Source: an uncultured Verrucomicrobiae bacterium
GTDB lineage: Bacteria; Verrucomicrobiota; Verrucomicrobiia; Chthoniobacterales; UBA10450
Assembly: GCA_963815455.1 (NCBI GenBank)
Contig: CAWFGO010000002.1
Span: forward strand, 480,001-544,000
DNA: 64,000 bases
Direction: 5' to 3'
Both the position numbers and the translations under genes were made by a program. Shown piece after piece: positions 1 through 64,000 of the stretch. The stretch's first letter is position 1. Every line of letters starts with the position of its first letter. Below the pieces are notes generated by a model. That model worked only from the letters and a program-made list of their open reading frames with translations. It did no database searches and was not told the origin of the DNA.

Positions 1-379
1 ACCGCCACCAGACTGCTTCCGCGCACATGATTGCGGTCGGACCAGCCTCGTTGGCAAGATCGCGAAGTCGCTCCACGCCTCTGCCAAATTCTTCCGTCTC
101 CATGTAATCGGCGTAACCGCGGAATGATTCATTACGCCAGGCCGTATTTCGCGAGTCCTTCCGGGATTTTCGTCGGCCGCCCAGTTCGGAAAAATGTTCG
201 TAGCGAATTCCGTGTTCGGTGAGCGTCTTCGCCAACGATTCCCGATTGAACTGCGGATACCGTTTCGATCCGGGAAACATCCTAACATCGGCAACAAGTT
301 TGATCTCGCTTTCCTCCAGCAACGAAATGAAGATGTCGATCTTGCGTGTCGAGTGTCCAATCGTCCAGATTGACTGCAT
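1..379 (-). CDS. DUF488 family protein (runs off the window start)
   Basis: Manual translation, absent from the ORF track: MQSIWTIGHSTRKIDIF...ADVRMFPGSKRYPQFN...ELGGRR...FRGYADYM...IMCAEAVWWR; the TIGHS, DVR and MCAE..WW motifs fit DUF488. Confidence 0.85.
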   Translation of the reverse strand, partial: MQSIWTIGHSTRKIDIFISLLEESEIKLVADVRMFPGSKRYPQFNRESLAKTLTEHGIRYEHFSELGGRRKSRKDSRNTAWRNESFRGYADYMETEEFGRGVERLRDLANEAGPTAIMCAEAVWWR

Positions 380-382
380 TAA

Positions 383-1246
383 ATGATAAAACGATGGCTC
401 GCTGTAATTGCAACGCTGCTAGTTGTCGCTTTTGGGGCAATCTATGCGCTCGGGTGGTTGCTAGCCAAACCAGTGCAGATGCGCATTGGCGAAGCACCGC
501 CGGATTTAAACGCGCAATCAATTACGTTCCGCAGCGATTCCGGCGCGACAATTCATGGCTGGTGGTGCCTCACTCGGAATAGTTCCGGGGCAATCCTTCT
601 CCTACCGGGAATCCGCGCAAATCGATTGAGTATGATCCGCCGGGCGCGTTTTCTGCGCCGCGCCGGCTATTCGGTCTTGTTGATCGATTTCCAGGCAACG
701 GGCGAATCCAAAGGCGATCACATCACATTTGGCTGGAAAGAAAGTCGCGATGTTATTGCTGCTGTCGATTTCATTCACCATGTCGATCCTATGGGGCGCG
801 TTGCGATAATCGGCAGCTCACTGGGAGGCGTCGCGAGCTTGCTGGCGATGCCATCACTAAAAGTGGATCGGCTCGTTCTCGAAGGTGTCTATCCGACTAT
901 CGAGATCGCAACGCGCAATCGAATGGAAAATTATTTTGGAGCAATTGGCCGAATGGTAACACCGCTTCTCCTGAACCAACTCCATCTTCGTCTCGGCGTT
1001 TCTGCCTCTGAATTGCGCCCAATTGATCGCATTACCGATGTCCGGTGTCCCGTCCTCATCATAAGCGGGGAAAAGGATGGGAACACGCGACCCGCTGACA
1101 CACGACTGTTGTTCGAACGCGCGCGACCACCGAAGGAATTATGGTTTATTCCAAACGCGGGGCATGTCGATCTTCACCAAGCTGCTCCGCACGAATACGA
1201 AACCCGAGTCTTGAAGTTTCTATCGGATAATGCGGCCCTGAACTGA
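383..1246 (+). CDS. alpha/beta hydrolase with N-terminal membrane anchor
   Basis: GSSLGG nucleophile elbow, GEKD and GHVD catalytic-triad motifs, N-terminal TM segment. Confidence 0.85.
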   Translation: MIKRWLAVIATLLVVAFGAIYALGWLLAKPVQMRIGEAPPDLNAQSITFRSDSGATIHGWWCLTRNSSGAILLLPGIRANRLSMIRRARFLRRAGYSVLLIDFQATGESKGDHITFGWKESRDVIAAVDFIHHVDPMGRVAIIGSSLGGVASLLAMPSLKVDRLVLEGVYPTIEIATRNRMENYFGAIGRMVTPLLLNQLHLRLGVSASELRPIDRITDVRCPVLIISGEKDGNTRPADTRLLFERARPPKELWFIPNAGHVDLHQAAPHEYETRVLKFLSDNAALN

Positions 1247-1310
1247 ACAAATTCATTGCAATCATTTTGATCGCAGCGAATCCCTGTTACGTTTCGTAAA
1301 CGAAGCAAAC

Positions 1311-1844
1311 ATGAACAAAATATTCTTATCAGCGACTATCGGGCTCGTTACATTAGCTCTTATGCAAGCAACCGAGATGCAGAAACAACCGGAGGCGGGA
1401 AAACCGGCGCCGGATTTTCGTTTAACGACCGGGGACGGTTCGCAGGTGAGCCTGAAGGATTATCGAGGCAAATGGGTCGTGCTCTATTTTTATCCGAAAG
1501 ATTTCACCAGCGGTTGCACCCTGGAAGCGAAGAATTTTCAGCGCGACTTGTCGAAATACGAGCAGGCCGGCGCAGTCGTGCTCGGGGTGAGCGTCGATAC
1601 CGCGCAATCGCACAAGGACTTTTGCGCCAAGGAAGGGTTGAATTTTAAGCTTCTGGCTGATACCGACGCGACGGTGGCAACCGAATACGGCTCGGTGATG
1701 GATTACAAAGGGGCGAAGATGGCCGCGCGCAACACGTTCCTGATTAATCCCGAAGGAAAAGTCGCCAAGGTTTACACCGGCGTGAAACCAGCCGACCACA
1801 GCGAGCAGATCCTGAAAGATTTGGCTGAATTAAAGAAGAGCTAA
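1311..1844 (+). CDS. bcp: peroxiredoxin (BCP/PrxQ family) with signal peptide
   Basis: VVLYFYPKDFTSGCTLEA peroxidatic-Cys motif. Confidence 0.9.
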   Translation: MNKIFLSATIGLVTLALMQATEMQKQPEAGKPAPDFRLTTGDGSQVSLKDYRGKWVVLYFYPKDFTSGCTLEAKNFQRDLSKYEQAGAVVLGVSVDTAQSHKDFCAKEGLNFKLLADTDATVATEYGSVMDYKGAKMAARNTFLINPEGKVAKVYTGVKPADHSEQILKDLAELKKS

Positions 1845-1861
1845 TCAACCTGGAGGCCACA

Positions 1862-2053
1862 ATGGCCACTCAACGAAAATCGATCGATTGCCGGGATCAT
1901 CCGAGTGAGAAGAATTGCTCGCTCAAACTTTCGGGGACAGAAGATGAAGTTCTCGATGCGGCGGTGCAGCACGCCGTTTCGGCGCACGGACACAAGAATT
2001 CGCCCGAACTGCGCGAGCAGATCAAATCAATACTGAAAGACGAGAACGATTGA
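1862..2053 (+). CDS. DUF1059-like small metal-binding protein
   Basis: DCRD...NCS...EDEVLDAAVQHAVSAHG pattern; GGAGG RBS upstream. Confidence 0.75.
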   Translation: MATQRKSIDCRDHPSEKNCSLKLSGTEDEVLDAAVQHAVSAHGHKNSPELREQIKSILKDEND

Positions 2054-2075
2054 TTGGGCCGGTCACTGGAAAGAG

Positions 2076-2951
2076 TTAGCGCCCCAGCGACACCGCCACT
2101 TTCCGTATATCCGCCAAAAAAGTGGCCGCCGGTTCGGAAAGATCGCCGCTCCACATTGCGGCGATCAATAAGGGTGAAAAGTTTCGCAGAGACAACGTTC
2201 TCAAGCCATGCTTTCTCCGTAACCCGGGCACTGCTACCGAAAGACCTACGCCAAAACCCAGAGACGCGTAGAGGTCTACTAAGTCAAGCGAGCTGACTTC
2301 GATGGTCGGTGCCCAAGCGAGCCCCAGCTTCCTCAAGCCGGTGTGAAAATGTTTCGAGATTACTTCATCCGGGGGCAGCGAAATCAAACCCGGCGATGGA
2401 TTATTGCCGCGGAAGAAGTCGCCAATCTTGCGAAATTTAGAGCGTTCGGGAACGATTAGAACCAAAGGCAGGCGCAGGAGGACGCAGGAGTTGATCAGTG
2501 CCGCTGGCTTTCCTTCCAATTCGGTAATGGCAAGATCGATTTCCCGTTTATGAAGCAATTCTTCGGCGATCGCTTGATTGGCGTCATGCAGAGTGAGGTG
2601 GAAATCAGGATACCGCCGTTTGTATTCGACGAATATCTTCGGCAAGTAGTCTCGGAGGATAATTGCAGGCGCAGCCAGGCGTAAGCGTTGACCTGCGTGG
2701 CCGCGGACTTGATGCGGAAGTTCGCTCAATCCGGCAAAGAACCGTTCAATTTCGCTGAAGAGCTTTACGCCGCCGGGGGTTAAGCCAAACGGACGGCGAT
2801 GAAACAGCCTGATTCCAAGAGTCTTCTCCAATTGGGCCAGCTGGCCACTAATCGCCGGTTGCTGAATACCGTAAGGCATCTTGCGCGCGGCAGCAGTTAT
2901 ACCCCGGTGCCTGGCGACGTGATAAAAAAGCTCGAGATGGTGGATATTCAT
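2076..2951 (-). CDS. LysR family transcriptional regulator
   Basis: MNIHHLELF...ITAAARKM...QQPAISGQLAQLEKTLG HTH; start placed at the ATG at 2951. Confidence 0.9.
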   Translation of the reverse strand: MNIHHLELFYHVARHRGITAAARKMPYGIQQPAISGQLAQLEKTLGIRLFHRRPFGLTPGGVKLFSEIERFFAGLSELPHQVRGHAGQRLRLAAPAIILRDYLPKIFVEYKRRYPDFHLTLHDANQAIAEELLHKREIDLAITELEGKPAALINSCVLLRLPLVLIVPERSKFRKIGDFFRGNNPSPGLISLPPDEVISKHFHTGLRKLGLAWAPTIEVSSLDLVDLYASLGFGVGLSVAVPGLRRKHGLRTLSLRNFSPLLIAAMWSGDLSEPAATFLADIRKVAVSLGR

Positions 2952-3036
2952 CTGTGCGGGATCATCGTCTGTATCAATGATTAATCCAAGCATTATCGAT
3001 TAACACAATTCTCCGCTAACGAGCGATCATAGGCGC

Positions 3037-3851
3037 ATGAATCTTTTCATCATTATCGGAATCCAGCAGGTTGCATCCTGGCCGAGCGTTTATGGCCCGC
3101 CATGGACCTCCCTCGAATCAATGCGTGGTGGGGCCGGGTCATCCTCATCAACTCGATCCAACTCGGGATCACCGTGCTGGCTGGACAAACCTGGAACCGC
3201 TGGCTCAATCACATGTCGATCTTTCATTTGAAAGACCACTTCAGCGATTGGTCGTCGGCGTTGATCATCTATCTCTTCTCGACGTTTGTTTACTATTGGT
3301 GGCATCGGTATCGCCACGAGTCACAGTTTCTCTGGCGAACACTTCATCAGATCCACCACTCGGCTCGGCGGTTGGAGATCGTCACCAGCTTCTACAAGCA
3401 CCCGGTAGAAATCTGGATCAACTCCGTACTCAGCAGTCTGATCGTTTATCCGCTATTCGGCGGTAGCGTGCGTGCCGCCGGCTACTACACCGTCCTCATC
3501 GCGGTCGGAGAATTCTTCTATCATTGGAATATCAAAACTCCCGCCTGGATCGGTTTCATCTTTCAACGCCCCGAATCGCATCGCGTGCATCATCAATTCC
3601 GGCACCACACGAATAATTTCGCGGATATCCCGCTTTGGGACATGCTCTTTAGAACCTTCAAAAATCCGAAAATATTTAGGGGACGCTGCGGTTATGAGAA
3701 TTGGCGCGAGGATCGGTTCGAGGACATGCTCGTCTTTCGCGATGTTCATGCGCCAGGCGTAGAAAAGCTCGCGCCCTTGCATTTCTTGCCGACGTGTATC
3801 GGATGCTCCAAGAGGTGGGCGTGCACCGCTTCGAGACAGATGGCTGGTTAG
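3037..3851 (+). CDS. sterol desaturase / fatty acid hydroxylase family protein (probable 1-bp indel near 3063)
   Basis: HRYRH, HQIHH and HRVHH His boxes; adding one base near 3063 joins MNLFIIIGI to AAGCILAERLWPAMDLP. Confidence 0.85.
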
Positions 3852-3852
3852 G

Positions 3853-4749
3853 ATGTTTACGATGAAACGATTTCTGATATTCGCCTCAACAGGGATGGCT
3901 GCCGCGAAGCGCAGAATTCTGCCGGGACCTCGAAGTCTGCTTGCAATCTGTGTCGTATATTTCGCTGTGATTCTTTTTGGACGTCTGCCGGACCATCTCA
4001 TTCTATTTCCAACGACCGCGCCGATTGAGACGCATGGAGCGGTTCGCACGATGATACCGTTCCAAACCGGCGAAATAGAATTGTGGACAGCGCGATCACG
4101 ACTCGAGAAAGAAAAAGGCGGCCCGGAGATTTACGTTTTGCGGTTTTATGGGAACGCGGACCGGGCCGACCGCTGGGTGGTGGCGGAGGCCGAGATGTGG
4201 AGTGGTCGCGCGGTTGAGATCTGGGGAATGAACTATCCGGGGTTCGGTGGCAGTACCGGGCCGGCCCGATTATCGCGAATGGGCCCGGCTGCGCTGGCGG
4301 CGTTCGACGAGTTGAACCGCGAAGCGAATGGAAGGCCGATCGTCGTATTCGGCGCCAGCATTGGCACCACCACGGCTCTGCATGTTTCGGCAAATCGATC
4401 CGTTGCCGGCTTGATCTTGCACAATCCGCCTCCCCTGCGGCAAATGATCCTTCAGCAACATGGCTGGTGGAACCTGTGGCTCCTGGCGGGGCCCATCGCG
4501 CTGCAAATCCCGCCGGACCTGGACATCATCAGCAACGCGAAACGGACGCACGCATCTGCGATTTTCCTGCTGGCAGAGAAAGATGAAGTGGTAGCGCCCC
4601 GTTTTCACCGAATGGTGGCCGATGCTTATGCCGGTGAAAAACGCGTGATCGCATTGCCCGGCGCGTATCATAATAGCCCGATCGAAAGCGCAGCCCTGGC
4701 CGAGCTTTACCACGCGCTCGATTGGCTGTTGCCGAAAACGACGCCGTAG
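3853..4749 (+). CDS. alpha/beta hydrolase
   Basis: FYGNA, NYPGFGGS, GASIG, DEVV and HN motifs. Confidence 0.8.
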   Translation: MFTMKRFLIFASTGMAAAKRRILPGPRSLLAICVVYFAVILFGRLPDHLILFPTTAPIETHGAVRTMIPFQTGEIELWTARSRLEKEKGGPEIYVLRFYGNADRADRWVVAEAEMWSGRAVEIWGMNYPGFGGSTGPARLSRMGPAALAAFDELNREANGRPIVVFGASIGTTTALHVSANRSVAGLILHNPPPLRQMILQQHGWWNLWLLAGPIALQIPPDLDIISNAKRTHASAIFLLAEKDEVVAPRFHRMVADAYAGEKRVIALPGAYHNSPIESAALAELYHALDWLLPKTTP

Positions 4750-4750
4750 T

Positions 4751-5020
4751 TGGCCGTGGATTTCGTGGAAAACTCAAACAATACGCAGGAGAGGTGTGCC
4801 CACGAAACACACGAAATAACACGAAAAATTTAGATAGAGACTTCGGCGGCTCGCCGGGTCATTGCCGCGGTGGGTTCCAACTCATGGGGACCGAGGCGAC
4901 TTGTCGCTCCGCATAAATAGCTGGGTCGCCTACGGCGACCGTCTCCATGACCTTTCGAGTTTTCCGTGTGTTTCGTGGGCAAATCTTTTCTCCGATCCGC
5001 GTTATCTGCGTAATCCGCGG
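4751..5020. repeat. nested intergenic inverted repeats with 9-bp-period motifs
   Basis: gcccacgaaacacacgaaa (~4798) is inverted against tttccgtgtgtttcgtgggc (~4961); inner catggggac...gtctccatg palindrome; atccgcgttatctgcgtaatccgcgg at 4996-5020. Confidence 0.65.
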
Positions 5021-5070
5021 TTTTTATAAACTTTGTTGCCTTCGTTATCTTCTGTAAAAGACAGATCGGT

Positions 5071-5658
5071 ATGAACCAGATGGGCAGCTTCGAATTCATC
5101 GCTGCGCTGATGTCGATCATCGTTGGGTTGGGCGTGACCAATCTTCTGGCCGGGGCGGGGCGCACGCTATTTCGACGGCGGCAGAATCCGATCGATGAAG
5201 TCCATGTCGTCTTCACGGTGGCAACCCTGCTCCTCCTTGTCTTGCAATGGTGGGTGACGTTCAAGTGGAATTCGCAGGTCAATTGGAGTTTCGATGAATT
5301 CCTGATCCTGATCGCCTGGACCATCTCGCTCTACATGATGACCGTTTTCCTTTACCCGCCCGACCTTTCGGAGGAGGAAGAGCAGCGGGACCGATTCCAT
5401 CGGAACCGCACCGGATACTACTCGACTTTTCTGGCCATGTGCCTGCTCGACATCGCCCAGACAGCTATTCGCGGCGACATTTTCCACCCGGTGTGGTACT
5501 TCCCGTTCGTCGGCCAGTACGCGCTGGTCGCCGTTGGGGGTCTGGTGGCCCAGCGGCGCAGTTACAACCGCTTTTTCGCCTGGTACCTGTTGATCACGCT
5601 GCTAATCTGGGCGCTGGTGGTGCGACGATATCTGGTGAGCGACGCGATCAGCGGTTAA
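5071..5658 (+). CDS. hypothetical multi-pass membrane protein
   Basis: 195-aa ORF with ~6 hydrophobic segments. Confidence 0.75.
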   Translation: MNQMGSFEFIAALMSIIVGLGVTNLLAGAGRTLFRRRQNPIDEVHVVFTVATLLLLVLQWWVTFKWNSQVNWSFDEFLILIAWTISLYMMTVFLYPPDLSEEEEQRDRFHRNRTGYYSTFLAMCLLDIAQTAIRGDIFHPVWYFPFVGQYALVAVGGLVAQRRSYNRFFAWYLLITLLIWALVVRRYLVSDAISG

Positions 5659-5722
5659 ACGCTCAGCCGCAGCGAGATTCCATGACCACAAGAAGAAGTC
5701 GGCCAGTTATTCACAAATGCGG

Positions 5723-5752
5723 TTGACACTTGCGGAGTCCATCGGCTAGAAC
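5723..5752 (+). promoter_or_regulatory. sigma70-like promoter of the outer-membrane protein gene
   Basis: TTGACA (5723-5728), 18-bp spacer, TAGAAC (5747-5752), then 7 nt to ATG 5760. Confidence 0.5.
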
Positions 5753-5759
5753 CACGGCA

Positions 5760-6575
5760 ATGAAAAAACTCACCTTAACCTGTACAATCTTGTGGGCAGC
5801 TTGCGCCTTCACTTTCGCCGGCGCGCCGGAACGCTATCAATCCAAGGAACCGATCGTAGAACTTCCGCAATGTGCTCAGTTCGGAGGCTGGGAGTTCGGC
5901 GCCAACGTTGGCGGGGCTGTGCTCGACTCGACCTGGAACGATAATGACAATTGGATCGACAACTTCTCGTCCGATTTTAACACGTCCAACCCGAGCAAAA
6001 GCCGGGAGGGCGTGACCCTTGGCGGCTCGGTTGGCTACAACTTCCAAAGGGGCTGCGCTCTCTTCGGGCTCGAAGCCGACGGGAGTTGGACGAGCATCGA
6101 GGGCACGGACCATCACAGCCCGTTCCCTGATGGGACCGAACTGAGAATTCACGATGCACTCAACTTTTGGGGATCGGTCCGGGCCCGCAGCGGCGTCGTG
6201 GTGGACAATCTTCTCCTCTATGTGACAGGTGGTTTCGCATTCGCAGACATCGACCACGATTGGTCGGTCGGAGACAGATCTCCTGACGCCGTCAACAGTC
6301 AATCCTCCGCCGTGAACGCTCCAGATGGTCAGTTTTCGGGGATGGAATCCTTCTCAGCGGATTCGTTCCGCTGGGGTGGAGTCGCCGGAGTAGGTGCAGA
6401 ATGGGCTATCAACAAGAAATGGAGTCTCAGGTCCGAGTTTCTTTACATCCATTTCATCGAGGATAACACCAGCGGCTTCAGCGAGGCTGGCAACCAGGAA
6501 GTGCACTTCGATACTCAAGACGCAATGTTCGTGAGCCGATTTGCTCTCGTCTACCGGTTCGGTAGCGGGAATTAG
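5760..6575 (+). CDS. outer membrane beta-barrel protein (Omp25/Omp31-like)
   Basis: Signal peptide; GYNFQ.G..LFGLEAD, GSVRARSG...LLYVTGG, GVGAEWA..KWSLRSEF; C-terminal YRF. Confidence 0.8.
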   Translation: MKKLTLTCTILWAACAFTFAGAPERYQSKEPIVELPQCAQFGGWEFGANVGGAVLDSTWNDNDNWIDNFSSDFNTSNPSKSREGVTLGGSVGYNFQRGCALFGLEADGSWTSIEGTDHHSPFPDGTELRIHDALNFWGSVRARSGVVVDNLLLYVTGGFAFADIDHDWSVGDRSPDAVNSQSSAVNAPDGQFSGMESFSADSFRWGGVAGVGAEWAINKKWSLRSEFLYIHFIEDNTSGFSEAGNQEVHFDTQDAMFVSRFALVYRFGSGN

Positions 6576-6606
6576 TTTCTGGCGTTCGTCTAGACCGATA
6601 ACTTTG

Positions 6607-6641
6607 AAAGGGCTCCGGCATAATGCCGGGGCCCTTTTTTT
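6607..6641 (+). terminator. intrinsic terminator
   Basis: aaagggctccggca-taa-tgccggggccc followed by a T-run, between convergent genes. Confidence 0.8.
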
Positions 6642-6678
6642 CATGCAGTTGCTGCGTCGAGCGTCTTGGCCGGCGCAA

Positions 6679-7803
6679 TCAGCCGATCTTCTTTCGAAAT
6701 AGCAACGCGCAGACTGAGAAAAGCACGATCGACATCACGATGAGGATCGCGAGATTCGGCCAGTATTCGATAAAATGCGCGCCACGCAGAATGATTGCGC
6801 GCATGAGCGAGATGAAATAGGTCGCGGGCAAGAGCGTGCTGAGGGCATAGAAAATCGACGGCATTGTTTCGCGCGGGAAGACGAAACCGGAGAAAAAAAC
6901 ACTCGGCAACATGAACGTCATCGACATCTGGAGCGCTTGCATCTGGTTCTCGGCTTTCGTCGCCACGAGCAAGCCCAGGCTGAGCAGCGCAAACACGTAA
7001 ACGAGAGTCGCGAACAGCATCGCGAACACGCTGCCGGCGATGGGCACACCAAAGAGAAAACGCATGATAAGGAAAAGAAGAATCGCCATGGCCATGCCGA
7101 TGCAGAGATACGGCACAAGCTTGCCGAGCATTAACGCCCAGCGGCTCAATGGACTCACCAGGAGTTGTTCCAGGGTCCCCTTCTCCCGCTCACGCACCAC
7201 CGCCATGGCGGTGGCGAAGGTCGTTCCGATTTGCAGCACAATGCCGATCACGCCCGGAATATAAAAGTTCGGGCTCTTCATTGCCGGGTTATAGAGCATT
7301 TGCGGCCGAATCTCGATCGGGACACTGCGTCGTCCGGTTTCTCGCAACAACGTTTCGATCGATTGGGTCAGCCCGACGGCCAGCGCAGTGTTGAGCGCCT
7401 GCAGCGCGGTCGTGGAATTAGAACCGTCCACCAGCAATTGCACCTGGGCCGGATTGCCCGCGCGCACGTCGCGAGTGAATGTCGGCGGAATTTCCAGGCC
7501 AACATAGGCGCGGCCTCTGCGGATTTCGCTGGCCAGCTCGTCAACGCTCTGCACTTCGCCGACCACGCGAAATGTTTCCGTGTTCACAAATCGATCGATG
7601 AACTGCCGGCTCTCGACTGTGCGATCCTGATTCAAGATCATCATCGACATGTGTTTTACGTCGGTGTCGAGCGCGTAACCGAATGCGACCATCTCCACCA
7701 ATGGTGGAAAGAACATGAAGAACAACGTCATCGGATCGCGCCAGACGATGATGAATTCCTTGAACAGAATCGCGCTAAGGCCGCGGAAAGGTTTACGTTT
7801 CAT
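6679..7803 (-). CDS. ABC-2 type transporter permease (YbhR/YbhS-like)
   Basis: KEFII..RDP, REREKGTLEQLLVSP, SGFVFPRETMP. Confidence 0.9.
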   Translation of the reverse strand: MKRKPFRGLSAILFKEFIIVWRDPMTLFFMFFPPLVEMVAFGYALDTDVKHMSMMILNQDRTVESRQFIDRFVNTETFRVVGEVQSVDELASEIRRGRAYVGLEIPPTFTRDVRAGNPAQVQLLVDGSNSTTALQALNTALAVGLTQSIETLLRETGRRSVPIEIRPQMLYNPAMKSPNFYIPGVIGIVLQIGTTFATAMAVVREREKGTLEQLLVSPLSRWALMLGKLVPYLCIGMAMAILLFLIMRFLFGVPIAGSVFAMLFATLVYVFALLSLGLLVATKAENQMQALQMSMTFMLPSVFFSGFVFPRETMPSIFYALSTLLPATYFISLMRAIILRGAHFIEYWPNLAILIVMSIVLFSVCALLFRKKIG

Positions 7804-7816
7804 TTTTACTTTGCTC

Positions 7817-7947
7817 TGTCATCCCGAGCGCAGCGAGGGACCTCACATTCGCACTTAACGGGATCACACATTCCTGATTCATGATCGCTTCGTTGCTCCC
7901 GGGCGTTGTCTGTACTCCCGGGGTCCTTCGCTTCGCTCAGGATGACA
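7817..7947. repeat. GTCA-tagged palindromic unit (long ~130-bp type)
   Basis: tgtcatcccgagcgcagcgagggacctc...gggtccttcgcttcgctcaggatgaca; same termini as the units flanking the GIY-YIG gene. Confidence 0.85.
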
Positions 7948-7953
7948 AGCATG

Positions 7954-8913
7954 TCATGCCGCTTTCTTCTGCTGGCCAGCATGTTTCTCGCTCAACGTAA
8001 CGAAGACATCCTCGAGCGACGGCCCGATCTCGTGAATTTCGGCGCGGCCGATTCCGACATTGCGCAGTTTCCCGTCGATCTCAGCCTGCTGGACGCTCTC
8101 ATCGACAAGCAAGTGCATCGATTGGCCGAAAACCGTGGCGCTGCGAACGCCCTCCAGTTGACGCATCGCTTGCAATGCGGTCGTGACATGATCGCAGGTG
8201 ACATCGAGACGCCGCGTGCCGGCCGGGCTCACTTCGGGCATCCGCTTCAATTCATCCGGCTCGCCGCACACAATCAACTCCGACATGTAAATGTAGCCAA
8301 CGTGATCGCAGCGTTCCGCTTCATCCATGTAATGCGTCGTGACGAAAAGAGTCATGCCTTCGCCGGCGAACTCGAAGAGGAGATCCCACAGTTCACGACG
8401 CGCCACCGGATCGATGCCCGCCGTCGGTTCATCCAAAAAAAGAACAGTTGGCTTGTGCATGAGAGAACAGGCCATGGCCAAACGCTGCCGCCAACCGCCG
8501 GAAAGCATATCGGCCCGCCTGTCGAGGTAAGGCTCCAGGTGAGTCAGAGTGATCAGCTCGTCACGCCGCTGGGTCAAAGGACGGCCGTTCAAACCGTAAA
8601 GCTTGCCGGCAAAGAGCAAGTTTTCGTTCGTGGTCAATTCATCGTAGAGCGAAAATTTCTGCGACATGTAGCCGATCATTTCTTTGATCTCGTCGCCTTG
8701 CTTGATGATGTCGTGCCCGCCGATGCGCGCGCTTCCCTCGGTCGGCTCGAGAATTCCGCACAGCATCCGAATCACTGTCGATTTGCCGGAGCCGTTTGGA
8801 CCGAGAAAACCGAAGATCGAGCCTTTGCCCACGGAAAACGACACATGATCGACAGCGGTAAACGCGCCGAAGCGTTTGGTCAGGCCTTCGCACTCGATCA
8901 TTGGTTCGCTCAT
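7954..8913 (-). CDS. ABC transporter ATP-binding protein
   Basis: GPNGSGKST, LSGG, LDEPT, TTH; start trimmed to MSEPMIEC. Confidence 0.92.
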   Translation of the reverse strand: MSEPMIECEGLTKRFGAFTAVDHVSFSVGKGSIFGFLGPNGSGKSTVIRMLCGILEPTEGSARIGGHDIIKQGDEIKEMIGYMSQKFSLYDELTTNENLLFAGKLYGLNGRPLTQRRDELITLTHLEPYLDRRADMLSGGWRQRLAMACSLMHKPTVLFLDEPTAGIDPVARRELWDLLFEFAGEGMTLFVTTHYMDEAERCDHVGYIYMSELIVCGEPDELKRMPEVSPAGTRRLDVTCDHVTTALQAMRQLEGVRSATVFGQSMHLLVDESVQQAEIDGKLRNVGIGRAEIHEIGPSLEDVFVTLSEKHAGQQKKAA

Positions 8914-8915
8914 CT

Positions 8916-9074
8916 TGTCATCCCGAGTTGCGCAGGCGCGTGTCGTCATCCCGAGCGAAGCGAGGGACCTCACAGTCGTCGTTCAAGGACAGAGCCACAC
9001 TGGAAGCCCGATCGCATGATTGTTCGCGAGCGTTGCATCTTCTCGCGGGGTTCTTCGCTTCGCTCAGGATGACA
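8916..9074. repeat. GTCA-tagged palindromic unit (8944-9074) plus a truncated arm (8916-8927)
   Basis: Reverse complement matches the units at 41770-42886, including the interior caatcatgcgatc. Confidence 0.85.
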
Positions 9075-9107
9075 CGCATGGAATATCGCTTCCTGTTTCG
9101 CGCAGAC

Positions 9108-10007
9108 TCATTTCACATTCGGAAAATAAACATCGGCCGACATGCCGGCCCGGAGGCGCTCTTCATCGCTGGGCAATCGAATCTTTACGCCAAAGACCTG
9201 GCGAATCCGGTCGGCGACAGTTTGGACATTGCGCGGGGTAAACTCGGCCTGGCGATTGATCTGTTCGACCACGCCGTCGAAATCCTTGTCTGGAAACGAA
9301 TCGACCCGCACCCGAACATGTTCCCCGACCTTGATCCGGCCCAGCCACGGCTCCGGAACAAACACGCGGACCCAGAGATGCGCCGGCAGGAGCAAAGTGG
9401 CCACTTCGCGATTAGCCGGCAACACGTCGCCAACCTTTACGCTCAAGACCTCGAGAATGGAATCGGCCGGCGCGGTGACCTCCATCTCAGCCATTTGGGC
9501 ATCGATATCGGCCAGTTGCGCCCGCGCCATCGTAATTCGCATCTTCGCTGCTTCGACGCTTTTCTCCTGGGCGTTCGCTGCGCTGCTGGCGCGCTCGGCG
9601 TCATTCGGGGAAACAACCTTGCGCTTAAGCAAGTCCTGCTGGCGCTTGGCGTCATCGCGCATGAATTCGAGCTGGGCCTGTTGGGCGGCCGCATCGTGAA
9701 TGGCAGTATCAATTTGGGCGGCGGCAAGGTCGCGCCGCGCCAGCAACTCTGTCGCTTCCAATTTCACGATCGGCTGACCGGCGCGCAGCTTGTCCCCTTC
9801 CCACGCGAAGATTTTCTCAACCCGCCCACCGGAGCGCGGCCCGACGTGCACTTCGTCCACTTCGATCGTTCCGGAAACGGCGTCGCTCCGGGACCCGCAA
9901 GCGGCGAGGAGGATCGACAACCCGATGAGAGCGGTGGCACAACATTGGATGTCGATCTTGTTTCGCACGAACAACGTTAAAGAACGGGATTTCGCTGTCT
10001 TTCGCAA
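9108..10007 (-). CDS. HlyD-family efflux periplasmic adaptor subunit (start uncertain)
   Basis: Lipoprotein-like LAACG; SGTIEVDEV..G.RSGGRV; AEFTPRNVQT; GMSADV. Confidence 0.88.
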   Translation of the reverse strand: MRKTAKSRSLTLFVRNKIDIQCCATALIGLSILLAACGSRSDAVSGTIEVDEVHVGPRSGGRVEKIFAWEGDKLRAGQPIVKLEATELLARRDLAAAQIDTAIHDAAAQQAQLEFMRDDAKRQQDLLKRKVVSPNDAERASSAANAQEKSVEAAKMRITMARAQLADIDAQMAEMEVTAPADSILEVLSVKVGDVLPANREVATLLLPAHLWVRVFVPEPWLGRIKVGEHVRVRVDSFPDKDFDGVVEQINRQAEFTPRNVQTVADRIRQVFGVKIRLPSDEERLRAGMSADVYFPNVK

Positions 10008-10031
10008 GCGATTGAACCTTTACTGCTCGGC

Positions 10032-10440
10032 ATGGCCGGGTATTCCGAAACTCCGCTCGCCCAGAAACTTGGGATCAAGCCTGGAACAACCGTGGTGGCG
10101 TATGAATGCGCCGGCCAACTACCGGAGATTACTGGGCAAGGCAGCCGACGATGTGAAGTTCTCGAATCGAAGCGCCGCGCAGTCGAATTTCATCCATTTG
10201 TTTGCCACGCGTCGAAAGGAACTGGAAAAGCAGTTGGAACGCCTCCGGCGCAAACTAGCCGACATTGGTATCCTCTGGGTCTCCTGGCCAAAAAAGGCTT
10301 CCGGCGTGACGACCGACGTTACCGAGGACGTGATCCGCGCGGTCGCCTTGCCCATCGGGTTGGTTGATATCAAAGTCTGCGCCGTCGATGAAACATGGTC
10401 GGGATTGAAATTGGTCGTTCGGCGAAGTAATCGAAAATAA
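10032..10440 (+). CDS. DUF3052 family protein (frameshift near 10100)
   Basis: MAGYSETPLAQKLGIKPG in one frame; LWVSWPKKASGV..DVTED..R...GLVDIKVCAVDETWSGLK in the next. Confidence 0.8.
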
Positions 10441-10502
10441 ATTCAGCCTGTTTTTTCAATCGATCCGCTTAGCATCGAAAGCGAGAAGCGCTCCGGCAGC
10501 AG

Positions 10503-11120
10503 TTACTGCCTCTTTCTCCGTTCTTGCTTGCGAACGAGCGACACCATCACTCCTTGAATCTTCAGCTCGCGCGCTGGAATCAGATTCGGATAGCGCGGAT
10601 TTTCCGCTTTGAGATAGGGCCGGCCGCGCTCGACCACGTAACGCTTCAGGGTTGTTTCACCGTCGATCAAGGCGGCGACGATGTCCCCGCTCTGCGCTTC
10701 TTTGCTATTCTCCAAAATCACGATATCGCCATCGACAATATGCGCGCCGATCATCGAGTCGCCCCGAACCCGTAGCGCAAATGTGCCGCGATTTTTTGAA
10801 ACGTTGGCCGAACGGGCATCGAGCGAGACGTGTCCTTCGATCGTTTGCTCGGTCAACGCCGACATTCCCGCGGGGATCTGCCCGTAAATCGGAACATCGG
10901 TGATCCTGACTTTCATGGCCGGCGTAATCAGCGCTCGCGCCTTGCCAGCATGTCGATCCAGAAAACCTTTGCGCTCGAGCGCAGCGAGGTACTGCATCAC
11001 GGACGTCTGGCTGGCGAATCGGAAATGACGTTGGATTTCGCGCGTGCTCGGTGTAAACCCTTTCTCACGCTGTTCGCGCTGGATGAAATCGAGAATGTTT
11101 TGCTGGCGCTCAGTGAGCAT
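10503..11120 (-). CDS. lexA: LexA repressor
   Basis: LTERQ..ILDFI, PSTREI, IPAG cleavage site, GDSM Ser, TTLKR Lys. Confidence 0.95.
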   Translation of the reverse strand: MLTERQQNILDFIQREQREKGFTPSTREIQRHFRFASQTSVMQYLAALERKGFLDRHAGKARALITPAMKVRITDVPIYGQIPAGMSALTEQTIEGHVSLDARSANVSKNRGTFALRVRGDSMIGAHIVDGDIVILENSKEAQSGDIVAALIDGETTLKRYVVERGRPYLKAENPRYPNLIPARELKIQGVMVSLVRKQERRKRQ

Positions 11121-11153
11121 GATGAACAATTGCGCGTCCATTGATATGGCGCA

Positions 11154-11167
11154 AGTTCAAATGAACA
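11154..11167. promoter_or_regulatory. LexA box upstream of lexA
   Basis: AGTTC-AAAT-GAACA, one mismatch to the palindrome TGTTC-N4-GAACA. Confidence 0.8.
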
Positions 11168-11189
11168 GTTACGAATTAGTTTGGCGCCG

Positions 11190-11804
11190 ATGAAGCCTCT
11201 TTTCTTGTTTGCTCCCGGCGCGGGCGCTCCTTCATCGCATCCCTGGATGCAGCGATGGAAAAATCGGCTGGGCGAAATCGGAAATGTCGAGACGTTCGAT
11301 TATTCCTACATGCGCGACGGACGGAAACGGCCCGACCCGTTGCCGCAGCTCATCGCCGCGCATCGAGAGGCGTTGCGTCAAGCGCGCGAACGATTTCCGT
11401 CAGGATCGACAATATTGATTGGCAAAAGCATGGGCGGACGCATTGGTTGTCACGTCTCTCTGGAAGAAAACGTCGATGGAGTGATTTGTCTTGGCTATCC
11501 GCTCTGCGCGATGGGCGATCGGACCAAACTGCGCGACGAAGTCTTGCGCGCGATGGGAACGCCGATCCTCTTTGTGCAAGGGACGCGGGATTCGCTTTGT
11601 CCCTTAGATCTCCTTGAACAAGTTCGCCCTGAGATGAAGGCGACGAATGTCTTGCACGTTGTGGAAGGCGGAGATCACTCACTGCTTGTTCCGAAACGGC
11701 AATTGAAAGCAAACGGTGAAACACAGGACGATGTCGATCAACGAATCTCCGAAGCAATTCACCGGTTCCTGGCGGAATTGAAGCGCGAGCCGGTCGAGCG
11801 CTAG
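11190..11804 (+). CDS. alpha/beta hydrolase (KANL3/Tex30-like)
   Basis: APGAGA, GKSMGGR, LGYPL, QGTRD, GDHS. Confidence 0.85.
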   Translation: MKPLFLFAPGAGAPSSHPWMQRWKNRLGEIGNVETFDYSYMRDGRKRPDPLPQLIAAHREALRQARERFPSGSTILIGKSMGGRIGCHVSLEENVDGVICLGYPLCAMGDRTKLRDEVLRAMGTPILFVQGTRDSLCPLDLLEQVRPEMKATNVLHVVEGGDHSLLVPKRQLKANGETQDDVDQRISEAIHRFLAELKREPVER

Positions 11805-11810
11805 AAAACC

Positions 11811-12032
11811 TCAGCTCATTATCTGGTAGCGGTTCATCAACTCTTCCCGCGCTTCCATTGCCAGTTTCGGATTTAGGCGGCTGATCACTTTCTCGCGCCG
11901 TTCCGGGTCCATGGCGGCCAGTTCCCGCACGAGCTTGTCGCGCATTTGCCATTTCGAATAGCGACTCCAGCCGACGCCCGCGGCGAGAACCGCGGCGATC
12001 GCCCAAACCGTGATGTCAGTTCCAGTAACCAT
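11811..12032 (-). CDS. small hypothetical membrane-anchored protein
   Basis: One TM segment followed by a charged helical tail. Confidence 0.6.
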   Translation of the reverse strand: MVTGTDITVWAIAAVLAAGVGWSRYSKWQMRDKLVRELAAMDPERREKVISRLNPKLAMEAREELMNRYQIMS

Positions 12033-12135
12033 CAGGCGAGGAGGAAATGAGGGTGCAACGTTCAACGGTCAACTGTTGACGAACAAGGTCAAACGAAAGC
12101 CGCTGGTGCTCCCCGCCTCTCGATCGAGATAACTT

Positions 12136-12630
12136 CTAAGACGCAATCGCCACCGCAGCCTCGCCGGCAGTGCAAATTTCGCGAGCGCGCCCTCGCGCTT
12201 CCTGCTCAAACCAGCCGACGGTAAACTTGGCGCAGTCACGACGATCGCTCAGATATGCCCGGATATACTCCTCGAGGCTGCCGCTTCGCTCACATTGAGC
12301 AACGTGAACGAATTGGTGGATGAGTAGCTCCCGGTCGTTCCAGGAATCGGCCCGCACGATAATTCCGTGCCCAATGGCGACGCCGCGGGAAGCGTCAGTG
12401 ATAATGTGGCTGTAGCGCGCTGCCCCGGCCAGTTCCTCATCTTCGGGCAATGGAATTCGATCGACCGCCAGGATTCGAATTTTCGAATAATCCCGGACCC
12501 CGGCCTGGAGCGCATCGACAATGTGTGTTGCCCCCAACGGCATCCCTGTCGCCAGAATAAATTGCTCCTGCGTATTCGCCCAGGCACAGGCTCGGGGCAA
12601 AAGAGATTCGAATGTTTGCTGATCGATCAC
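12136..12630 (-). CDS. hypothetical protein with degenerate HExxH-like motif (HQFVH)
   Basis: LLIHQFVHVAQCER...FEQEAR resembles DUF4157-type metallopeptidase-like proteins; GTG start. Confidence 0.6.
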   Translation of the reverse strand: MIDQQTFESLLPRACAWANTQEQFILATGMPLGATHIVDALQAGVRDYSKIRILAVDRIPLPEDEELAGAARYSHIITDASRGVAIGHGIIVRADSWNDRELLIHQFVHVAQCERSGSLEEYIRAYLSDRRDCAKFTVGWFEQEARGRAREICTAGEAAVAIAS

Positions 12631-12715
12631 GGGGTGGCAGAAGCACCTTGGTGCTACCGGGAAAGAAGCAAGAGGCGTGCAAGATCGAAGTAAAAACAGA
12701 ACCGAAAAGCGGCGA

Positions 12716-13628
12716 TTAATCCGCGCCAGCAAATTGTTCGGGATGATACTTTTTCCAGTAACGTAGAGAAGCGGTAACGGCCATGTGGCTTGGATCGGCC
12801 GCCTCGTAACCTTGCGCTTCCTCCTCGGTCGCGCCGCCAGCGCGAAGTTGATCGTGTTCGTATCTGGCGAAGTCGGCCATCAATTGCTGTTCGTCTGCGC
12901 CGGCGCGAATTTTGTCGCGCAACCACTCGGCCCAGCGTGTTACCCGTTCGTCCAGCGCATCCAAATAGGCCGTGACTCCCTTATCAACCAACCCGAAGTG
13001 CGGCAGATAAATTCGAGCCGGATTCAACTTGCGGATTTTATCGATCGATTCGTGCCACGATTCAATATGCAATTCCGGAGGAACGAACGGTGGTATTGGC
13101 GGTCCGCCGCCAATACGAACACCGGCGATGTCGCCGCCGAAAAGATTATTTTCCCAATGATAGACATGATGGTGGCTGGCGTGGCCGGGAGTGGCAATGG
13201 CTCGCACTTCAAATGGAGGAACCCGCACGATTTCCATGTCTTGCACAATCCTGACCCGATCGGCCGGGACCGGCGCGATTCGACCCCAAAGCCTTTCCAT
13301 GTCGTCGCCAAAAATGCGCGTGGCGGACTCGATCAATTTCGCCGGATCGATCAGGTGCGGTGCGCCGCGCGGATGAACATAAACGTTTGCGCCCAGATTC
13401 CGCAAAACGCCACGCCGCGCCGGCGTGATCGAAATGAATGTGACTGAGAAAGACATGACGAACGTCTTTGGGATCAAAGCCAATCTTCCCAAGATCGACA
13501 ACGACATTATCGAATGTCGATTCCGGGCCGGTATCGAAAAGGGCAATGCCGTCATCGGTCTCAAGAGCCGTTGCGGCAACAATGCCGGAGCGACCAAGCT
13601 GGCGAGTATCGAGGATGTGAATTTTCAC
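12716..13628 (-). CDS. MBL-fold metallo-hydrolase (frameshift near 13415)
   Basis: DTGP and SHIHFDHAG in one frame; VYVHPRG, TPGHASHH, GD and PHFG in the next; GTG start overlaps the upstream TGA. Confidence 0.85.
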
Positions 13629-14451
13629 GGCCGATTGGCCTTCGACGCAGCGACGATGTAGGCCGCCTTTGGGAATGGCAAAGCCATCATCCCTCGCGTA
13701 ATCACGGACCGCGGTTTCGATCGATGACTGAATTTTCCGCAATGCCTCCGGTGTTTGGCGGGCCAGCAAACCGGCGGTGCGAACTCCGGCATGGCGCTCG
13801 GCCTCGAAAGCGAAGCGCGCGGTCGGCACTTTCCATTCGATGGTGTGAAGCTTGAAAATCATCGACGCGCCGTCGAACCCGGCGCGCTCCAGCGCCTGGC
13901 GAAATTCGTCGCTGCCGGAATAAAGATGATGCGGCGGTCCTGTCGGAACATCGACATCGAAGTCGGCGTGCGCCTCGATCGCGTCGTCGATGATCTTTGC
14001 GTAAGGACTTTCGGCGGCCGGCGCCCAGATTGTGAACCCGAATTTTCCGCCAGGCTTCAGGACGCGGTTCGCTTCGGCGCAGGCGGTCTCCGGCTCGGCC
14101 AGATGAAGCAACGCAAAATTTGCCACGACCCGATCGAAAGTAGCGTCGGCAAATGGAAGACACTGGGCGTCGCCTTCGCGGAACTCGAAGTGCGGAAACA
14201 TTCTTTTTGCGATCGAGATCATTTCCCTGGAAAAATCCAGACCGACCGGAATGGCGCCGCGTTCCGCCGCCGCGGCCGACACATAACCCGGACCGCAGCC
14301 GACATCCAGGATCGACATCTCCCCGGAGACGTCTGCGGCGTCAAGCAGACGGGGGGATAAACTGCCGGGTCGAACTCGACCAGACCGAATCGTATTTGTT
14401 CGCGACGCGTTCCCAGCCTTCGTGTTCGAAGGCAGTGAAGGCATCGGCCAT
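13625..14451 (-). CDS. class I SAM-dependent methyltransferase (frameshifts near 14350 and 13668)
   Basis: MADAFTAFEHEGWERVA..., LDVGCGPG, GDAQCLPF, RVLKPGG. Confidence 0.85.
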
Positions 14452-14470
14452 CAACGCGACGGAACTGGAA

Positions 14471-15064
14471 TTAAGCGGTTTGCGAAGTGCGCTTGCCCAT
14501 CGTGAGTGCGGCGACAATGCCTACGATAAGGAAAGCGACGACTTGGATGAACATGTAGGCAGCGGTATATCTTTTCGGGAAGCCGTACCAGTTCCAATAG
14601 GGAACATTCGTGGCAATGGCTGTGAGAATTCCAGCAAAGAAGACGAAGCTAACGCGCCCAAAAAAGCTGTCGATCCTCGTTTGAGCCAGAAGGAAGACGA
14701 CGAGAATGGCTTCGACAAGTTCCGTGGCGAACTCGACGCCCAGCAGCTTACCGAAGTTAAATTCCCGGCTTGGATGATAAAGCAATAATCCCGAGGGACC
14801 GGTGGCGGCTTTGTCCATCGCGCTCTTCATCGCTTCCTCTTTTTCCTGGCGCGTGGCATTTCGGCCAACGTGGTGTCCCGGAAACATGTAAAGACCGGCG
14901 GATTCGCCAATATTTGTTTTCATGGCGTCGAGCATTGCTGTTTCATTGTGAAACTGGTCAATGCCGACTTCGCCCAGCGGCAGCAAATCGTGCGCGACAA
15001 AGCTCCAGATGAACATGGCGATGCCTCCAAAAACACCGGCCAGAATGATGCGGGTTGTTGTCAT
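14471..15064 (-). CDS. hypothetical membrane protein
   Basis: GGAGG RBS; several TM segments; YWNWYGFP. Confidence 0.75.
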   Translation of the reverse strand: MTTTRIILAGVFGGIAMFIWSFVAHDLLPLGEVGIDQFHNETAMLDAMKTNIGESAGLYMFPGHHVGRNATRQEKEEAMKSAMDKAATGPSGLLLYHPSREFNFGKLLGVEFATELVEAILVVFLLAQTRIDSFFGRVSFVFFAGILTAIATNVPYWNWYGFPKRYTAAYMFIQVVAFLIVGIVAALTMGKRTSQTA

Positions 15065-15173
15065 AGTTACCTCCGTTGAATGAGCGGGGATTATGAGCAG
15101 GAAAACAGGGCGGCGGGAAGCAGTAAATATGGCCCCGAAAAGGCCGGATCAAGCCCAACAAAAAGGCGTAATT

Positions 15174-15542
15174 CTACACGGCAAAGCTTTCGCCACAGGA
15201 GCAATGGGCCACCGCGTTCGGATTCGTGACTTTGAACCCGCCTTTTTGCAGGTCTTCGCTGTAATCGAGGACCGAGCCGCTCACGAAAAGCGCGCTTTTT
15301 GGATCGACAACCAATTTTACGTTGGAGGTTGGAACCATGATGTCGCGCTCCTTCGGCCCGTCCACCAGGTCCATGGTGTATTGCAATCCCGAGCAACCGC
15401 CGCCCACCACAGCCAGCCGAAGCGCCCCGTCCGGTTTGCCCTTTTCCTCAAGAAGCGACGCCAGTTTGCGCGCCGCATTCTCGGTGACTTGGATCAGGCG
15501 TTCGTTACCGACCTTGAAATTGATTGAAGATTCGATGCTCAT
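15174..15542 (-). CDS. HesB/IscA-family Fe-S cluster assembly protein
   Basis: GGGCSGLQY and NPNA..HCSCGESF. Confidence 0.92.
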   Translation of the reverse strand: MSIESSINFKVGNERLIQVTENAARKLASLLEEKGKPDGALRLAVVGGGCSGLQYTMDLVDGPKERDIMVPTSNVKLVVDPKSALFVSGSVLDYSEDLQKGGFKVTNPNAVAHCSCGESFAV

Positions 15543-15570
15543 GAAATCAGATTGTGATATTGCGCGCCGC

Positions 15571-15664
15571 TGTCATCCCGAGCGCAGTCGAGGGATCCCG
15601 TGGAATGACCTTTTGATGATTCTGCGGGATTCTTCGACTCCGCTTCGCTCCGCTCAGAATGACA
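15571..15664. repeat. GTCA-tagged palindromic unit (short ~93-bp type)
   Basis: tgtcatcccgagcgcagtcgagggatccc...gggattcttcgactccgcttcgctccgctcagaatgaca. Confidence 0.85.
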
Positions 15665-15683
15665 GCTTTCCTGAGCAATCTCC

Positions 15684-16625
15684 TCAATTTCGCAATCGTC
15701 GAGACATGCGAAAATTTTTCCCGCAATCGTTTCGCGTCGGGCATGAGACTTGCGAGTAGGCCATCAATCGCGCGCGCATCGATCGGATGGCGGGTTCCTC
15801 TTCGCCCCAGTCGCGAACGACCAACTCGCAGTGCCGCAAAATCAATTTCCATCGCTCGGCAAACACGGGCGCATCGGCAATTTCGCCGGTGGCCAGATAC
15901 TTTTTGGTCTGTTGGAAAATCCACGGCGCGGTCATGGCGGCGCGACCAATCATGGCGCCGGCAATTCCTGTCTGCCGGCGTTTTGCGACTACGGTTGCGC
16001 TGGAGAGGTCGCCGTTGCCGATGACCGGAATCGCAACCGACGCGGCAACTTCGCCAATCACATTCCAGTCGGCCTCGCCCGAATAACCCTGCGCGCGGGT
16101 TCGCCCATGCACCGTAATCGCTGCGATCCCGGCATCGGCGAGAATTTGCGCGACGTGCACCGCGTTAATCGAATCGGCATCCCACCCGATCCGAATTTTT
16201 GCGGTGACCGGCATCGGCGCGATCGCGCGCACCACTGCCGTCGCAACGCTTTGCAAAGTCGGGCAATCCTTCAGCAACGCCGAGCCGCCGTTTTTGGAAA
16301 CGACTTTATTGACCGGGCAACCAAAGTTTAGATCGACAAAATCGGGGCGGACCCAATCGACGACCTGCCGCGCTGCCTCTGCCATGTGTTCGGCATTCCC
16401 GCCAAAGAGCTGCACGCCGATTGGCCGCTCGATCTCATCGAACTCGAGATATTCCCGGGTGCGCTCGTTGCGCCGAAAAATTCCTTCGGCGGAGACGAAC
16501 TCGGTGGTCAGAACATCTGCGCCGTATTCTTTGCACAGCTGCCGGAAAATCTTGTCCGACACCCCGGCCATGGGCGCGAGAAAAAGCGGGAAGCCTTCCC
16601 GGAACCAGGGCAGGGCGGTGTTCAT
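15684..16625 (-). CDS. dusB: tRNA dihydrouridine synthase DusB (3' end uncertain, indels near 15745 and 15690)
   Basis: LAPMAGV, DLNFGCP, GGSALL, VHGRT, GNGD, MIGRA. Confidence 0.9.
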   Translation of the reverse strand: MNTALPWFREGFPLFLAPMAGVSDKIFRQLCKEYGADVLTTEFVSAEGIFRRNERTREYLEFDEIERPIGVQLFGGNAEHMAEAARQVVDWVRPDFVDLNFGCPVNKVVSKNGGSALLKDCPTLQSVATAVVRAIAPMPVTAKIRIGWDADSINAVHVAQILADAGIAAITVHGRTRAQGYSGEADWNVIGEVAASVAIPVIGNGDLSSATVVAKRRQTGIAGAMIGRAAMTAPWIFQQTKKYLATGEIADAPVFAERWKLILRHCELVVRDWGEEEPAIRSMRARLMAYSQVSCPTRNDCGKNFRMSRRLRN

Positions 16626-16726
16626 AGGCGGGTATTCTCTCACAAGATCGACATCGGCGCACGGGCTGAGGCGATTCGGCAGGCGAGACGCCCGCCGGTC
16701 CCCACAGCCGGATGGCTGTGCTGCGA

Positions 16727-17227
16727 TTACGCCGCGGTGCGAAGCAATTGCGCGACTTCGTTTTGCACGCTCTCCAGTTCGTCGAGACGTAACCCGGGGT
16801 CGGACACGATGAACACGTCGCCGGTCGCGCCGTGTTCGTAGATCAGCACGCGTCCTTTTTCCGCATTTTCGGTTTTGATTTGTTTTACCACGCGTTTGCG
16901 TTCGAGCATCGCCGCCAGAACATAACAGGCGTTGGCCGGCGGATTCTCCGACGCAACTAATCGACGGAAAAGCTCCTCCGCATTTTCCTTGGCCAACGGC
17001 TCGGCCGGTTGAGGCAAAGGTTCGTAGCGCGTTTTCCAAAACGAAAACGGTTGAATATTTTCATTCCGATTTTGCCAGGCTTCTTCGCTCAGATCTTCGC
17101 GGCGATAACCATCGGCATCATGATAGAGCAGCGTGTAGAAATATTCGCCGGGCGCGAAAGGCCGTTGCGTCACCGCGCACGTGTCGGCGCGATGTTTGAT
17201 GGCCCATTCGTTGGGAAGCGGATTCAT
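16727..17227 (-). CDS. conserved hypothetical protein
   Basis: 166-aa ORF whose start overlaps the lptG stop (ATGA); operon-like arrangement. Confidence 0.75.
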   Translation of the reverse strand: MNPLPNEWAIKHRADTCAVTQRPFAPGEYFYTLLYHDADGYRREDLSEEAWQNRNENIQPFSFWKTRYEPLPQPAEPLAKENAEELFRRLVASENPPANACYVLAAMLERKRVVKQIKTENAEKGRVLIYEHGATGDVFIVSDPGLRLDELESVQNEVAQLLRTAA

Positions 17228-18365
17228 TTGGCAACCATACGCCGCGGCGCGAATAGATGAAAGCCGAGCGCTTCCCGATTGGAAGCGCGCAGATAAAGAA
17301 GGTAGAGACCGATCGCCGCGAATAGGACGTTGGGGGTCCACGCGGCAATCCAGGATGGAATGCGATCGCCTTCGCCCAGCGCCAGAAAAAGATGGGTGAG
17401 AAAATTCATTGCGAATACGAGAAACACCGCGGCCGCAACGCTGGATAAAACGCCGCGGCGCGAGTAACCGATCCCGAGCGGGGCCGCGAGGCAGACCACC
17501 ACCAGACAGGTCCAGGGCAGAGCGAAACGGTATTGCAGATGGGTCTGAAATGGCGCGAGCCGGGTCGCCGGAAAATCGGAATTGAAATGCAGATATTGGC
17601 GCAGCTCCGGCACACTGAGATATTCCGCGCGCACATTCGCGCTGCCCAGGCGAAAAGGCGTTTCGCTCCAGTTGTCGATCTTAAGCGATGGAAGGATTTG
17701 CTCGTCCAGGATGTTTCCCACGCGATCGTAATGAACAACCTTTACGTTTTCCAATTCCCACGTTTTTGTTTCCGGAAGATAAACCGCGCGGGTCGGCCAG
17801 ATAATTCGTCACAATATTATTGTGGCTGTCCTGCTGCAGCACCTGGACGTTATTAAACTTGTTGTCCGCCAGGGCGGAAACTTTGGATGAACCAGGTGCG
17901 CGCGTCGGTCCGGTTCCGAAAGATTTGCGCTTCGATGGCAGTCTCGGAGCGCGAGCGCGCTTCATCGAGGAGCCGCTTGCGGGCCAGCTCGGCGTGCGGC
18001 GCGAGCGAATAATTGAGCGCCATGGTTGCCGCGACCGTAAGAAAGCCGATGGCAATGAGCGGCGAGAGGATCCGGGGGAGACTCAGGCCCGCCGTGAGCA
18101 TGGAAACGATTTCGTTGGCGCGGGACATTCGCCCGAGCGAAAACAGCAGCGCCAAAAGAAGCGATACCGGGAGCAAGACGATCAGGACCTCGGGAATCTG
18201 CGTCACGTAATACCGGAACGCGATGACGAGACCGACCTGCTCATCGAGGAACGTCGAGATATTGTCGCTGATGTCGAAGATGAGCCAGATCGAGATAAAG
18301 CCGACGATGCAGTAAAGATAGACCTGCAAAAAATTGCGAATGACGTAGCGATCCAGCAGCTTCAC
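17224..18365 (-). CDS. lptG: LptF/LptG family LPS export permease (two frameshifts near 17872 and 17793)
   Basis: MKLLDRYVIRNF, LGRMSRANEIVSMLTAGLS, AAWTPNVLF. Confidence 0.8.
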
Positions 18366-18388
18366 GGCTTAAACTAAGACCAAATTCG

Positions 18389-20372
18389 ATGATCGCGCTC
18401 AAAGATTCGCTGGAGACGGAATTTGTCGAACGAATTCGCGTATTGTTTTCGGAGAACGGTCCGCTCTCGAAAGCGACGAATTTCGAATATCGGCCGCAGC
18501 AGCAGGAAATGGCCGTGGCGGTGGCGCGGGCACTGGAGGAAGAGCGGCATCTGGTTGTCGAAGCGGGCACCGGCGTGGGCAAATCGCTCGCTTATCTGGC
18601 CCCGGCGATCCTTTTTGCACTGGAGAAGAAAAAGAAGGCGATCGTTTCCACCCACACGATCAATCTTCAGGAACAGCTCCTGAACAAGGACATCCCGATC
18701 CTGAAAAAGATTTTGCCGGTCGAGTTTCACGCGGCGCTGGTCAAGGGACGGCAAAATTATCTGTGCCCCCGACGATTGGAACGCGCGCTGGCCCAGGCCA
18801 ACGAGCTTTTCACCGGGCCGGAGAAAAATGAATTGAACCGGCTGGCGGAATGGGCGGGCAAGACGCGTGACGGCTCGCTCAGCGATCTCGCGGTCGAGCC
18901 CGATCCGAAAGTTTGGACACAGGTCTGCAGCGAGCCGCACATCTGCACGGCGAAAACGTGCGGCCTCGGGCCGGGCTGCTTTTATCAACAGGCGCGAAAA
19001 CGCCTGCTCATGGCAGATGTGCTCGTGATCAATCACACGCTGCTGTTCATGCTCCTGGGCGGCCCGGAGGAACAGGAGGGGCGCGAGAGCGGTTTTCTTT
19101 TTCCCGAACGATTTTCTGATATTCGACGAAGCGCACACGGTCGAACAAACCGCATCGCGCCAGATCGGGATCGGCATCTCGCAGTACGGATTAAGATCGA
19201 CAATCCAGCGGCTTTACAATGCGCGCACCAAGAAAGGACTCTTCACCATCACTCGCGATGCCGAAGGTGTGCGGCTGGCCGCCGAGGTCGTCGATGAAGT
19301 GGAACGTTTTTTCAGCGCGATCGAATCGAAATCCGATTTTCGCAAGGGCCGGGAGTTTCGAGTGCGCGATGTCGATCTTGTCCCGGACACGATCACCGGC
19401 CGGCTAACGGCGTTGCAAGTCCGCATCGCCGAGGTAGTCAAACGCGCCGATGATGAATTTTTAAAAGCGGAGTTGCAGGAGTATGGCCGGCGGCTCCGGG
19501 ACGCGCGAACCGGTATTGCCGTTTTCCTGGAACAGAGCGCGCGCGAACATGTTTACTGGGTCGAGCGCACGGGCAAGACGGCGCAATTTCTCTCCCTCAA
19601 CGCGTCTCCGATCGACATCGCACCAGTGCTGCGCCGCATGATTTTTCGCGAGGATTGTTCCTGCGTGATGACGAGCGCAACGCTCGCGGTCGGCCGCCCC
19701 GACCTCGCCTATTTTCGACAACGCATCGGGGCGGACGAAGCCGAAGCAGTAGTGCTCGGGAGTCCGTTCGATTTTCAAAAGCAGATGAAGATTTTCATCG
19801 TGCAAAAAATGCCCGATCCGCGCGACGCCGGTTACGAAGAAGCGCTTGAGCATTGGATCGCGCATTTTGTCGAAGAAACGGACGGACGCGCCTTTGTCCT
19901 TTTCACCAGTTACCGCGGCATGCAGCAAGTGGCCGAGCGGTTGCGGGAGTTCTTCGCGCGAACAAAAATGAATTTGCTGGTGCAGGGCGGTGGCGCGCCG
20001 CGCGGTCTTTTGCTGGAGCAATTCAAGACAACACCGCGCAGCGTTCTTTTTGGGACGGATAGTTTTTGGATGGGCGTGGATGTTCCGGGCGAAGCGCTTT
20101 CCAATGTAATTATCACCCGGCTGCCCTTCGCCGTGCCGGATCATCCGCTAATTGAGGCGAAGCTCGAACTGGTTGAGGCGCGGGGAGGCGATGCCTTTAC
20201 TGAATTTTCCCTGCCGGAAGCGATCTTGAAGCTTCGACAGGGAGTGGGCCGCTTGATTCGAACAAAGAGCGATACCGGCATCGTTGTCATTCTCGATAAC
20301 CGGATCATAACTAAACCGTACGGGCGCGCATTTTTGAGCGCTTTGCCGAAGTGCGCAGTCAAAATACTCTAG
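18389..20372 (+). CDS. DinG/YoaA family ATP-dependent DNA helicase (frameshift near 19100)
   Basis: EAGTGVGKS, KGRQNYLC, DEAH (after frameshift), SATL, FWMGVDVPG, QGVGRLIR. Confidence 0.9.
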
Positions 20373-20375
20373 TCC

Positions 20376-22303
20376 ATGAAAAGACTCACCTGGCCGATCG
20401 TCGCTTTCGCCTTCGTGATCGGCCTCGTTTTCGGCAGCCAATTCTTCCCCCGGACGAAATTATCTCGGGCGCCGGCGATCCCCACCAAATCAGTCCAAAC
20501 GACTCTCGTCGCCAAGCCGGCTCTTTCCCAACCGGCGGTTGCTCCGTCCGGATTGGGCGCTCCCGAAACGCCCGGTTCTTCTTCCAGCGGAGAAATTATC
20601 GAGAGACTTAAACGAGCGTTAACAAATTCGGGGAGCCGGCGCGTTTACCTTCAGCTGGCCAAGCTGGTTGACTCAGTTAATGCCGATAATGTGCGGGAGC
20701 TCGTCGCTTTCGCGGAGGCTCTCCCGAAACCGCAGGACAAGACCATGCTCGTTCAATTGTTGGTCGGGCGATGGGCCGAGTTCGATCCGAAATCAGCCAT
20801 TGAATACGCGCAAAGCAGGCCCGGCAACGCTTCGCGTAATTGGGTCCTCACCAGCGCCATCGGCGGATGGGCCGAACAGGACATGACGGCAGCGATGACT
20901 TGGGCCCGGCAGATGCCACCGGGGCCGGTGCGCGATCAGGCGATGCAAACACTCGTTGGCTCAATGGCAGAAAAAGATCCGCAGGCGGCAATCGCTCTGT
21001 TGCAGAGTCTGCCCGCCGGCCAAAACCGGGAAAATCTTTACTTCCCGATTTTCAATCGTTGGGCGGCGAACGATGCCGCCGCGGCAGCCGGAGCAGCTGT
21101 CCAATTGCCACCCGGGACTGGTCGCGACCGCGCTCTTCAGGCAGTCGGTTTTACGTGGGCAAATCAGGATCCGGAATCGGCCTTTGCCTGGGCCAACAAC
21201 CTGCCGCCGGGGCAAAACCGCGACACGGTTTTGCAGAATATCTTGTCGGGCTGGGGCAATAAGGATCCGCAGAAAGCTGCGACCATCGCCTCCACATTGC
21301 CGGCGGGCTCTGTGCGTGACAATGCGATGGCCAATATTGGGCGAGAATGGGGCGGGAACCGATCCCCGCGCCGCTGCCGATTGGGCCCGCAGCTTGCCTG
21401 GGCAAGCCGAGATTAGCGCGCTGCGCTCCGTTCTGTTCGTTTGGGCGCAATCGGACCCGACCGCGGCGGCGCAGTATGTCGAAGGTTTGCCAGCCGGTAA
21501 GGTGCAGGAGGATGCGATCAATGCGATTGCGGCGCAAATGGCCTCGGCCGATGTGCAAAGTGCCCTTGCCTGGGCCCAAAAACTTCCGGCCAGCACGGCC
21601 CGCCAAAATGCGTTAGGCAACATTGTTTCGCATTGGGCGGGGAACGATCCGCGGGCGGCGGCCGAGTTTGTGTTGCGCGAGGCCGATGCCGGCCGGCGCA
21701 ACGACATGGTTGAAAAGGTTGCGCGCCAATGGGCCGGACTTGATTCCAATGCCGCCATTCAATGGGCCCAAAGCCTCGACAGCAATGCGCGCGACGCGGC
21801 CCTTCCCGCTATCATTGAAGGGCTGGTAAAAAACGATCCCTCCACCGCAGCGCGCCTGGTCACGCAAATTTCGTCCGACCAGGCGAAGGCCGACGCGGCC
21901 GGTTCGATCGTGGCGCGTTGGAGTTCGCAGAATCCCGAGGAGGCCGGGCGCTGGGCCGCATCGCTTCCCGAAGGGCGCGCGCGCGAGCAGGCGTTTCAAA
22001 GCCTGATCAATCGGTGGTCGCGGAGCGATCCGGCGGCCGCGGCCGGCGTGGCTCGGCACTTTGCCCGAAGGCGCATCGCGAGATAGCGCCGTGAGTAGTT
22101 TTACCGGACGGATTGCCAGTTCCGATCCGCAAACGGCCGTGCAATGGGCGGAGTCGATTGGCAATGAAACCGTCCGGGGCAGCCAACTCGAATCAGTTTT
22201 TCGCAAATGGCTCAAGAGCGATCCAAACCGCGCGCGGGCATCGATTACGAATTCGTCGCTTTCCGAAGAGGCAAAAGCAAGGCTGCTTTCGCCGGGAAAA
22301 TAA
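20376..22303 (+). CDS. membrane-anchored helical-repeat protein (frameshifts near 21350 and 22045)
   Basis: N-terminal TM segment, then ~38-aa repeats W(A)..DP.AA..WA..LP.G..R..A. Confidence 0.75.
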
Positions 22304-22322
22304 GGGCACAGCAATCCAGCAC

Positions 22323-22415
22323 GTCATCCCGAGCGCAGTCGAGGGACCCCGTTGCGGAAGCGTAAAGGAAGCGCTTGGGGATCCTTCGACTCCGCTTCGC
22401 TTCGCTCAGGATGAC
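22323..22415. repeat. GTCA-tagged palindromic unit (short type)
   Basis: gtcatcccgagcgcagtcgagggacccc...ggggatccttcgactccgcttcgcttcgctcaggatgac. Confidence 0.85.
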
Positions 22416-22423
22416 CTGCAAAG

Positions 22424-22437
22424 TGTTCACTTGAACA
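22424..22437. promoter_or_regulatory. LexA box upstream of imuB-C/dnaE2
   Basis: Perfect TGTTC-ACTT-GAACA, 30 bp upstream of ATG 22468. Confidence 0.88.
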
Positions 22438-22467
22438 TATCCACATCTTTATAGCTAAATTGAGCCC

Positions 22468-23455
22468 ATGAAGCGCTCTGCTTCCCCAAAGAAAAAGCCG
22501 CTGGAAGATCGACAGCGTTCCATTCGGCAAATCCTCGCCATCCTCCATAAATGGGGAATTCACACGCTCGGGCAATTTGCCGCGCTGGATAAGGAAGAAA
22601 TCGCAGCCCGGCTCGGCCCCGAAGCCGTAGGGATGTGGGAGCGGGCCAATGGAAAATCGAAGCGGTTACTCAAGTTCGTCCAGCCCCCGGAGTTATTCGA
22701 AGAGAGCTTCGAGTTCGAACACGAGATTGAAACAGCCGAACCGCTCCTCTTCATCCTGCGGCGGTTTCTGGAGCAACTCGCCTTGCGACTGGGCGGCATC
22801 TATCTCGTGACCAAAGAACTGACCCTCCGGATTGCTTTTGCGGCGAACAAGAAGACTTACCAGCGCGTTTTCAAAATTCCGCAGCCGACCAACGATGTCG
22901 ATCTTCTTTTCCGTATGCTTGCCACGCATCTGGAGAATTTTCGCTCGGAACATCCGATCGTGGCCGTGTCCTTGCAGGCCCAGCCAATCCGACCGGCATC
23001 GCAGCAATTCGGTTTATTTGAAACCGCCCTGCGGAATCCGCAGCAACTTTACGAAACACTCGCGCGACTGAGCGCGTTGCTCGGTTCCGAGCGTGTCGGC
23101 ACGCCCGTTCTCGAAGAAACGCATCGGCCGGATGCATTTCGAATGGAGGCATTCAGGTGGCATGGGCTTCCAGCCCATGTCCCATCGGCAAGGATGCCGA
23201 TGCCACGACCCGCGCTGCGTCGTTTTCGGCCGGCGGTGTCGGCATCGATGTTCACTTCGAAAAACTCGGCATCTTCAGAGTGAAAAGATTCGCGGTCGGA
23301 TCGCCGAGCAATCCGGACCTTATCGCGCTTCCGGCAATTGGTGGGACGAAAAATCCTGGGAACGCACCGAATGGGATCTCGAGCTGGAGGACGGAACTGT
23401 CTGCCGATGTCATCGGAGCGGAAGCACCTGGGCGATCGATGGGATTTATGATTAG
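22468..23455 (+). CDS. imuB: ImuB C-terminal half (thumb/little finger, clamp motif, C-terminal domain); frameshift near 23260
   Basis: LHKWGIHTLGQFAAL, EIETAEPLLF.LRR, QFGLF clamp-binding motif, TLARL..LLG..RVG, GPYRASGNWWD...EWD. Confidence 0.8.
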
Positions 23456-23461
23456 GAGCCA

Positions 23462-23553
23462 GTCATCCTGAGCGGAGCGAAGCGAAGTCGAAGGATCCCG
23501 GTGCGCTGCCTTTAAGGTTCGCGACGGGATTCCTCGACTTCGCTCGGAATGAC
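23462..23553. repeat. GTCA-tagged palindromic unit (short type)
   Basis: gtcatcctgagcggagcgaagcgaagtcgaaggatccc...gggattcctcgacttcgctcggaatgac between imuB-C and dnaE2. Confidence 0.85.
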
Positions 23554-23557
23554 GAGA

Positions 23558-26500
23558 ATGTCTTATATCGAGCTTCATGCCTGCAGCGCGTTCAGCTTTC
23601 TGCGTGGCGGTTCATTTCCCGAACAATTAGCCCAAACCGCGGGCGAGTTGGAAATGCCGGCGCTGGCGCTTGCTCGATCGGAACGGTGTTTACGGCGCCC
23701 AACGATTCTCCGTAGCCGCGCGCGAGCAGAATGTCCGGCCTATTATCGGTTGCGAACTGGAGATGGAAGACGGCGGAATTCTGCCGGTGCTCGTCGAAAA
23801 TCGGATCGGCTACAAAAATTTATGCGAGCTTCTCACCCAGGCGCATTTGCGCAGCGAGAAAGGAAAATGTGCGGTGAGGTGGAGTGAGTTGCCGCAGTTC
23901 GCGGAGGGGTTGATCGCATTTTTGGGATTGGGGAGCACAGGCTGCCAGCCTGTTGGTTGCGGCAGCTTGCCGCAACCTTCTTCGAACCACACGCACACAA
24001 ACACCCCCGGTGTCCGGCAAGCTGCCGGACACTACAGGCTGGCAGCCTGTGCTCCCCAGAATGACGCGCACCGCGTCAAACTGTTGATCGACGTCTTCGG
24101 TCGCAAAAATGTTTTTGTCGAAATCCAACGGCATTTCATTCGCGGCGAAGAGCGGATCAACCGCGCACTTGTCGATCTTGCCCGGGCAAATCGCTTGCCG
24201 ATCCTGGCCACCAACGGCGTCCAGTATGCCAAGCCCAACGGGCGCGAAGTGCTGGACGTGTTCACCTGTATTCGCGAGCACACCTATCTCGATGCTGCGG
24301 GCAAAATGCTCACCCAAAATGCGGAGCGCCATCTCAAGAGCGACCGCGAAATGCGCGAACTCTTCCGGGATTTGCCGGAAGCGATCGAAAATACATCGCG
24401 CCTGGCCGAGCGTCTCACGTTTTCGCTCGAAAACATCGGCTACGAGTTTCCATCCTATCCGGTGCCGGCCGGTCACAGCATGGATTCGTTTCTGCGCACG
24501 ATCGTCTGGTTCGGCGCGCAACAGCGTTACGCCGCGGTCAGCACCGCGGTGAAAAACAAACTGGAAGAAGAACTCGCCCTCATCACCAAGCTCGGGTTCT
24601 CCGGTTATTTTTTGATCGTCTGGGACATCGTGAATTTCTGCCGCGAACACAACATCATGGTGCAGGGCCGGGGCAGCGCCGCCAATAGCGCGGTCTGTTA
24701 TTGTCTCGGGATCACACCGGTTGATCCGGTGAGCAATCATCTGGTCTTCGAGCGTTTCTTAAACGAGAGCCGGAAAGGCTGGCCCGATATCGATCTCGAT
24801 CTTCCCAGTGGTGACCGGCGGGAGAGCGTGATCCAGGAAGTTTATCGCCGTTACGGCAAACACGGCGCGGCCATGACCGCGAACGTCATCACTTATCGCG
24901 GACGGAGCGCGGCGCGTGAAATTGGGAAAGCACTAAATTTTTCGGCGACCATTCTCGATCGGTTCTCGCACTTGTTCGCGAACGGTGATTTTCCGCACAC
25001 GATGGAACTCGAATCGCAAATCGAACAGGCTGGATTGCCCAAAGCGCATCCGCGCATGCCCGCGTTCGTGAGACTGTATCAGGCGATCTACGGTTTGCCG
25101 CGCCATCTCGGCCAGCACTCCGGCGGGATGATTATTTGTCAGGACAAGCTCAGCTCGTTTGTGCCCTTGGAAAATGCGTCGATGCCGGGTCGCGTCGTGG
25201 CCCAATGGGACAAGGACGATTGCGAAGATCTCGGGATTGTGAAAGTCGATCTGCTCGGGCTCGGCATGATGTCGGTGATGCAGGATGCGTTTGAGCTCTG
25301 CCGCGAGCGCGGCCGCCCTCTCGATCTTGCTCACATTCCCAAAGATGACGCGGCCACGTTCGAGATGATGCAACAGGCCGACACGATTGGCGTTTTTCAA
25401 ATCGAAAGCCGCGCTCAAATGGCCACGCTGCCGCGGATGAAGCCGAAATGTTTTTACGACGTGGTCATTGAAGTGGCGATTATTCGGCCCGGCCCGATCC
25501 AGGGCGACATGGTCCATCCCTATCTGGCCCGCCGGGCCGGCCGCGAGCCGGTGACCTATTTCGATCCGCGTCTCGAACCGGTGCTTGGCCGCACCCTTGG
25601 CGTTCCACTTTTTCAGGAACAAATGCTGAAGATCGCGATGGTGATGGCCGATTTTTCCGGCGATGAAGCGGAGGAACTGCGGCGGGCCCTGAGTTTTCAC
25701 CGGTCAGAAGAACGAATGAACAAAGTCAGCGTGAAATTACGCGCGGCGATGGAACGGAAAGGCGTCGCCCCGGACAAGATCGACAAGATCATTCAGTCTA
25801 TTAGCTCATTCGCGCTTTACGGATTTCCGGAGTCGCACGCGATCAGCTTTGCGATTCTGGCTTACGGAAGCGCCTATTTGAAAGTGCATCGCGCGCCGGA
25901 GTTTTACGCCAGCCTGTTGAACAATCAGCCCATGGGTTTTTACACCTCGGCCACGATTGTAAAAGATGCCCAGCGGCATGGACTAAAGATCAAATCGGTT
26001 TGTGTTTCGCAATCCGATTGGCGCTGCGCCGTGGTCGATGACAACACAGTGCGTTTAGGGTTTTGCGTCGTAAGCGGATTACGCCGGGAGCACGGCGAAG
26101 CGATCGAGCGCGAACGCAAAGATCGACAATTTGTTTCGTTGGAAGATTTCAAACGGCGCGTGTCGCTTTCCAAAGATGAGCTGCGAACGCTGGCGGAACT
26201 GGGCGCGCTGAATTGTTTTGCGAAACATCGGCGCGCGGCGATGTGGCGAGTGGAGGAAGTACAGCATGACGACCTGCTGGGTCACTCGCGATTGGGGAGC
26301 GCAGGCGGCTCGCCTGCATCGTCCGGCGGCTCGCCGGACGAATATGGTTTGCAGCGAGCCGCCGCAAACTACAGGCCAGCGGCCTGTGCTCCCCAGAATC
26401 AAGAGTCGCCGCTCGTTCCCATGACCGTCCAGGAACGCGTCACAGCGGATTATCAAACCATGAATCTCACTACCGGCCCGCATCCGATGAAGTTACTGCG

Positions 26501-26834
26501 CAAAACTTTGCCGAACATCTGGCGGGCATCTGATCTTTCGCAAGCGCGACACGGCACGATCGTTCAGATCGCCGGCAACGTAATTTGCCGTCAGCGCCCG
26601 GGGACGGCGAAGGGATTTGTTTTTATCAGCCTGGAAGACGAGACCGGCGTTTCCAATGCGATTGTCGATCCTGATTTGTTCGAGCGATTTCGTCTTTTGA
26701 TCACCGAGGAAGCATTTCTGCTCATCGAAGGCGAAGTGCAAAACTCGGAGAATGTCGTGCTAATCAAGACGCGTAACATCCGGCCACTTGCGCATGAACG
26801 ACTCGTCGGCAGCGAGTCACACGACTTCAGGTAG
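23558..26834 (+). CDS. dnaE2: error-prone DNA polymerase DnaE2 (ImuC); frameshift near 23669
   Basis: YIELHACSAFSFLRGGS, GRGSAANS, PDIDLD, PRHLGQHSGG, YGFPESHA, RQRPGTAKG, C-terminal SHDFR tail. Confidence 0.95.
23929..24058. repeat. palindromic element inserted in frame in dnaE2
   Basis: Perfect 25-bp terminal inverted repeats tggggagcacaggctgccagcctgt / acaggctggcagcctgtgctcccca. Confidence 0.85.
26293..26395. repeat. second palindromic element of the same family in dnaE2
   Basis: tggggagcgcaggc...gcctgtgctcccca. Confidence 0.8.
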
Positions 26835-26916
26835 GGACATCTCTCCGAGATGTCCACGGCTTAGTTGAAGAGTGGACTCACAGCAACAAATCGGACGCCT
26901 CGGAGAGGCGTCCCCA
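26831..26916. repeat. GTAG-type REP doublet
   Basis: gtagggacatctctccgagatgtcc ... ggacgcctcggagaggcgtcccca. Confidence 0.7.
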
Positions 26917-27124
26917 AGCCGCGATTGAGAGCCGGAGGCGCCACCTCGGAAGTCAAAGCCATGATTATCGCGGGCTCCTCTGGTCTTGGCATCCCATCAG
27001 AAGTGATGTTCAGAACCGGATTCGACCGGGTTTGCCCGAGCGCATTCGGGCTAACGATGAGAAGGACAAAGGCGACGCTGAACAGCAACGTCAGTTGAGC
27101 AAATCGAGAGAACGGCCCTAACAC
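26861..27124 (-). CDS. possible small exported hypothetical protein
   Basis: Hydrophobic signal-like segment; start unclear; the tail overlaps a REP. Confidence 0.3.
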   Translation of the reverse strand: MLGPFSRFAQLTLLFSVAFVLLIVSPNALGQTRSNPVLNITSDGMPRPEEPAIIMALTSEVAPPALNRGLGTPLRGVRFVAVSPLFN

Positions 27125-27270
27125 AAAGCACCCCCAGGGGAGCTTTGTACCGTGCCCGTTATCCCTGGGATGTTGTTTTTGTTTTTCATCTTAGTTTGTT
27201 TGAAGCTACCGCTAATCCGTTCCGGATTCGTGGAATGGATGATCCCGATGCGGTTTTTGTCAAACGGAAA

Positions 27271-28755
27271 TTATTCGCCGGCGTGGCGCCGGGATGGTTC
27301 TTTTGGCTCGGCCGCTTTTTCGACTGGTTTGTGATCGGCTTCCATCCACTCGGTGTGAAACACTCCCGGCTTATCGATGCGCTCGTAAGTATGGGCGCCG
27401 AAGAAATCGCGCTGCGATTGCAGGAGATTTGAGGGCAACCGGGCCGAGCGGTAACTATCGAAGTAGGCCAGCGATGCAGAGAACGCCGGAACAGCGACGC
27501 CATATTGGACCGCGGTGGAGACGGCGATGCGCCAGTTGTCCTGTGTTTTCTTGACGATGTCGGTGAAATAGGAATCGAGCAGCAAATTATGCAACGCCGG
27601 ATCTCGCTGATAAGCTTCGACGATCCGGTTGAGGAACTTTGCCCGGATGATGCACCCGCCGCGCCAGATGGTGGCAATGTCGCCAAAGTTCAGGTTCCAT
27701 TTGTATTGATGGCTGGCCGCGCCGAGCAGCTCCATTCCCTGGGCGTAGGAAACGATCTTCGACGCGTAAAGCGCGTCGCGGACGGCATCGATGAGTTTGG
27801 CGGGATCGCCACTGAATTTCTTTGGGTTCGGGTGGGGAAGAATCTTCGAGGCCGCGACGCGCTCATCCTTGCGCGATGAAATGACGCGTGCTTCCACGGC
27901 GGCGTTAATCGTCGAAATCACAACCGACTGCGCGATGGCGGACTGGAGCGTCCACAGACCGGTGCCTTTTTGCCCCGCCTTATCGAGAATTACATCGACA
28001 AGCGGCTTGCCGGTGTCGGGATCGATCTTGCGGAAAATCTGCGAGGTGATCTCGATCAAGTAACTATCAAGCTCGCCCTTGTTCCATTCCGTGAAGGTAT
28101 CGGCCAGTTTTTTCGGCTCCATTCCGATCACGTCTTTCAAAATGGCGTAGGCTTCGCAAATGAGCTGCATGTCGCCGTACTCGATGCCGTTGTGGACCAT
28201 CTTCACGTAATGGCCCGCACCGTCCGACCCCATGTAGCGGCAACACGGTTCGCCATCCACTTGCGCGGCGATCTTGCGAAAAATGGGCGCGATAATTTCC
28301 CAGGATTCGCGCGGGCCCCCGGGCATGAGCGATGGCCCCTTGAGCGCGCCTTCCTCGCCGCCAGAAACGCCCATGCCGACAAAATGAATTCCTTTTCCCT
28401 CGAGATCCTTGCAACGGCGTTGCGTATCGGTGAAAAGCGAATTGCCGCCGTCGATTATGACGTCGCCCTTTTCCATCAGCGGCGCGAGCTGACCGATGAC
28501 CGCGTCCACCGGTGCGCCGGCCTTGACCATGATCATGGCTTTGCGCGGTTTCTTTATGGCTCCGACAAATTCCTCCATTGTGCGCGTCGGCTGGATCTTC
28601 TTTCCCTTGCCCCGGCCGGAGGCAAATTTATCGGTAATGTCGGTGGTGCGATTGAAGACGGCGACGGAAAATCCCTTCGATTCCATGTTGAGGACGAGGT
28701 TCTCGCCCATCACCGCCAGGCCGATCAGGCCAATATCGGATTGATTCGCGCTCAT
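27271..28755 (-). CDS. gndA: NADP-dependent 6-phosphogluconate dehydrogenase
   Basis: GLAVMGENL, VKMVHNGIEYGDMQ, QKGTG, QRDFFGAHTY. Confidence 0.97.
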   Translation of the reverse strand: MSANQSDIGLIGLAVMGENLVLNMESKGFSVAVFNRTTDITDKFASGRGKGKKIQPTRTMEEFVGAIKKPRKAMIMVKAGAPVDAVIGQLAPLMEKGDVIIDGGNSLFTDTQRRCKDLEGKGIHFVGMGVSGGEEGALKGPSLMPGGPRESWEIIAPIFRKIAAQVDGEPCCRYMGSDGAGHYVKMVHNGIEYGDMQLICEAYAILKDVIGMEPKKLADTFTEWNKGELDSYLIEITSQIFRKIDPDTGKPLVDVILDKAGQKGTGLWTLQSAIAQSVVISTINAAVEARVISSRKDERVAASKILPHPNPKKFSGDPAKLIDAVRDALYASKIVSYAQGMELLGAASHQYKWNLNFGDIATIWRGGCIIRAKFLNRIVEAYQRDPALHNLLLDSYFTDIVKKTQDNWRIAVSTAVQYGVAVPAFSASLAYFDSYRSARLPSNLLQSQRDFFGAHTYERIDKPGVFHTEWMEADHKPVEKAAEPKEPSRRHAGE

Positions 28756-28819
28756 TTTGGGTCTCCTTTGTTGGCGCGGCGCAACGACCGCACCTCACTC
28801 TACCGACTGACCGGAACAC

Positions 28820-29242
28820 ATGGCAAACTCCCTTTGTGAAGTTTTATTGACGGAAGCGCGCTTGGAAGCGCCGAAGAAGGATGTCGATGGTAACGCCGGG
28901 GCCATTATCGATTTCTGGGGCGTGGTCCGGGAGCTCGAGGATGATCGCGAGATTGAAGGGATCGATTACGAGGCGCACGACGCGATGGCCGAGCACCAAT
29001 TACGATTGGTGGCGGAAGAGGCGATGGAGAAGTTTCAGTTGAAGAAAGTCATCATTCATCATCGGATTGGTTTCGTGCCGGTGGGAGAAGCTTCACTGTA
29101 TCTGCAAGCCAGAGCGCCTCACCGCGCGACTGCTTTCGATGCCAGCAAATGGATCGTCGATGAACTAAAGAAAAAGGTGCCAATCTGGAAGCGGCCCGCC
29201 TTCGCCAAGGCTACGGCGCGGCAGGCCGCCGCAGCGAAATGA
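28820..29242 (+). CDS. moaE: molybdopterin synthase catalytic subunit
   Basis: F.GVVR, YEAH..MA, HRIG, HR..AF, LKKKVPIWK. Confidence 0.9.
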   Translation: MANSLCEVLLTEARLEAPKKDVDGNAGAIIDFWGVVRELEDDREIEGIDYEAHDAMAEHQLRLVAEEAMEKFQLKKVIIHHRIGFVPVGEASLYLQARAPHRATAFDASKWIVDELKKKVPIWKRPAFAKATARQAAAAK

Positions 29243-29817
29243 ATTGGGCCAATCGATTAACGTTGAGTCGACTGGCGCTCACGATTCTCTTTGTCGTGGC
29301 CCTTAATTCCACCTGGCCTTATGCCCGCACAGTCGCGCTGGTTCTTTTTCTCATCGCCGGCATCACCGATTTTGTCGATGGAGAGATTGCGCGTCGCTAT
29401 GGGCACGTCACTAATTTCGGGATGTTGATGGATCCGCTGGTGGACAAAATCATGATTGCAGCAGCGTTTATCTCGCTCGTTCCGCTGAAAGCAATTCCGG
29501 CATGGGCGGCAACGACGGTCGTGGCCCGCGATTTCCTGATTACTGGTTTACGCCTGATGGCGAGCGCGAAAGGCCGTGTCTTGCCGGCGGAGCGGCTGGG
29601 CAAACAGAAGACGTCGTGGCAGGTCGTAACGGTGATCTTTTTCCTCGCGCTGCTTTCCGCCGGCGAACTTAGCCCGGAGAATGAAGGCCGGGCATGGTGG
29701 CTGTATGGCTGGGTCAAAGCCGGCCCCATCCTGGTTTGGATCACGGTCGCGCTAACCGTTTACTCGGGCTTGGGCTATGCCTGGCGCCATCGCGAATTGA
29801 TTGCGCCCGACCAATAA
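29239..29817 (+). CDS. pgsA: CDP-diacylglycerol--glycerol-3-phosphate 3-phosphatidyltransferase
   Basis: TDFVDGEIARR...FGMLMDPLVDK CDP-alcohol phosphotransferase motif. Confidence 0.92.
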   Translation: MNWANRLTLSRLALTILFVVALNSTWPYARTVALVLFLIAGITDFVDGEIARRYGHVTNFGMLMDPLVDKIMIAAAFISLVPLKAIPAWAATTVVARDFLITGLRLMASAKGRVLPAERLGKQKTSWQVVTVIFFLALLSAGELSPENEGRAWWLYGWVKAGPILVWITVALTVYSGLGYAWRHRELIAPDQ

Positions 29818-29835
29818 ACGACCGGCGAGCTGTTT

Positions 29836-30387
29836 CTAGAAGAGGCTTTGGGGCACCTCGACCTTGTCGCCCGGCTGAAGCCCAACGTCTTTCGAGGGAT
29901 CGCGCCGAAACTGGCGAACGTCGTAAATTGTGACTTCGCTGCCCCGCAACAAACGGACACGCTTTTGGTCGGCAAAATCATTGAACCCGCCCGCCGCATT
30001 GATCGCCGTGAGCAGCGTCATGTCTTCGGTGAACGGAATCCGGGAAGGATTTCGGACCGCGCCGCCGACGTTCACGAAACGAGCAGTCGGCTGCATCAAG
30101 ATTGTGATCGTGGGATTGGTGTAGATTCGGCCCGTGCGATACGACTGCTCGATCGACGCGGCCAGCTCGGCCGGCGTCAACCCCTCGGCTTTCACTTTAT
30201 TGATGTAAGGCAGATTAATCGAGCCGGTCACATCGACCATGTAAGTGTTGTTGACTTGAAGCTGTTCGTCCTGCGGCACGCCGCTGATTTTGAGCTCAAT
30301 CGGATCGCCGACTCGCAGGATGGCCTGGCCAAAAAGCCCGGAGGCGAAGGCGAAGGAAAGAAAAAATCCGAGGGCTATCGCGCGCAT
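29836..30387 (-). CDS. polysaccharide biosynthesis/export protein (Wza-like, SLBB)
   Basis: G.INLPYI..VKAEGLT..EL, V.GAVRNP, AI.AAGGF, LQPGDKVEVP. Confidence 0.88.
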   Translation of the reverse strand: MRAIALGFFLSFAFASGLFGQAILRVGDPIELKISGVPQDEQLQVNNTYMVDVTGSINLPYINKVKAEGLTPAELAASIEQSYRTGRIYTNPTITILMQPTARFVNVGGAVRNPSRIPFTEDMTLLTAINAAGGFNDFADQKRVRLLRGSEVTIYDVRQFRRDPSKDVGLQPGDKVEVPQSLF

Positions 30388-32540
30388 TAGTATTCCTCCA
30401 GTTCGGACGCGCCGTTGGTTTTCGCTGTGCTGGCGGTCTTACGTTTCCGGCTGCCGCGCCCCTTATGATCGTCCTTTTCGCGCGGTGAGTAATAGCCGTA
30501 GTAATTGGTGTAGTAATAGTAGTTCTGATCGTGCTTCAGATCGACGTTGTTCAGCACCACGCCCAGGACAGTTCCGCCAACTCCCGCGATGGCCTGCTTG
30601 ACCCGGAGGAGCATCGCTCGCGGGAACCGCCGATGTTGCACAATGATGATTGTTTGATCGACTTCGCTGGCCAGCACCGAAGCGTCGCTCACGCCGAGAA
30701 CGGGCGGCGAATCGAAGAAGACCATGTCGTAGCGCAATTTTAGCTCGGCCACGAGATCGGACATGCGCTGCGAGTTGAGAATGCCCACCGCGTCGGCCGG
30801 AAGAATGCCGCTGGGCATAAGGGAGAGGTTTTCCACTCCAGTCGGGACAATCACCTCTTCCAACCCCATCTCGGTAGTGAGATAATTGGTTAGCCCGATT
30901 TGATTGCTTTGGTCGAACAAGGTGTGTTGAACCGGGCGGCGCAAGTCCGCATCGACAATGAGCGTTGAATAACCGCCCTGGGCGGAGATAAAGGCAAGAT
31001 TGGCAATGGTGGTGGATTTGCCTTCGCCTGGTCCGCCGCTGGCCACTGAGATCGTGTTAGCGGCGGGATTTTTTCGATTGAACTCGATGTTGGTTCGCAG
31101 AATCCGATAGGCCTCGGCATCCGGCGTGTCGCCCGTTTCCTTATGGAGGACTTTGATGTTCTTCGGAATGATGGCCAGCACGGGCACGCCGAGCAGGCTT
31201 TCCACGTCCTCCATCGTCTTCACGCTGGTATCGAGATATTCAATGAAGAAGGCCAAGCCCAGTCCCACCACCAGCCCAACCAGCGCCCCGAGCATCAGGT
31301 TCAAACTGACCCGCGGACGCGCCGCGCGAGTGGGCGGCTCGGCCGGTTCTTTGACGCTAATAGCGACGCGCGGCATAGCCAATTCCATCGTCTGCGTTTG
31401 CGCGCGCATCCGGACGCTGTCGAGCAACAGCTTCTCCTTGATGTAACTGTTCTTGGCCCGGGCATAACTCGCGCTCAGGTTTTTCGAATTGAGCTGCTTC
31501 TGATTGATCTCGGTCAATCGCTTCGACAATGAATCCCGGGTCGTTTCCGCGCTCTTTAAGTTTTTCTCCATTGCGCTGCGAACGATGGCGACCTGCTCTT
31601 CGAGTTGTCGCAGATAAACCTGCTTCGTTGCCCGCAGCGCTTTCACCCGGGGATGATTTTCATCCAGGCCGGAATTCAACAGTTGCGCTTCCATGGCGAC
31701 GGCCTCCTGGAACATGGGCAGGATCTTGAGAATCGTCGGGTCTTGAATGCTGAGGGTGGGCAGCATCCTCATCAGGTCTTCGCCTTTGAGAGTTTCGATT
31801 TGTTGAAGCTGGTTCTTGAGGGTGGCGGCTTTTGTGTCCGCGTCGTTGACCTCGCCCTCCTGTTTCATCACCATGCTGTTTAGCGGCGTCACCGCGTCCT
31901 CAGTGCCCTCCGGATTAAGATCGATAATGTGTTCCTCGTCCCGAATTCGCGCCACTTCGACTGAGGCTTCGTCCACTTTCTTCTGCTGCTTCGCGACCTG
32001 CTCGTTCATGGTCCCGATGGCGCGGTTCATGATTTGTTTTTCTTCCTCCACCCGCTTGTCCTGATAGACGGAAACGATCTTGTTCGCGATATCGGCCGCT
32101 TCTTGCGGATCTTGATCGAAAACGCTGATCTGAAGGAGATCGGTATTGCGGACTTCCTCCACCTGCACCCGGTTGCGCAGCATGGCAAAACAGTTCTCGC
32201 GGGAGACACGCGGCCCTCCCTTGGCCCACTTGTCCTGCAACTTCAATTCGTCAATGACTGGGTAGAGAATGCTCGTTCGCTTGATCACTTGGAAAACAGT
32301 CGGCGCCAGTTGCGGATCGTGAATCGGCTGATTGGAATCGCCACTGAAGATGCGCGGATTTTCGGCGGTAGACTTCACCTCAATAAACACCGAGGACTGA
32401 TACTCCCGCGGCTGGAAGTAGGTGACGACCGCGGAGGTCATCAGGACGAGCAGAAAAGCAAGAAGGATCAGGATCCAGCGGACCTGAATAACCCGCCAGT
32501 AGTCGAGAAAATGCAGCTTAACTTCGTCATTGTGCGCCAT
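30387..32540 (-). CDS. polysaccharide co-polymerase / tyrosine autokinase (Wzc-like)
   Basis: Two TM segments with a coiled coil, AEAYRILRTN, GEGKST, DADLRRP, DSPP, Tyr-rich tail YYYYTNYYGYY. Confidence 0.92.
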   Translation of the reverse strand: MAHNDEVKLHFLDYWRVIQVRWILILLAFLLVLMTSAVVTYFQPREYQSSVFIEVKSTAENPRIFSGDSNQPIHDPQLAPTVFQVIKRTSILYPVIDELKLQDKWAKGGPRVSRENCFAMLRNRVQVEEVRNTDLLQISVFDQDPQEAADIANKIVSVYQDKRVEEEKQIMNRAIGTMNEQVAKQQKKVDEASVEVARIRDEEHIIDLNPEGTEDAVTPLNSMVMKQEGEVNDADTKAATLKNQLQQIETLKGEDLMRMLPTLSIQDPTILKILPMFQEAVAMEAQLLNSGLDENHPRVKALRATKQVYLRQLEEQVAIVRSAMEKNLKSAETTRDSLSKRLTEINQKQLNSKNLSASYARAKNSYIKEKLLLDSVRMRAQTQTMELAMPRVAISVKEPAEPPTRAARPRVSLNLMLGALVGLVVGLGLAFFIEYLDTSVKTMEDVESLLGVPVLAIIPKNIKVLHKETGDTPDAEAYRILRTNIEFNRKNPAANTISVASGGPGEGKSTTIANLAFISAQGGYSTLIVDADLRRPVQHTLFDQSNQIGLTNYLTTEMGLEEVIVPTGVENLSLMPSGILPADAVGILNSQRMSDLVAELKLRYDMVFFDSPPVLGVSDASVLASEVDQTIIIVQHRRFPRAMLLRVKQAIAGVGGTVLGVVLNNVDLKHDQNYYYYTNYYGYYSPREKDDHKGRGSRKRKTASTAKTNGASELEEY

Positions 32541-32610
32541 AGGGGACCCCAGAGAAGGGAAGGACTCTAGCAAAAGCCCCGCCAAAAGTAAAACCCGAAA
32601 GCGGGATACT

Positions 32611-34062
32611 TCAGAAACTCACGTTCAGCCCGCCGAAATAGCGATTTCGTGAGTATTCCCGAAAGGAGAAATCGGAAGAAATCTGGGTATGGCCGTAGCC
32701 CACATCGATGGCAAGGTTGCGCTTGATTTCGTAGCGAAGGCCGAAGGCCAGATCCACCGAATCCTCGGCGAAAGCAGGCGGCCCGGCGAAAACAAAGGGA
32801 CCGAATACGACAGGCGGCCCTTCGTCGTATTCGTCGTGAACGTAATAGAATCCCGCGGTGGCACTGATACGCCGGGTAAAGCCGTACCTGGCCTGGAGAC
32901 CGGTCCGGAACGTGGAGCGCGACTGGTTTCCCGCCACCCCCGGCTCCTCCAACGAGTACCGGTTTGTCCAACTGACGGAAGTGCGCTTGCCGACGGCGTA
33001 ACTCAAGGTCCCCTCGAAATAAGGCTGGCTGCGATCTTTGCTGTCCTTGAACGAGCGAAATTCAGCGCCGCCGCGAAGCGAAACCGTCGTGCGCGGATTA
33101 AAATTGTGCTCTATCCCGCCAAGCACCAGTTCCGTAATTGAATCTGACGATGCCTGATCGTAGCTGACAATTTGCAATCGGAGATCCGCGATCAATGTCG
33201 TTTCGGGTTTATACAGGAAGCGAAACTCGTTACCCAGAAGGTGCTCGGATCGATCGAGAAACGCTCCAAACGCGCTGCTGTCGTATTTCACCACTGTTAG
33301 CGTGTAACTGGTGGAGGTGGCGAAGCGCGGAAGCCATGCGTAATTGCCGATGAAGCGGTCCTGCGAATAAAAGTAATTTCCGTCCCGGCGATTGGTCCCG
33401 ACGTTGGCGCTGAAATCGGGCTCAGTCTGATATGAGACAAGAGCCACTGCGCTAAGGTTCAGTCGCGCACTGGCCTTGTAGACAAGAGAAAGGCCCACAG
33501 AAACATTGACGTCGTACTCCTGAAAGCTCGGGGCGGGAGTTGGAACAGGCGTGGGTCCCGGGGGCGGAGTCGGGGTTGGCGCCTGGGCCGGCGAGCGGTC
33601 GAAATAGTAGACAACCCCGGCGCTTACCCGAAGACCCATTTGCAGACGGGGATCGCCAAACTTGTAATCCAGGTCGGCGTTGGGACCCACGTAGCCGGAT
33701 CCGTTGCCACGAACATTCGTCGTGATGACATTGTCATCATATCCGCCCCGCACCGAAACCGAGAGCTGAAATGGAAACGTAGCGAATTTGCCGATTCCGA
33801 GATCGCTCCCCTCGTGGCTCTCGTCGGTTTGGCCGCTCCCAGGGACCGGAGTTGCCGCGGACTGCGGGGCCGCGCTCGCCTCCGGCGCCGGGGTTTCGTT
33901 AGGGAAAAAATTACTGAATACCCGCGCCGGCCTTGTCTCTTCATCCTCCTCGGCGGTTGGGTTTCCCTGTTCGTCTTCCGCCCGGCTGATCGCCGGCCCG
34001 GCCACCAAGGTCGCCAGCACCACCGCGATAAATCCGACTCTCGAAAACTTAAACAATGTCAC
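32611..34062 (-). CDS. EPS-associated outer membrane beta-barrel protein
   Basis: Signal peptide, GYDDNV, amphipathic beta strands, C-terminal F; lies in the wza/wzc operon. Confidence 0.75.
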   Translation of the reverse strand: MTLFKFSRVGFIAVVLATLVAGPAISRAEDEQGNPTAEEDEETRPARVFSNFFPNETPAPEASAAPQSAATPVPGSGQTDESHEGSDLGIGKFATFPFQLSVSVRGGYDDNVITTNVRGNGSGYVGPNADLDYKFGDPRLQMGLRVSAGVVYYFDRSPAQAPTPTPPPGPTPVPTPAPSFQEYDVNVSVGLSLVYKASARLNLSAVALVSYQTEPDFSANVGTNRRDGNYFYSQDRFIGNYAWLPRFATSTSYTLTVVKYDSSAFGAFLDRSEHLLGNEFRFLYKPETTLIADLRLQIVSYDQASSDSITELVLGGIEHNFNPRTTVSLRGGAEFRSFKDSKDRSQPYFEGTLSYAVGKRTSVSWTNRYSLEEPGVAGNQSRSTFRTGLQARYGFTRRISATAGFYYVHDEYDEGPPVVFGPFVFAGPPAFAEDSVDLAFGLRYEIKRNLAIDVGYGHTQISSDFSFREYSRNRYFGGLNVSF

Positions 34063-34153
34063 AGGTAAAATCGCGGTTTCTGGATTGGGCTAATGAAGGC
34101 ACAAGCATAATTTGCGCTAAAATCCGCGGCAATAGTTTTTACGGCACTTCTCA

Positions 34154-36097
34154 TCACGCAGTACTCCGGGAAAAACCAGCCGATAACGACGATTGCTTTC
34201 CGCTTTCCTGCCAGTGTCGAAGATGGGCCTCGTACATCTTTCGCAGCACCCACGACTTCGGATCCAGCGCCATCGCCTCCTGGTACATCCATTCTCCCTC
34301 GGCAAAACGGCCCATCGCGTCGTAAACGCGGGCAATCTGGATAAAGAGAATTTCATCCAACGGAGCCAGGTTGTGCGCTTTTTGCAGTTCCACCAGCGCG
34401 GTCTCCAGAAAACGATCACGCAGCAGAGGATCTTGAGCCGCGCCGCCCTGGAGCGCCAGCGAACGGCCGAGATAATAATAGAGGTTCGGATTGCTCCGTT
34501 CATGCTTTAGCCCTTCCAAAGCCAGGAGGGCCGAATCCGCCGCATACATGTCACGGAGGGCCGTGCGCGAACGTTCGGCGAAATATTCGCCCGGGAGCAA
34601 ACGGACCGCTTGAATCGCAACCACGGCGCCAATCGCCGGAAGAAGCAGGCGCCATCCCAGGATCGACATCGCCGGCCGCCGCAGCTCGCCGCCACGCTGC
34701 CTGCCACCATTGGCGAGGATGCCAAACACGAACGCGAGAAGCAGGGCATTGGCCGGAATGTGCAGACTGAAATCGAAAAGCGAGTGAACTGCCGCGGCTG
34801 AGACAGCTGCCAGGGCGCCCAGATTGAGGGCCAGCCCGTTGCTGCGCAGCGCAGGAGAAGGCGACGCCCCAATGCGCCTCGGGCCAAGGCGTTGAAATGT
34901 TTGCCATCCGTGCCGGAGGTGAAGGACTAGAAACAAAAGCAAGCCGACTGCGCCCGCCGCGCCGTACTCAGCCAGAAGCTCCAGATAATCGTTATGCACG
35001 TGGGTTGGGTCCCCCTCCACGCGCTCGCTTCGGAACAGCCGTCCATAATACAAATACGTCCCGCTGCCGGTGCCAAAAGCTGGCTGCAACCGCCATTGCT
35101 GCACCGCCGCGTCCCGCAGGTCGGCTCTCAGTGCCGCCGAAGGATCGTTCAGGTCCTGGCCCAGGACGTTGTCCGCCCGGGCGCCGAGATAATCGCTTTT
35201 GTGAATTGTCGAGACGACCAGCGCGCCAATCACAATCGCGCCCAGCACGAGCGGCACGCCTACCCGCAGGAACACCTTCGCGCTGGCACGGCGCAAAACC
35301 GTCAAGCTCAACAGACCAAACACCAGCAGACTGACGATTGCGCTCAGATACCCAGTCCGGCTCCCGCTCAGCACGACGCCGAGATAGCAAACACCGGCGG
35401 CATACGCCACCAGCAGTTTTCCCCACATCGGAGAACGGCTCCAACAGGCGATGCTCACCCCAAATGCGCCGAGAATTTCCAAGAGCCCGGCCAGATGATT
35501 GGGGCAAACGTAAAAACCACTCGCGCGCCGGCCGTAGTCGAACCTTTGCAGGAAAACAATGGGCATGAAATTATTGCCATCGGTAAACTGAATCGCGCCG
35601 ACAACGACATGGGCCATTGCCAACACGAACAGCGAAATTAAAACGAGCATTCGCGGTTTGGCGTCCGTTAGGATGCACGAGGCAAAAAGATAAACCAGCA
35701 GTGCGGCCAAAACCGAATAGAGGTCCGTGCGCGCCAGATAGGCGTCCGGCGAAAAAAAGGCCCGTCCTAGGAGGTAACCGAAAAACAGTATGGAACTGGC
35801 CAGGCAAACCTGGTCCGGCGTCGGTCGGCGGCGGCGAATGGCAAAGAGCGTCAGAACGCCGGCCAGACCCAGCAAGCCGTAGGCCGGCAGGCTAAACAAC
35901 AACCGGGTGCCGCCGATCAGCACTTGAATGACGCCCAATGCGGCGACGAAGAGCGCGATTGAAACCGCGTTAACAAACTTTCCCGGCAGGACCCTTAACG
36001 CCGCAAGTCCTCGCGACGTTGAAGCGGAGGGCGCGTCAATGTCGATCGATCGAGTGTCAGAGGATCGCAAAACGGGGAAAAAGAAAAGCCGTTGCAC
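34154..36097 (-). CDS. O-antigen ligase/Wzy family membrane protein with C-terminal TPR (start uncertain)
   Basis: RASGFYVCPNHLAG, SGSRTG, GTGSGTY, HVHNDYLELLAEYG, HSLFDFSLHIPAN. Confidence 0.88.
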   Translation of the reverse strand: MQRLFFFPVLRSSDTRSIDIDAPSASTSRGLAALRVLPGKFVNAVSIALFVAALGVIQVLIGGTRLLFSLPAYGLLGLAGVLTLFAIRRRRPTPDQVCLASSILFFGYLLGRAFFSPDAYLARTDLYSVLAALLVYLFASCILTDAKPRMLVLISLFVLAMAHVVVGAIQFTDGNNFMPIVFLQRFDYGRRASGFYVCPNHLAGLLEILGAFGVSIACWSRSPMWGKLLVAYAAGVCYLGVVLSGSRTGYLSAIVSLLVFGLLSLTVLRRASAKVFLRVGVPLVLGAIVIGALVVSTIHKSDYLGARADNVLGQDLNDPSAALRADLRDAAVQQWRLQPAFGTGSGTYLYYGRLFRSERVEGDPTHVHNDYLELLAEYGAAGAVGLLLFLVLHLRHGWQTFQRLGPRRIGASPSPALRSNGLALNLGALAAVSAAAVHSLFDFSLHIPANALLLAFVFGILANGGRQRGGELRRPAMSILGWRLLLPAIGAVVAIQAVRLLPGEYFAERSRTALRDMYAADSALLALEGLKHERSNPNLYYYLGRSLALQGGAAQDPLLRDRFLETALVELQKAHNLAPLDEILFIQIARVYDAMGRFAEGEWMYQEAMALDPKSWVLRKMYEAHLRHWQESGKQSSLSAGFSRSTA

Positions 36098-36136
36098 TAC
36101 TTGCGCAACGGCTTTTCGGAAAAAGTTGGTTTCGAG

Positions 36137-36982
36137 TTACGGATTCTGTCCCGAGGTCGGGGGATTAATGATCGCGGACCCGCCCGAGAGATCCAGGCCG
36201 TTATTGATGACCTCGCCGTAGAGAATGCTGCCACCGCTGATCACGACTTTGCGCTGGGTGGCCATCAGAATACCGCTCATCACGTTGGAGCCACCGCTCA
36301 GAGTCGGGTTCTTGCCGGATCCAACTACGTTAAACAGAACGCTGTCCCAGGTCAGACCGCCCGACAAAAGGATTTTCGAGCCGCCGGACAGTGAGAATTG
36401 GTTCGTCACATTGATGATAAATGCCTGGGTTGCCGTTCCCTGCAGGGTCACTGTCGAACCGCCGCTGAGCATGAAGTTAGTCAGTCTGAGCACGGTGCAC
36501 GATCCGGCTGAGGCCAGGATGGTCATTCCGTGGCCCGAAAGGTTGATGTTGGTCAGGCCAGCGTATTGAGGCGAAACCGGCAGAGCAAAAGCCGCGGCCG
36601 AAGCGTTCATGGCATCCATGACCGCCTGGTCCAGCAACGCATCCGTGGCCGCATCTTGAAATCTGTTACCGGTCAAGTTGCCGCCATTATGAAATGTGCC
36701 GCCCGTGTGATGATAAAGGTCTCCGTAAATGCTCGCGCCGCCGCTGAGCGTGACGTTGCCGTTTCCAGCCGCGCCGACGTCGCCCTGAATGTAAGCGCCG
36801 CCACTTTCGTTGTGGATCGAGGTGCCGCCGCCCAACGAGAATGCGCCCCAGGTCTTCGTCCGTCCGGCCAGACCCAGATCGATGCCGCACGAAGTGAACA
36901 GATCGGCCTTCGCTTCAAATGCAGTGAAGGCAGAAAGCAGCGCCACCGCGGCCAAGAGTCGTTTGCTAAGTAAAGATGTCAT
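36137..36982 (-). CDS. secreted beta-solenoid protein, ice-binding (DUF3494)-like
   Basis: Signal peptide; DLG.AG, GDVG, LDQAVMDA..A..AAFAL, FIINVT, VLFNV, GILMA; recurring LSGG(S) units. Confidence 0.55.
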   Translation of the reverse strand: MTSLLSKRLLAAVALLSAFTAFEAKADLFTSCGIDLGLAGRTKTWGAFSLGGGTSIHNESGGAYIQGDVGAAGNGNVTLSGGASIYGDLYHHTGGTFHNGGNLTGNRFQDAATDALLDQAVMDAMNASAAAFALPVSPQYAGLTNINLSGHGMTILASAGSCTVLRLTNFMLSGGSTVTLQGTATQAFIINVTNQFSLSGGSKILLSGGLTWDSVLFNVVGSGKNPTLSGGSNVMSGILMATQRKVVISGGSILYGEVINNGLDLSGGSAIINPPTSGQNP

Positions 36983-37136
36983 AGACGTTTTTCCCCCGAT
37001 TGATTTGATGCCGATTCTGGTACCTGCGTGTCTAAAGTCAAGAATAAAAAGCACTCGTTTTTGAAAATCCAAAGCCCTTTTTTCCCTCGAGAATTTGCCC
37101 TTCTCATAAAGCAATTTTCGATCCTCTGGCACCACC

Positions 37137-37207
37137 AGCGGGCAACGGGAATCGAACCCGCATGGCCAGCTTGGAAGGCTGGAACTTTACCATTAAGCTA
37201 TGCCCGC
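37137..37207 (-). tRNA. tRNA-Gly(TCC), CCA not encoded
   Basis: gcgggcatagcttaatggtaaagttccagccttccaagctggccatgcgggttcgattcccgttgcccgct forms a cloverleaf. Confidence 0.95.
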
Positions 37208-37278
37208 GCGTAATGCCAGTCCGGCTCGGACCTAAACTGCCGCGACCACGCTCAACTGCCAAGTGCTTTTTGTGTAGC

Positions 37279-37362
37279 TGTAGCGGCGGTCTCCGATCGT
37301 CGCATTTTGGATTTCCCCGTTTGGCCGAGGAGAGAATGCGACGGTCGGAGACCGCCGCTACA
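37279..37362. repeat. GTAG-type REP doublet (REPIN-like)
   Basis: tgtagcggcggtctccgatcgtcg ... cgacggtcggagaccgccgctaca; the same arm recurs at 58369-58392. Confidence 0.85.
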
Positions 37363-37427
37363 AGATGCGATGCCCCAAAATCCCGGGCCGGCTTGCTTTT
37401 CGACGGCTGCAGTCTCTACTTCGCAAT

Positions 37428-38147
37428 ATGAACCCCTGGGTTGTTCTGAGTCTTTGCCTGCTTCTCCTCACCGGCCAGATCGCCCGCGCCGATCTCACCA
37501 TTGTTCAGAAGGTCGAGGGCCTCGCCCAGCCGGGCGAGATCACCATGAAAATCAAAGGCGACAAAATGCGCATGCAGCTCTCGCCCCAGGTCACCATGAT
37601 CTTCGACGGAAAAACGGGCGAGATGACCAGCCTGATGAACGATGAAAAAAAGGCCATCCGCATTTCTGCTGACAAAATGAAAGCCGCCACCGAGATGATA
37701 AAAAAGTTTAGTCAGCAAAAAGAGACCGCGGAGAAACCGAAGTTTGTCGCCACCGGCCAAAAGGAATCGGTTAACGGCTACGAGACCGAGCAGTACGTCT
37801 ATGACGGCCCCGACTTCAAGGCCACCTACTGGATCGCGCTCAACTATCCCAATGGCGCCGATATTTTGAAACAGCTTCAGTCCATCAAGTCCGACGCCTG
37901 GAGCGCGGCCAACGCCAAATTGCCCGATTACAATGATCTGCCCGGCATCCCTCTCCGAAGCCACATGATTCTGAAAACCGGCGATCCTTCCGGCCAGGGC
38001 AACGAGATTACCACCACCATCTCTTCGATTAAGACCGATCCCCTCAGCGATGCGGAATTCACCGTTCCCGCCGATTTTACGGAGATGAAGATGCCCGATA
38101 TTTTTAGCGGCAAACACGCTCGGCCGTCGAAATCGCCCAGCCCGTAA
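37428..38147 (+). CDS. DUF4412-like secreted protein
   Basis: Signal peptide ARA-DL; KIKGDKMR, TG.KE.VNGYET..Y, F.VPADF. Confidence 0.75.
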   Translation: MNPWVVLSLCLLLLTGQIARADLTIVQKVEGLAQPGEITMKIKGDKMRMQLSPQVTMIFDGKTGEMTSLMNDEKKAIRISADKMKAATEMIKKFSQQKETAEKPKFVATGQKESVNGYETEQYVYDGPDFKATYWIALNYPNGADILKQLQSIKSDAWSAANAKLPDYNDLPGIPLRSHMILKTGDPSGQGNEITTTISSIKTDPLSDAEFTVPADFTEMKMPDIFSGKHARPSKSPSP

Positions 38148-38158
38148 ACGCGCTGGCC

Positions 38159-38770
38159 GTGGCGACCTCGTTCCTGCTCGCCTCCCGGTCGCCGCGCCGG
38201 ATCGAATTGCTCGCCGCCGCCGGTTTTCGGTTCGACATCGTCGCCCCGAATATCGCCGAACGCGACGATGTCGATTTTACCATGCGCGAGCTGACCGCCT
38301 GGAATGCGCTTCGGAAAGGGATTTCCATCGCGCGCGCGCATCCAGACAAAATCGTCCTCGCCGCCGATACTCTCGTCGCGTTGCATGACCGGATCATCGG
38401 CAAACCGGCCGATCTCGATGAAGCGCGAAAAATCCTGCGCCGTTTGAGCGGGCGAACCCACCAGGTTTGTTCCGCCGTTTTCATTTGTCATCGGGCCGCA
38501 GGAAGATCGACATCGTTTCACGAAATTTCCCAGGTCCGTTTTCGTCGCCTCACCGATGCGATGATCGACAACTATTTCGCCAAAATAAATCCGCTCGATA
38601 AAGCCGGGGCCTATGCCGCCCAGTCTGCCATCGGACGGACTCGCCGTGGCGAGGGAAGCGGCGCCGAGATCATAGAAAAAATCGACGGCTCGTTCACCAA
38701 CGTCGTCGGCCTGCCCATGGAAAAAACCGCTCTCGCCCTGGCCCAATTCGGCGTTCACCCATCCAGGTAG
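38159..38770 (+). CDS. maf: Maf family nucleoside triphosphate pyrophosphatase (10-aa insertion)
   Basis: LASRSPRR.ELL, AADTLV, GKP, LSGRTHQV, DKAGAY, GSFTNVVGLP. Confidence 0.92.
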   Translation: MATSFLLASRSPRRIELLAAAGFRFDIVAPNIAERDDVDFTMRELTAWNALRKGISIARAHPDKIVLAADTLVALHDRIIGKPADLDEARKILRRLSGRTHQVCSAVFICHRAAGRSTSFHEISQVRFRRLTDAMIDNYFAKINPLDKAGAYAAQSAIGRTRRGEGSGAEIIEKIDGSFTNVVGLPMEKTALALAQFGVHPSR

Positions 38771-38840
38771 GGACGCGCCCGTTCGACTTCGCTCAGGGCA
38801 GGCTCTCCGGTCGAAGACTCGCCGTGGCGAGCGCGTCCGA
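38766..38840. repeat. GTAG REP interrupted by nested short palindromes
   Basis: ggtagggacgcgc[ccgttcgacttcgctcagggcagg]ctctccg[gtcgaagactcgccgtggcga]gcgcgtccg. Confidence 0.65.
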
Positions 38841-39050
38841 CTAATTCTCCTCGTCCCGATCCGTGAAATCCGCCTAATCAGCGGTTTCCTCCGTCTTGCC
38901 ACGCAAATGTCACCAAAGAGCCCGCAAAAAACCTTCGAAAAGGATTGACTTTCGGGCCCGAGTTTATCAATCTCGGCATCGATAAAAAAGAACCGAGGCA
39001 AGGAGTGTCTTCCAATCGGGGGAAGCAGGAACCACAACGTTATTAATCTT

Positions 39051-40505
39051 ATGAGGAAACGGACAATGAATCAGAAATCGTGTTTCACTTTGGTCGCGTT
39101 AACCGCGCTCGTTCTGGCCGGCAGCGCCAATTTCGCCGCCGCTCAGCGTATTAACGAGGACCGGAACACCACATCGCATCACCGTGAGGACACCCTCCCG
39201 CCGATACCAGTTGTGCCGGCGGATTCGAACTGGACAGGTGGATCGGGGAACTGGGACAGCGATGCCAGTCCGGGATGGAACGGGACTGGTGTTCCGAACG
39301 CCATGGGAGCGGTCGCCAACTTCGGCGATACAGTTACCGGAACTACGACGCAGAATGTTGTGGGCGGCGTGACCGCAGGAACAATCTCGCTCACAAATAA
39401 TTCCAATAACTCCCGAACGATCACCAATACAAACGGCATCACGATGAACCAAGACGGAGGTGGGGCCGGATTCGCGACGATCAGCAATGCGAACGCTGAT
39501 ACTGGTACGAACTCTCTGCAGATTAACACCGGAATTCTCACACTTGCTGATGACCTGCTTATCAGCAACACAGGGGGTTCGACCAACACAACCGGAGCCA
39601 TCCAGATTACTTCCTCGATAGTGGGCGCCGGCAATGTAACGTTTAGCAATGCGAGCAATGCCGTATTGCAAGCTGGATCCATACGACTGCAGACGGGCGT
39701 CAACACGTTCGTTGGCTCGGTGCTTATCCAAAAAGGAACAGTAAGCTATAACCTGGCGACTGCGTTTGGTGGCGTCGGCAATGCTCTCACGCTGGGTCAA
39801 GTCGGTCAGGGCGGCGCAACCTTGATTTCTACGACGGGAGTGGGTGCCTCAAATAATATCACTGTTGCTTCGGGAACCGGGGGAACGCTAACTTTAGGTA
39901 CGGTAAGCACCGCAGCGTCCGGCGGAACATATTCAGGCGGCATTACCCTCAACGGCAATGTCAACATAACGAGTCAAAATACGAATCCCACGAATGGACT
40001 GAAGTTTACCGGTAATATTACCGGTGCGGGCGGAATTACGAAGGTTCAAACCGGCGTGGCCGTATTCAATCCTACAACAGGCGTGAATGATTATGCTGGC
40101 GGCACATCGATCAGCGCCGGACAACTCACGGTGTTGAAGGATAGCGCTCTTGGAACGGGCAACGTTAGTCTTCTGGCCAGCGGCGTCACTCTCCTACTAC
40201 AAGGCGGTGTGGCCAACGACTACATTTCCGATAACGCGACTCTGAGTATCGTCAGCGGTGCTGCGGCAAACCTGAACTTCACTGGCTCGGACAGCGTTAG
40301 TGGCTTGGTCCTTGGCGGTGTGGCGCAGACCGACGTGGGCGCCACTTACGGCTTTACCGGCAGCGGCGCGACCCATGAATTCGCGGATTTCTTCCTCGGC
40401 GCCGGCACGCTCACTTTGATTCCCGAGCCATCGACCTGGGCGATGACGATCATGGGCGCGGGCTTGCTCCTGGGCGTCCAGCGTTTCCGCCGCAAGAAAA
40501 GCTAA
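39051..40505 (+). CDS. PEP-CTERM surface protein with autotransporter-associated beta-strand repeats
   Basis: Signal peptide; G/T/N-rich repeats (NTFVGSVLI..GT, NDYAGGTSISAG.L); C-terminal IPEPSTWAM-TM-RFRRKKS. Confidence 0.9.
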   Translation: MRKRTMNQKSCFTLVALTALVLAGSANFAAAQRINEDRNTTSHHREDTLPPIPVVPADSNWTGGSGNWDSDASPGWNGTGVPNAMGAVANFGDTVTGTTTQNVVGGVTAGTISLTNNSNNSRTITNTNGITMNQDGGGAGFATISNANADTGTNSLQINTGILTLADDLLISNTGGSTNTTGAIQITSSIVGAGNVTFSNASNAVLQAGSIRLQTGVNTFVGSVLIQKGTVSYNLATAFGGVGNALTLGQVGQGGATLISTTGVGASNNITVASGTGGTLTLGTVSTAASGGTYSGGITLNGNVNITSQNTNPTNGLKFTGNITGAGGITKVQTGVAVFNPTTGVNDYAGGTSISAGQLTVLKDSALGTGNVSLLASGVTLLLQGGVANDYISDNATLSIVSGAAANLNFTGSDSVSGLVLGGVAQTDVGATYGFTGSGATHEFADFFLGAGTLTLIPEPSTWAMTIMGAGLLLGVQRFRRKKS

Positions 40506-40523
40506 TTTCACAGGTTAGGTTTC

Positions 40524-40558
40524 AAACGCCTCTTCGGAATTCCCGAAGAGGCGTTTTT
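40524..40558 (+). terminator. intrinsic terminator
   Basis: aaacgcctcttcgg-aattc-ccgaagaggcgttttt. Confidence 0.85.
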
Positions 40559-40563
40559 GCTTG

Positions 40564-40733
40564 GTGTAGAGGCCGGCGTGCCTGCCGCGCCGGAGTCTGG
40601 CGAAGGCGGGTCGCCCAAAGGGAAATTGCGCCCGACACGGGCGCCGCTACACCGGCTTTGCCGGAGAATGGTGTAGAGGCGGGCGTGTCGCCCGCAAACC
40701 AAGACATTGCGGCCGGCACGGCCGCCACTACAC
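40564..40733. repeat. GTAG REP cluster upstream of RAYT (two doublets)
   Basis: gtgtagaggc(c/g)ggcgtg.cgccc arms paired with gcgcccgacacgggcgccgctacac and gcggccggcacggccgccactacac. Confidence 0.9.
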
Positions 40734-40740
40734 TGGCAGA

Positions 40741-41202
40741 ATGATCAAGGGACGACCTCCCCGGCTTGATCAAATTTATCAATCTTACGATCCGCCGCTG
40801 TTTTTCGTGACGATGGGAACGTTGCATCGCCGCAGGATCGCGAAACTGGGCAAAGCGCATGCTGCGTTTCGCAAGTATGCCCAACGCGCTATCGAATTCA
40901 ATGTGGCTGTCGGCCGATACGTGATCATGCCAGATCATGTTCATTTTTTCGTCCAGGGTAATCAGAGTTTCGAGCTGACCAAGTGGGTAAACGGATTGAA
41001 ACGCACAATCTCGGTGGCGTTGGGCGCGACCAGCGACCGCCCGCTCTGGCAACCCGGCTTCTTCGATCATCTCTTGCGCAACGATGAGAGCTACGCACAA
41101 AAGTGGGACTACATTCGTGAAAATCCGATGCGGGCCGGCCTCGTGCAATCCGTGGATGAGTGGCCTTATCAAGGCGAGATCGTCCTGATCGATCGCGCCT
41201 AA
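40741..41202 (+). mobile_element. rayT: REP-associated tyrosine transposase (RAYT, HUH/Y1 family)
   Basis: FFVT, VIMPDHVH (HUH), WQPGFFDH..R, YI.ENP.RAGLV; flanked by GTAG REPs. Confidence 0.9.
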
Positions 41203-41295
41203 GTGTAGAGGCGGGCGTGCCGCCCGCAGAACCAAAATAATTGCGGCCGACACGGCCGCCTCTACATCCTGCGCCCGACACGGCCGCCTCTACAC
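41203..41295. repeat. GTAG REP cluster downstream of RAYT
   Basis: gtgtagaggcgggcgtgccgcccgca...tgcggccgacacggccgcctctaca...gcgcccgacacggccgcctctacac. Confidence 0.9.
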
Positions 41296-41694
41296 TGAAA
41301 TGACCGGCTTTTCCCGGCAGCAGATTTCCAGCTTGTTCCCGTCAGGATCCTCGAAAAAGAACGCGTAATATCCGGGACTGTATCCCTGGCATACTTCCGG
41401 GCCTTCCATTGTTTTGCCGCCGATCTTGGCCACAAACTTCGCGATCCGATCGACTTCGTCGCGCGTATCCGCCCAAAACGAGATTCGGGTCCCGTTCGGT
41501 TGGTGCTGTCGATCCTCGGTAAACCCAAAAAATTCCGATGGCTTGTCCGGGCCGACCGAATAAAACGTGGCCCATTGGTTATCGGAGCGATTGCAGGTAA
41601 ACCCCAACTCAGGCAGGAGCTTCTCGTAAAATTTCATTGCCCGCTGAAAATCTTTTACCCGCAGATCAATATGATCGAATCGTCGTGTTTTCAT
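41290..41694 (-). CDS. VOC (glyoxalase/bleomycin resistance) family protein
   Basis: FDHIDLRVKD, YYAFFFEDPDGNKLEIC. Confidence 0.9.
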   Translation of the reverse strand: MKTRRFDHIDLRVKDFQRAMKFYEKLLPELGFTCNRSDNQWATFYSVGPDKPSEFFGFTEDRQHQPNGTRISFWADTRDEVDRIAKFVAKIGGKTMEGPEVCQGYSPGYYAFFFEDPDGNKLEICCREKPVISV

Positions 41695-41769
41695 TTTCGT
41701 GATTGTCGATCGCCCGGTTGAGTGATGTCAACGAATCCCGCGTCGGGGGCAAGCGGCGCAAACACACTC

Positions 41770-42134
41770 CGACATCCTGAGCGGAGCGGCCTGCCCGGCC
41801 GTAGCTTTATGCGAAGGCGGGCCTGCCCGGCCGTAGCTTTATGCGAAGGCGGGAAGGACCCCGCGAGTCGAGGCAACGTTCGCGAGCAATCATGCGATCA
41901 CGCTTCCAGGGTGGTTCGATACGCTTCAGTGCGACTGTGAGGTCCCTCGCTGCGCTCGGGATGACACCGCATCGCGCTCTTTTCTGTCATCCTGAGCGCA
42001 GCGAAGGACCCCGCGAGGAAAGACAACGTTCGCGGGCAATCATGCGATCGCGCTTTCAGAGCGGCTCGGTACAGTGAAATTCGTCCGGGAGGTCCCTCGC
42101 TCCGCTCCCGCCACGGCGGGCAGGCGGGATGACA
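41770..42134 (+). repeat. two tandem GTCA-tagged palindromic units upstream of GIY-YIG (41770-41966, 41985-42134)
   Basis: g(t/a)catcctgagcgnagcg..aaggaccccgcg ... caatcatgcgatc ... gaggtccctcgctncgctc..gggatgaca. Confidence 0.92.
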
Positions 42135-42225
42135 GACGAAGAGCAGCGCGAGACTCGCTGAGTCGCTTAATGGCTGCTTTCCAGTGCGGTCGGGCTCCGT
42201 TAAACTGCGCAAACGCCTTCGCGAA

Positions 42226-42495
42226 ATGAACAAGACGTTCTATGTCTACGTCATGACGAATCGCAGCCGGGTCGTTCTTTATACCGGAGTCACGAATGAC
42301 CTGGCGCGCCGGACATGGGAACACCAAAACGCGGAGGTCAAAGGCTTCACCAAGACTTATCGGGTGAATCGGCTCGTCTATTACGAAGCGTGCGACGACC
42401 CCCGCGTCGCCATTAGCCGGGAAAAAGAAATCAAAGGCTGGCGGCGTAGTAGGAAAAACGCACTGGTGGAAGCAGCTGAATCCAAAATGGAATGA
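42226..42495 (+). CDS. GIY-YIG nuclease family protein (indel near 42475; corrected frame continues NPKWNDL, possibly to 42679)
   Basis: YVYVMTN....LYTGVTNDLARR..EH, GFT..Y.V.RLVYYE, AISREKEIKGWRR..K; the family NPxWxDL motif is in the shifted frame. Confidence 0.9.
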   Translation: MNKTFYVYVMTNRSRVVLYTGVTNDLARRTWEHQNAEVKGFTKTYRVNRLVYYEACDDPRVAISREKEIKGWRRSRKNALVEAAESKME

Positions 42496-42586
42496 TCTTT
42501 CTTCGATGCTTTTTCAACCGGCGCCAAATCCCTCGTCTGTTGCGCAAACGCACAAAATCGAAATGAAGATCTACGCGCTCTTTTTC

Positions 42587-42886
42587 CGTCATCCTGAGCG
42601 GAGCGAAGGACCCCGCGAGTCGAAGCAATGTTCGCGAGCAATCATGCGATCACGCTTTCAGTATTGTTCGGTGCCGTGAACTTCGACTTTGAGGTCCCTC
42701 GCTAACGCTCGGGATGACATCCCATCACGCTTTTTCTGTCGTCCTGAGCGAAGCGAAGGACCCCGCGGGTAGAAGCACCGTTCGCGAGCAATCATGCGAT
42801 CACGCTTTCAGAACGGTTCGGTGCATTCAAGTGCGACTGTGAGGTCCCTCGCTACGCTCCCGCCACGGCGGGCAGGCGGGATGACA
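42587..42886 (+). repeat. two tandem GTCA-tagged palindromic units downstream of GIY-YIG (42587-42719, 42737-42886)
   Basis: Same unit and same orientation as the upstream pair. Confidence 0.92.
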
Positions 42887-42902
42887 GAGCGACAGCACGG
42901 AA

Positions 42903-42916
42903 CGTTCGCTTGAACA
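42903..42916. promoter_or_regulatory. LexA box upstream of imuA
   Basis: CGTTC-GCTT-GAACA; shares GTTC.CTTGAACATAT with the 22424 site. Confidence 0.85.
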
Positions 42917-42943
42917 TATTTTAATTGCTGCCAAAATACCGAC

Positions 42944-43585
42944 ATGCCGGCGGCACATCAAATTGTCGATCTTCGGAAGTTTCTGGCCGAGCGATTTCCC
43001 CAAACCCAGGCACCCCGTGCCCCTGCTCGTTTAACTACGGGATGGGATTGTTTCGATCGGGCAACGGGCGGCGGCCTTTCCCAAGGCGCGATCACGGAAG
43101 TAATCACCCCGCGAATCAGCGCCGGCAGCGCATCGCTGATTCACACACTCCTCCGAGGGGCCCAGCGCGACGGCTATTTTATCGCCCTCATTGATGGCAG
43201 CGATTCTTTCGATCCTCAGTCGCTGGACAACGATTGCTTGGGCCATCTCCTTTGGGTGCGCTGTAGCAAAGCCTTCGAAGCGGTCAAAGCGGCCGATCTC
43301 CTTTTGCGCGACGGCAATTTTCCCCTGGTGATTGTCGATCTTGTTTTCAATCCGGCCGAAGAACTCCGCAAAATTCCGCAGACGAGCTGGTACCGGTTGC
43401 AACGGCTCGTCGAATCAGTTCCCACGGCTTGTCTGGTCCTGAGCCGTCAAAACATGGTCAGCAGCGCCCAGCTGAAAATCGTTCTGGAAAATTCTTGGCG
43501 ACTGGAAACTTTGGAAAAAGACTCCGCGATTTCGCAAATGCAATTTCGTGTCCGGCGATCGCATCGCAGATCGGAGGCCAGTTAA
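42944..43585 (+). CDS. imuA: ImuA (RecA-like mutasome accessory protein)
   Basis: TG...FDRATGGGL.QGAITEV, ALIDGSDSFDP, LLWVRC, AADLLLRDGNFPLVIVDL; degenerate Walker A. Confidence 0.85.
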   Translation: MPAAHQIVDLRKFLAERFPQTQAPRAPARLTTGWDCFDRATGGGLSQGAITEVITPRISAGSASLIHTLLRGAQRDGYFIALIDGSDSFDPQSLDNDCLGHLLWVRCSKAFEAVKAADLLLRDGNFPLVIVDLVFNPAEELRKIPQTSWYRLQRLVESVPTACLVLSRQNMVSSAQLKIVLENSWRLETLEKDSAISQMQFRVRRSHRRSEAS

Positions 43586-43589
43586 ACGA

Positions 43590-44126
43590 ATGTTCGCCAC
43601 GATTTATTTGCCTAATTTTTATTTACAGGCGGCCATTCGACATCAACCAAAACTCCGCGCCCACCCGGTGGCATTGATCGATGCCGCCCAGGCAAAAATA
43701 ATCCAGCTCAATGAGGCCGCCGAAACAGCAGGGATCGGCAAGGGAATGGCCCCCAGCCAGGCGCTGGCGCGTTGTTTGCAGGTCGTCATCAAAACAAGGG
43801 AACAGGTGCAGGAAAATGTGATCGCCGAAATTCTGCTTCAACACGCGTTCACCCTGTCGCCCTATGTGGAGGCAACTGCACCCGGGGTTTGCACCGTCCA
43901 ATTTACCGACCAGCGCAATTTGGGAGCGAAGGTGTCTCGAGCGATCGATCAATTGGCCCGTTGTGAAATTACCGCCCAAGCCGCGATTGCGCCGACACCG
44001 GACATCAGTTTTCTCGCGGCCCACCTGGCTCATCCTCTCCTGCAAATCGAAGAGGGAAAAGAATTCCTCGCTCCGCTGCCGATCGAAACGCTCGCTGTAG
44101 CCGGGATCGTTGATCCCGGTCGTTGA
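43590..44126 (+). CDS. imuB: ImuB N-terminal half (IMS/UmuC-like palm-finger domain)
   Basis: MFATIYLPNFYLQA (no catalytic Asp), N.AA..AGI..GM...QALARC, SPYVE, IAPTP....LAA, FLAPLPIETL. Confidence 0.8.
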   Translation: MFATIYLPNFYLQAAIRHQPKLRAHPVALIDAAQAKIIQLNEAAETAGIGKGMAPSQALARCLQVVIKTREQVQENVIAEILLQHAFTLSPYVEATAPGVCTVQFTDQRNLGAKVSRAIDQLARCEITAQAAIAPTPDISFLAAHLAHPLLQIEEGKEFLAPLPIETLAVAGIVDPGR

Positions 44127-44130
44127 ATCT

Positions 44131-44796
44131 TTACTCGGCCACCGTCGCCGGTTTGGTTTCGATTAGCAGCCGGTAAACCAAGCCGCCCAGTGCCCCGCCC
44201 AGCAACGGGCCGAGCCAATAAACGTAATGCGCTTTCCAGAAACCGGCGACTATGGCCGGGCCCAACACTCGCGCCGGATTCATAGCAGCGCCGGTGAGCG
44301 GTCCCCCGAATAGAGCGTCGAGCGTGACTGTCGCTCCTATTACCAGCCCGGCCACGCGACGCGGCCCCCGCTCATCCACTGCTACACCGTGAACGATGAA
44401 GACCAGAAAGAACGTCAGGATCGCCTCCACCAATATCCCCTGTCCCGGCGTGAGACCGATCGCCAGTTGCGGCGTGCCATTCACAACCACATCGCGTCCG
44501 AACATCCCGAGGCAGATCAAACCCGCGGAAATTCCACCCAGACATTGTGCCATCCAGTAGCGAATGGCGTTGCCCACGCTCATGTGACCGCCGCAGACAA
44601 GACCAAAAGTCACGGCCGGATTCAACTGGCCGCCGGAGATGTGCATCGTCGCGGAAACGAACGCGGCAAACGTCAAACCATTGGCAAGAGCGATGGCGAG
44701 AACGTCGTGCCCAGCGGTTTTCATGGCCCCGATACCGACAAAAACGAATGCGAACGTTCCGATAAATTCTGCCAGAAGCGGACGAAACTTCGTCAT
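44131..44796 (-). CDS. MIP/aquaporin family channel
   Basis: AEFIGT, ISGGQLNPAVT, AAMNPAR, YWLGP. Confidence 0.92.
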   Translation of the reverse strand: MTKFRPLLAEFIGTFAFVFVGIGAMKTAGHDVLAIALANGLTFAAFVSATMHISGGQLNPAVTFGLVCGGHMSVGNAIRYWMAQCLGGISAGLICLGMFGRDVVVNGTPQLAIGLTPGQGILVEAILTFFLVFIVHGVAVDERGPRRVAGLVIGATVTLDALFGGPLTGAAMNPARVLGPAIVAGFWKAHYVYWLGPLLGGALGGLVYRLLIETKPATVAE

Positions 44797-45069
44797 CCTT
44801 CGATCCAAACAAATTAGCCGCGCGCTGACAACTGTGTTTGTCGCCCCCGTGCGTCCCACCGGGATACAGCTATAGGACGCGAGACAGATATCGATTTAAC
44901 CGCCAGCGGCGTTGTTCCCAGCGCAAGCGCGGAGCGATGGCGGGATCATCGCAGGACCTTCCCAAGGCGGTTCTACAAATGAAAAAAGCGAAGACCTCTC
45001 GCGCATCTTTTACGGTCGAAACGCTCGCGATCGTGACGAGATGTTGCTAGATTCGGACCAGGAAAATTT

Positions 45070-46158
45070 ATGCGAACTGATCAACGCAAACGTCTGGATT
45101 TTTTTGAACGCTACCTGACGGGGTGGGTCTTCGCCTGCATGGTCGCGGGCATTGCCCTCGGGAAATTGTTGCCCGGCCTCACCCGGCATCTCAGCGTGCT
45201 GCAGTTCGGCAGAAATTCGCACGTTAACATCGCCATTGCCGTGCTCATCTGGCTGATGATTTACCCAATGATGTTAAAGATTGATTTTGGTGGTTTAAAA
45301 GACGTGGCCAAAAAACCCAAGGGGCTGCTCATCACCCTTTTTGTTAACTGGTTGGTCAAACCGTTCAGCATGGCTCTGCTCGGGTGGTTTTTCATGCAAT
45401 GGCTATTTTCTTCGTCTCTGGGTTGGATCACGATGGAGGACGCAAAGAATTACACGGCCGGCCTGATCATCCTGGCTGCGGCGCCTTGCACCGCGATGGT
45501 CTTTGTTTGGAGCTACCTAACGGATGGCGATGCTCCTTATACGTTGGCCCAAGTTGCCATTAATGATCTGATCATGATCTTCGCATTTGCGCCGATTGTG
45601 ATGTTCCTGGCCGGCGTGAGCGGCGTCGCCATTCCTGGTGAAGTTCTTCTCGTCTCAGTTCTGATCTTCATCGTCATCCCGCTGGGGGCGGGAGGAATTA
45701 GCCGCGTCATCCTCATTCGGGCCATGGGGCTGGCCTGGTTCGAGAGGAGCTTTCTGCCAAAGTTCCGTCCGGTGACCATCCTTGCACTGCTCGCGACTCT
45801 GACTCTGATCTTCGCATTTCAGGCCGAGAACATCACCACCAACTGGTTCACCGTGGTGCTCATCGCCATTCCTATCCTCCTTCAGGTCTACTTCAATTCC
45901 GGCCTTGCCTATGGACTGATGCGGCTATTCAGAGTACGGCACAACGTCGCAACACCCGGCGCTCTGATCGGAGCCAGCAACTTTTTTGAACTCGCGGTGG
46001 CAGTTGCCATTACTTTGTTCGGACCCACCTCCCCCGCCGCCCTCGCTACCGTCGTGGGAGTACTGGTAGAGGTGCCTGTGATGCTATCGGTCTGCAAAAT
46101 CTGCATCAACTCGAAGAGATGGTACGAGCAAGACTCGCTCTCCCTTGCCAACGCTTGA
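45070..46158 (+). CDS. acr3: ACR3 family arsenite efflux transporter
   Basis: FERYLT.WV, LIWLMIYPMM, NWLVKPF, AAPCTAMVFVWS, ASNFFELAVA, GVLVEVPVML. Confidence 0.93.
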   Translation: MRTDQRKRLDFFERYLTGWVFACMVAGIALGKLLPGLTRHLSVLQFGRNSHVNIAIAVLIWLMIYPMMLKIDFGGLKDVAKKPKGLLITLFVNWLVKPFSMALLGWFFMQWLFSSSLGWITMEDAKNYTAGLIILAAAPCTAMVFVWSYLTDGDAPYTLAQVAINDLIMIFAFAPIVMFLAGVSGVAIPGEVLLVSVLIFIVIPLGAGGISRVILIRAMGLAWFERSFLPKFRPVTILALLATLTLIFAFQAENITTNWFTVVLIAIPILLQVYFNSGLAYGLMRLFRVRHNVATPGALIGASNFFELAVAVAITLFGPTSPAALATVVGVLVEVPVMLSVCKICINSKRWYEQDSLSLANA

Positions 46159-46254
46159 ATGACCTAATATGAACAACGTCGCGCGTGCCGATGCAGCGAA
46201 TGCCTGCGAATCCAGCAAGGCGCCGTCTAGTTCGTTCGAGGGAGTGATCTCGAT

Positions 46255-48723
46255 CTAGCCGCCACCGTATTTCGGATACTTTTCTCGCAATTGCCGGCTC
46301 ACGCGATCGGCCTCTTCAGTCTGGCCGGCGCGTTGATACGCCAGCGCAGCTTTTTCCAACGCCCGCGGTGTGATCGCCGGATCGTCGTAAAGCAAAGCGA
46401 CACTCATAAAAGCTTTGCCGGCCTCAGTAAAATTTCCGCGCTCGATCTGGACCTCGCCGGCGAGCAGGCGCGCTTCGGCATTTACCCGGCCTTCCGGTTG
46501 CAACGTCATGATTTGCTCGGCGATCTTCTGCGCGTCGTCCGGCTTATGCGCGCCGATTTTTGCCGCGCCCAGCGCCAGAAGCACCTTCGCCTTCCCGGCC
46601 GGGTCGGTCGCTGTCTGCAAATATTTGGCAAACGCGTCCTCCGCTTCGCCGAAATGTTTCTGTTTGAAAGCGGCGTCGCCGAGATAGAACAGGAAGTCCG
46701 GCTTCACGTTGGCGGGATTGTCGATCTTACCGAGCGCGCTCAGATATTTTTCCGCCGCTTCGTAATTTTTCTCGTTGTAATATTCGATCCCGAGCCACTC
46801 CAGAACTTCGGCCGGAACATTGGCGTCCGGGCTGGACTCCATGAAATTGTTCACTTCTGTGGTCAATGCGGGCCGGTCTTTCAAATAAAAACGACACAGA
46901 ATGAGGCGGAGCGTGGCCTGGCCGTAATATTGTTCGTGGTTGAGCTGACGCGCCTTCTCCAGCGCGGGCATCGCCGCTTTGTAATCTTTCGCGTCAAACA
47001 AACCCTTGCCGATATAATATTGCGCCTGCGCGGCGACCGAGCTCTTCGGATATTCTTTCAAGAGCTGGCGAAATGTTTGCGCCATGCCTTTGGCGTCCTC
47101 CTGTTGCCCAAGAATCAGCGCCTTCAATTGCAGGGCCGCTTCCCGCTCGTGGGCCTTGGGATATTTTGACAGAATCGCGTTCAGGTCCGCGACCGCGGAG
47201 CTGTAATTCTTGTCCTGTTGATAGGCCAGCGCGCGCTGGGCCAGAACAGTAGCCGCTTGCGCGCTGTCGGGAAACGCCTGCAAAAAATAACTGTTGGCCT
47301 CGATCGTGCCGGAAACATTCTTGGTCTGCACGTAACACAGACCGAGCTTGTAAGCGCATTCGGCCCGCAACTTTGGCGACAACTGCGCCACACGCAGCTC
47401 GGAATAAATCGGCGCCGCCTCGGTGTAATTCTGTTGTTTGTAAAGCGCTTCGGCCTTCAAAAGTTTCGCCTGATCCGCGCGGTCGGCCGTTGGGTTCGAC
47501 TCCAGGAAATCATCGACCTCGGCCAAAAGCGCGGACGGATCGGAGTTATAAAGATTGATGAGTCTCTGGTAAGCCGCTTCCTTGGCCTCCTCTCGATCCG
47601 GGAATTCGGAAATGATCTGGCGATAAATTTCCTCCGCTTCCTCGGCTTGACCAATCTGGCGCTGGCTGTTTGCCGCCAGCAACATCACTTCGGCCTGACC
47701 CGCCTCGGGAAGTTTGGAAAGTTCCTTTTTGTATTCGGCCAACAGCTTCTCGTACTGGCCGGTCTGGTATTGCAGCCGGCGAAATGCAACCTGCGCGATT
47801 GCTCGAAACTTTCCCGCATCGGCCGAAGCTCGCCCCTTCTGCAGCAGATTGGTCGCTCTTTCGAGCATCGCTTTGTCGATCTTGTTTTTGTCGGACTGGA
47901 CAAGATCGAGGGCGATCATTCCGCCGCGCACAGCCGCCTCCGCTTTCGCGGCCGGCTTTTGCGCTTCGCTTGCCAGCGCTTCGTATTGTTTGAGCGCCTC
48001 CGCTTTCTTCCCGCGTGACAGAAAAATCGATGCCGCCGCCATTCTTGAGTCTTCCCGATATGGGTTCGGATTCTTGGCGTCGATTACCTGCTGGTAAATA
48101 CCGGCGGCATCATCTTTTCGATCGAGCGTCTCCAGACAACGCGCCTCGAAGTATCTGGCCGAAAGGGCCACGGCGGTTTCCTTCGATTTCGATGCGGCCT
48201 TGTGAAAAAGAGGCAGCGCTTCACCGTAGTTTTTCTGCGTAAACGCCGTCTCGGCCAGGACGTAGGCAGCCGGGCCGGCAAAATCGCTATCGCCGTGATC
48301 GTCGAGGACGTTTTGAAAACTCTTTCGAGCAGCGGTGTTCTTGTTTAGGGCGCGATAAGATTCGCCTAGAAAAAAATAAGCTCCGGCCCGCCCGGACGCG
48401 CCCGTGTATTGGTCCAGATATTTTTCGAACTCAGGAACAGCGAGATCGTAGAGTTTGCGCGAGTAGAGCGCTTTTGCGTATTCGAGCTGGCGGCGGTCGG
48501 GCGATTCCGCTTCCGCGGGCGCGGCTGGCGGGCGTTCGCCTTCACCGGGCGCGATCTGGGGTCTGGCAGCCGAACCCGGAAACGCGGGCTCAGCCCGCGG
48601 CTCCGGAGTTTCTCCGACCGGCAAGGCCCGCCGAACCTCGGGCGTTTGAGAAAGAATGGGACTCGCGCTCAAAACGAGCGCAACCAGTCCCGCGAGACTG
48701 TTCGCGCTGCGCGCCGTTTTCAT
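46255..48723 (-). CDS. tetratricopeptide repeat protein (exported)
   Basis: Signal peptide and many TPR-like helices; translationally coupled to exbD. Confidence 0.85.
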   Translation of the reverse strand: MKTARSANSLAGLVALVLSASPILSQTPEVRRALPVGETPEPRAEPAFPGSAARPQIAPGEGERPPAAPAEAESPDRRQLEYAKALYSRKLYDLAVPEFEKYLDQYTGASGRAGAYFFLGESYRALNKNTAARKSFQNVLDDHGDSDFAGPAAYVLAETAFTQKNYGEALPLFHKAASKSKETAVALSARYFEARCLETLDRKDDAAGIYQQVIDAKNPNPYREDSRMAAASIFLSRGKKAEALKQYEALASEAQKPAAKAEAAVRGGMIALDLVQSDKNKIDKAMLERATNLLQKGRASADAGKFRAIAQVAFRRLQYQTGQYEKLLAEYKKELSKLPEAGQAEVMLLAANSQRQIGQAEEAEEIYRQIISEFPDREEAKEAAYQRLINLYNSDPSALLAEVDDFLESNPTADRADQAKLLKAEALYKQQNYTEAAPIYSELRVAQLSPKLRAECAYKLGLCYVQTKNVSGTIEANSYFLQAFPDSAQAATVLAQRALAYQQDKNYSSAVADLNAILSKYPKAHEREAALQLKALILGQQEDAKGMAQTFRQLLKEYPKSSVAAQAQYYIGKGLFDAKDYKAAMPALEKARQLNHEQYYGQATLRLILCRFYLKDRPALTTEVNNFMESSPDANVPAEVLEWLGIEYYNEKNYEAAEKYLSALGKIDNPANVKPDFLFYLGDAAFKQKHFGEAEDAFAKYLQTATDPAGKAKVLLALGAAKIGAHKPDDAQKIAEQIMTLQPEGRVNAEARLLAGEVQIERGNFTEAGKAFMSVALLYDDPAITPRALEKAALAYQRAGQTEEADRVSRQLREKYPKYGGG

Positions 48724-49127
48724 TTTGCGGTGGCGAAAGCAACGTTCGTAATTCCCGCTTCGGTGCAGATGTTCAGGACGCCGACGATGTTTTTATAAGC
48801 GCCCTCCTGGTCGCCGCGGATCACCACCGCCTGTTCCGGGTTGAGCTGGACCAGACCTTTGAGGAGCTCGGTCAATTCCGCGTTCGCGAGCGTCCGCCGG
48901 TTCACCACAACAGTGCCATCTGTTTTCACGTTCACGACCACGTCGCCAATGGGCGCGACCTTTTCCTGTGCGGCCGACGCCTTTGGTAATTTCACGTCCA
49001 ATTCGTTTTCATTGCGAGCCGCGTTCCAGGTGAGCAGGAAGAAGATCAACAACAGCAAGAGAACGTCGACCAGCGGCGCGAGCTGAATGCCGGGGTGATG
49101 CAATTGTGCGTGACCACGAAGATTCAT
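48720..49127 (-). CDS. exbD: biopolymer transporter ExbD/TolR
   Basis: [27 protein letters not shown]. Confidence 0.9.
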
Positions 49128-49546
49128 AAGGCGGGATCCGGGATGCGGGATTCAGGATGCGGGGTAGCACGTTTCTCCACGCGGTGCTCGCGTTCAACAG
49201 CCGCGATAAAAACATTTAGCTTTCGGCCCAACAAATCTAATTGAGTTTTCAGTTCATGATGAATGGATTCGTTCGTCAACGAGCCGGTCTCATGCAGAGT
49301 GTCGAGATGATCGATCGTTTCATCACACGAAGCATGAGCAAACACCAGAAACCGGATAAATTCCTGCTCATAGCGCCTACGCCCATAGCCTTCGACGATG
49401 TTGCTGCGGATCGATTTTACCGACCGCCGAATCTGACCACCCTGCTCGTGTATCTCAAACTTTGGCAGATCGCGAAGAGTCGTACGATGCACATCAATCG
49501 CGGCCTGCCGCGACAGCTTCCACACCTCAAGATCACGATGGTTCAT
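49124..49546 (-). CDS. four helix bundle protein (23S rRNA IVS-protein-like family)
   Basis: [15 protein letters not shown]....[17 protein letters not shown]....FIRFL..A.ASCDET. Confidence 0.88.
49131..49165. repeat. heptamer tandem array (gcgggat-like x5)
   Basis: gcgggat ccgggat gcgggat tcaggat gcggggt. Confidence 0.85.
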
Positions 49547-49555
49547 CACAATCAT

Positions 49556-49590
49556 GCATCCCGCATCTCGCATCTCGCATCCTGCATCCG
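49556..49590. repeat. heptamer tandem array (gcatcyc-like x5), inverted relative to 49131-49165
   Basis: gcatccc gcatctc gcatctc gcatcct gcatccg. Confidence 0.85.
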
Positions 49591-49591
49591 T

Positions 49592-50359
49592 CTAAAGTTC
49601 GTCCTCGATCAGCACCGGCGTGCGCTCCGGCCGCCGGTCGAATTGCAAGGAAAGCAACGCCAGCACGTGAGTGGTGGCGGCTTCCAATTCCGAAATTAAT
49701 CTTTGGGCCCGGCCGCGGAAGAAAGCGTAAAAAATCATGGCGGGAATGCCAATCGCCAAACCGGCAGCGGTGTTGACCAGCGCTTCGCTGATTCCCTGCG
49801 AAAGCGCGACGTAACGGGCGGACCCGATATCGGCGCCGAGCGCTCCGAAGGAATGGATAATGCCGAACACGGTGCCCAGCAGACCAAGCAAAGGCGCGAT
49901 CATTCCAATGTCGGCGAGATAAATAACGCGATTGTTCAGACTGGCCGCGACCCGTGTTCCTTCTGTCTGCGCGATCTCGCGGACCTGTTCGAAATTCGCG
50001 TTTGGATTCTTGGTCGTGAAATCCAGAATTTTTTGGACGACCCGGGCGATGGCTTCGCCGTGCCGATTCGACACCGCCAGCAAACCCAGGTAATCGCGTT
50101 TCCGCAAAAGCGCGTCTGCGGTTGCCATGAATCCACTCGAAACCACGGCGCCGCGCCGAATCGTCATCAGATACGTGATCACCAGCATCAGAGAGAAGAT
50201 CGACAGCAGAAACAGCGGGATTATCACCGGGCCGGACTTGAAGAGCGCGTCGAGCACGGTTTTCTGATGCGGCAAATCCGGACCGAGCGCGGGCGCGGCA
50301 TTTTGTGCCAAAACAGGAGTTGCCAGGGCCGCTGCGATCAGCGTGGAGACGATTTTCAT
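49592..50359 (-). CDS. exbB: MotA/TolQ/ExbB proton channel protein
   Basis: IAPLLGLLGTVFGII.SF, GISEALVNTAAGLAIGIPA. Confidence 0.9.
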   Translation of the reverse strand: MKIVSTLIAAALATPVLAQNAAPALGPDLPHQKTVLDALFKSGPVIIPLFLLSIFSLMLVITYLMTIRRGAVVSSGFMATADALLRKRDYLGLLAVSNRHGEAIARVVQKILDFTTKNPNANFEQVREIAQTEGTRVAASLNNRVIYLADIGMIAPLLGLLGTVFGIIHSFGALGADIGSARYVALSQGISEALVNTAAGLAIGIPAMIFYAFFRGRAQRLISELEAATTHVLALLSLQFDRRPERTPVLIEDEL

Positions 50360-50443
50360 GCCGAGAATCCGATAATCATAGGCGAGCCAGGAAGGGATGC
50401 AATAGCCGCGCACAAAGGTAAGACCGCCTAATGGCGAAGTTGC

Positions 50444-52414
50444 TCAAACGAATCGGTCGCCGCCGGCCCAGCGCCGGACCCGAAAGATATGGGCCGGTTG
50501 TATTTCCGGATCGAGCTCAACGTAATTTCGGCGCCCGCGCCAGATGTAACGCGCCCCGCTGAGAAGATCGTGCACTTGATATGTATCGCCTTCCATCTCG
50601 CCGAACTCATCGATCGGCACATCGACATAGGAATCCTGTTTGCGATGCGGGTCGAGGTTGACCACCACCAGAATGATGTTGTCCCGGGCCGCGGTCATCT
50701 TCCCGTAAAAGAGGATCGAATCATTATCGGCCTCGAAGAAACGAAGATTGTCGTAAAGCTGCAGCGCGCGGTTTTCCTTCCGGATTTGGTTTAAGCGCGT
50801 GATCCAGTCCTTGATATTTCCGGGCGCATCCCAGTCGCGTTCCTTTAACTGATACTTCTCGGAATCGAGATACTCCTCGCGTCCCGGAAGAGCGGCGTTC
50901 TCGCAAAGTTCGTATCCGCTGTAGATGCCGTAAACACTCGACATCGTCGCCGCGAGCACAACGCGAGTCATGAATGCCGGCCGGCCGCCATCCTGCAAAA
51001 TAGGCGGCAAAATGTCCGGCGTGTTTGTCCAAAAATTCGCGCAGAAGTATTCGCTCATCTTGGTTTGCGTCAGCTCGATTCCATATTCGGTGAGCTCGAG
51101 TTTCGAGTTTCGCCATGTGAAATAAGTATAGCTTTGAGTGAAACCGGCCTTGGCCAGGGCTTTCATCATCTTCGGCCGGGTGAATGCTTCGGCGAGAAAA
51201 AGCACATCACGATATTTGGCACGGACGTTCGCGATCAGATATTCCCAGAAGGCAACCGGCTTGGTGTGCGGATTATCAACGCGAAAGATGCGCACACCGC
51301 GATCGGCCCAAAAGATGATAATGCTTACCATCTCGGCCCAAAGTTCGCGCCAGTTTTCGCAACGGAAGTTTAACGGATAGATGTCCTCGTATTTTTTGGG
51401 CGGATTCTCGGCATATTTGATCGTGCCATCGGGCCGTTTGTAAAACCATTCGGGATGCTCGCGAACATAGGGATGATCGGGCGAGCAATTGATCGCGAAA
51501 TCAAGCGCCAGCTCCAGGTTCCGCTTTCGAATCTCGCCCATGAGCCAATCGAAATCCTCCAGCGTGCCGAGCGACGGCTCGACCGCTTTATGCCCACCGG
51601 CTTCACTCCCGATGGCCCACGGCACGCCCGGATCGCCCGGATCGGAGGTAATCGAATTGTTGCGGCCTTTCCGATTGGTGTGACCGATAGGATGGATGGG
51701 CGGGAAATAAATGACATCGAACCCCATCGCTTTGGCATCATCGAGTCGCGGCAAACAATCGCGGAATGTCGACCCTCGATCGCCCCAGCCTTGAGCTGAG
51801 CGCGGGAAAAATTCGTACCAGGCGCCGATACGGGCTGCCGATCGATCGACAATGACGCGCGGATATGGAGCGTATTGGCTGGCGTCGGTGCGGTCGGAAT
51901 ACGTCGCCATCAAGACCTCGAGCTCGCCGGAATGGATGATGCTGTTTACCTTCGCGCTCTTCACGGTGCTGATTTGTTGCGACAGCTCGACCAGGCGTGC
52001 CGTGTCCGTGGGATCGAGCGCGCGTTGCGCGGCGGCGCCGACCAGGGCGGCGCCTTCCAGGGCCTCGCTCGTGAGATCAGCGATGCCGCTTTCGAATTTT
52101 TTGCTGAACTCGACTTGCCATCCGCGAAACGAGTCCGTCCAGGCTTCGACCGTGTATTCGAAGGTGGCGCTTTCGTAAAGCGTGCAGACACCGCGCCAAC
52201 GATCGTTGTCGACCAGCGTCATGGGCGTTTCCTGCCAGCGATTCTCCCCGAGCATTCGCCACTTCAGCACCGCGGCGACAACGTCGTGCCCATCTCGAAA
52301 AATATCTGCCTCCACCGCCAGGTCCTGGCCGGCAATCCGTTTGACTGGATAGCGCCCGCCGTCGACTAACGGCTGCAAATTCTCGATAACAACGGATGGA
52401 AAGGCCCTAAGCAT
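50444..52414 (-). CDS. glgE: alpha-1,4-glucan:maltose-1-phosphate maltosyltransferase
   Basis: WYEFFPRS, PPIHPIG, YAENPPKKYEDIYP, FRVDNPHTKP, QSYTYFTWR, NTPDIL. Confidence 0.95.
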   Translation of the reverse strand: MLRAFPSVVIENLQPLVDGGRYPVKRIAGQDLAVEADIFRDGHDVVAAVLKWRMLGENRWQETPMTLVDNDRWRGVCTLYESATFEYTVEAWTDSFRGWQVEFSKKFESGIADLTSEALEGAALVGAAAQRALDPTDTARLVELSQQISTVKSAKVNSIIHSGELEVLMATYSDRTDASQYAPYPRVIVDRSAARIGAWYEFFPRSAQGWGDRGSTFRDCLPRLDDAKAMGFDVIYFPPIHPIGHTNRKGRNNSITSDPGDPGVPWAIGSEAGGHKAVEPSLGTLEDFDWLMGEIRKRNLELALDFAINCSPDHPYVREHPEWFYKRPDGTIKYAENPPKKYEDIYPLNFRCENWRELWAEMVSIIIFWADRGVRIFRVDNPHTKPVAFWEYLIANVRAKYRDVLFLAEAFTRPKMMKALAKAGFTQSYTYFTWRNSKLELTEYGIELTQTKMSEYFCANFWTNTPDILPPILQDGGRPAFMTRVVLAATMSSVYGIYSGYELCENAALPGREEYLDSEKYQLKERDWDAPGNIKDWITRLNQIRKENRALQLYDNLRFFEADNDSILFYGKMTAARDNIILVVVNLDPHRKQDSYVDVPIDEFGEMEGDTYQVHDLLSGARYIWRGRRNYVELDPEIQPAHIFRVRRWAGGDRFV

Positions 52415-52488
52415 GAGCCATCAATCAACTGAAATTCGCAGCTAGCGAAAGCGGAAATCGCACCCGGCGGCCGGGATCGGCATTGCCC

Positions 52489-53130
52489 CTAGGTCGCGAA
52501 ATAAAAGGCGCACTCGAACAAGCCGGAGTTGCGCGACTCCTCCCGGCGCACTTGAGTGCCCAGAATGGCCTGGAACATCTGTTCTTCGAGCCGGCCAATA
52601 ATCGGATAGTAATCGAGCAGGTTCATGATCGGCGAATGGCATTCCAGGATGTGCGGGCTGGCCTCTTTCTCGCCGGCAACGAACTGGGCCATGTAGCCTT
52701 CGCCATCGCGGGTGCGGGCAAGCCATTTGGCGCGCTCAGCCACCGTTCCACCTTTAACCTTGGCCTTGAGACCAGCGGTCCTTTTCTCGAAAAGATTATA
52801 AAGAAGTTTTTCTGGCGCGTTGGTTCCGTGAATTTCCTGAATCGATGTCAGCAGTTCGAGCGTAAATTGATTGCTATCGACAGTGAAAAGGTCGTGGCTC
52901 CGGCGGGTGAGCCGGTAAACCATTTCAGGACGGCCCATCTTTTGCGGGCGCCGCCAGGTATCAAGGTAGCCGTCGCGCTGGAGAGTCACGCAATGCTGCT
53001 TGATCCCCATGTAGCTCATCTTCATTCGTTGGACGAGCTCGTTGACCGACATCCCCTTGGTCCGCTTAAGCGAATTAAGAATCTCAAGCCGCTGGGTGCG
53101 GCCAATTTCTGCAAGCAATCGTTGATTCAT
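52489..53130 (-). CDS. winged-HTH transcriptional regulator (SufR-like)
   Basis: HTH, then GRP..VYRLT, GYMA, ECHSPI and a C-terminal Cys. Confidence 0.8.
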   Translation of the reverse strand: MNQRLLAEIGRTQRLEILNSLKRTKGMSVNELVQRMKMSYMGIKQHCVTLQRDGYLDTWRRPQKMGRPEMVYRLTRRSHDLFTVDSNQFTLELLTSIQEIHGTNAPEKLLYNLFEKRTAGLKAKVKGGTVAERAKWLARTRDGEGYMAQFVAGEKEASPHILECHSPIMNLLDYYPIIGRLEEQMFQAILGTQVRREESRNSGLFECAFYFAT

Positions 53131-53216
53131 AGCCAGTAAATTGAAACGCGGACTTTACACGCCGACCTCTTCAAAAGGCAACATCGAAATTACGCAACTT
53201 GCCGAGAAGAAGGAAA

Positions 53217-54143
53217 TTACGACACCTTCGATGTCGATCCTGGCCGGAAAGGGAGTGCTACGATTTCGACCGGCGCCCGCGCAACATCCGCTTTCTCCGC
53301 ATCAAACGCCTCCAACTTGCCCCCGACATCGTTGAACCCACGCTTGACGTAGCCCAGCGCAATTTCCTGGCCTTCGCTCCGCGTGGCGCTGGTGACCCAG
53401 CCTGCTTCCTTGTCCCCCCGCTTCAGTCTCATGCCGGGCGAAAGCGGGAGGGCATTCAAAGAAACCAGACCGCATAATCGCTTGTTGGTTTGCCCCGACA
53501 TCTTGATTCGGGAGATCACCTCCTGCCCGATGTAGCAGCCTTTTTCATAATCGACCGCGCGGCTCTCGAGATTCGCTTCAATCGGAATGATCTCTTCCGT
53601 CAACTCCCGCCCCCAACGCGGAATTCCCTGCTTGATTCGGAAGACCTCCGCGGTCGCGTCATCAAAAAATCGAAAGCTGTCCGATAATTCCTGCAGAACA
53701 GAGTCGTGGCGCGACGAATCTATCCATATGTCCCACCCGGATTCGACGAACCGCCGGACGGACACGACGCGACAATCGCTGCCGGCTTTGGGCGGGGCCG
53801 GAGTCAAAACGTGGAAGATCGACAATCGCTCGGCGATGCTCTCGATTTCAACGTCGTCGGCGATTACGTAACGATCGAGCCTGGCCGGGAGGGTCTCTCG
53901 CAACTCGGAGTCGGCATCGACAAAGAAACTGTCGTGGGTGCTGGAGGCGAAAACGTGGGCGTTCATTTTGCCTTTCGCGCCCAAGATGCAGGCTTCAATC
54001 GCGGCGGATTCAGTCGCTTTGCGCACGTCGTTGGTGAGTTGTCCGTTCAGAAAACGCAACCGATCGCTTCCGGTGACGCGGATTTTGGCTCGCGAAGACA
54101 GATCGAAAAGCGAATCGATCGAGCTCTGAGACGGCGCCGTCAT
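53217..54143 (-). CDS. ygfZ: folate-binding protein YgfZ/GcvT family
   Basis: G.DRLRFLNGQLTND, KGCYIGQEVISR. Confidence 0.9.
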   Translation of the reverse strand: MTAPSQSSIDSLFDLSSRAKIRVTGSDRLRFLNGQLTNDVRKATESAAIEACILGAKGKMNAHVFASSTHDSFFVDADSELRETLPARLDRYVIADDVEIESIAERLSIFHVLTPAPPKAGSDCRVVSVRRFVESGWDIWIDSSRHDSVLQELSDSFRFFDDATAEVFRIKQGIPRWGRELTEEIIPIEANLESRAVDYEKGCYIGQEVISRIKMSGQTNKRLCGLVSLNALPLSPGMRLKRGDKEAGWVTSATRSEGQEIALGYVKRGFNDVGGKLEAFDAEKADVARAPVEIVALPFRPGSTSKVS

Positions 54144-54166
54144 TGTCTCTTGGCGCGAATTTCCGA

Positions 54167-55360
54167 TTAGTAGTCGCTCTGACGCCGCAACAAGCGGCTT
54201 AGAAAACCGCGTCGGGGTTCTGATTCCTCCGCGAGGTCTTCCTCAGGCAAATTTGTGTTATCTGCCGCATCGCTGTTTTGAGTTCGCGGCAGGTGTTCTT
54301 CAGCCACAGGGGCAATAGGGGTGAATTCAGGAATCGCGGAAACGACCTCGGCATTACCGCCGGGGACCGGCGCCGCAGGGATGACCGGAACGACCGCGCT
54401 AGCGTGCTCCGGTTGAGGAGCCTCAGGCGAAGGCGGTGGGCTCGGTGGTGGCGGAGCTGGCGGTTGTTCGAACAAACCCAATCCAGCTTCATCACGAGGC
54501 TGCGCTTGGGCCACAGCGAAATATTTCCGGGCGATGGCCGAATAATCTTCGTCTCCATAACCATGCTGCATCTGCTCGAGCAGCCGGTCCCGGGTGGCGG
54601 TCGTCACCGCCAATTCCAGATGATAGGACAACCCCATCCGGGTCGCGATCTGAATGTCTTTAAGCATGTGCTTGATCGAAAAATGCGGATCGAAATTCGT
54701 GTCGATCATTTTCGGCAGCTTCATGGCCAGAGTTTTGGAATTGCTGGCATTGCCGCGCACCGCCTCGACCAGTTTCTGCAAAGGCAGGCCAACCGTGCTG
54801 ACCAGCGCAAGCGCCTCCGCCCCGGCTTGAACGCTCGCGGCGGTAATCATGTTGGTGGCGATCTTAATCGCCGTGGCCTGTCCAATTTCGCCGATCAAAA
54901 TAAATTCCTTGCCGCTGGCTTCGAGAATCGGCCGCGCTTCCTGAAGTGCCATCTCGTCTCCTCCGACATAAAAAATCAGCTCGCCTTTTTCCGCTGCTTT
55001 CTTGCTCCCCGTGAACGGTGCTTCGATAAAACGTGCGCCCCGCCGTTCCACAATGTCAGCCGCCTCCCGCATCGTATATGGGGCCACGGTGGAGTGCGCG
55101 ATGACTACGTGCCGGGGCGCCAGTGCCGATGCCAGTTGCTTGCAGACCTCAAGGAGCGCCTCGTCGTCGGACACAAAAATTTGCACGAAATCGCACATCT
55201 CGGCGATCTCCGCCGGCGCGCCGACGAAGTTCGGTACCGGCCGCGGGGTACGATTCCAAACGAAAACGTGAAACCCCTTTTTGCGAAGGTTTTCCGTCAC
55301 TCGGCTGCCGATAATACCGAGACCGATCACTCCTACATTTTTTCGTGTTCGACGGGACAT
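54167..55360 (-). CDS. NAD(P)-dependent oxidoreductase (3-hydroxyisobutyrate dehydrogenase family) with Pro-rich C-terminal extension
   Basis: GLGIIG, WNRT, EAPFTGS, KIATN, F.PHF...HMLKD. Confidence 0.88.
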   Translation of the reverse strand: MSRRTRKNVGVIGLGIIGSRVTENLRKKGFHVFVWNRTPRPVPNFVGAPAEIAEMCDFVQIFVSDDEALLEVCKQLASALAPRHVVIAHSTVAPYTMREAADIVERRGARFIEAPFTGSKKAAEKGELIFYVGGDEMALQEARPILEASGKEFILIGEIGQATAIKIATNMITAASVQAGAEALALVSTVGLPLQKLVEAVRGNASNSKTLAMKLPKMIDTNFDPHFSIKHMLKDIQIATRMGLSYHLELAVTTATRDRLLEQMQHGYGDEDYSAIARKYFAVAQAQPRDEAGLGLFEQPPAPPPPSPPPSPEAPQPEHASAVVPVIPAAPVPGGNAEVVSAIPEFTPIAPVAEEHLPRTQNSDAADNTNLPEEDLAEESEPRRGFLSRLLRRQSDY

Positions 55361-55475
55361 AAGCCTTAGGTTCCCAGCCGAAGCGGGAACCTCCAAACGA
55401 CCAGACTGCAGGCAAAGTCGCTTCCAAGCAATCCGGAAGTTTATGAATTTTACAGAGGCCGCCAGCCCCCTATGG

Positions 55476-56474
55476 CTAAAGCGAAAGCCGCACGAAACGG
55501 GCTTCCCGCACGAGTTTATCCGCCAGGCGCTGAACGATCTCCCGTCGCCTGTCGTTCTCCAGCTTTAGGCGAATTTCGCCCTTCGCTTCCTCGAAATTCA
55601 TCTGCCGTGCCGGACGGGAATCAGTCAATTTAACGATATGAAATCCCAGTAGCGTCTGGATGGGAGCGCTAAGTTGCCCGAGATGCATTTTGTCGATGGC
55701 GGCAATAAAATCGGGCGGCATCCGGGACGACGAGAAAAATCCGAGATCGCCACCTCTTATTTTGGTGGCCTCGTCCTCCGACATCAGACCGACAAGCTCG
55801 GAAAAATCCTCACCGTGACTTAACCGAACGGAAACGGAGTCGATGGTCCGCCGTTTAAGATCGACAACCGGCGCTGGAGTCTCAGCCGGGGCGGCCAGGA
55901 AAAGATGGCTGGCTCGAAAACGCGCCGGCAAGGCAAATGCTGCCTGATGTGCGTCAAAATATCCGGCGCACTCGTCTTCCGTGACTCGTGTTTCGTTCCC
56001 AAGCCGCCGCTCGATCCATTTCTGCGCTCGAAGATTGTCCGCGATATACGCGCGCAAAGATCGAGGCGACAAACGATTCCCTCCCAGCGCGGCGATCCAG
56101 ACGTGCCGGTCGCGAAATTGAGACCGAATGAGATCGAATTCACGATCGATCTGTATTTCTGAAATCTCTTCCGTTTTCGAATGCTGTTTTACGGCAACTG
56201 TTGCGATCAAGCGCGCTAGAACCGCGCGTTTCGCATCGACATCGTCGGGATCGACAGCGTCCCGGCCCTTCGCGTAATCCAATTCCTCGATCTCGCGTTC
56301 AACATCCGTTTCGTAGATTCCCTCCCCACCCGTCAGCGCGAGCAGATGGCCCCGCCCGAATCCGCCTCCGATGACATCACGGCACGTAACCGAATGGCAG
56401 ATCAATTGACCGAGCACGATTCCCGCGGCGCCCGCCGCCACGCACAATCCGGCCACCAGACCAGCGCGGTTCAT
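55476..56474 (-). CDS. parvulin-type peptidyl-prolyl isomerase (SurA/PrsA-like)
   Basis: ASHLF, SEDEATK..GGDLGFF, S.PIQT..GFHIVK. Confidence 0.85.
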   Translation of the reverse strand: MNRAGLVAGLCVAAGAAGIVLGQLICHSVTCRDVIGGGFGRGHLLALTGGEGIYETDVEREIEELDYAKGRDAVDPDDVDAKRAVLARLIATVAVKQHSKTEEISEIQIDREFDLIRSQFRDRHVWIAALGGNRLSPRSLRAYIADNLRAQKWIERRLGNETRVTEDECAGYFDAHQAAFALPARFRASHLFLAAPAETPAPVVDLKRRTIDSVSVRLSHGEDFSELVGLMSEDEATKIRGGDLGFFSSSRMPPDFIAAIDKMHLGQLSAPIQTLLGFHIVKLTDSRPARQMNFEEAKGEIRLKLENDRRREIVQRLADKLVREARFVRLSL

Positions 56475-57391
56475 TTCAACGCAAATTCCTCCAGATAATA
56501 CGCGGCGACCGTTCCAACGATCTGCAAACTTTCCGCGCTGATCTTGTCCATGGTGTCACCGGGCGTATGCCAAGCGGCGAAATCGAAGTCGATAAGATCG
56601 ATCGTCGGAATTCCGATGGCGTTAAGCGGTGTGTGGTCGTCGGTAATCTCGAAATCGAAATAGGTGAAGTAACTGCGCAATTTCAACGCTTCGGCGGCGG
56701 CGAAAATGTCGTGCACCATTGCGGCGGGCGAATCCGGCGGCACCGTAATGTTCAGATCACGATCCCCCACCATGTCGAAGAGGATCCCGCCGCGAAATTG
56801 CTTTGCGGCTTTGCCTTCAAGTTGCTGGGCAAAATAGCGGCTGCCATAAAGACCGTCCTTGGCCGAAAAACTTTCGTAGGCCTCTTCGCCGTCAAAGAAA
56901 ACCAGCTCAACCTTTGCCGCCAACCGCGGGTGCTGGCCGAGAACTCGCGCCAGTTCCATCAACAGACCCGTGCTGGAGCCACCGTCGTTCGCTCCAACGA
57001 AACGCTTATTATAAAGCGTCTTGGTGTCGTAATGAGAACACAACAAAAACGACGGCGCTGTTTTCTGCGCCGCCGCAAAGCGGGCGATCAGGTTAACAAA
57101 TCGGACTTTTCCCTGGGGCGTGTCACCGGTGAATTCCTGGCGCTCGACCTTCCAACCCGCCTGCCGAAGCTGATTGTCGATGTAACCGCGAGATTTCTCG
57201 ATGGCATCGGAAGCCGGCGGACGCGGCCCGAAATCTACCAGCTGCTGGACGTGGGCGAGCGCTTTTTGGCCGGAAAATTCGCGCCAGATTTTCTGTTCCG
57301 GCGCGACCGGCGATTGCGGACGACGGCAGGACACGAGGAGCAGAGCAAAAAGGAGTAATGGAGCAATGGAGTAATGGGGTAAACGTTTCAT
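56471..57391 (-). CDS. M28 family peptidase / glutaminyl cyclase-like lipoprotein
   Basis: LVSC lipobox, SHYDTK, GANDGGSS, DGEE, DMVG, DDH, WHT. Confidence 0.88.
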   Translation of the reverse strand: MKRLPHYSIAPLLLFALLLVSCRRPQSPVAPEQKIWREFSGQKALAHVQQLVDFGPRPPASDAIEKSRGYIDNQLRQAGWKVERQEFTGDTPQGKVRFVNLIARFAAAQKTAPSFLLCSHYDTKTLYNKRFVGANDGGSSTGLLMELARVLGQHPRLAAKVELVFFDGEEAYESFSAKDGLYGSRYFAQQLEGKAAKQFRGGILFDMVGDRDLNITVPPDSPAAMVHDIFAAAEALKLRSYFTYFDFEITDDHTPLNAIGIPTIDLIDFDFAAWHTPGDTMDKISAESLQIVGTVAAYYLEEFALK

Positions 57392-57426
57392 TCTTAGACA
57401 GCACTCCATCACTCCACCGAGAGCGC

Positions 57427-58329
57427 TTAGCTTTCGCTCGCCTCTAGCCCCAAGGCGGTGACGACCCTTTGAAGATCGTCGTTCCCGTAGTATTCGATCT
57501 CGATCTTTCCTCGCTTTTCTCCATGATGGATTCTCACATGCGTGCCGAGATGCTGTTGCAAACGATTCTGCAAATCTTCGATTGCAGCGGAGCTCGAGGC
57601 CGGTCCGGTCGCGCGCTGTTTTCGACGACTCTTGCCAATTCCTAGCTGTCGCGCCACCAGCCGTTCCGTCGCCCGAACGGTCGCGCTGCGTCGCAAAACC
57701 GTTTCCGCGGCCAGGAGTTGCTCCTCCGGTATCTTTAACGCGAGCAATACCTTGGCATGTCCGACCGAAAGGAGATTCTGCGTAACCCAAATCTGCACCT
57801 GTGGATGCAGATCGAGCAGCCGCATCGCGTTCGCCACCGCGGCCCGGCTGCGCCCGACTTTTTGGGCAATGTCTTCCTGCCGCAGCCGAAATTCGCCGGC
57901 CAATCGCGCGTAACCCTGCGCTTCTTCGATCGGGTTCAGGTCGGCCCGTTGCAGATTCTCGATCAGAGAAATTTCAAGCACCTCGAGATCGCTGGCGGTG
58001 CGAATGATCACCGGTACCTGGCTGAGCCCGAGTTCCTGGGCCGCGCGCCAGCGGCGTTCCCCCGCGATCAACTCCAATCGACCGCCCATTTGGCGGACGA
58101 TGAGGGGTTGAATAATGCCGTGCTGCTTGATCGAATCGACCAGTTCCTGTAGCGCTTCCCGGGCAAAATCCTTCCGCGGTTGTAACGGGCTCGGCACAAT
58201 ACTGGCCAGGCCGACCTCGTGAACTTTCTCCCTTGAATCGGCATCGACCTCGGTCCGAAGCGGCGCAGGCCGGGTCCCGATCAGCGCGCCGAGCCCCTTG
58301 CCGAGACCGGTTTTAGCCATCTTCGCCAT
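57427..58329 (-). CDS. parB: ParB/Spo0J partition protein
   Basis: GLGKGLGALI, QPRK.F, GIIQP, IAGERRWRAA, ENLQRADLNPIEEA, GHAK.LL. Confidence 0.95.
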   Translation of the reverse strand: MAKMAKTGLGKGLGALIGTRPAPLRTEVDADSREKVHEVGLASIVPSPLQPRKDFAREALQELVDSIKQHGIIQPLIVRQMGGRLELIAGERRWRAAQELGLSQVPVIIRTASDLEVLEISLIENLQRADLNPIEEAQGYARLAGEFRLRQEDIAQKVGRSRAAVANAMRLLDLHPQVQIWVTQNLLSVGHAKVLLALKIPEEQLLAAETVLRRSATVRATERLVARQLGIGKSRRKQRATGPASSSAAIEDLQNRLQQHLGTHVRIHHGEKRGKIEIEYYGNDDLQRVVTALGLEASES

Positions 58330-58545
58330 CGTGCTGAGGCTACCGGAACAGCTCTCACAACGCAAATCTGTAGCGGCGGTCTCCGACCGCCGTTCTCCTC
58401 GCCTCTCTGCGCCAGCGCCACAACCCTGCTGTAGCCGCGGGCGCCGACCGCGGCCTCTTGGTTCAAATCCGTAATCGCTGACCAGCCTTCGCTCGCGACA
58501 GCATGGCAGGCACCTTCCTCACCCGGAATCCCCCTACCAAATCCG

Positions 58546-58686
58546 CCAACAAAAAAGCGGAGACTTCTCTCCGCTTTTTTGGTAAAGAAACGCTTCGGTT
58601 CGAATGTGCTTTCACCATCAACTCTCAACTCTCAACGGCTTCTGAGTCCGCCTGGCGAATAGGGAAACGGTCTGCATTATCTAACT
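58546..58686 (-). ncRNA. putative structured small RNA / repeated element, copy 1
   Basis: Shares three conserved blocks and a terminator-like hairpin (aaaaaagcggagagaagtctccgctttttt) with 59306-59408. Confidence 0.4.
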
Positions 58687-58700
58687 TTGTCGCAAATGCG

Positions 58701-58927
58701 CTATAGCCTCTCCCAATCTTCAAGGTTGATTTTGCGTTCGATGATTTCTTCAACCTGCCGCACCAGCATTCGGACTTGAGGCACTGAGTATTCGGTGTTG
58801 GTGGGGATCGTCTGACGGTTTGAGCCCAATGTCATGAACTGATGGCGCGTGCCGGAATATGGGCCATCAAAGCAGCGCGCGAAGTTTACGGATAAAATCG
58901 CGACTTAAGTGGGCGCCAGCCGGCCAT
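58701..58927 (-). pseudogene. hicA: HicA-like toxin with two apparent 2-bp deletions (pseudogene or assembly error)
   Basis: Reconstructed MAGWRPLK.RDFIRKLRAL.FDGPYSGTRHQFMTLGSNRQTIPTNTEYSVPQVRMLVRQVEEIIERKINLEDWERL; overlaps the hicB end. Confidence 0.7.
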
Positions 58928-59168
58928 TCTTCACCTTGTTCAGATCAATACCGGCAATGACCGGCAGCTTATGACCGAGCCTCAGGCCAACCAGAATCCA
59001 ATCTTCCAAAGTCGAGCGCAATTCGTTTTCGCATTCCCGAAGTGACTTTGCGAAAGCAATTATCCCTTTGAGCTTTGGAATTTCTCCGGAGAAAGAGCCG
59101 TCTTCCAGCTTGTCGTAGCGCGCCAGTCCGAGCGCGGCTTCGAGGTAGGCAGTTAGCGGAAACGCCAT
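58905..59168 (-). CDS. hicB: HicB family antitoxin
   Basis: LEDGSFSGEIPKLKGIIAF...ECENELRSTLEDWI.V.L..G..LPVI. Confidence 0.8.
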   Translation of the reverse strand: MAFPLTAYLEAALGLARYDKLEDGSFSGEIPKLKGIIAFAKSLRECENELRSTLEDWILVGLRLGHKLPVIAGIDLNKVKNGRLAPT

Positions 59169-59305
59169 GTCAACAGAATAGGCCACTCAATTACGGAAAC
59201 AAGCGCGTTCACAACGGCGCCCCCGGATTTGATTGAACCCGGAACCCTAAGCGACACGAATGGGCACGCCGCTGCGAGGTTCCTTTGCGCAGATGACCAA
59301 TTGCC

Positions 59306-59408
59306 CCAACAAAAAAAGCGGAGACTTCTCTCCGCTTTTTCGGTAAGAAACGCTTTTGAACCGATGTATCTGACTAGCAGATAGGGAAACGGTCTGCGTT
59401 ATCTAACT
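59306..59408 (-). ncRNA. putative structured small RNA / repeated element, copy 2
   Basis: agttagataacgcagaccgtttccctatctgctagtcagata...aagcgtttcttaccg followed by the terminator hairpin. Confidence 0.4.
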
Positions 59409-59429
59409 CTTGAATCCCCCAATATGAAT

Positions 59430-59516
59430 CGAATCTAACCCAAGCCGGCCTCGAAGCGCAGCCCCGAAAGCATTCGGGGTGCGCCGGTTGCACAACTTTA
59501 GCTATTGTCCATGGCT
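59430..59516 (+). pseudogene. degenerate duplicate of the cas4 5' end
   Basis: Two blocks match 60001-60082 at 29/34 and 35/39 nt by manual alignment; encodes VRRLHNFSYCP; interrupted by the palindrome ccccgaaagcattcgggg. Confidence 0.75.
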
Positions 59517-59523
59517 GGTTCGC

Positions 59524-59742
59524 CTACCGGAACTCTTCAACATCCAATCCACTTCCGCGCACAATGTTTTTCAATGTGCCGATCGGAATCGGTTTGCTGC
59601 CGTGCATCGGAACAATGACTTGCCGGCCATCTGGATGACGCCATTTCTGATGACTGCCGCGTTGGTCGAGGAAAACGAATTCGTGACGACGAAGAACGCG
59701 AACCACGTCGTGCGCGTTGCAGACGGGAAAACGTCGGCTCAC
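59524..59742 (-). CDS. hicA: HicA family toxin (mRNA interferase)
   Basis: RGSHQKWRHPDGRQVIVPMH, GTLKNI. Confidence 0.9.
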   Translation of the reverse strand: MSRRFPVCNAHDVVRVLRRHEFVFLDQRGSHQKWRHPDGRQVIVPMHGSKPIPIGTLKNIVRGSGLDVEEFR

Positions 59743-59942
59743 GGAAGAGCCACTTCCACCACCTTGGCTCCGTCGCGTAACTCAACCGGCGATGGTTCAA
59801 ACCACAGGGCCAGAGCTTCCTTCGCATTGGCGATGGCTTCATCTTCCGTATCGCCAGCGGAGCCGCAGCCGGGAAGCTCGGGGAAAACCGCTGACCAGCG
59901 TTCGGTCTCGGCATCGTGTTCCACTACCAGCCGGAATTTCAT
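59739..59942 (-). CDS. hicB: short HicB family antitoxin
   Basis: FPELPGCGSAGDTEDEAIANAKEALALW. Confidence 0.88.
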   Translation of the reverse strand: MKFRLVVEHDAETERWSAVFPELPGCGSAGDTEDEAIANAKEALALWFEPSPVELRDGAKVVEVALP

Positions 59943-59987
59943 GAAGCACAGGATAACTCCATTCAAGGTGCCCGGCAATCTTCCTTT

Positions 59988-60518
59988 GTGAGCGACGCAC
60001 CGATTCAAACCCAAGCCGGGCTGGAAACGCAGCCGCTTATGCCGGTGCGCCGTTTGCACAACTTTATCTATTGCCCACGGCTCTTTTACTATCAGTGGGT
60101 CGAAAATATTTTTCAGGAGAACGCGGACACGATTGAGGGGTCGCACGTGCACCGGAATGTCGATGCGCCTTCGCGGTTGAGCGAAGAAAAAGCAAAGGCG
60201 CTCAACGAAAGTCTTCCTGAAGGCGCGACCCTGCGCAGTTTGCGTCTGCAAAGCGAATCGCTCGGGCTCATTGGCGTTGTCGATCTTATTGAAGGCGGGC
60301 CGGACGGCGCCGAGATTATTGATTACAAGAAAGGTTCCGCGCGTCGGAACAGCGACGGCGAACGCGTGGCGAAAGAGCCGGATGCGATTCAGGTCGCGAC
60401 GCACGCGTTGTTGTTGCGCGAGCATGGGCTGAGGCGGGAGGAAGCGGTGGCGAATCGGATCGATGCCAGCCGGCTCGCAGTCATCGCGATTTCAGAAAGG
60501 CTGAGGCGGGAGGGTTGA
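59988..60518 (+). pseudogene. cas4: truncated Cas4 (resembles the N-terminal domain of Cas4-Cas1 fusions)
   Basis: PVRRLHNFIYCPRLFYYQWVE, G.VDL.E, DYKKG, Q...HALLLREHG; the C-terminal three-Cys cluster and any Cas1 are absent. Confidence 0.75.
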
Positions 60519-60625
60519 TCGAGCGAATTCGGCGGAGCCGAATTCGGTTTAGAAATCAAGTTGTTGCATAGCCCGCTTATGCGCGACTCCTTGCGCAGAC
60601 TAATCCCGAGGATACGGTTTCGCTC

Positions 60626-61507
60626 ATGTCGCCGGATGGGCAAATTTTCACACTCGGACATTCACCCGATCCCGATGATGCGTTCATGTTCTATGCGATG
60701 GCGGAGAACAAGATCGATCTCCGCGGGTACCAGTTCGAACATCGGCTAGAGGATATTCAAACGCTGAACGAACGCGCCCTGCGGGGTGAGCTGCATCTCT
60801 CGGCCATTTCGATCCATGCCTATGCTTATGTGAGCGACAAATACGCATTGCTGCCGTGCGGCGCGAGCATGGGCGATGGATATGGACCGATCCTGGTCAG
60901 GAAAATTCGAAACTCGAAATTCGAAATTCGAAATTCACATCAGGATGTCGATGTTCGCGAGTCGTTACGCGATAACGTGATAGCCGTACCAGGCAAAATG
61001 ACCAGCGCGTTTCTGGCGCTGCAACTTTATCTGGGCGAATTCAATCACGTTGTCGTCCCGTTCGATCAGATTTTCGACGCAGTGAAAGAGGGCCGCGCCG
61101 ATGCCGGACTGATCATCCACGAAGGGCAACTCACCTATGCGCGTTCGGGTTTTGAGAAGATTGTCGATCTTGGGGAATGGTGGAAACGTGAGACCGGTTT
61201 ACCGCTTCCACTTGGCGGGAATGTCTTGCGCAAAGATCTGCCGCCGCCTGTTCGCAGGGATATTTTGGAAATCATGCGGGAAAGCATCGATTACGGTCTG
61301 GCCCATCGCGAGGAAGCCGTGCGCCATTCTCTTCCCTACGCGCGCGATATGGACGCTGCGCTGGCCGGAAAATTCATCGGCATGTACGTAAATGAATTCA
61401 CCCGCGATTATGGGGAAACCGGCCGGGCTGCCATCCGCAAATTCCTCGGCGATGCTGGCGCGGCCCGTTACATCGACAAGGAAGTCGATCTGGAATTTAT
61501 CGAATAA
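60626..61507 (+). CDS. mqnD: 1,4-dihydroxy-6-naphthoate synthase (futalosine pathway)
   Basis: LGHSPDPDDAFMF, IQTLN, G.GYGP, IIHEGQLTY, DLGEWW, LPLPLG, MYVNE. Confidence 0.88.
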   Translation: MSPDGQIFTLGHSPDPDDAFMFYAMAENKIDLRGYQFEHRLEDIQTLNERALRGELHLSAISIHAYAYVSDKYALLPCGASMGDGYGPILVRKIRNSKFEIRNSHQDVDVRESLRDNVIAVPGKMTSAFLALQLYLGEFNHVVVPFDQIFDAVKEGRADAGLIIHEGQLTYARSGFEKIVDLGEWWKRETGLPLPLGGNVLRKDLPPPVRRDILEIMRESIDYGLAHREEAVRHSLPYARDMDAALAGKFIGMYVNEFTRDYGETGRAAIRKFLGDAGAARYIDKEVDLEFIE

Positions 61508-61509
61508 CG

Positions 61510-61686
61510 CTACTTCTTCGGCTTCTGGGCCTTTTCCGTTTGCTTGACTACGAACGACTTCAGCCGGGTAAATTCCTTTTGGAATCCGTCCGCGAAATCG
61601 TGCGTGCCGTACTCGAAAAGCACGACGAAGCAGAAGGTGAAAAAGACGAACAGAGCGAGCCAAAACAGGCCGCGAATTAATGCCAT
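61510..61686 (-). CDS. small hypothetical membrane protein
   Basis: MALIRGLFWLALFVFFTFCFVVLFEYG...; TAGCCT hexamer 7 nt upstream of the ATG. Confidence 0.65.
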   Translation of the reverse strand: MALIRGLFWLALFVFFTFCFVVLFEYGTHDFADGFQKEFTRLKSFVVKQTEKAQKPKK

Positions 61687-61795
61687 GGGCGGAAGGCTAA
61701 CGCAGTCAGATTGCCGGGTCAACGCTTGAACCAACGGGCGAAGCTGCCATGCTCGCCACTGGACGAGTCCGTCCAACTGGCGGACTTTTCGGGCC

Positions 61796-62980
61796 ATGCG
61801 GGTGCCAATGCTCGATCTCAGCGAACAGTATCGCGTTCTCGCCGGGCCAATCCGGACCGAGATCGAAGAGGTGCTGGCCAGCCAGCGATTCATTCTAGGG
61901 CCAAAAGGTGAGGCACTCGAGCAGGCGATAGCCGCGTACTGCGGTGTTCCGCACGCCATCGGGGTGTCATCCGGCACCGACGCCTTGCTGGCCACATTGA
62001 TGGCATTAGAGATCGGGCCCGGCTATGCAGTCATAACCCCGGCCTACAGCTTTTTCGCCACGGCTGGTTGCGTGGCGCGCGTCGGCGCCACTCCCCGCTT
62101 CATCGACATCGACCCGGACACTTACAATATTTCGCCGTCAGCACTGAAGCGGTACATCCATGAGCACTGCAGCAGGTCCGACGGAAAGCTGGTTGATGGA
62201 AACGGCCAGATAATTTGCGCGATCATTCCAGTCCATCTCTTTGGACTGTGCTGCGAAATGAACGAGATCATGGAGGTCGCGCGGGAAAACAATCTCCTGG
62301 TGATCGAAGATGCCGCCCAGGCCATCGGCGCGGAATACCCCGGATCAAAGGGGACCGCGAGAGCGGGATCGATGGGCGACGCCGGTTGTTTCAGTTTTTA
62401 TCCGTCAAAAAATCTCGGAGCTGCGGGTGACGCCGGTCTGATTACGTGCCGAAACGATGATTTGGCAAAGCGACTGCGGATTTGCCGGCAGCACGGAATG
62501 GAGCCGCGTTACGAGCACCACTTCATCGGCGGAAATTTCCGCCTCGACGAAATACAGGCGGCGATTCTCAAGGTGAAGGCACCGTATTTGGATGGCTGGT
62601 CGGCAGCGCGCCGGACCGCGGCCGATTTTTACCGGCAAGAATTGACCCGGGCCGGCCTGACGAAACGAATCACGCTTCCGGCCGAGCCATATCGTGATCG
62701 CGGTGTCGCGAACTACCATATCTATCATCAGTACGTCATTCGCACACCGGATCGCGACGGGCTGCGGAAGCATTTGGCCGACCGCGAGATTGAGACTGCG
62801 ATTTATTATCCGATTGGGTTGCCCCAACAAAAATGCTTTGAATATCTGGATTACGAGCCGGACGATTTTCCCGAGACCGAGCGCGCCACCCGTGAGACAT
62901 TGGCGCTCCCGATCTATCCGGAAATTTCGCGCGAAGCGCAGCAATTCGTAGTAAAGTCGATCGCGGAATCTTTCGGATAG
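61796..62980 (+). CDS. DegT/DnrJ/EryC1/StrS aminotransferase
   Basis: SSGTDAL, PVHLFG, EDAAQA, FSFYPSKNLG, NFRLDEIQAA. Confidence 0.93.
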   Translation: MRVPMLDLSEQYRVLAGPIRTEIEEVLASQRFILGPKGEALEQAIAAYCGVPHAIGVSSGTDALLATLMALEIGPGYAVITPAYSFFATAGCVARVGATPRFIDIDPDTYNISPSALKRYIHEHCSRSDGKLVDGNGQIICAIIPVHLFGLCCEMNEIMEVARENNLLVIEDAAQAIGAEYPGSKGTARAGSMGDAGCFSFYPSKNLGAAGDAGLITCRNDDLAKRLRICRQHGMEPRYEHHFIGGNFRLDEIQAAILKVKAPYLDGWSAARRTAADFYRQELTRAGLTKRITLPAEPYRDRGVANYHIYHQYVIRTPDRDGLRKHLADREIETAIYYPIGLPQQKCFEYLDYEPDDFPETERATRETLALPIYPEISREAQQFVVKSIAESFG

Positions 62981-63064
62981 GATCGACAACGTCGTTTCAC
63001 CGGGGCACGGGCAAATTACTTGCGGGGGCGAGTCCGTGCGCTATATCAAAACGCTCGCACTGAC

Positions 63065-63147
63065 GGGTAGGTACCGAAGTGGCCAAACGGGGCAGACTGT
63101 AAATCTGCTGGCTTACGCCTTCGCTGGTTCGAATCCAGCCCTGCCCA
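63065..63147 (+). tRNA. tRNA-Tyr(GTA), CCA not encoded
   Basis: gggtaggtaccgaagtggccaaacggggcagactgtaaatctgctggcttacgccttcgctggttcgaatccagccctgccca; long variable arm. Confidence 0.95.
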
Positions 63148-63190
63148 CTCCTTTTCTCAATATTGGAGCGCCGTTGCGGAGCTTCCATTC

Positions 63191-63222
63191 AAAAAAAAAC
63201 GCCCGCCGAAGCGGGCGCTTTT
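63191..63222. terminator. bidirectional intrinsic terminator
   Basis: A9-cgcccgc-cgaa-gcgggcg-ctttt between the convergent tRNA-Tyr and RRM gene. Confidence 0.8.
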
Positions 63223-63241
63223 GATGAAAATTATCTTGGGC

Positions 63242-63628
63242 TTAGCGGCCTCGTCTTCCACCGCCATCCCGGCGACCGCCGCCGTAGCCTCCGCCACCGC
63301 CGCCGCCACCACCGTAACCGCCGCCACCACCACCGCCGCCGTAGCCGCCACGGCCGCCACCGCCACCAGGCGGGCGGGCTTCGCGCGGGCGCGCTTCGTT
63401 CACGGTCAAGGGCCGGCCTTCCACGGTCTTGCCGTTAAACTGGGTGATTGCGTTCTGGGCCTCCTGGTCCGAACTCATCGTCACGAAAGCAAAGCCTCGC
63501 GATTTGCCAGTGAATTTATCCTGCATGAGTGTGACCTCCTGGACGGTGCCAGCTTGCGCGAAGAGCTCCTGCAGTTCGTTTTCTGTCGTGCTGAAAGCAA
63601 GATTTCCGACGTATAATTTAGTTCCCAT
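63242..63628 (-). CDS. RRM RNA-binding protein with Gly-rich tail
   Basis: KLYVGNL (RNP2), RGFAFV (RNP1), VNEARPRE, GGGY repeats. Confidence 0.95.
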   Translation of the reverse strand: MGTKLYVGNLAFSTTENELQELFAQAGTVQEVTLMQDKFTGKSRGFAFVTMSSDQEAQNAITQFNGKTVEGRPLTVNEARPREARPPGGGGGRGGYGGGGGGGGYGGGGGGGGGYGGGRRDGGGRRGR

Positions 63629-64000
63629 TGAGTTTATTCTACAAACGCAGCTAGGTCACTGTTCCCGCTTATCGGATTTCAAATCGTCGCTGAATAAACT
63701 CAACTGACAATTCACCAACTTCCGAGCTACTGTTTTCGTTTGGCCTCATTAGTAAATGCTTCTTTTGAGAAAGCAACAGGAATCGCGGACGAATTTATGT
63801 TGTAGAAATGCCCAAATCTAACGTTACAAACGGAAAAAAGATCAGGGTCGCAATTGTGGCTGCTGGGGTGGTCAGTCCGCTTGGATTTGGCCGGGACGAA
63901 ACGATGGAATCGCTCCGGCTGGCCCGGGATTGCGTTACCCCAGTGACACGATTTTCGGTCGATCAATGTCGCTGCAAAACCGCCGGGCAAATCCCGGACG

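What the first reader, a model, noticed from the sequence alone, without database searches (positions are those of the whole stretch)
41770..42886. GIY-YIG nuclease embedded in tandem GTCA-tagged palindromic units: candidate mobiliser of a REP class
Seen: a lone small GIY-YIG gene (ATG 42226) has two ~130-150-bp units on each side (41770-41966, 41985-42134, 42587-42719, 42737-42886). All four are co-oriented and joined by similar ~18-bp linkers. Each unit has imperfect terminal inverted arms, a conserved core (gttcgcg.gcaatcatgcgatc.cgctt) and two divergent segments. Gene-less relatives sit at 7817, 8944, 15571, 22323 and 23462. Established: GTAG-tagged REPs flank, and are processed by, RAYT HUH transposases, and that architecture occurs 1 kb away. 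A second, CGTC-tagged REP class is known, but I know of no established cognate enzyme for it. Inference: this is an analogous nuclease-plus-hairpin system in which the GIY-YIG protein nicks or spreads the units. Alternatively the units could be transcribed structured RNAs bound by the nuclease.
Basis: partly seen in the sequence, partly recalled or inferred. Interest (0 to 1): 0.85.

Follow-up and report, generated by a model that had tools for sequence, protein, structure and literature searches.

The report
Ssn nuclease among its hairpin doublets
A tiny DNA-cutting gene sits between four copies of a hairpin-ended repeat that is scattered through this genome; the gene matches the Ssn nuclease family published in 2025, so the partnership is already known, and what stays open is whether the enzyme, which likely cuts beside these hairpins, also spreads them.

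Summary
Four co-oriented units, each two inverted GTCA-tagged arms around an ~88-nt core, flank a single-domain GIY-YIG gene with a one-base frameshift. The protein is 40% identical over 85 of 94 residues to the NTS-flanked Neisseria SsnA orthologue, with the three tested catalytic positions kept.

What differs: the arms are G·A-mismatched, GCGNAGC-capped hairpins that the published SRM pattern misses. They come as ~195 REPIN-like doublets. Two Ssn paralogues in this genome each match their own arm subtype.

Arms are enriched beside homologues (both sides in 15 of 23 loci, against 0.6% of random places) and denser in genomes with the gene. Two gene-less units in the window occupy junctions where relatives carry the gene.

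No target duplication was found, and the core has no conserved RNA fold. Mobilisation is inferred, not shown. The cassette marks one breakpoint of a ~31-kb inversion separating lexA from imuA. The scan found this Ssn pairing before on other DNA (88 notes).

The parts
41770..41966 (+). Unit 1: head-to-head doublet with class A core; decayed left tag; carries the nested insert
41788..41852 (+). Nested 2x32(+1)-nt GCCTGCCCG..GGCGG micro-insertion in the left arm of unit 1; a related soil contig has a unit at this spot without it
   Evidence: D10; X1 record 1: glyoxalase, 72 nt, insert-free unit
41967..41984 (+). Linker 1 (18 bp, CGCGCTCTTTT motif)
41985..42134 (+). Unit 2: class A doublet; 18-nt nested insert (about 42108-42125) in the right arm
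42226..42495 (+). ssn-type single-domain GIY-YIG gene (Y8, Y19, E66), as called in frame. One extra base near 42472-42474; the conserved tail (LNPKWNDL) continues in the next frame to about 42510 and that frame stays open into unit 3
   Evidence: two related soil contigs lack one base at 42474
42587..42719 (+). Unit 3: insert-free 133-bp class A doublet (left arm tagged on +, right arm tagged on -)
42720..42736 (+). Linker 2 (17 bp)
42737..42886 (+). Unit 4: class A doublet with the same 18-nt nested insert in the right arm
   Evidence: insert-free spacing in X2 record 11
7817..7947 (-). Gene-less class A unit at the ABC ATPase/permease junction, where G016, G004 and L072 carry arm-ssn-arm
8944..9074 (-). 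Gene-less class A unit at the HlyD/ATPase junction, where G001 carries unit-arm-ssn-unit and G002 has nothing
10441..10502 (.). Left breakpoint interval of the ~31-kb inversion whose right breakpoint is the ssn cassette; no arm remnant seen

Best explanation
This is an Ssn-type GIY-YIG nuclease gene set among its own hairpin repeats, and the enzyme likely binds each GTCA-tagged arm when the DNA is single-stranded and nicks a few bases outside the tag, so that host repair would now and then copy, swap or tandemly amplify the units. Shown: the family match, the arm hairpin kept by compensatory changes, the gene-arm linkage, the subtype match between paralogue and arm, and turnover of gene and units at orthologous junctions. 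Inferred by homology to SsnA: ssDNA binding and cutting upstream of the tag. Inferred from geometry: in a head-to-head doublet the two tags face outward on opposite strands, so the two nicks would bracket the unit (or an arm-gene-arm cassette). Recombination primed by such nicks would move or overwrite the content without a target duplication. This copy of the gene is frameshifted as assembled; an assembly error is somewhat more likely than a recent mutation.
For: Protein: 40% identity over 85 of 94 aa to the N. gonorrhoeae SsnA orthologue (E 6e-18 at proteome-size database; 12 NTS copies in its 1.6-kb locus); Y6/Y17/E64 align to Y8/Y19/E66 (residues from PMC11893778 Fig. 3 legend). It groups with that protein in a 45-row clade (98/93) apart from 3 other-type GIY-YIG rows. 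Linkage: tagged hairpins within 300 bp on both sides in 15 of 23 family loci and 8 of 16 cross-phylum loci, 0 of 5 other GIY-YIG genes of this genome, 0.6% of 2000 random places. Co-occurrence: median 24.5 arms/Mb in 14 family genomes with an Ssn hit against 6.9 in 10 without (kin not independent). Arm stem: Watson-Crick pairing 0.945, 0.959 and 0.867 at three variable positions against 0.49, 0.83 and 0.50 permuted, in 218 arms; the mirror geometry occurs once. Subtypes: 55 of 55 class A/B doublets carry the AGCGA arm type seen beside this gene's clade and none the AGTCGA type; 76 of 95 short doublets carry only the AGTCGA type seen beside the second paralogue, whose inner flanks score positive on the short-class core profile in 15 of 15 cases against 0 of 10 for this gene's clade. 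Turnover: this clade sits at 4 different junctions in 6 genomes. Codon differences to G001 are 30 synonymous and 14 non-synonymous of 78 codons.
Against: No biochemistry on this arm type. The published SRM pattern matches none of the four units and is not enriched in the genome (20 against 18-23). No target duplication and no clean filled/empty junction: relatives are only 75-80% alike. Arms persist without the gene: three genomes without any Ssn hit hold 6-9 arms of this subtype, as many as G004, which has the gene (6). The class A core shows no homology to ssn coding DNA (best E 0.23), so it is not shown to derive from a gene-carrying cassette. Class A copies are old (63% mean identity), not a recent burst. 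Single arms do not fold better than shuffles in the nearest-neighbour model (z -0.15 to -0.75), which lacks sheared G·A terms. A hydrolytic GIY-YIG nuclease cannot rejoin strands as HUH enzymes do (established knowledge, recalled).
Confidence: 0.6

Rival explanations
1. Domesticated ssDNA restriction only: the nuclease cuts incoming or exposed ssDNA at the arms and so tunes recombination, as SsnA does in Neisseria. The repeats were spread by something else (a RAYT or other transposase in trans, or plain gene conversion).
For: This is the only function shown in vivo for the family (PMC11893778). A RAYT lies 1 kb away. The second paralogue stays at one junction in 8 genomes. Arms occur in genomes without an Ssn hit.
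Against: The RAYT has its own GTAG arms, and Di Nocera 2013 found no transposase gene flanked by CGTC units. The subtype match between paralogue and repeat population and the changing position of this clade are easier to explain if the enzyme takes part in spread.
Confidence: 0.25
2. The gene is a passenger: an Ssn gene carried between arms that moves by homologous recombination between repeats, here decaying. The units are kept for effects on neighbouring transcripts (terminators or stabilisers).
For: Frameshift in this copy. Units 1+2 and 3+4 are direct repeats that could loop the gene out. Whole units fold strongly as RNA through their arms (z -3.2 to -7.2).
Against: Relatives at ~90% have an intact frame, and the assembly shows frame breaks in 4 of 37 and 4 of 23 matched ORFs against 0 of 18 and 0 of 16 between two relatives. 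The strand-asymmetric G·A/GCGNAGC arm suits DNA recognition.
Confidence: 0.1
3. The units are structured non-coding RNAs bound or processed by the nuclease.
For: Conserved ~88-nt core with uneven conservation in 41 copies.
Against: No consensus fold on either strand (alifold 0.0). Core z-score mean +0.09 as RNA, 1 of 41 below -2. No segment A-B covariation (p 0.15). No Rfam family reached its gathering score. SsnA does not bind or cut RNA.
Confidence: 0.05

Closest known systems
Ssn nucleases (SsnA, CDD cd10448) with NTS/SRM hairpins; Chenal et al. 2025, PMC11893778 (read: parts 1-6 of 11 of the main text; supplements not opened)
   Same: Single-domain ~95-aa GIY-YIG protein; catalytic Y/Y/E spacing; gene flanked on both sides by directional HGTC-tagged hairpins that end in ..AYC; repeats dispersed in hundreds; the paper itself draws the REP/BIME and domesticated-element analogy.
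   Different: Arms have tandem G·A mismatches and a GCGNAGC cap instead of a perfect 8-9-bp stem, so the SRM search pattern misses them. They come as doublets with conserved cores. Two paralogues match two repeat populations. Activity untested.
CGTC REP families and HH dimers; Di Nocera et al. 2013, PMC3733652 (passages read)
   Same: CGTC/TGTC tag, head-head dimers with conserved spacers, no dedicated transposase.
   Different: Their four families have perfect 8-9-bp stems and 4-5-nt loops; this arm type does not fit that description (Figure 2 not visible to me).
RAYT-REPIN systems (RAREFAN preprint 10.1101/2022.05.22.493013, abstract read)
   Same: Single-copy enzyme gene flanked by doublets; separate repeat populations per enzyme paralogue; long persistence.
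   Different: The enzyme here is a hydrolytic GIY-YIG nuclease, not a HUH/Y1 transposase; tag GTCA rather than GTAG; replication of units by the enzyme is not shown.

Membership tests
Ssn (cd10448) | Single GIY-YIG domain, under 150 aa, no extra domain | tested here: met
   PF01541 on residues 5-77 only, 89 aa as called; conserved part ends near residue 96; the read-through frame runs on into unit 3
Ssn (cd10448) | blastp to SsnA at E<1e-10 over >75% of the query (the paper's criterion) | tested here: met
   85 of 94 aa, E 6e-18. Used the N. gonorrhoeae orthologue L074 as stand-in; the N. meningitidis protein itself was not in hand
Ssn (cd10448) | Catalytic Y6, Y17, E64 | tested here: met
   Y8, Y19, E66 in an ungapped alignment
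Ssn (cd10448) | Top CDD hit cd10448 | not testable with these tools
   No CDD library; the tree places it with the SsnA orthologue (98/93), apart from 3 other-type GIY-YIG rows; inner branching unresolved
Ssn (cd10448) | Tagged hairpin repeats on both sides of the gene | tested here: met
   2 upstream and 3 downstream within 300 bp
Ssn (cd10448) | Flanking repeats match the published SRM search pattern | tested here: not met
   0 of 4 units; 0 of 23 family loci; 2 of 16 GTDB and 5 of 8 plasmid-collection loci do. The paper offers the pattern as a search tool (71% of homologues), so this marks a variant repeat rather than a non-member protein
Ssn (cd10448) | Site-specific cleavage of ssDNA, not dsDNA or RNA | not testable with these tools
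   Needs purified protein
RAYT/REPIN (REPtron) | HUH/Y1 tyrosine transposase and GTAG-tagged REPs | tested here: not met
   Gene is GIY-YIG, tag is GTCA; the true RAYT is a separate gene at 40741-41202
MITE / DDE-transposase-driven element | Target-site duplication | tested here: not met
   195 doublets: 29 with a repeat of 2 nt or more, against 33.8 expected from shuffled flanks
Structured ncRNA motif | Conserved, covarying core structure; Rfam match | tested here: not met

The most novel reading that the evidence does not exclude
Ssn nucleases are the missing mobilisers of CGTC-type REPs: each paralogue keeps and replicates its own population of REPIN-like doublets by paired strand-specific nicks that bracket the unit, with host repair in place of HUH strand transfer, and the same nicks drive local hops of the gene and chromosome inversions such as the one that splits lexA from imuA here.
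Probability: 0.3. Interest if true: 0.72.

Novelty: new variant of a known kind. Interest (0 to 1): 0.33.

Why it matters
The enzyme-hairpin pairing is published, so this locus is not a new system. Its value is as test material. It offers an untested Ssn target type (G·A-mismatched mini-hairpin) that the published pattern overlooks, so the family's repeat association is probably undercounted. It also puts two paralogues with two separable repeat populations in one genome, which makes cross-specificity and the open question of what spreads CGTC REPs directly testable.

Tried and rejected
Core as a decayed ssn gene remnant: suggested by eye, rejected (core profile against 39 ssn loci, best coding hit E 0.23). 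Core as coding: lengths of 84-92 nt vary by single bases. Core as RNA structure: rejected; the top covarying column pairs form no helix. Target-site duplication: none above control. Inversion by recombination between two inverted units: no arm remnant at 10441-10502, so cause not shown. BLAST with the core across 40 relatives gave only 2 marginal hits, though the profile finds class A cores in G001; class A looks genus-restricted in those searched. PDB: only a weak UPF0213 hit (E 0.046). Sequencing runs: no RNA holder listed, and no run held half the words, so the source reads could not be seen and the frameshift could not be checked directly. Literature: 'REPIN + RAYT + GIY-YIG' gave 0 papers; 'SsnA + GIY-YIG' from 2024 gave only the Chenal paper; one search added nothing; one search did not list the Verrucomicrobia LexA paper, so that motif is recalled. 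No structure prediction or complex job was run. Supplements of PMC11893778 (the 29 curated SRM examples) were not opened and might already include this arm type.

Full report
Observation. Each unit is a head-to-head doublet: a left arm YGTCATCCTGAGCGNAGCGAAGGAYC on the + strand, an ~88-nt core, and a like arm on the - strand. Unit 1 is 197 bp because of a 65-nt nested insert. Units 2 and 4 carry an 18-nt insert. Related soil contigs (about 90% alike) show units at the outer positions without these inserts. The arm motif occurs 203 times in the 3.6-Mb genome and never in 3 simulations. A looser scan finds 195 doublets under 260 bp.

The protein. It is a lone GIY-YIG domain. A search for GIY-YIG ssDNA nucleases with repeats led to Chenal et al. 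2025 (PMC11893778; parts 1-6 of 11 read). That paper defines the Ssn family: ~94-aa proteins flanked by CGTC-tagged hairpins, which they bind and cut only as ssDNA, a few bases upstream of the tag, on one strand. The CGTC REP class was earlier said to lack a transposase (PMC3733652, passages). I fetched a N. gonorrhoeae locus whose 94-aa protein has Y6, Y17 and E64 and 12 NTS copies around it. The window protein aligns to it without gaps, 34 of 85 identical, with Y8, Y19 and E66 in register; E is 6e-18, past the paper's threshold. In a tree of 48 rows (4 left out: L069, L072, L005, L006, poorly translated or unaligned) both lie in one clade (98/93) apart from the genome's tRNA-type GIY-YIG proteins; inner branching is unresolved and bootstraps had not settled.

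Frameshift. One extra base near 42472-42474 shifts the last ~14 conserved residues. Two related soil contigs lack a base at 42474, and G001 and G016 are intact. The assembly shows frame breaks in 4 of 37 and 4 of 23 matched ORFs, against 0 of 18 and 0 of 16 between two relatives. An assembly error is thus plausible (my estimate 55%); the source reads were not found.

Gene-repeat linkage. A detector for tagged hairpins found arms on both sides in 15 of 23 family loci (the window's own two included) and on at least one side in 21 of 23; 8 and 14 of 16 in cross-phylum loci; 5 and 8 of 8 in the plasmid-collection loci I fetched (8 of 33 hits); 0 and 1 of 5 for other GIY-YIG genes; 0.6% and 14.9% of 2000 random places. 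The published SRM pattern hits 0 of the 23 family loci and is at background in this genome. Among 24 family genomes, 14 with an Ssn hit have a median 24.5 arms/Mb and 10 without have 6.9 (Mann-Whitney p 9e-4, overstated because kin are not independent and some genomes are incomplete). These counts include unpublished genomes G003, G008 and G015; without them the medians are about 22 and 6 (hand arithmetic). One genome with the gene has only 6 arms.

Arm anatomy. In 218 arms of fixed geometry, three variable stem positions keep Watson-Crick pairs far above permutation; a fourth is near-invariant and uninformative. Inside the stem sit GA..GA mismatches around GCGNAGC or GCGNAGYC. GCGNAGC is a known very stable DNA mini-hairpin with a sheared G·A pair, and RNA counterparts are much weaker (PMC13037366, passages). 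The mirror geometry occurs once, so the arm is strand-specific, as NTS is. The folding program gives single arms no significant stability, so the hairpin rests on covariation, not on energy.

Core. The class A core has 41 copies at 63% mean identity, no consensus fold, no covariation between its two variable segments, and no Rfam match above gathering score. The four units here and those at C1:381573 and window 8944 are one another's closest copies (77-85%, 81% and 79%; median of the other 37 is 67%). It is not detectably derived from ssn coding DNA.

Two enzymes, two populations. The genome has a second Ssn-type gene (L003) lying inside a single doublet, at the same junction in 8 genomes. All 55 class A and B doublets have the AGCGA arm type found beside this gene's clade. 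Of 95 short doublets, 76 have only the AGTCGA type found beside the second paralogue, 15 only the first type, 2 both, 2 untyped. The second clade's inner flanks match the short-class core ends in 15 of 15 cases, against 0 of 10 for the first clade and 1 of 14 for other clades. The short class therefore looks like an internal deletion of the arm-gene-arm cassette. Across 16 family genomes, all 8 with 8 or more second-type arms have an Ssn gene flanked by that arm type, and the 8 with 4 or fewer do not (G003 and G008 are among the first 8, G015 among the second). For the first type the link is weaker: 77, 13 and 6 with the gene, up to 9 without.

Turnover. The clade of this gene sits at the ATPase/permease junction in G016, G004 and L072, at the HlyD/ATPase junction in G001, elsewhere in L058, and between glyoxalase and imuA here. 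The first two junctions hold the gene-less units 7817 and 8944 in this window. In other relatives those slots are empty or hold other repeats. No target duplication is seen, and relatives are too distant for base-level junctions.

Inversion. In 4 of 4 relatives with upstream sequence lexA directly precedes imuA, G001 with a decayed class A unit between them. G002 is collinear with the window except that 10.5-41.7 kb is inverted. The ssn cassette fills the right breakpoint. A soil contig spans the left junction (X4 record 25), so it is not an assembly artefact. No arm remains at the left breakpoint, so a causal role is unproven.

Mechanism. Shown: family match, arm hairpin, linkage, subtype match, turnover. 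Inferred: ssDNA binding and nicking outside each tag; paired nicks bracketing a doublet; repair-driven copying, swapping and tandem growth. The main rival is a domesticated ssDNA restriction role with the repeats spread by other means.

Verdict. It works like, and by protein criteria belongs to, the Ssn/SRM system; the repeat is a variant outside the published pattern. The scan has 88 earlier notes on this pairing in at least 81 genomes, several naming the same gap in the pattern; they are unchecked AI notes and not support. Interest 0.33; the bolder reading (Ssn as RAYT-like mobiliser of CGTC REPs) has probability 0.3.

Noticed in passing
window 10441-10502 and 41695-42900: A ~31-kb inversion relative to G001 and G002 separates lexA (10503-11141) from imuA (42944); the ssn cassette fills the right breakpoint.
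   Followed up: partly
window 42903-42916, 22424-22437, 11154-11167: GTTC-N4-GAAC boxes upstream of imuA, the imuB C-terminal gene and lexA; they fit the Verrucomicrobia LexA motif (recalled, not from a call).
   Followed up: partly
window 43590-44126 and 22468-26834: imuB is split: the IMS N-terminal half follows imuA, while the C-terminal half with dnaE2 lies 20 kb away, flanked by short doublets; G002 is split in the same way.
   Followed up: no
window 41788-41852, 42108-42125, 42860-42877; 13 matches genome-wide: CCTGCCCG..GGCGGG micro-insertions land inside the arms; similar hairpins lie upstream of other-type GIY-YIG genes L001 and L006. Already noted by the scan (e1-9852228, e1-9924061).
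   Followed up: partly
L003 = G000:C3:443596-444045: Second Ssn-type gene inside one doublet, fixed between a MoxR-like and a DUF58-like gene (names recalled) in 8 genomes; likely parent of the ~92-nt doublet class.
   Followed up: yes
L004, L005, L007 (tRNA genes), L006 (tmRNA-like gene), L009 (23S rRNA): Other small GIY-YIG genes sit directly behind tRNA or tmRNA-like genes, two with partial tRNA duplicates, and one inside 23S rRNA.
   Followed up: no
window 40564-41296: RAYT gene (40741-41202) with its own GTAG-type arms; G001 has the same RAYT-glyoxalase pair.
   Followed up: partly
window 17787-17859, 19114, 23265, 23670: Frame breaks in conserved genes (LptG-like, DinG-like, imuB-C, dnaE2) point to indel errors in this assembly.
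   Followed up: partly
G000:C3:208676-209443: Tandem array of four near-identical class B doublets with a ~206-bp period and no gene.
   Followed up: no
L058:1501-1991; L014: ssn homologues with an internal duplication or interruption that includes arm and gene start.
   Followed up: no
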